Shown here one piece after another: positions 1 through 7,236 of a stretch of 7,236 bases of DNA. This DNA is from a virus. Its lineage: Duplodnaviria > Heunggongvirae > Uroviricota > Caudoviricetes. Position 1 is the first letter of the stretch; each line of letters begins with the position of its first letter. The stretch lies in IMG/VR virus record IMGVR_UViG_2706794665_000008; one strand, written 5' to 3'. The notes beneath the pieces are model-generated. The model saw nothing but the letters and a program-made list of their open reading frames with translations. It ran no database searches and was not told the origin of the DNA. Both the position numbers and the translations under genes were made by a program.

Positions 1-399
1 GCTCCTTCTGATGCCATTCTATTTCAGGAAGGAGTGTCCGTTAAACTCAGGCTACCTCAGTCTGCTGATTTGAGTCGCTACAGTGGCACGGTGGTTAACC
101 GTCCGACGTTTTTTGCTTTTGCAAAAGGCGCGGGTGTGATGGGGGAAGCGGGACCTGAAGCCATTCTGCCACTGCGTCGCGGTGCTGATGGTAAGCTGGG
201 GGGTGTGGCGGATACTGGTGGTTCAGGCATGGTGATGTTTGCCCCGCAGTACAACATTGAGATCAATAACGATGGCACGAACGGGCAGATAGGTCCGGCT
301 GCCCTGAAGGTGGTTTATGACCTCGGGAAAAAAGCGGCCGCGGACTTTATGCAACAGCAGGCCCGTGATGGTGGCCGGTTAAGTGGAGCATACCGGTAA
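1..399 (+). CDS. H: Tail tape measure protein gpH, C-terminal fragment (5' end lies upstream of the window)
   Basis: Frame 1 is open from base 1 to TAA at 397-399. The translation (...GGSGMVMFAPQYNIEINNDGTNGQIGPAALKVVYDLGKKAAADF...) matches my recollection of the lambda gpH C-terminus. Stop overlaps the next gene's start (TAATG), as in lambda H/M. No search run. Confidence 0.8.
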   Translation, partial: APSDAILFQEGVSVKLRLPQSADLSRYSGTVVNRPTFFAFAKGAGVMGEAGPEAILPLRRGADGKLGGVADTGGSGMVMFAPQYNIEINNDGTNGQIGPAALKVVYDLGKKAAADFMQQQARDGGRLSGAYR

Positions 400-728
400 T
401 GGAGACGTTTCACTGGAAAGTGCGCCCGGATATGAATGTGGTATCAGAGCCGAAAGTGGTGACAGTGAAGCTGGGCGATGGTTATGAACAGCGTCGTGCG
501 GCGGGACTGAATAACCAGTTGTCGACTTACAGCGTGAAGATACGTGTTCGTAAAGGTGAACACCCATTTTTAAAAGCCTTTCTGGAACGGCACGGTGGCG
601 TCCGCGCATTTCAGTGGACGCCACCTTATGACTGGAAGCCGATCAGGGTGGTTTGTCGTAAATGGTCGGCAAGCGTGGGGGCGTTGTGGGTAACCATAAC
701 GGCAGATTTTGAACAGGTCGTGGCATAG
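399..728 (+). CDS. M: Minor tail protein M (tail tip assembly)
   Basis: 109-aa ORF starting METFHWKV... and ending ...FEQVVA. Same length and closely similar sequence to lambda gpM as I recall it. ATG overlaps the H stop (TAATG). Position between H and L fits lambda order. Confidence 0.88.
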   Translation: METFHWKVRPDMNVVSEPKVVTVKLGDGYEQRRAAGLNNQLSTYSVKIRVRKGEHPFLKAFLERHGGVRAFQWTPPYDWKPIRVVCRKWSASVGALWVTITADFEQVVA

Positions 729-737
729 GAGGCTCTG

Positions 738-1436
738 ATGCAGGATATTCCACAGGAAACACATCATGAGACGACACGCCTCACTCAGTCAGCCCAGGTG
801 GTGCTCTGGGAAATCGATCTGACAGAGGTCGGTGGTGAACGTTATTTTTTCTGTAATGAGCAGAACGAAAAAGGTGAGCCGGTTACCTGGCAGGGGCGGC
901 AGTATCAGGCATACCCCATTCAGGGGACGGGATTTGAACTGAACGGCAAGGGCAGTGCTGCCCGTCCGACACTGACGGTTTCTAACCTGCACGGAATGGT
1001 CACCGGGATGGCGGAAGACCTGCAGAGTCTGGTCGGCGGAACGGTGGTCAGGCGTAAGGTTTACGCCCGTTTTCTGGATGCGGTGAACTTCGTCAACGGA
1101 AACAGCGACGCCGATCCGGAACAGGAGGTGATCAGCCGCTGGCGCATCGAGCAGTGCAGCGAACTGAGCGCGGTCAGTGCCTCTTTTGTGCTGGCCACAC
1201 CAACGGAGACGGATGGCGCGGTTTTCCCGGGGCGTATCATGCTGGCGAATACCTGTATGTGGACTTACCGTTCTGATGAGTGTGGTTACACGGGCAGGGC
1301 AGTGGCTGACGAGTTCGACAAACCAACGACGGATATCCGGAAGGACAAATGCAGCAAGTGTATGCGCGGGTGTGAGTTGCGCAACAATACCGGTAATTTC
1401 GGCGGTTTCCTTTCCATCAATAAACTTTCTCAGTAA
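738..1436 (+). CDS. L: Minor tail protein L (tail tip, Fe-S cluster-binding)
   Basis: 232-aa ORF starting MQDIPQET... with an AGGAGG Shine-Dalgarno at 726-731. It contains the conserved WEIDLTEVGGERYFFCNEQNEKGEPVTWQGRQYQ block and a C-terminal Cys cluster (C..C...C..C...C), and ends ...GNFGGFLSINKLSQ, as lambda gpL does. Confidence 0.9.
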   Translation: MQDIPQETHHETTRLTQSAQVVLWEIDLTEVGGERYFFCNEQNEKGEPVTWQGRQYQAYPIQGTGFELNGKGSAARPTLTVSNLHGMVTGMAEDLQSLVGGTVVRRKVYARFLDAVNFVNGNSDADPEQEVISRWRIEQCSELSAVSASFVLATPTETDGAVFPGRIMLANTCMWTYRSDECGYTGRAVADEFDKPTTDIRKDKCSKCMRGCELRNNTGNFGGFLSINKLSQ

Positions 1437-1440
1437 ATCC

Positions 1441-2184
1441 ATGACACAGACAGAATCAGCGATTCTGGCGCACGCCCGGCGATGTGCGCCAGCGGAGTCG
1501 TGTGGCTTCGTGGTAAGAACGCCGGAGGGAGACAGGTATCTTCCCAGCGAGAATATCTCCGGTGAGCCGGAGGAACGGTTCCGGATGGCTCCGGAGGACT
1601 GGCTGCGGGCACAAATGCAGGGTGAGATTGTGGCGCTGGTCCACAGTCATCCCGGTGGTCTGCCCTGGCTGAGTGAGGCTGACCGGCGGCTGCAGGTGCA
1701 GAGTGATTTGCCGTGGTGGCTGGTCTGCCGGGGGGCGATTCACAAGTTCCGCTGTGTGCCGCATCTCACCGGGCGGCGCTTTGAGCACGGGGTGACGGAC
1801 TGTTACACGCTGTTCCGGGATGCTTATCATCTGGCAGGGATTGAGATGCCGGATTTTCATCGCGGGGATGACTGGTGGCGTAACGGTCAGAATCTCTATC
1901 TTGACAATATGGAGGTGACGGGTTTTTACCGTGTCGCACTGACAGAGGCACAGCCGGGCGATGTGCTGCTGTGCTGTTTTGGTTCATCGGTGCCGAATCA
2001 TGCCGCCATTTACTGCGGTGACGGCGGGCTGCTGCACCATATTCCTGAACAACTGAGCAAACGAGAGAGGTACACCGACAAATGGCAGCGACGCACACAC
2101 TCCCTCTGGCGTCACCGGGCATGGCGCGCATCTGCCTTTACGGGGATTTACAACGATTTGGTCGCCGCATCGACCTTCGTGTGA
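1441..2184 (+). CDS. K: Tail tip assembly protein K (JAMM/MPN metalloprotease-like plus NlpC/P60-like domains)
   Basis: Start chosen at ATG 1441 (MTQTESAILAHARRCAPAE...), 4 nt after the L stop, matching the lambda gpK N-terminus. The longer ORF from 1177 lies inside L. A JAMM motif is visible (HSHPGGLPWLSEAD = H-x-H-x7-S-x2-D, about 1642-1683), followed by a conserved Cys (GVTDCYTLF) and downstream His residues typical of NlpC/P60. Confidence 0.85.
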   Translation: MTQTESAILAHARRCAPAESCGFVVRTPEGDRYLPSENISGEPEERFRMAPEDWLRAQMQGEIVALVHSHPGGLPWLSEADRRLQVQSDLPWWLVCRGAIHKFRCVPHLTGRRFEHGVTDCYTLFRDAYHLAGIEMPDFHRGDDWWRNGQNLYLDNMEVTGFYRVALTEAQPGDVLLCCFGSSVPNHAAIYCGDGGLLHHIPEQLSKRERYTDKWQRRTHSLWRHRAWRASAFTGIYNDLVAASTFV

Positions 2185-2714
2185 AAACGGGGGCTGAAGC
2201 CATCCGGGCACTGGCCACACAGCTCCCGGCGTTTCGTCAGAAACTGAGTGACGGCTGGTATCAGGTGCGCATTGCCGGGCGTGATGCAGGTGAAACCGAA
2301 TTGTCTGCCCGTCTTAATGAGCCNNNNNNNNNNNNNNNNNNNNNNNNNNNNNNNNNNNNNNNNNNNNNNNNNNNNNNNNNNNNNNNNNNNNNNNNNNNNN
2401 NNNNNNNNNNNNNNNNNNNNNNNNNNNNNNNNNNNNNNNNNNNNNNNNNNNNNNNNNNNNNNNNNNNNNNNNNNNNNNNNNNNNNNNNNNNNNNNNNNNN
2501 NNNNNNNNNNNNNNNNNNNNNNNNNNNNNNNNNNNNNNNNNNNNNNNNNNNNNNNNNNNNNNNNTATTTCTCGTCACTGGATAACATGGTTGCCCAGGGC
2601 AATGTTCTGCCCGTTCTGTACGGTGAAATGCGCGTGGGGTCACGTGTGGTTTCTCAGGAGATCAGCACGGCAGACGAAGGGGATGGTGGTCAGGTTGTGG
2701 TGATTGGTCGCTGA
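2082..2714 (+). CDS. I: Tail assembly protein I (interrupted by N run 2324-2564)
   Basis: Starts MAATHTLPLASPGMARICLYGDLQRFGRRIDLRVKTGAEAIRALATQLPAFRQKLSDGWYQVRIAGRD..., matching lambda gpI. After the N run the same frame reads ...YFSSLDNMVAQGNVLPVLYGEMRVGSRVVSQEISTADEGDGGQVVVIGR*, the gpI C-terminus. The 5' end overlaps the K 3' end in another frame, as in lambda. Confidence 0.82.
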   Translation: MAATHTLPLASPGMARICLYGDLQRFGRRIDLRVKTGAEAIRALATQLPAFRQKLSDGWYQVRIAGRDAGETELSARLNEXXXXXXXXXXXXXXXXXXXXXXXXXXXXXXXXXXXXXXXXXXXXXXXXXXXXXXXXXXXXXXXXXXXXXXXXXXXXXXXXXYFSSLDNMVAQGNVLPVLYGEMRVGSRVVSQEISTADEGDGGQVVVIGR

Positions 2715-2742
2715 TGCAAAATGTTTTATGTGAAACCGCCTG

Positions 2743-2770
2743 CGGGCGGTTTTGTCGTTTATGGAGCGTG
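2743..2770 (+). promoter_or_regulatory. GC-rich hairpin plus T-tract in the I-J intergenic spacer (terminator-like; possible attenuator or RNA-stability element)
   Basis: aaaccgcc (2743-2750), loop tgcg, ggcggttt (2755-2762), then tttgtcgttt. Seen directly; function is inferred. Confidence 0.3.
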
Positions 2771-2774
2771 AGGA

Positions 2775-5700
2775 ATGGGTAAAGGCAGCAGTAAGGGGCA
2801 TACCCCGCGCGAAGCGAAGGACAACCTGAAATCCACGCAGTTGCTGAGTGTGATTGATGCCATCAGCGAAGGGCCGGTTGACGGTCCGGTGGATGGATTA
2901 AAAAGCGTGCTGCTGAACGGTACGCCGGTCCTGGACAGCGAGGGGAAGACAAACTTTTCCGGTGTTACGGTGGTGTTCCGTGCAGGTGAGCAGGAGCAGA
3001 CACCGCCGGAGGGTTTTGAATCCTCCGGCTCCGAGACGGTGCTGGGTACGGAAGTGAAATATGACACGCCGATCACCCGGACCATCACGTCGGCAAACAT
3101 CGACCGTCTGCGCCTGACCTTCGGTGTGCAGGCACTGGTGGAAACCACCTCAAAGGGTGACCGGAATCCGTCGGAAGTCCGCCTGCTGGTTCAGATACAG
3201 CGTAACGGTGGCTGGGTGACGGAAAAAGACATCACCATTAAGGGCAAAACCACTTCGCAGTATCTGGCCTCGGTGGTGGTGGGTAACCTGCCGCCGCGCC
3301 CGTTTAATATCCGGATGCGCAGGATGACACCGGACAGCACCACAGACCAGCTGCAGAACAAAACGCTCTGGTCGTCGTACACCGAAATCATCGATGTGAA
3401 ACAGTGCTACCCGAACACGGCGCTGGTCGGCGTGCAGGTGGATTCAGAGCAGTTCGGTAACCAGCAGGTGAGTCGCAATTATCATCTTCGCGGGCGCATT
3501 CTGCAGGTGCCGTCGAACTATAACCCGCAGACGCGGCAATACAGCGGTATCTGGGACGGAACGCTTAAGCCAGCATACAGCAACAACATGGCCTGGTGTC
3601 TGTGGGACATGCTCACTCATCCGCGCTACGGCATGGGGAAACGTCTTGGTGCGGCAGATGTGGACAAATGGGCGCTGTATGTCATCGGCCAGTACTGCGA
3701 CCAGTCAGTGACGGACGGATTTGGCGGCACGGAGCCGCGCATCACCTGTAACTCTTACCTGACCACACAGCGTAAGGCGTGGGATGTTCTCAGTGATTTC
3801 TGCTCGGCGATGCGCTGTATGCCGGTATGGAACGGACAGATGCTGACGTTCGTGCAGGACCGACCGTCGGATAAGGTGTGGACCTATAACCGCAGTAATG
3901 TGGTGATGCCGGACGATGGCGCGCCGTTCCGCTACAGCTTCAGCGCCCTGAAGGACCGCCATAATGCCGTTGAGGTGAACTGGATTGACCCAGATAACGG
4001 CTGGGAGACGGCGACAGAGCTTGTGGAGGATACGCAGGCCATTGCCCGTTACGGTCGTAATGTCACGAAGATGGATGCCTTTGGCTGTACCAGCCGGGGG
4101 CAGGCACACCGAGCCGGGCTGTGGCTGATTAAAACGGAACTGCTGGAAACGCAGACCGTGGACTTCAGCGTGGGCGCAGAAGGGCTTCGCCATGTACCGG
4201 GTGATGTCATTGAAATCTGCGATGATGATTATGCCGGTATCAGCACCGGTGGTCGCGTACTGGCGGTGAACAGCCAGACCCGGACGCTGACGCTCGACCG
4301 TGAAATCACGCTGCCGTCCTCCGGTACCACGCTGATAAGCCTGGTTGACGGAAGTGGCAATCCGGTCAGCGTGGAGGTCCAGTCCGTCACCGACGGCGTG
4401 AAGGTGAAAGTGAGCCGGGTTCCTGACGGCGTTGCAGAATACAGCGTGTGGGGGCTGAAGCTGCCGACGCTGCGCCAGCGTCTGTTCCGCTGCGTGAGTA
4501 TCCGTGAGAACGACGACGGCACGTATGCCATCACCGCCGTGCAGCATGTGCCGGAAAAAGAGGCCATCGTGGATAACGGGGCACACTTTGACGGTGACCG
4601 GCGCGGCACGGTGAATGGTGTCACGCCGCCAGCGGTGCAGCATCTGACCGCCGAAGTCACCGCAGACAGCGGGGAATATCAGGTGCTGGCGCGATGGGAC
4701 ACGCCGAAGGTGGTGAAGGGTGTGAGCTTCCTGCTTCGCCTGACCGTGGCAGCGGACGACGGCAGTGAGCGGCTGGTCAGCACAGCCAGGACGACGGAAA
4801 CCACATACCGCTTCAGGCAGCTGGCGCTGGGGAATTACAGTCTGACAGTCCGGGCGGTAAATGCCCGGGGGCAGCAGGGCGATCAGATATTCATGAACGA
4901 CGTGTTCCTGAAATGCCTGACGGCTCCGACCATTACCAGCGGCGGTAATCCNNNNNNNNNNNNNNNNNNNNNNNNNNNNNNNNNNNNNNNNNNNNNNNNN
5001 NNNNNNNNNNNNNNNNNNNNNNNNNNNNNNNNNNNNNNNNNNNNNNNNNNNNNNNNNNNNNNNNNNNNNNNNNNNNNNNNNNNNNNNNNNNNNNNNNNNN
5101 NNNNNNNNNNNNNNNNNNNNNNNNNNNNNNNNNNNNNNNNNNNNNNNNNNNNNNNNNNNNNNNNNNNNNNNNNNNNNNNNNNNNNNNNNNNNNNNNNNNN
5201 NNNNNNNNNNNNNNNNNNNNNNNGATTATTATTTTTACGTTCGCAGTGTGAACACCGTTGGCAAATCGGCATTTGTGGAGGCCATCGGTCGGGCGAGCGA
5301 TGATGCAGAAGGTTATCTGAATTTTTATAAAGGGTTGATCAATAAAACGCATCTCGGCAAGGAGTTGTGGACGCAGATTGATAACGGTCAGCTTGCGCCG
5401 GACCTGACTGAAATCAGGACGTCCATTACGAATGTCAGCAATGAAATCACGCAAACCGTCAATAAAAAACTGGAAAATCAGAGTGCTGCAATCCAGCAGA
5501 TACAGAAAGTTCAGGTTGATACAAATAATAACCTGAACAGCATGTGGGCTGTGAAGCTGCAACAGATGAAGGACGGACGCCTTTATATTGCGGGTATCGG
5601 TGCCGGTATTGAGAATACGCCAGCAGGAATGCAGAGTCAGGTGCTGCTGGCGGCAGACAGGATTGCGATGATTAATCCTGCGAATGGCAACACAAAGCCG

Positions 5701-6354
5701 ATGTTTGTTGGTCAGGGCGATCAGATATTCATGAACGACGTGTTCCTGAAATGCCTGACGGCTCCGACCATTACCAGCGGCGGTAATCCTCCGGCATTTT
5801 CCCTGACACCTGGCGGACGGCTGACGGCGAAAAATGCCGATATCAGCGGTAACGTGAACGCGAACTCCGGGACGCTCAACAACGTCACGATTAATAAGAA
5901 CTGTCGGGTTCTGGGAAAATTGTCCGCGAACCAGATTGAAGGCGATCTCGTTAAAACAGTGGGCAAACCTTTCCCACGGGACTCCCGGGCACCGGAGAGG
6001 TGGCCATCAGGGACCATTACCGTCAGGGTTTATGACGATCAGCCGTTTGATCGGCAAATTGTTATTCCCGCGGTGGCGTTTCGCGGTGCTAAACATGAGC
6101 GGAAGAATAACAATATTTATTCGTCATGCCGCCTGATAGTGAAGAAAAACGGTGCTGAAATTTATAACCGAACGACCCTGGATAATACGCTGATATATAC
6201 GGGTGTTATTGATATGCCTGCCGGTCACGGTCACATGACGCTGGAGTTTTCTGTATCGGCATGGCTGGTAAATGGCTGGTATCCCACAGCAAGTATCAGC
6301 GATTTGCTGGTTGTGGTGATGAAGAAAGCCACTGCAGGCATCACGATTAGCTGA
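2775..6354 (+). CDS. J: Host specificity / central tail fibre protein J (interrupted by N run 4952-5223; N- and C-terminal parts are in different frames)
   Basis: N-terminal part (2775-4951, frame 3) starts [54 protein letters not shown]..., matching lambda gpJ. C-terminal part (5224-6354, frame 1) starts [32 protein letters not shown]... and contains the conserved [29 protein letters not shown] block before the TGA at 6352-6354. The span is 3580 nt, not a multiple of 3. Confidence 0.85.
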
Positions 6355-6373
6355 ATTTTATAACCCAGATACG

Positions 6374-6400
6374 GGCACCAGAAATGGTGCCTTTTTTATT
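6374..6400 (+). terminator. Rho-independent terminator downstream of J
   Basis: Perfect 6-bp stem ggcacc (6374-6379) / ggtgcc (6386-6391) with a 6-nt loop, followed by TTTTTTATT (6392-6400), 20 nt after the J stop. Confidence 0.55.
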
Positions 6401-6421
6401 GCAGAAAAGCGAGAGGTAATT

Positions 6422-6760
6422 ATGCGTAAAGTTTGTGCAGCCATTTTGTCCGCAGCCATCTGTCTGGCCGTATCCGGTGCGCCTGCATGGGCGTCTGAAC
6501 ATCAGTCCACGCTGAGCGCCGGGTATCTTCAGACCCATACTGATATGCCAGGCAGCGATGACCTGAAGGGCATTAACGTGAAATACCGTTATGAGTTTAC
6601 GGACACGCTGGGGCTGATTACGTCATTCAGTTNGGCGTGGGGGGCTGGCGTGCAGTTTAACCCGACCGAATCCGTGGCCATTGACCTTGCTTATGAAGGT
6701 TCCGGCAGTGGTGACTGGCGCACTGACGGTTTCATCGTGGGTGTCGGTTATAAGTTCTGA
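6422..6760 (+). CDS. lom: Lom-like outer-membrane protein (Ail/Lom/PagC family), internally deleted; likely non-functional
   Basis: 112-aa ORF with a signal peptide (MRKVCAAILSAAICLAVSGAPAWA|SE), a Lom-like N-terminal block (LKGINVKYRYEFTD) and the Lom C-terminus (AIDLAYEGSGSGDWRTDGFIVGVGYKF, terminal Phe). Lambda Lom is roughly 200 aa as I recall, so the central part is missing. A single 'n' at 6633 sits at the junction. Confidence 0.7.
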   Translation: MRKVCAAILSAAICLAVSGAPAWASEHQSTLSAGYLQTHTDMPGSDDLKGINVKYRYEFTDTLGLITSFSXAWGAGVQFNPTESVAIDLAYEGSGSGDWRTDGFIVGVGYKF

Positions 6761-6787
6761 TTAGCCAGGTAACACAGTGTTATGACT

Positions 6788-6812
6788 GCCCGCTGGTTCA
6801 GGCGGGCTTTTT
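6788..6812 (+). terminator. Rho-independent terminator downstream of lom
   Basis: Stem gcccgc (6788-6793) / gcgggc (6802-6807) with an 8-nt loop, followed by TTTTT (6808-6812). Confidence 0.55.
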
Positions 6813-6823
6813 GTGGGGTGAAT

Positions 6824-7150
6824 ATGGCAGTAAAGATTTCAGGTGTACTGAAAGATGGGGCGGGTAAACCTGTCGTAAATTGTGCGATTGAACTGCGGGC
6901 CAGAAGAACCAGTCCGACCGTTGTGGCACACGTTGTTGCCACTTGCGTGACGGACAATAACGGTGCTTATGTGATTGAGGCTGAGCCGGGGTATTACGAG
7001 GTTGCGCTTCACTGTAACGGCTGGCAGCCAACCCGTGTCGGGGATATTGATGTGGCACCGACTGATGCACCGGGGACACTGAACGCGTTTCTGAATGCAC
7101 CAAAGGATGGTGATTTACGTCCGGAGGTGATGAAGTGTCAGCGCCAGTGA
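6824..7150 (+). CDS. stf: Side tail fibre protein Stf, N-terminal fragment (108 codons, then stop)
   Basis: From ATG 6824 the translation MAVKISGVLKDGAGKPVVNCAIELRARR... matches the N-terminus of lambda Stf (MAVKISGVLKDGTGKPV.NC...) as I recall it. The ORF-track start at 6782 would include the lom terminator hairpin, so I reject it. TGA at 7148-7150, and the other two forward frames also hit stops within about 10 codons. Confidence 0.6.
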   Translation: MAVKISGVLKDGAGKPVVNCAIELRARRTSPTVVAHVVATCVTDNNGAYVIEAEPGYYEVALHCNGWQPTRVGDIDVAPTDAPGTLNAFLNAPKDGDLRPEVMKCQRQ

Positions 7151-7236
7151 TATAAGACGGTAATTCGCCATTTGGATTGTCCGCTCCACCCAACATGTTG
7201 TTTCCTTAAGGTTCTCACACCAGAAAGGACATCAAC

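Follow-up and report, generated by a model that had tools for sequence, protein, structure and literature searches.

The locus analysed here is best read against the J gene of phage lambda, the natural deletions of J in Escherichia coli genomes, and gap-filled short-read drafts. In lambda, J lies in the canonical gene order M-L-K-I-J-lom-stf, and the window (the whole stretch of 7,236 nt that was analysed) keeps this order around its own J gene. The J protein of the window, completed from a reference, matches six gpJ-specific Pfam families (FNIII-A_GpJ, Phage-tail_3, Ig_J, Ig_J_second, Phage_Tail_Tip, and Ig_GpJ_C) with E-values of 1e-30 to 1e-43, all above the Pfam thresholds. It differs from lambda in that J sits in a defective module, with IS elements cutting short the tape-measure and tail-fibre genes, and from the gpJ family in that the Shigella sonnei lineage has Cys for the usual Arg in the conserved (R)L block.

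In decaying E. coli prophages, natural in-frame deletions of J take out the second Ig domain together with the stalk segment next to it, between the first Ig and the tail-tip fibre domains, and occur at short direct repeats. In PE164 (NZ_CP114128.1) and E105 (NZ_CP071375.1) the protein reads FRIA|MINP across a deletion at the 8-nt repeat GGATTGCG, whose breakpoints lie 26 and 51 nt from those in the window, and protein P0002 carries the in-frame J deletion YFQIT|ESHLGK. Closed genomes show these deletions as uninterrupted sequence, and independent records repeat them, whereas the junction in the window was found in no other record and is followed by a gap.

The CX.. WGS series comprises the S. 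sonnei assemblies of Holt et al. 2012. The Sanger pipeline uses Velvet first, SSPACE next, and GapFiller for 120 rounds after that, and drops contigs below 300-500 nt (PMC5320598). SSPACE and GapFiller are greedy and, according to the authors of the pipeline, capable of false joins (PMC5320598). GapFiller trims 10 nt off the gap edges, extends with 30-mers, and by default closes a gap once two extensions overlap by at least 10 nt (PMC3446322). The window resembles gap-filled drafts in its variable N runs, a single-N gap, wrong gap sizes, and a duplicate beside Ns; it differs in that the duplicate lies 489 nt inside the next contig, not at the facing edge.

Layout of the scaffold and its closed counterparts

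Megablast against complete E. coli genomes identified the window as a lambdoid tail module (end of the tape-measure gene, M, L, K, I, J, lom, and an N-terminal tail-fibre fragment), with the gene order taken from annotated E. coli loci and Pfam tags. Closed, IS-rich chromosomes of 4.8-4.9 Mb were reached by exact match to the K protein of the window, and one of their loci, L005 (CP023645.1, 1953172-1960577), served as the main reference; another of the chromosomes, CP019689, belongs to S. sonnei 75/02 (PMC5447701). All 6,655 of the 6,655 non-N bases outside a misplaced tail described below were identical to L005, as well as to L006, L007, L009-L011, and L013. The four contigs measure 2323, 2320, 1409, and 603 nt, each 100% identical to the closed chromosomes. 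They correspond to L005 6561-8883 (window 1-2323), 9134-11453 (2565-4884), 11693-13101 (5224-6632), and 13364-13966 (6634-7236).

The scaffold begins with the terminal 59 nt (1-59, minus strand) of an IS3-family, IS600-like element. At least three other IS ends in L005 carry exactly this stretch and diverge past ...CTACCTCA; the ATG of the IS3-family transposase lies 5 nt beyond the start of the window, and homology to E. coli prophages begins at 57-58. All genes that follow are on the plus strand. Contig 1 (60-2323, 100% identical to L005) begins with what is left of the tape-measure gene at its 3' side (to 399), followed by M (399-728), L (738-1436), K (1441-2184), and the first part of I. 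Within the tail-assembly gene I, gap 1 (2324-2564) shows 241 N and hides 250 bases (L005 8884-9133). The correct part of contig 2 includes J codons 1-703 (2775-4884). Gap 2 (4952-5223) shows 272 N and hides 239 bases of J in the second Ig domain (L005 11454-11692), and contig 3 resumes with J codons 784-1159 and the stop codon (5224-6354), identical to L005 from 11693 onward. The lom gene (6422-6760) is broken by a single N at 6633, which stands for 262 bases (L005 13102-13363). Next in the list of open reading frames comes an N-terminal fragment of the side tail-fibre gene (6782-7135), cut off by an IS21-family insertion; PF08400 (phage_tail_N) was found on the identical product in a sibling draft, L014. 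The first 101 nt of the IS21-family element (7136-7236, plus strand) form the 3' end of the scaffold, just short of the istA ATG, with the onset of homology at L005 13865/13866 (window 7135/7136). The window looks like an entire scaffold from a short-read assembly, covering a defective lambdoid tail module of S. sonnei with an IS element on either side.

Comparison with the closed chromosomes further revealed that the N runs do not measure what they hide: 241 N against 250 bases, 272 N (plus 67 misplaced bases) against 239, and 1 N against 262. The lengths of N runs in this scaffold are untrustworthy, and the possibility that they are length-preserving masks is ruled out by these figures (241 vs 250, 339 vs 239, 1 vs 262). 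The preliminary description spoke of one N run, next to the first repeat copy, and left two others, at 2324-2564 and 6633, unmentioned.

The junction in J and the reading frame

The one long repeat within the window is a 77-nt exact direct repeat, in which 4875-4951 is 100% identical to 5713-5789. The first copy abuts an N run, as had been described, and reading the sequence directly bore this out: it ends at 4951 and the run of 272 N begins at 4952. A chance origin of a 77-nt exact match in 7 kb is impossible. Again as first proposed, the two contexts of the 77-mer overlap in the 10-mer CAGGGCGATC and in nothing else; homology reaches 0 nt leftward and 10 nt in all rightward. The left copy of CAGGGCGATC occupies 4875-4884 and encodes J residues Q701, G702, and D703. 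In L005 the 10-mer starts at 11444 and at 12182, and the junction keeps one copy. The 67 nt that follow (4885-4951, plus strand) are a copy of J nucleotides 2849-2915 (window 5723-5789; L005 12192-12258), and the 10-nt repeat is where they join contig 2. The length of 77 is without biological meaning, since the junction sets the left edge of the repeat and the stop of the contig sets its right edge.

Across the junction the window reads GGGGCAGCAGGGCGATC | AGATATTCATG, whereas the intact path reads GGGCGATC | CGGCGTCGG and GTTGGT | CAGGGCGATCAG. The protein reading is GQQGD|QIFMNDV. The anatomy given in the preliminary description therefore stands: the sequence jumps from ...GQQGD to a conserved block of 10 residues at a 10-nt microhomology, and the skipped sequence resumes past the Ns. 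Its estimate of a skip of about 840 bp fits the window coordinates (838 bp); in real J genes the distance is 738 bp, or 246 codons in frame.

In the closed chromosomes the order is ...11453, 239 nt, 11693... in L005 numbering. After L005 11453 every closed genome continues with CCGGCGTCGG..., while the window continues with AGATATTC.... The 77-mer occurs there once per J copy; in the window the copy at 5713-5789 in contig 3 is the genuine one. A 50-mer spanning the junction had 0 occurrences across 13 reference loci. J in the closed chromosomes is a single intact gene of 1159 codons.

The preliminary description had also placed the two halves of J in different frames. This is true of the file, where (5224-2775) mod 3 = 1, but only because the number of Ns is arbitrary: with 67 misplaced bases and 272 N, the file has 339 positions for 239 real bases, and the excess of 100 produces the apparent frame shift. 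When the 67 misplaced bases are dropped and the 239 hidden bases restored, J is in frame; J codon 784 begins at 5224, and translation is open from there to the stop at 6352-6354. The suggestion that a rearrangement had made J a pseudogene found no support, since the frame mismatch is artefactual and the junction, even if real, would be an in-frame deletion. Such a junction would excise 738 nt (246 codons, J residues 704-949) and give a product of 913 aa, with predicted loss of the end of Ig_J, the whole of Ig_J_second, and ~78 residues at the start of the Phage_Tail_Tip domain.

Origin of the junction

The first 77-mer is most probably a misassembled contig end that is absent from the genome as a feature; we put the probability of this reading at about 80%. 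The anomaly stands at a contig end beside Ns and conflicts with finished genomes that are otherwise identical base for base, and further scaffolding faults are present, in the gap sizes of the window and in the gap edges of the sibling draft L014 (CXDH01000136.1), which belongs to the Sanger CX.. series of S. sonnei. A scaffolding artefact was among the explanations offered at the outset, and it is backed by the intact J in 100% identical closed genomes, the missized N runs, and the similar error in L014.

The X-containing open reading frame of 842 aa had no match on record, and the scaffold itself turned up in none of the collections searched. L014, reached through the 368-aa C-terminal open reading frame of the window, breaks J at L005 11599-11685, within the segment hidden in gap 2 of the window. 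In that draft, 87-nt contig ends are duplicated across 68 N, with a patch of paralog-type bases in the right end; elsewhere a perfect 47-nt inverted duplicate flanks a single N, and contig ends have 47-48 nt in common with their neighbours. Because of these duplicated and paralog-contaminated gap edges, bases beside Ns in such S. sonnei drafts are demonstrably unreliable. L014 nevertheless provides almost all of the gap-2 sequence, which continues normally as ...GQQGDPASVSF.

According to the misassembly reading, 67 nt from 738 bp downstream in J would have been appended to contig 2 through the chance 10-nt repeat CAGGGCGATC, in a step of assembly, scaffolding, or gap filling. Contig 2 would then halt before a gap that was left unfilled and whose length is arbitrary (272 N in place of 239 bases). 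By analogy with the sibling draft L014, the window may have passed through the Sanger pipeline, and we favour as the route a greedy gap-filling or scaffolding misjoin of the Velvet, SSPACE, and GapFiller type, because the 10-nt microhomology equals the default minimum overlap of GapFiller, the length at which chance overlaps are commonest, and J contains 22 such pairs. The number of direct 10-mer pairs in codon-shuffled J was 11.9 +/- 3.8, and the pair at the junction is ordinary for J. A chimeric read built into the contig end would have produced the same picture. No convincing stepwise path, by GapFiller or through a de Bruijn graph, to exactly 67 extra bases plus an open gap could be constructed, and the route is therefore hypothetical.

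The contig breaks themselves may come from exact stretches, tens to ~150 nt long, that are common to J or lom and to paralogous prophage remnants in the same genome. Paralogous J-lom remnants of the lineage are present in L014 and in L017/L018; L015 and L016, considered as a further source, proved to belong to an unrelated, frameshift-rich E. coli assembly. The paralogs and the main J have exact runs in common of 43 nt across the left breakpoint and 54 nt across the right, and runs of 40-49 nt lie in or beside gap 2. Exact runs of 151, 51, and 70 nt span nearly the whole of gap 3, where the segment hidden at 6633 is nearly identical to lom of a paralogous prophage, and contig 3 stops 61 nt into the 151-nt run. 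Exact repeats with the known paralogs explain only part of the breakpoints (gap 3, the point where contig 3 ends, and the two arms of the junction).

An unlikely alternative, though the strongest of the others, is that the junction records a slippage-type microhomology deletion of J codons 704-949, carried by a second, recently duplicated copy of the tail module or by part of the sequenced culture, and that the assembler merged the deleted and the intact paths. The junction does have the classic form, with short direct repeats at both ends, one 10-nt copy kept, and 738 nt (246 codons) gone in frame, and natural in-frame deletions of nearly the same segment of J occur in complete genomes. Both arms are 100% main J, as expected of a deletion within J or within an exact duplicate. 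A deletion-bearing second copy is conceivable, as the tail module is in tandem duplicate in at least one S. sonnei strain, 75/02 (L009/L010; CP019689, PMC5447701).

The junction was, however, missing from all other sequences searched, which included thousands of S. sonnei-derived proteins. Megablast with a 120-nt probe found no contiguous junction in 5,426 complete E. coli genomes, only split matches and the two genomes with the other deletion; in every complete genome the junction arms lay 654-738 bp apart and were never adjacent. A 35-nt amino-acid-degenerate pattern of the junction had no match in 185,579 species-representative genomes, IMG/VR, and JGI metagenome contigs. When a 300-aa synthetic junction protein was compared with 5.8 billion clusters, the junction was not seen among the best of 2,379 J homologues, and the contiguous matches carried only other deletions, namely FRIA|MINP (PE164-type remnants) and YFQIT|ESHLGK (P0002). 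The exact 913-aa deletion product was absent among ~15 billion proteins. By comparison, at least 999 contigs named Shigella or S. sonnei carry the exact intact J of 1159 aa, and the truncated members of its cluster all run through GQQGDPASVSF. The genome, contig, and protein collections searched thus yielded no independent record of the junction.

Nor does the window itself continue from the junction into unique DNA: the sequence stops after 67 nt, Ns follow, and the skipped segment returns. A graph with two paths would leave the loss of 239 nt from the intact path unexplained, and it must be set beside two further gaps in the scaffold that have no junction and beside purely artefactual duplications at the same spot in L014. 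In RecA-independent deletion, a 10-nt repeat 738 nt apart makes a poor slippage substrate, and no selection for the loss is evident, the prophage being defective.

Less probable still is a reading in which the 77-mer would be the last k-mer vertex of a de Bruijn contig (for example SPAdes with k = 77): a junction edge backed by chimeric library reads would run to the vertex at which it meets the intact path again, be output in full, and then be scaffolded across a gap. Edges are (k+1)-mers, so at k = 77 the junction edge would end exactly 77 nt past the first base of the microhomology, as seen, and with 150-nt reads the largest k is often 77. The 47-48 nt that L014 contig ends have in common with their neighbours indicate that drafts of this kind do contain k-length overlaps next to Ns. 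The other evaluable contig ends of the window reach different depths into repeats, however, at 59-61 nt (the 5' end, and the start and end of contig 3) and 101 nt (the 3' end). Taken together the extensions are 59-61, 60-61, 61, 77, and 101 nt. The 59-61 and 61-nt ends suggest graph contigs with k near 61, but the 77-nt tail and the 101-nt 3' end fit no one k, and SPAdes with k = 77 was dropped as a firm conclusion. A pipeline of the Velvet, SSPACE, and GapFiller type is indicated instead by the gaps of a single N and by the link to the Sanger drafts of S. sonnei. The k = 77 reading is itself an artefact reading, which departs from the misassembled contig end in route alone.

A collapse of two J alleles, taken as diverged paralogs, is unsupported, and a diverged paralog as the source of the first 77-mer is excluded, as 4-7 positions of the 77-mer are different in the paralogs, while the two junction arms are 100% main J.

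Meaning for J and for draft prophage records

If the deletion were true, it would be a third independent in-frame loss of the same J segment, hinting at a deletion-prone or dispensable region of gpJ. A real junction would otherwise be a minor case of decay in a prophage whose tail module IS insertions had already disabled. In all likelihood, the feature is a commonplace artefact of draft assembly in a prophage region rich in paralogs, and its value is in quality control only. An annotator working from this record would take J for a pseudogene with a frameshift or for a rearranged allele, and lom and I for disrupted genes. In scaffolded short-read drafts, bases adjacent to Ns and the lengths of N runs are no basis for frameshifts, duplications, or deletions, and the caution applies above all to prophage genes with paralogs elsewhere in the genome. 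In the S. sonnei clone all three genes, J, I, and lom, are intact.

IS-bounded remnant and its tandem duplication

What survives of the tail module is defective and is bounded by insertion sequences. On one side, an IS3-family (IS600-like) element (window 1-59; 6082-6619 in L005, the reference locus from a closed S. sonnei chromosome) truncates the tape-measure gene. On the other side, an IS21-family element (window 7136-7236; L005 13865 onward) truncates the side tail-fibre gene, and is itself broken by another IS in several strains. In the closed genome of S. sonnei 75/02 (CP019689.1; loci L009 and L010), the entire IS-flanked M-L-K-I-J-lom module was found as a tandem duplicate, with the two copies about 9.4 kb apart and J intact in both.

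Scaffold gaps and signs of faulty assembly

Two further gaps interrupt genes of the window. The run of 241 N at 2324-2564 lies within the tail-assembly gene I and hides 250 nt, and one N at 6633 lies within lom. Because this single N conceals 262 nt, lom, whose true length is 199 codons, reads as a gene of only 112 codons that contains one ambiguous base.

Other records also show signs of such faults. The scaffold of L014, a sibling S. sonnei draft from Sanger (CXDH01000136.1), joins two distinct J-lom paralogs head to tail. It carries an 87-nt duplicate on both sides of a 68-N run (1242-1483), with a paralog-type patch in which CACAGCA replaces CAGCGCC, and a single N flanked by a perfect 47-nt inverted duplicate (3861-3955). 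In a 4.87-Mb E. coli assembly (JBIGPK010000001.1; loci L015 and L016), the L, K, I and J genes of two lambdoid prophages are broken up into many short ORFs. Indel errors left uncorrected in long reads typically give this pattern, and real pseudogenes do not.

Substitution and internal deletion in J

Within a highly conserved block of J, the lineage of the window carries TGC (Cys), at window 5751 (L005 12221) and again at 4913 in the misplaced copy of the 77-mer. Every closed S. sonnei locus examined shares this codon. Other J genes have CGC (Arg) at this codon, and the homologue P0037 has Tyr.

Decaying prophages contain genuine in-frame internal deletions of almost the same J segment as that affected by the window junction. 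In E. coli PE164 (NZ_CP114128.1; L003 4068-4094) and E105 (NZ_CP071375.1), ...SFRIA is joined to MINPANG... at the 8-nt repeat GGATTGCG, and a second deletion type, in protein P0002, joins ...GYFQIT to ESHLGKE.... Records with internal J deletions also include the proteins P0001 and P0012. The region of J from the first Ig domain to the tail-tip fibre domain seems to have been lost repeatedly.

Follow-up and report, generated by a model that had tools for sequence, protein, structure and literature searches.

Lambdoid phages exchange the receptor-binding ends of their tip-attachment protein J as modules. Lambda J (NC_001416; structures 8xcj and 8xck) binds LamB, and porin binding sets off a conformational relay from the receptor-binding domain (RBD) through the central straight fibre (CSF) to the alpha-helical shaft (AHS), a domain name that we take from the same study (PMC11101478). 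Phage 21 J (OL657228) also has LamB as its native receptor, and one mutation in J switches it to OmpC. OmpC is the receptor of both A8 gpJ (9wca, 9wcb) and phi330 J (PV189401), and the requirement of phi330 for OmpC was established by Keio knockout and complementation (PMC12502783). Phage 434 appears to bind OmpC through an independent solution. The closest characterized relative of the RBD described here is gpJ 1A2 (Brödel et al., Nature 2024, PMC11338833), in which lambda J, joined at residue 964 (the NADISG joint), carries the RBD of J (AP000400) from the VT1-Sakai (Sp15) prophage. With this chimera, the target of lambda particles changes from LamB to OmpC of the EDL933 type, not that of K-12: in delta-lamB delta-ompC cells, delivery exceeds 98% with EDL933-type OmpC compared to ~2% with K-12 OmpC. 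OmpC is highly polymorphic, with 74 variants noted, and 1A2 and/or A8 function on 21 of 23 OmpC variants in that study.

The J locus and its scaffold gap

We analyzed a window of 7,236 nt, meaning the whole stretch of DNA at its full length. Judged by gene order and homology, the window derives from a lambda-like prophage of Escherichia/Shigella, and positions 5224-6354 are the C-terminal 376 codons of its tip-attachment (central tail fibre) gene J (Table 1). The window ORFs follow the tail-module order H-M-L-K-I-J-lom-stf, as in annotated records of prophages and phages. The translation of 5224-6354 reproduces the peptides quoted in an earlier sequence-only reading and ends with a stop codon at 6352-6354. 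All six Pfam families of gpJ (Phage-tail_3, FNIII-A_GpJ, Ig_J, Ig_J_second, Phage_Tail_Tip and Ig_GpJ_C) score above the curated cut-offs across the two J fragments, and the complete set is also present on an intact gpJ 99% identical to the window J. The N-terminal part has 98.2% nucleotide identity to gpJ of NZ_CP065615. Annotated records show nothing equivalent to two minus-strand ORFs, at 4933-5562 and 5721-6017, which were dismissed as mechanical.

Table 1 Features of J and its surroundings in the window
Feature	Position	Strand	Details
J N-terminal 703 codons (hub domains, FNIII-A, first Ig-like domain; to ...GQQGD)	2775-4883	+	679/703 identical to lambda J; Pfam Phage-tail_3, FNIII-A_GpJ, Ig_J
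Misplaced 77-nt copy of 5713-5789 at contig end	4875-4951	+	Self-BLAST 100% over 77 nt
Scaffold gap, 272 N	4952-5223	.	Replaces 240 nt (80 codons, PASVSF...PGH, most of second Ig-like/FNIII-2 domain) in closest complete genome
End of second Ig-like/FNIII-2 domain (DYYFY...AEGYL), lambda-like	5224-5319	+	30/32 identical to lambda; Pfam Ig_J_second residues 1-35
AHS, long form (NFYKG...NNLNS)	5320-5541	+	74 residues, 46 in lambda; 16/46 identical to lambda
CSF (beta prism)	5542-5946	+	77/103 identical to lambda (MWAVK..NADISG); Pfam Phage_Tail_Tip
Conserved block QIFMND...NADISG inside CSF, putative recombination joint	5713-5850	+	54/60 identical to lambda (QGDQIFM...NNVTI)
RBD, Ig-like (LVKTVGK...AGITIS and stop)	5947-6354	+	Pfam Ig_GpJ_C, E = 6e-37; VT1-Sakai/1A2 class
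Hypervariable RBD loop HERKNNN (VT1-Sakai/1A2: HEKEHTD)	6094-6114	+	Between model strands 86-88 and 95-105
Second variable RBD loop WLVNGWY (Sakai: WLVNNWY)	6262-6282	+	Variable in class; aligns with phi330 A1015-P1020 loop
Terminator-like hairpin and T run downstream of J	6373-6402	+	Equivalent site annotated as terminator in phages 21 and 434

A single ORF of ~1,130-1,165 codons is expected for J, but here J lacks one continuous ORF and is split by the gap, beyond which 5224 is the first base, and by an exact second copy of conserved-block DNA at the contig end. The copy creates a false QQGD/QIFMND junction via a 10-nt microhomology, CAGGGCGATC, and the reading frame is not kept across copy and gap. 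Both J fragments are nevertheless open. The N runs were also considered as deliberate equal-length masks, an idea that we rejected because a single N stands for ~264 nt of lom; the idea also conflicts with the combined length of the J gap and the misplaced copy, which exceeds the reference by 100 nt.

The junction could instead be a real in-frame deletion of 246 codons, in this or in a second prophage copy, which would make J a decayed remnant of an internal deletion or a defective prophage and leave its RBD without current function. Mapped onto the reference, the junction skips 738 nt in frame between two QGD-encoding microhomologies, an IS3-family end lies at 7136 after stf, and frameshifts occur in many database RBD fragments of the VT1-Sakai/1A2 class and in the J of VT1-Sakai itself. 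We nevertheless consider decay unlikely. At exactly 77 nt, the copy has a k-mer length commonly used by assemblers, and it sits at a contig end beside the Ns, while the other gaps (241 N, and the single N for 264 nt of lom) point to scaffolder behavior. Furthermore, the junction is contiguous in none of 5,426 complete E. coli genomes, an exact search of the genome contigs collection gave no match to it, and both J parts are 98-99% identical to an intact gpJ. An assembly artifact remains our preferred explanation, and the window provides an example of short-read assembly failing within J in a multi-prophage genome. The prophage as a whole may be defective, as stf runs into an IS element and the J frame is interrupted.

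Mosaic relationship to lambda J

Identity to lambda J changes abruptly along the protein, from 97% in the N-terminus and 94% at the end of FNIII-2 to 35% in the AHS, 75% in the CSF and 39% in the RBD. The sequence-only reading had described a conserved core between divergent flanks, with a different final stretch of about 150 residues. Both parts hold: the QIFMND...NADISG block is 90% identical to lambda, compared to 16 of 46 residues in the AHS and 60 of 150 at the C-terminal end. Over the whole 376-residue stretch, 196 of 348 aligned residues are identical, with a length difference of 28-29 residues. Near-identity across the last 250 residues, which would speak against a mosaic, is absent (136/250).

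The same pattern is seen in the DNA, so that the proposed mosaic is real at both levels. In a sliding-window comparison with lambda, nucleotide identity starts at 92-98% (2775-4884), drops to 22-62% (~5330-5690), rises again to 72-87% (~5630-5870) and stays at 47-59% from ~5930 to the end. Lambda and 434 depart from the window sequence at ~5320 and return at ~5690, WGPS2 meets it at ~5830 (NADISG) and phage 21 departs at ~5930-5950. All phages of the panel have 72-98% nucleotide identity in the conserved block, and the diverging partners differ on each side of it.

The domain order is that of lambda, whose CSF core, including F924, is shared, but the AHS is 28 residues longer. While the divergence of this helical segment from lambda stands, the long form itself is common: it is found in phages 21, cdtI, phi330, 640R1, VT1-Sakai and WGPS2, and it is lambda and 434 that are the short outliers. 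The AHS is 88-91% identical to those of phage 21, cdtI, 640R1 and VT1-Sakai. For phage 21 the AHS and CSF are 89-92% identical to the window, whereas its RBD is 63% identical. The J proteins of 434 and cdtI have the same domain order and CSF block, but their RBDs are only 41% identical and have longer loops.

From these comparisons we conclude that J is a recombinational mosaic of four pieces. These are a lambda-type hub and FNIII portion, a long AHS of the phage 21/cdtI type, the universally conserved beta-prism core and an Ig-like RBD of the VT1-Sakai (Sp15)/PPompW/Stx2a_WGPS2 class. The conserved core ending in NADISG would then serve as the homology patch at which RBD cassettes are swapped.

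The receptor-binding domain and its probable receptor

Complete E. coli genomes contain annotated gpJ with an RBD 100% identical to that of the window (FDAARGOS_943 gpJ; WP_197939856 of NZ_CP065615). Next come 640R1, VT1-Sakai and WGPS2 at 91-94% identity, followed by phage 21 (63%), phi330 (61%), 434 (41%) and lambda (39%). At a nucleotide identity of 90-95%, the VT1-Sakai/PPompW/Stx2a_WGPS2 class is carried by roughly half of the 5,426 complete E. coli genomes. The allele is widespread and already annotated, its RBD class has been studied before and nothing in it is new.

AlphaFold2 applied to the single sequence of the 376-residue fragment gave an unusable model (pLDDT 35.8), and we therefore modeled the RBD alone from a 25-sequence alignment (pLDDT 80.7). 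The best Foldseek matches of this model are 9wcb, 9wca, 8xcj and 8xck (E = 1e-20 to 3e-17, TM 0.73-0.74). They include A8 gpJ with OmpC (9wcb; 63% identity, TM 0.73) and lambda gpJ with LamB (8xcj), the comparison with lambda that the sequence-only reading had called for. A PDB sequence search likewise placed A8 gpJ first (9wca, E = 3e-139) and lambda gpJ next. The window RBD is accordingly predicted to have the gpJ Ig-like fold, superposing on the solved gpJ RBDs. A8 and phi330 share this fold at 61-63% identity, and phi330 also has a long AHS like that of the window, but in both the first loop is four residues shorter and the second loop six residues longer.

The comparison with 1A2 is much closer. 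From NADISG to the end, the window and VT1-Sakai/1A2 are identical at 161 of 173 residues, with the same length and no indels, and in the RBD proper at 124 of 135 (92%), which places the window RBD in the VT1-Sakai/1A2 class, taken as RBDs at least ~90% identical to 1A2/Sakai without indels. The 1A2 sequence was read in three frames from Supplementary file 1 of PMC11338833, a noisy machine-read recoded DNA with frameshifts in which ~163 of 173 residues are readable; its C-terminus has the Sakai residues at 11 of 12 diagnostic positions, and the twelfth is unreadable. Searches of the Eligo supplements with peptide strings and native codons gave no match, the sequences there being recoded DNA. 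Literature on the receptors of 640R1, the ECOR13/PhiR phages and the Stx "host specificity protein J" yielded nothing usable, and a large receptor-screen preprint was set aside as a source since it covers gpJ of Drexlerviridae, another class.

By analogy with 1A2, OmpC rather than LamB is the likely receptor. We consider OmpC most probable because the 93%-identical 1A2 RBD, placed on lambda J, makes delivery dependent on the OmpC variant in cells lacking LamB. To the reading as a whole, a mosaic J with a VT1-Sakai-class RBD that would use OmpC, we assign a probability of roughly 0.7. The earlier suggestion that this allele may target a receptor other than LamB is thereby supported by published experiments on a near-identical RBD. 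In the proposed mechanism, the RBD trimer would insert its bottom loops into the trimeric porin, and binding would trigger a relay from RBD to CSF to AHS as in lambda.

It is conceivable that the RBD still uses LamB like phage 21, in which case the divergence would reflect alternative solutions for one receptor. The native receptor of phage 21 is LamB, its RBD belongs to the joint-closest characterized class outside the Sakai group, and the loop lengths of the window RBD match lambda and not phage 21, whose loop lengths follow phi330, or phi330 itself. However, the 1A2 RBD is active in delta-lamB cells and fails with K-12 OmpC alone, and the resemblance to the LamB-binding RBD of lambda (J residues ~990-1132) is distant, at 53 of 135 residues. 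This makes LamB use highly improbable.

Weighing against OmpC, the experiments cover 1A2, which differs from the window allele at 12 of 173 residues. Very few changes in J are enough to switch the receptor, as the single mutation of phage 21 shows, and the RBDs of phi330 (OmpC) and phage 21 (LamB) are 80% identical. The context of the RBD differs as well, as 1A2 sits on the short AHS of lambda and the window RBD on a natural J with a long AHS.

A probable receptor class can be assigned to a J allele from its sequence, with lambda and phage 21 as references for LamB and 434, phi330/A8 and 1A2 as references for OmpC. RBDs of the VT1-Sakai class are already used in engineered delivery particles.

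Variable loops of the RBD

Five of the 12 differences from 1A2 fall in one loop, where RKNNN replaces KEHTD with a net charge shift of about +3. This loop is the most variable stretch in the class, with up to six residue types per column, and in the alignment it corresponds to a hairpin of phi330 that penetrates the OmpC barrel in an AlphaFold3 prediction (PMC12502783). The phi330 loop corresponding to WLVNGWY is predicted in the same study to touch the OmpC rim. Both predicted receptor-contact loops therefore differ from 1A2/Sakai. In total, 8 of the 12 differences lie in or beside predicted bottom loops, while little has changed in the framework of the RBD or in three of its four predicted bottom loops.

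The substitutions in these two loops might have shifted the RBD away from the OmpC variants used by 1A2, either onto entirely other OmpC variants or onto another porin, for instance OmpF or PhoE. The differences from 1A2 are concentrated in the loops that vary most among class members, these loops align with those of phi330 predicted to contact OmpC, and single J mutations alter porin use in phage 21 and lambda. The nearly unchanged framework and bottom loops argue against such a shift, and given the polymorphism of OmpC, tuning within OmpC is the simpler explanation. We consider a change of this kind quite unlikely. Under the preferred assignment to OmpC, the five substitutions in HERKNNN probably adjust the range of accepted OmpC variants. 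A more speculative and rather doubtful proposal is that the RKNNN/KEHTD and G/N changes define a sub-allele with a porin tropism unlike that of 1A2, either for another set of OmpC variants, such as those of Shigella/EIEC-like hosts, in which the exact allele occurs, or for another porin. If true, OmpC-variant specificity in this class could be read from the loop sequence as from a code. Loop positions that differ among class members are candidate determinants of selectivity between OmpC variants in phage-based delivery.

A lambda-like J with a mosaic C-terminus

The window covers the tail-tip end of a lambda-like prophage, collinear with lambda and with a prophage of E. coli FDAARGOS_943 (NZ_CP065615), the closest complete genome and our reference.

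Features of the window, with identical residues relative to lambda for the C-terminal segments of J; segments are named as in the lambda structure paper (PMC11101478)
Feature	Position	Identity to lambda
H, 3' end	34-399	
M	399-728	
L	738-1436	
K	1441-2184	
I	2082-2714	
J	2775 to 6354	
J: FNIII-2, end	5224-5319	30/32
J: alpha-helical shaft (AHS)	5320-5541	16/46, +28 residues
J: beta-prism central fibre (CSF)	5542-5946	77/103 (MWAVK..NADISG part)
J: QGDQIFM...NNVTI block inside CSF	5713-5892	54/60
J: receptor-binding domain (RBD)	5947-6351	53/135
lom	6422-6760	
stf, start	6824 onward	

J residues 1-703 (2775-4883) share 97% identity with lambda J. Translation of 5224-6354 gives the peptides of the sequence-only reading and is open to a stop; Pfam finds Ig_J_second, Phage_Tail_Tip and Ig_GpJ_C in this fragment. 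Near-identity to lambda is excluded by the identities over the C-terminal 376 residues (196/348 aligned positions, with a length difference of 28-29 residues), the last 250 (136/250) and the last 150 (60/150). The mosaic of conserved core and divergent end proposed by the sequence-only reading is borne out by the QGDQIFM...NNVTI block and the RBD. The helical segment had also been called divergent, which holds against lambda, but the long AHS is the common form: in the J alignment it is shared by phage 21, cdtI, phi330, 640R1, VT1-Sakai and Stx2a_WGPS2, and only lambda and 434 are short exceptions.

Sliding-window nucleotide identity to the window, in an alignment of nine J genes, changes in steps that differ between partners. 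For lambda and 434 it is 92-98% up to ~5300; it drops to 22-62% across the AHS and upper CSF, rises to 72-87% within the conserved block and ends at 34-59% over the RBD. Phage 21, cdtI and 640R1 are 85-98% identical across the AHS and CSF, and identity to phage 21 and cdtI falls past ~5930. VT1-Sakai and Stx2a_WGPS2 reach only 57-88% across the N-terminal two thirds and 81-97% from ~5830 (the NADISG codons) onward. The steps of the different partners identify the conserved block as a common homology patch and a site of partner switching.

A Cys codon (TGC) at 5752-5754 gives FLKCLTAP, a private substitution in a very conserved stretch where each of the eight J proteins compared with it has Arg or Tyr. 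Lambda J peptide 902-933, including F924, is the reported trigger of the Gifsy-1 prophage abortive-infection nuclease HepS (PMC13043305). The equivalent stretch (5662-5757) keeps this Phe and 25/32 residues, so J of the window is predicted to be a HepS trigger.

The receptor-binding domain and its probable receptor

The RBD cassette is of the Sakai/1A2 class.

RBD identity to the window, computed over the last ~135 residues of J
J protein	Identity	Receptor
FDAARGOS_943 gpJ	100%	
640R1	94%	
VT1-Sakai	92%	OmpC, via 1A2 chimera
Stx2a_WGPS2	91%	
Phage 21	63%	LamB
phi330	61%	OmpC
434, cdtI	41%	OmpC (434)
Lambda	39%	LamB

Brödel et al. (PMC11338833) replaced lambda J past residue 964 (the G of NADISG) with the natural C-termini A8 or 1A2, and delivery by both chimeras was OmpC-dependent in cells lacking LamB. 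The A8 chimera was functional with K-12 and with EDL933 OmpC; the 1A2 chimera was functional with EDL933-type but not with K-12 OmpC; together they covered 21/23 OmpC variants. We took 1A2 from the machine-read DNA text of their Supplementary file 1, which contains frameshift errors, and combining three frames of this noisy text made ~163/173 residues readable. Sakai and the window differ at 12 positions; 1A2 agrees with Sakai at 11 of them and is ambiguous at the twelfth, which equates 1A2 with the VT1-Sakai RBD. The window RBD is identical to 1A2 at 161/173 positions. Numbered from the N of NADISG, window residue first, the differences from 1A2/Sakai are K22E, P46A, R84S, RKNNN90-94KEHTD, K104R, T115A, T123S and G148N.

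That J uses a receptor other than lambda's, as the sequence-only reading had suggested, is supported by the published OmpC use of the 93%-identical 1A2 RBD, and we consider OmpC the probable receptor (probability about 0.7). Since few mutations suffice for a receptor switch in the J family, the smaller remaining share is divided between LamB and another porin. Phage 21, whose native receptor is LamB, gains OmpC by one J mutation. The requirement of phi330 for OmpC was established by Keio knockout and complementation (PMC12502783).

The RBD model, built from 25 aligned homologues (pLDDT 80.7), is a nine-stranded beta sandwich. Its top Foldseek matches are 9wcb, 9wca, 8xcj and 8xck (TM 0.73-0.74), and they include both A8 gpJ with OmpC (9wcb, EDL933 OmpC) and lambda gpJ with LamB (8xcj); 9wca is A8 gpJ alone, and the A8 RBD is of the phi330 type. 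The predicted fold is thus that of the solved porin-binding gpJ RBDs, and the comparison with lambda gpJ proposed earlier gives a match. In lambda J, four bottom loops of the Ig-like RBD mediate binding to LamB (PMC11101478). An alignment of 21 class members varies most in columns 89-95, 132-135 and 144-150, which all fall in loops of the model. Two of these loops, 89-95 and 144-150, align with phi330 loops that AlphaFold3 predicts to touch OmpC, the E953-S962 hairpin in the barrel and A1015-P1020 at the rim (PMC12502783). By analogy, the trimeric RBD would dock onto trimeric OmpC, its loop sequence would determine the OmpC variants accepted, and docking would lead to rearrangement of RBD, CSF and AHS, as in lambda (PMC11101478). 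This J is a known kind of gene with a known RBD class, in which a 93%-identical variant has a published receptor; the finding is ordinary, and the loop sub-allele (HERKNNN, WLVNGWY) may affect OmpC-variant or porin preference.

Of 5,426 complete E. coli genomes, 4,550 contain a match to the 1,131-nt query, and in 2,815 of these the match covers 80% or more of the query; eight records are at least 99% identical and 2,835 are 90-95% identical. J copies per complete genome have a median of two and a maximum of twelve. Among one-genome-per-species contigs, the RBD class occurs only in E. coli, Shigella flexneri, E. albertii, E. ruysiae and two metagenome bins. Databases name its proteins host specificity protein J or DUF1983/DUF3672. 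Many entries are fragments, and several carry a frameshift. J decay seems frequent in resident prophages. Frameshifted or truncated class members include the database proteins P0027, P0034, P0035, P0040, P0041 and P0102, and VT1-Sakai J (record L003, 1659-5131) is annotated as mutation-split.

The break in J and other gaps

The window has three N runs (2324-2564, 4952-5223 and a single N at 6633). At the contig end before the second, 4875-4951 exactly copies 5713-5789 (77 nt, part of the CSF-coding block). The copy follows ...GQQGD, and the resulting QQGD|QIFMND junction is false although it looks in-frame; its sites in the reference lie 738 nt (246 codons) apart, both with the microhomology CAGGGCGATC. 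With 67 duplicated bases and 272 N in place of 240 nt (80 codons) of the reference, J loses its frame. The Cys codon stands in both repeats (4914-4916 in the copy), so the duplicate derives from the same genome's sequence. A real second J copy with an internal deletion would also give this junction, a less probable reading given that it is contiguous in none of the 5,426 complete E. coli genomes. What points instead to an artefact of short-read assembler and scaffolder, in a genome with several J copies, is the copy's length (exactly 77 nt), its site at a contig end and the two other gaps, one of them a single N for ~264 nt of lom.

In the tail assembly gene I, 241 N stand where the reference has 250 nt. 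As the single N replaces ~264 nt (88 codons) of lom, the open reading frame as written is an artefactual fusion of its two ends. Similarity to stf ends at 7135, the stf frame reaches a stop after ~109 codons, and the final 100 nt (7136-7236) match the end of an IS3-family element (matches annotated IS1397-family or plain transposase); the side tail fibre gene is thus either interrupted by an IS or fused to an IS contig. The FDAARGOS_943 prophage has an ipaH effector gene with a frameshift (L002, 10028-11673) just downstream of its tail fibre genes, and records of Shigella flexneri and S. dysenteriae likewise contain the exact window RBD, which together suggests a Shigella/EIEC-like source for the window.

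What the first reader, a model, noticed from the sequence alone, without database searches (positions are those of the whole stretch)
6422..7236. Pattern consistent with a decaying (cryptic) prophage tail region
Three independent lesions lie within about 2.5 kb: the frame discontinuity in J, the internal deletion in lom and the truncation of stf. The upstream genes M, L and K are intact. This is typical of defective lambdoid prophages in Escherichia and Shigella genomes. It would also arise from a consensus built from mixed prophage copies.
Basis: inference. Interest (0 to 1): 0.4.

Follow-up and report, generated by a model that had tools for sequence, protein, structure and literature searches.

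The report
Shigella prophage remnant; two false lesions
This is the well-known, insertion-sequence-riddled tail end of a dead lambda-like prophage of Shigella sonnei; the broken side-tail-fibre gene is real, but the "broken" J and lom genes are only gaps (N characters) in a draft assembly, and both are intact in finished genomes.

Summary
The window is four sequence pieces joined by N characters: 241 N, 272 N and a single N. All four pieces are 100% identical and collinear with one locus of closed Shigella sonnei chromosomes (Ss046 CP000038.1, FORC_011 CP010829.1). Those genomes carry 250, 239 and 262 real bases where the window has N.

- **J and lom:** in the closed genomes J is an uninterrupted 1159 aa and Lom a full 199 aa. 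Both "lesions" sit exactly on scaffold gaps. The J gap also has a misplaced 77-nt copy of downstream J sequence at the contig end. They are assembly artefacts.
- **stf:** the truncation is real. An IS21-family element begins at 7136, 312 nt into stf, and the same junction occurs in at least 14 other contigs.
the window starts inside an IS600 that has cut off the tape-measure gene H. Gene I also holds an N gap.
- **Context:** the closed-genome locus has an integrase fragment, a few early genes, a Q-like gene, many IS copies and no head, terminase or lysis genes.

"Cryptic lambdoid prophage" is therefore correct, but on different evidence. This is ordinary and already known.

The parts
1..59 (-). 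Terminal 59 nt of an IS600 (IS3 family) copy. It cuts off the 5' part of the tape-measure gene H.
   Evidence: Window 1-59/61 is 100% identical to the ends of two other IS600 copies in L012. Those copies are annotated 'IS3-like element IS600 family transposase' at 99.7% identity in E. coli genomes. Homology to intact tape-measure genes starts at 58. The junction was found in 2 IMG/VR contigs. The H' protein is indexed in 432 blocks of the assembly collection.
60..399 (+). H': C-terminal remnant of the lambda-type tail tape-measure protein. The listed ORF 34-399 (121 aa) starts inside the IS.
   Evidence: It matches only positions 258-332 of 332 of TIGR01541 tape_meas_lam_C. It is 99.4% identical to the 3' end of an intact 3042-nt tape-measure gene in EIEC CFSAN029787.
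399..728 (+). M, minor tail protein, 109 aa, intact
   Evidence: ORF. The identical gene in L012 hits PF05939 Phage_min_tail.
738..1436 (+). L, minor tail protein, 232 aa, intact
   Evidence: ORF. PF05100 Phage_tail_L.
1441..2184 (+). K, tail tip assembly peptidase (JAB + NlpC/P60), 247 aa, intact
   Evidence: PF14464 + PF00877 on the identical gene in L012.
2121..2714 (+). I, tail assembly protein. It is interrupted in the window only by the N run.
   Evidence: PF06805 Lambda_tail_I, 200 aa, uninterrupted in L012/L025.
2324..2564 (.). Scaffold gap 1: 241 N standing for 250 real bases
   Evidence: In L012 positions 5331-5580 (250 nt) lie between the flanking pieces, which are 100% identical.
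2775..4884 (+). J (tail tip / host specificity protein), codons 1-703
   Evidence: 100% identical to L012 5791-7900, which is part of an uninterrupted 1159-aa J.
4885..4951 (+). Misplaced contig end. With the 10-nt microhomology CAGGGCGATC (4875-4884) it forms an exact 77-nt copy of 5713-5789.
   Evidence: The junction is absent from every other assembly searched.
4952..5223 (.). Scaffold gap 2: 272 N. Together with the 67 misplaced bases it occupies 339 positions where the closed genome has 239 bases, which creates the +1 frame shift.
5224..6354 (+). J, codons 784-1159 and stop codon
   Evidence: 100% identical to L012 8140-9270.
6373..6400 (+). Terminator-like hairpin with T run after J
6422..6760 (+). 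lom (Ail/Lom outer-membrane beta-barrel). It looks like 112 aa only because 262 nt are replaced by one N.
   Evidence: PF06316 matched in two stretches. The alignment with the 199-aa Lom of L012 and L001 shows an 87-residue hole exactly at X.
6633..6633 (.). Scaffold joint: a single N standing for 262 real bases
   Evidence: All six IMG/VR loci that carry the same stf::IS junction have 262 nt here. Single N characters in related drafts join non-adjacent sequence.
6788..6817 (+). Terminator-like hairpin with T run after lom
6824..7135 (+). stf': the first 104 codons of the side tail fibre gene. The ORF reads on into the IS and stops at 7148-7150, giving 108 aa.
   Evidence: PF08400 phage_tail_N positions 1-104 of 134. 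99.6-100% identical to nt 1-312 of the intact 1413-nt stf of EIEC CFSAN029787.
7136..7236 (+). Left end of an IS21-family element (TGTCAGCGCCAGTGATATAAGACGG...). The window stops one base before the istA start codon.
   Evidence: 97% identical to the sequence directly upstream of annotated istA/istB on about 2600 plasmids. The downstream fragments in L012 match NF033546 IS21-family transposase.

Best explanation
The window is a short-read draft scaffold of one locus of the Shigella sonnei chromosome: the tail-tip end of a cryptic lambdoid prophage.

Two real, fixed lesions bound it. An IS600 copy has removed everything upstream of the last ~113 codons of the tape-measure gene H. An IS21-family element, itself later hit by IS600, sits 312 nt into the side-tail-fibre gene stf. 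About 430 nt of stf are lost, and the 3' part of stf lies beyond the IS cluster.

Between these lesions, M, L, K, I, J and lom are intact open reading frames. The apparent frameshift in J and the apparent in-frame deletion in lom are not biological. Each is a place where the assembler could not join contigs and the scaffolder wrote N: one run of wrong length plus a mis-extended contig end in J, and a single N in lom.

Shown: piece identity, gap positions, intact J and Lom in closed genomes, the IS junctions, and the absence of head and lysis genes.

Inferred: that the window's own strain is like the closed genomes inside the gaps, and that the element is non-inducible.
For: N runs sit at 2324-2564, 4952-5223 and 6633, and the 77-nt duplicated contig end is at 4875-4951.

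The four pieces are 100% identical, with 0 mismatches, and collinear with FORC_011 (L012) and Ss046 (L025). Those genomes have 250/239/262 nt in place of the Ns. Three further chromosome-scale contigs agree at 99.9-100%. Organism names were confirmed in PMC5447701.

J translates to 1159 aa without internal stops and Lom to 199 aa in L012. The gap-free 7358-nt contig L010, bounded by the same two IS junctions, has ORFs of 1159 and 199 aa.

All six IMG/VR loci with the stf::IS junction have the 262 nt in lom. The five that reach J piece B also have the 239 nt in J.

The stf::IS21 junction is exact in 6 IMG/VR contigs and 8 NCBI contigs, including a closed chromosome. The ISs were identified. stf nt 313-745 are absent and nt 746 onward lies downstream of the IS cluster.

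The closed-genome context is: int fragment, IS600, IS1, a few early genes, hok, IS1, DUF1367, YbcO, a Q-like gene, IS600 copies, then H'. There are no terminase, portal, capsid, tail tube or lysis genes.

Single-N joints in related S. sonnei drafts link non-adjacent sequence.
Against: The source assembly of the window could not be found, so the content of its gaps is inferred from other strains.

The J junction has a 10-nt microhomology, and the implied deletion (738 nt) is a multiple of three, as is the lom loss (261 nt). This is what a real slippage deletion could look like.

The positions of gaps 1 and 2 are not explained by exact 77-mers shared with the paralogous tail modules I could sample. 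Why the assembler broke there remains unknown.
Confidence: 0.9

Rival explanations
1. The J and lom lesions are real, strain-specific deletions. They would be a 738-nt in-frame deletion in J between 10-nt direct repeats and a 261-nt in-frame deletion in lom. On this view the N characters are only local base-calling or assembly uncertainty at the new junctions.
For: There is a 10-nt microhomology CAGGGCGATC at both J breakpoints, and both implied deletions are multiples of three. A single N can mean that the scaffolder estimated no gap.
Against: A real deletion junction is unique sequence that assembles without N. After the J junction the window resumes J at codon 784, that is inside the supposedly deleted segment, so the window itself contains sequence the deletion would have removed. 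The junction is absent from 5426 complete E. coli genomes, from genome, viral and metagenome collections, and from every S. sonnei contig fetched. Every other assembly of this locus has full J and lom.
Confidence: 0.05
2. The window is a chimera or consensus stitched from different prophage copies of the same genome, so the discontinuities mark switches between paralogous tail modules.
For: S. sonnei carries about 23 prophage regions (PMC5447701). Paralogous tail modules at 85-95% identity appear in related drafts, several of which are clearly chimeric scaffolds with single-N joints. The EIEC relative has three such modules.
Against: All four pieces are 100% identical to one single locus, in the right order and orientation. 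The only misplaced sequence, 4885-4951, comes from the same J gene 838 nt downstream in window coordinates, not from a paralogue. Paralogue confusion may explain why the assembler broke, but it does not explain the content.
Confidence: 0.04
3. The N runs are deliberate hard-masking of otherwise correct sequence, so nothing is missing.
For: Gap 1 (241 N) is close to the real 250 nt.
Against: Masking preserves length. Here 241 differs from 250, 67+272 differs from 239, and 1 differs from 262. A 77-nt duplicated contig end also precedes gap 2.
Confidence: 0.01

Closest known systems
Shigella sonnei Ss046 chromosome CP000038.1, about 1,862,591-1,882,956 (also FORC_011 CP010829.1, 1,857,819-1,878,145)
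   Same: All determined bases of the window except the 67 misplaced bases at 4885-4951 are 100% identical. The IS600::H and stf::IS21 junctions and the gene order are the same.
   Different: The closed genomes have 250, 239 and 262 real bases where the window has N, and they lack the 67-nt misplaced segment.
Phage lambda tail-tip region H-M-L-K-I-J-lom-stf (orf-401), and Stx/lambdoid phages such as VT1-Sakai
   Same: Same gene order and the same Pfam families for M, L, K, I, J, Lom and the tail-fibre N-terminal domain. The J-lom-stf DNA is about 91% identical to VT1-Sakai.
   Different: H is reduced to its last ~113 codons and stf to its first 104 codons by IS elements. No head, tail-shaft or lysis genes are linked.
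Lambdoid prophages of enteroinvasive E. coli CFSAN029787 (three paralogous tail modules, two next to ipaH genes)
   Same: 95-99.6% DNA identity across the window, with the same M-L-K-I-J-lom-stf order.
   Different: Those copies keep a full tape-measure gene and a full 470-aa stf followed by a DUF4376 gene. They have no IS600 or IS21 at these sites.
Cryptic (defective) prophages of E. coli K-12 such as DLP12, Rac and Qin (from general knowledge)
   Same: Lambdoid remnants that have lost essential modules through deletion and IS insertion while keeping some intact genes.
   Different: Different insertion sites and gene content. This was not compared by sequence here.

Membership tests
Lambda-type tail-tip module | Collinear genes H, M, L, K, I, J, lom, stf with the matching protein families | tested here: met
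   Pfam/NCBIfam hits: TIGR01541 (H'), PF05939, PF05100, PF14464+PF00877, PF06805, the J domain set, PF06316 and PF08400. The order is as in annotated phages.
Cryptic / defective prophage | Loss or disruption of genes essential for particle formation (terminase, portal, capsid, tail tube, tape measure, lysis) | tested here: met
   In closed S. sonnei genomes only IS600 genes lie between the Q-like gene and H'. H and stf are truncated. No head or lysis genes are present in the 10 kb upstream of H' or in the roughly 5 kb between stf' and the sit-like operon.
Cryptic / defective prophage | Failure to excise or produce particles on induction | not testable with these tools
   This needs mitomycin C induction and an excision PCR.
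J pseudogene | Frameshift, stop or deletion present in the actual genomic DNA | tested here: not met
   J is an uninterrupted 1159 aa in L012, L020, L021, L024, L025 and L010. The window's discontinuity is at an N run plus a duplicated contig end.
lom pseudogene | Internal deletion present in the actual genomic DNA | tested here: not met
   Lom is 199 aa in all closed genomes and in six draft loci with the same stf::IS junction. The window's hole is at the single N.
stf pseudogene by IS insertion | Homology to intact stf ends at an IS terminus, and the same junction appears in independent assemblies | tested here: met
   Homology ends at 7135 and the IS21-family end starts at 7136. The exact junction is in 6 + 8 contigs, including a closed chromosome.
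IS600 (IS3 family) | Terminal sequence identical to annotated IS600 copies; orfA (HTH_Tnp_1) and orfB (rve) adjacent | tested here: met
   Window 1-59 equals the ends of other copies in L012. PGAP names them IS600 at 99.7%. orfA/orfB Pfam hits are next to H'.
IS21 family | 5'-TG terminus, then istA (IS21-type DDE transposase) and istB helper ATPase | tested here: inconclusive
   The terminus and IstA fragments match (NF033546 positions 2-104 and 129-294). At this locus istA is split by IS600, and istB and the right end are missing. It is therefore a fragment of such an element.
Scaffold-gap artefact | The discontinuity coincides with N, the flanks are identical to a reference that has extra sequence there, and the N count does not match the real length | tested here: met
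   The same single-N convention joins non-adjacent sequence in related drafts.

The most novel reading that the evidence does not exclude
The intact M-L-K-I-J-lom block, kept without a single substitution between two IS-made lesions in most S. sonnei genomes examined, might be retained because part of it is useful to the host. For example, Lom could be expressed as an Ail/Lom-type outer-membrane adhesin or serum-resistance factor from between its two terminator-like hairpins. The alternative is that the clone is simply too young for decay. A second minor possibility is that the 4884/5723 J junction reflects a real 738-nt in-frame deletion in a subpopulation of the sequenced culture.
Probability: 0.08. 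Interest if true: 0.3.

Novelty: already known. Interest (0 to 1): 0.07.

Why it matters
The main value is as a caution. Two of the three "lesions" used to argue for gene decay are N-filled scaffold joints, so calling pseudogenes from draft scaffolds without looking for N characters gives false decay signals. The same holds for the IMG/VR viral contigs derived from such drafts, several of which carry chimeric tandem J segments. Biologically the locus is another example of the well-documented IS-driven erosion of prophages in Shigella. It opens no new question.

Tried and rejected
- **Source record:** two exact-pattern scans of genome contigs (J junction, stf::IS junction) found nothing, so the source assembly stays unidentified.
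- **J junction as a natural allele:** I searched 5426 complete E. coli genomes (only two genomes have the two segments near each other, and there they lie 81 nt further apart than in the window), IMG/VR and metagenomes. None has the junction.
- **Repeat collapse as the cause of the gaps:** I tested whether the three gaps are segments shared exactly with paralogous tail modules. Only gap 3 overlaps a shared 77-mer block. Gaps 1 and 2 do not, in the paralogues I could sample, so the cause of those breaks is unexplained.
- **Different prophage copies:** I tested whether the four pieces come from different copies, using the three modules of EIEC CFSAN029787. Best matches differ by piece. This became irrelevant once S. 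sonnei genomes showed all four pieces 100% identical to one locus.
- **Hard-masking:** rejected on length mismatches.
- **IS21-family boundary:** an inverted-repeat search to delimit the element in a plasmid copy was uninformative. The boundary was set by comparing insertion contexts instead.

Full report
**Anatomy of the window**

The 7236-base window is not continuous sequence. It holds three stretches of N: 2324-2564 (241 N), 4952-5223 (272 N) and a single N at 6633. These split it into four pieces:
- A: 1-2323
- B: 2565-4951
- C: 5224-6632
- D: 6634-7236

The last 77 bases of piece B (4875-4951) are an exact copy of 5713-5789 in piece C.

The ORF list and the sequence give a lambda-type tail-tip gene order:
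- a 121-aa ORF that is the C-terminus of the tape-measure protein H (34-399)
- M (399-728)
- L (738-1436)
- K (1441-2184)
- I (to 2714, with the first N run inside it)
- J (from 2775)
- lom (6422-6760)
- the start of stf (from 6824)

**Checking the three lesions**

*J.* Against an intact, 95-99.6% identical prophage of enteroinvasive E. coli CFSAN029787 (L001), J homology runs to window 4884. It then jumps to the 77-nt copy of downstream sequence. After the N run it resumes at 5224 in a different frame.

*lom.* The window encodes 112 aa. The Pfam Ail_Lom model is matched in two separate stretches. The alignment with 199-aa Lom proteins shows an 87-residue hole exactly at the X produced by the single N.

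*stf.* Homology to the intact 1413-nt gene ends at 7135. From 7136 the sequence TGTCAGCGCCAGTGATATAAGACGG... matches, on about 2600 plasmids, the DNA directly upstream of annotated istA/istB genes of an IS21-family element. The stop codon at 7148-7150 lies inside the IS. The 108-aa product covers positions 1-104 of the 134-position tail-fibre N-terminal domain.

**Independent assemblies of the same locus**

Exact searches with the stf::IS junction found six IMG/VR contigs. The left-hand junction found two. One of these, L010, is a gap-free 7358-nt contig that carries both junctions. It is 100% identical to pieces B, C and D and 99.9% identical to piece A (2 mismatches), and it has ORFs of 1159 aa (J) and 199 aa (Lom).

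Looking up the truncated Stf protein and the H remnant by exact sequence led to chromosome-scale records. These include CP010829.1 and CP000038.1, which a published comparison names as Shigella sonnei FORC_011 and Ss046 (PMC5447701).

In both closed genomes the four window pieces match with 0 mismatches, in order and orientation. The Ns correspond to 250, 239 and 262 real bases. J translates to 1159 aa without an internal stop, and Lom to 199 aa. Three further chromosome-scale contigs agree at 99.9-100% identity.

All six IMG/VR loci with the stf::IS junction have the 262 nt in lom. The five that reach piece B also have the 239 nt in J.

The frame shift in J arises because 67 misplaced bases plus 272 N occupy 339 positions where the genome has 239. 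The lom and I gaps happen to preserve frame: 1 versus 262 and 241 versus 250.

**Are the J and lom lesions nevertheless real in this strain?**

I could not find the source assembly, so this is inferred. The case against real lesions is strong:
- A real deletion junction is unique sequence and needs no N.
- After the supposed J deletion the window resumes inside the "deleted" segment (codon 784).
- The junction was absent from 5426 complete E. coli genomes, from the genome, viral and metagenome collections, and from every S. sonnei contig fetched.
- In related S. sonnei short-read drafts, single N characters demonstrably join non-adjacent parts of this locus and produce tandem J chimeras.

The 77-nt duplicated end is what a de Bruijn-graph contig end with k of about 77 looks like. 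This is my inference and is not tested.

In favour of a real event, the J junction has a 10-nt microhomology (CAGGGCGATC), and both implied losses (738 and 261 nt) are multiples of three. I give this 5%.

My attempt to explain the gap positions by exact repeats shared with paralogous tail modules worked only for gap 3.

**The real lesions and the wider element**

Window 1-59 is the terminus of an IS600. It is identical to the ends of other copies in the same chromosome, and those copies are annotated IS600 at 99.7% identity. What is left of H matches only the last 75 positions of the tape-measure C-terminal model.

Downstream of the window, in the closed genome, the IS21-family istA is itself split by an IS600. 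A second IS600 follows, istB is gone, and stf resumes at nt 746 followed by the DUF4376 gene. About 430 nt of stf are therefore lost.

Upstream of H' the closed genomes show, in order:
- a phage-integrase fragment
- IS600 and IS1
- a few early-region genes and hok
- IS1
- DUF1367, YbcO and a Q-like antiterminator
- IS600 copies, then H'

There are no repressor or replication genes recognisable by Pfam. There are no lysis genes, terminase, portal or capsid genes, and no tail tube or chaperone genes.

S. sonnei is reported to hold about 23 prophage regions that are conserved among its complete genomes (PMC5447701).

**Comparison with known systems and verdict**

The locus is a member of the lambda-type tail-tip module by gene order and domain content. 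It is the very locus already present in published S. sonnei genomes. As a class it resembles the IS-eroded cryptic lambdoid prophages of E. coli and Shigella.

Nothing here is new. The useful result is negative: two of the three reported lesions are scaffold gaps, and the true lesions (IS600 in H, the IS21-family element in stf) were not the ones argued from.

Interest is low.

Noticed in passing
window 2324-2564: A third N run lies inside tail gene I. The finding did not mention it. By chance it keeps the reading frame (241 N for 250 real bases).
   Followed up: yes
L001 11357-12999; L003 21061-22811: In enteroinvasive E. coli CFSAN029787, two of the three paralogous lambdoid tail modules are followed, after stf and a DUF4376 gene, by ipaH effector genes (ipaHe, ipaHd; both annotated as frameshifted).
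   Followed up: no
L012 15300-18749 and 19335-20327: Immediately downstream of the remnant in S. sonnei FORC_011 lie a ZnuA/ABC-3/ABC_tran metal-uptake operon (sit-like), a Usp gene and a porin gene. These may be cargo of the old prophage.
   Followed up: no
L020 4977-5189: A hok/gef-family toxin gene sits among the surviving early genes of the remnant, between IS1 copies.
   Followed up: no
L022 10705-16896: One chromosome-scale S. sonnei assembly (JBEAAD010000003.1) shows L, I, J and lom each split into two genes. It differs from the other closed genomes by only a few single-base indels. These are probably long-read indel errors, a second route to false pseudogenes.
   Followed up: partly
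L008 7274 and 10455; L013 1448-5633; L014 2170; L023 7795, 8762: IMG/VR and NCBI draft contigs of S. sonnei contain single-N joints that link non-adjacent parts of J and paralogous J copies into artificial tandem arrays. Viral-contig collections have therefore inherited chimeric tail genes.
   Followed up: partly
H46 NZ_CP114128.1 3947933-3948175; H47 NZ_CP071375.1 1033067-1033309: Two complete E. coli genomes have a 'phage tail tip protein' gene in which the two J segments joined in the window lie only about 81 nt further apart. Naturally shortened J variants may therefore exist.
   Followed up: no
window 6373-6400 and 6788-6817: lom is bracketed by two terminator-like hairpins with T runs, while no sigma-70 consensus promoter was detected in 6300-7236. 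If lom is expressed, it is not from an obvious consensus promoter.
   Followed up: no

Follow-up and report, generated by a model that had tools for sequence, protein, structure and literature searches.

A known counterpart of the gene studied here is stf of phage lambda, whose product carries the same N-terminal domain family (PF08400) and which occupies the same place after J and lom. The split of stf in lambda PaPa is a one-base frameshift within a continuous stf sequence, and the site after the tail-fibre genes is the usual cargo position in lambdoid prophages. The second system that concerns us, the insertion sequence IS21, reportedly measures 2130 bp, encodes IstA and IstB and produces 4-bp target duplications (Reimmann et al. 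1989; Berger & Haas 2001), and the intact copies described below agree with this. IS-driven genome decay has been documented for Shigella (Hawkey et al. 2020, PMC7373316), and the same paper gives 12 IS types for S. sonnei 53G, with IS21 and IS600 on the list (PMC7373316).

We analysed a stretch of 7,236 nucleotides from a virus of the Caudoviricetes (IMG/VR record IMGVR_UViG_2706794665_000008; hereafter the window), in which stf is cut at codon 104 and is followed by what we identify as the left end of IS21. The locus differs from the split orf-401/orf-314 of lambda PaPa in that 3.5 kb of IS DNA interrupts stf, from which 433 bp have been lost, and it differs from lambda also in its surroundings, since the intact 470-aa counterpart of this gene is followed by a DUF4376 gene and by no lambda-type tfa.

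The stf fragment and its breakpoint

The open reading frames of the window follow the lambda order (a remnant of H, then M, L, K, I, J, lom and stf), and the position of stf after J and lom recurs in the annotated homologous prophage of Escherichia coli CFSAN029787 and in the Pfam calls on CP010829.1. ORF calling on the window places stf between ATG 6824 and TGA 7148-7150, i.e., 108 codons. In a Pfam search, this ORF matched the domain 'Prophage tail fibre N-terminal' (PF08400) with 126 bits (cut-off 26.6 bits) over profile positions 1-104 of 134, the intact 470-aa homologue covering positions 1-131; in a search of NCBIfam, no model matched Stf, whether truncated or intact. Over residues 1-104, identity to the lambda stf N-terminus (NC_001416 19650-19961, E=4e-23) is 51.9%, which bears out the resemblance noted in an earlier interpretation of the same DNA made from its letters alone (the sequence-only reading). 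The same reading pointed out that lambda Stf goes on for several hundred residues more, a comparison that holds at the level of the family only, the true full-length counterpart being the protein of 470 aa. The shaft and the C-terminal receptor-binding part of a full-length fibre are missing from the window, because stf is cut at codon 104.

The start of the gene deserves a comment, as some gene callers, and many annotations, begin it at ATG 6782 and obtain a product of 122 aa. A terminator-like hairpin followed by a T run lies between lom and stf on the same strand (6788-6815, the hairpin itself, GCCCGC-loop-GCGGGC, spanning 6788-6807), and phage mEp460 has a terminator annotated at the equivalent position. 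Because this hairpin falls inside the 122-aa reading, ATG 6824 is to be favoured over ATG 6782, which suggests that the shorter, 108-aa form represents the real start of stf. A promoter scan of 6700-7236 returned no promoter-like site, including any hybrid promoter across the junction of stf and IS21, of the sort that IS21 tandems form at their own junction.

The breakpoint itself can be placed to the base. When 6700-7236 was compared by megablast with complete E. coli genomes, matches of up to 99.5% identity were obtained, and all of them ended at query positions 436-439, corresponding to 7135-7138 of the window. The matched gene encodes a 470-aa 'prophage tail fiber N-terminal domain-containing protein' and follows an Ail/Lom gene. 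The intact homologue in E. coli CFSAN029787 shows 99.5% DNA identity up to 7135 and complete divergence beyond: the alignment is identical through GAG GTG ATG AAG (ending at 7135), after which the intact gene continues with CGCTTTGAGG and the window with TGTCAGCGCCAGTGATATAAG. The stf 5' fragment thus comprises codons 1-104 (6824-7135, 312 bp, + strand). The claim that stf ends after 108 codons at an abrupt junction was correct, the ORF running from 6824 to 7150, but unrelated sequence does not begin at 7151, as had been proposed. The alignment with intact stf and with IS21 copies sets the junction at 7135|7136, 15 nt further upstream, and therefore codons 105-108 (TGT CAG CGC CAG, or CQRQ) and the TGA stop (7136-7150) are foreign and IS-encoded. 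Past the junction, the forward frames close at TGA 7148, TAA 7153 and TAA 7161, so that all are shut by 7163, within the interval of about 7140-7170 noted earlier.

Within its first 28 nt, the left end of IS21 has stops in all three incoming frames, and host ORFs that read into IS21 are therefore terminated quickly.

The junction at 7135|7136 is not an assembly artefact: it recurs in complete chromosomes as well as in hundreds of assemblies made independently. Many public contigs, complete chromosomes included, have the exact 108-aa and 122-aa products among their gene calls, and 543 blocks of a public collection index the 122-aa form.

The IS21 end and the limits of the draft contig

The sequence-only reading had advised a search of the terminal DNA (7100-7236) against IS and phage databases. 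Positions 7125-7236 have approximately 3,300 matches in E. coli genomes, of which 2,313 fall on plasmids (97-99% identity for the IS21 end), and about 2,900 in a set of plasmids whose hosts include Escherichia, Salmonella, Shigella and Yersinia. With thousands of matches, 7136-7236 must belong to a multi-copy mobile element. In two annotated copies (loci L001 and L002), istA comes right after the match (at L001 3611 and L002 3612) and is followed by istB, and RefSeq labels these copies 'IS21-like element IS21 family'. Their products fit this label: IstA (390 aa) reaches 285 bits against the IS21 family transposase model NF033546 (cut-off 160) and the helper ATPase IstB (265 aa) reaches 302 bits against NF038214 (cut-off 200). 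Both genes are thus present in near-identical intact copies; in the window, both fall past the last base. The intact copies measure 2130 bp, have imperfect terminal inverted repeats beginning TGTCA and are flanked by 4-bp target duplications (TGCG and AGAA).

The terminus in the window starts with TGTCAGCGCC at 7136, as expected for a terminal inverted repeat that begins 5'-TG and ends CA-3', and this left terminus, together with the leader up to the ribosome-binding site of istA, is 97-99% identical to the annotated copies. A default repeat search missed the imperfect repeats of the intact copies, but a local alignment of the left end with the reverse-complemented right end (TGTCAACGCCA) recovered them, over about 50 nt. 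The AAAGGA at 7224-7229 (+ strand) had been put forward as a possible ribosome-binding site at the very end of the window, which stands, although the gene that it serves is the transposase gene istA and not a cargo gene: in annotated copies, the istA start comes directly after the matched stretch. The start lies at nt 102 of IS21, equivalent to 7237, so that the window stops one base before the ATG, and a gene is called at the equivalent position of CP010829.1 (L004 10414). By every feature that can be tested at the level of sequence, 7136-7236 is identifiable as the left end of IS21, that is, its first 101 nt on the + strand, with the left inverted repeat (TGTCAG at its start) and the istA leader.

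Some other IS21 copies have a left flank like that in stf, with GAGGTGATG or GGTGAAG before TGTCAG (L002 3500-3510 and L001 3499-3509 vs 7125-7135 of the window). Because of this resemblance, BLAST matches run 9-11 nt past the IS21 end. With thousands of copies, such flanks could have arisen by chance, or they could reflect a weak preference for certain targets.

Outside its runs of N, the window is 100% identical to CP010829.1, the chromosome of Shigella sonnei FORC_011 (PMC5447701). Its opposite end, 1-59 (- strand), consists of the terminal 59 nt of IS600 (IS3 family), abutting the tape-measure remnant and matching exactly positions 1206-1264 of the element as oriented in L004 10741-12004. 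The full 1264-bp element that contains this match is 99.8% identical to the IS600 annotated in RefSeq E. coli genomes and carries a 3-bp target duplication where complete. Short-read assemblies usually break where repeated IS copies begin, and seven other draft contigs with the same stf/IS21 junction end 31 or 53 nt into IS21. The window is a short-read draft contig bounded by repeats, the IS600 end (1-59) and the IS21 end (7136-7236), and it ends 101 nt into IS21 because draft assemblies break inside repeated IS copies.

Other traits of the window betray its draft nature. The runs of N (2324-2564, 4952-5223 and 6633) are scaffold gaps of arbitrary length: the 241 N of the first stand for 250 bp of the reference, and at 6633 a single N replaces 262 bp of lom, which is why lom reads 112 aa and not 199 aa. 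Both J and I look split into artificial ORFs. Just before the second run, 77 nt (4875-4951) duplicate 5713-5789 of J, some 840 nt further on (L004 8629-8705 in the reference); this duplication is a gap-edge misjoin in the draft, and a 24-residue peptide is therefore repeated in two ORFs.

Structure beyond the window and competing readings

The sequence-only reading had recommended extension by several kb downstream, which other S. sonnei genomes made possible. We read the order of features in 11 long assemblies, one of them CP010829.1 (locus L004), and found five junctions that are identical in all of them. The stf 5' fragment (312 bp) comes first and is followed by nt 1-428 of IS21, after which a complete inverted IS600 (1264 bp, 99.8% identical to RefSeq-annotated IS600) lies within IS21, flanked by a 3-bp GTT duplication. 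IS21 then resumes up to nt 1098, where a second IS600, truncated at its 5' end by the absence of its first 87 nt, is joined to it at a TAC microhomology. After the truncated IS600, stf resumes at a position equivalent to L003 6870 of E. coli CFSAN029787, 433 bp further on. The stf 3' part is followed by the DUF4376 gene, by a sitABCD-like Mn/Fe ABC transporter operon (L004 15300-18749, immediately downstream of the tail-fibre/DUF4376 remnant; its ATPase reaches 592 bits against NF011630) and by genes for a universal stress protein and a porin. The complete genomes thus have a deletion of nt 1099-2130 of IS21 (the istA 3' end, istB and the right repeat) together with 433 bp of stf. The two stf fragments are separated by 3.5 kb composed solely of IS21 and IS600, and no non-IS open reading frame was found between L004 10313 and 13854. 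The IS21 copy in stf, limited to nt 1-1098 and split by IS600 at nt 428, is neither complete nor potentially active. We observed these junctions, their sequences and their constancy across genomes directly; given that the junctions are identical, we assume that the isolate from which the window derives would have the downstream structure of the other S. sonnei.

Among the options named for the sequence after stf (deletion, insertion or cargo), insertion therefore fits the junction, where the left end of IS21 begins, deletion is also seen, further downstream, where 433 bp have gone from stf and IS21 lacks its 3' half, and cargo has to be abandoned.

The prophage of E. coli CFSAN029787 is the closest intact version of this one. 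After its tail-fibre genes (L003 8291-10917), it has a frameshifted gene for an ipaH-type T3SS effector (ipaHe) and a gene for a SAM-dependent methyltransferase, a cargo that differs from the sit operon of S. sonnei at the same position.

Several other explanations of the short ORF were weighed against an IS21 insertion. That a sequencing frameshift or an assembly chimera conceals an intact stf is extremely improbable: a search of all frames after 7135 revealed no similarity to stf, the DNA there is that of IS21, and the same junction occurs in complete chromosomes and in hundreds of independent assemblies, although local assembly errors do occur in this draft, whose gaps are filled with arbitrary lengths of N and in one case bordered by a spurious duplication of 77 nt. 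The sequence-only reading had itself allowed for a continuation of stf in another frame, and also for the short form being the intact N-terminal gene of a known two-gene tail fibre; neither is borne out. The second idea gains some appeal from laboratory lambda PaPa, whose stf is split into orf-401/orf-314 (NC_001416 annotates orf-401), and from the 3' part of stf further downstream in S. sonnei. However, the ORF breaks off within the PF08400 domain (position 104 of the 134 in the profile) and owes its last four codons to the IS, the two parts are separated by 3.5 kb of IS DNA with 433 bp of stf absent, and the prophage has lost its head genes and most of its tail genes, all of which leaves a natural two-gene fibre with hardly any probability. 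Frameshift and two-gene fibre were both rejected on the base-level alignment and the Pfam coverage.

The tail-fibre region could also have received an island of defence or virulence cargo whose edge is the junction, as the sequence-only reading had suspected. Accessory genes do follow the tail-fibre genes, namely the sitABCD-like Mn/Fe transporter in S. sonnei and the ipaH pseudogene and methyltransferase gene in E. coli CFSAN029787, but they lie beyond the DUF4376 gene, which is the normal end of the tail-fibre module, and are independent of the junction. Dissection of the 3.5 kb between the stf fragments yielded IS21 and IS600 alone, on which ground a cargo gene at the junction was rejected; we regard the island as very unlikely. 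Similarly slight is the chance that the 108-residue fragment has been kept because it is expressed and useful, e.g., as a putative decoy of 104 fibre residues plus CQRQ that would occupy the fibre-attachment sites of superinfecting lambdoid phages and hinder the attachment of their tail fibres. The sequence is constant across many S. sonnei genomes and retains a start codon and most of the N-terminal domain, yet clonal descent alone predicts such constancy and the PF08400 domain is incomplete. Moreover, a terminator-like hairpin lies just upstream, 6700-7236 contains no promoter-like site, and IS-mediated deletions have cut off the late promoter region of the prophage from the tail genes. Were the decoy reading true, with the fragment expressed in S. 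sonnei from the prophage remnant, a small anti-phage factor would owe its origin to the insertion of an IS. With the IS21 insertion as the preferred explanation, we infer that stf is a dead pseudogene, cut inside its N-terminal domain by IS21, and that the fragment has no function.

A proposed history and its parallels in Shigella

The disruption of stf is one lesion among many in a defunct lambda-like prophage. Next to the IS600 end, and fused directly to it, the window retains only the last 112 codons of the tape-measure gene H (61-399, + strand), with 97.3% amino acid identity to the C-terminus of H of mEp460-like phages. In CP010829.1 there are only IS fragments between the antiterminator gene Q and this remnant, and the lysis, head and tail-shaft genes have therefore been lost.

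We are almost certain that IS21 transposed into stf of a lambdoid prophage in an ancestor of S. sonnei, and that IS600 insertions and a deletion followed. The simplest history comprises four events, which may have taken place in the following order, as reconstructed from the junctions. IS21 would have inserted after codon 104, between 7135 and 7136, in the ancestor of the S. sonnei strains that carry the junction; the stf frame would then read four codons into the left inverted repeat before meeting a stop, giving the 108-codon ORF. A full IS600 would have inserted into istA, leaving the 3-bp GTT duplication, and a second IS600 into stf, at a point 433 bp downstream from where IS21 had inserted. 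Finally, about 1.55 kb would have been lost in a deletion with TAC microhomology that ran from inside IS21 to inside the second IS600, taking nt 1099-2130 of IS21, 433 bp of stf and 87 nt from the start of the second IS600. The prophage was probably already devoid of its lysis, head and most tail genes when stf became a dead pseudogene, and the IS21 copy is itself dead.

The right end of this IS21 copy and its target duplication are absent from every genome examined, and because they are gone, we infer, rather than observe, that the history began with a simple transposition. The expected intermediate, in which IS21 is complete and its right end is followed by GAAG and the resumption of stf, was not found among the GTDB species representatives. 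The left junction of stf with IS21 was likewise absent from these representatives, among which S. sonnei evidently has no separate entry, and from complete E. coli RefSeq genomes.

The biological weight of the finding is small: it is one more case of IS expansion eroding the genomes and prophages of Shigella. It may have more practical uses. Where homology breaks off abruptly, no more than about 100 nt from a contig end, and the sequence that follows starts with TG and closes all frames, a short-read assembly shows the signature of an IS boundary, and such contig-end cases can be triaged with a single BLAST check for multi-copy matches. In addition, the fixed set of five junctions could serve as a marker of the S. 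sonnei lineage.

Compared with known systems, the locus holds few surprises. Unlike intact IS21, the copy in stf is interrupted by IS600 at nt 428 and ends at nt 1098, without istB, the right repeat or a detectable target duplication. The IS-driven pseudogenisation described for Shigella (Hawkey et al. 2020, PMC7373316) involves the same organism and the same IS types, IS21 and IS600, and it has the outcome seen here, a gene inactivated by an IS and then a deletion beside the IS, with no difference in kind. The truncation of stf is an already known kind of IS-mediated pseudogenisation, at a locus present in published and annotated S. sonnei chromosomes.
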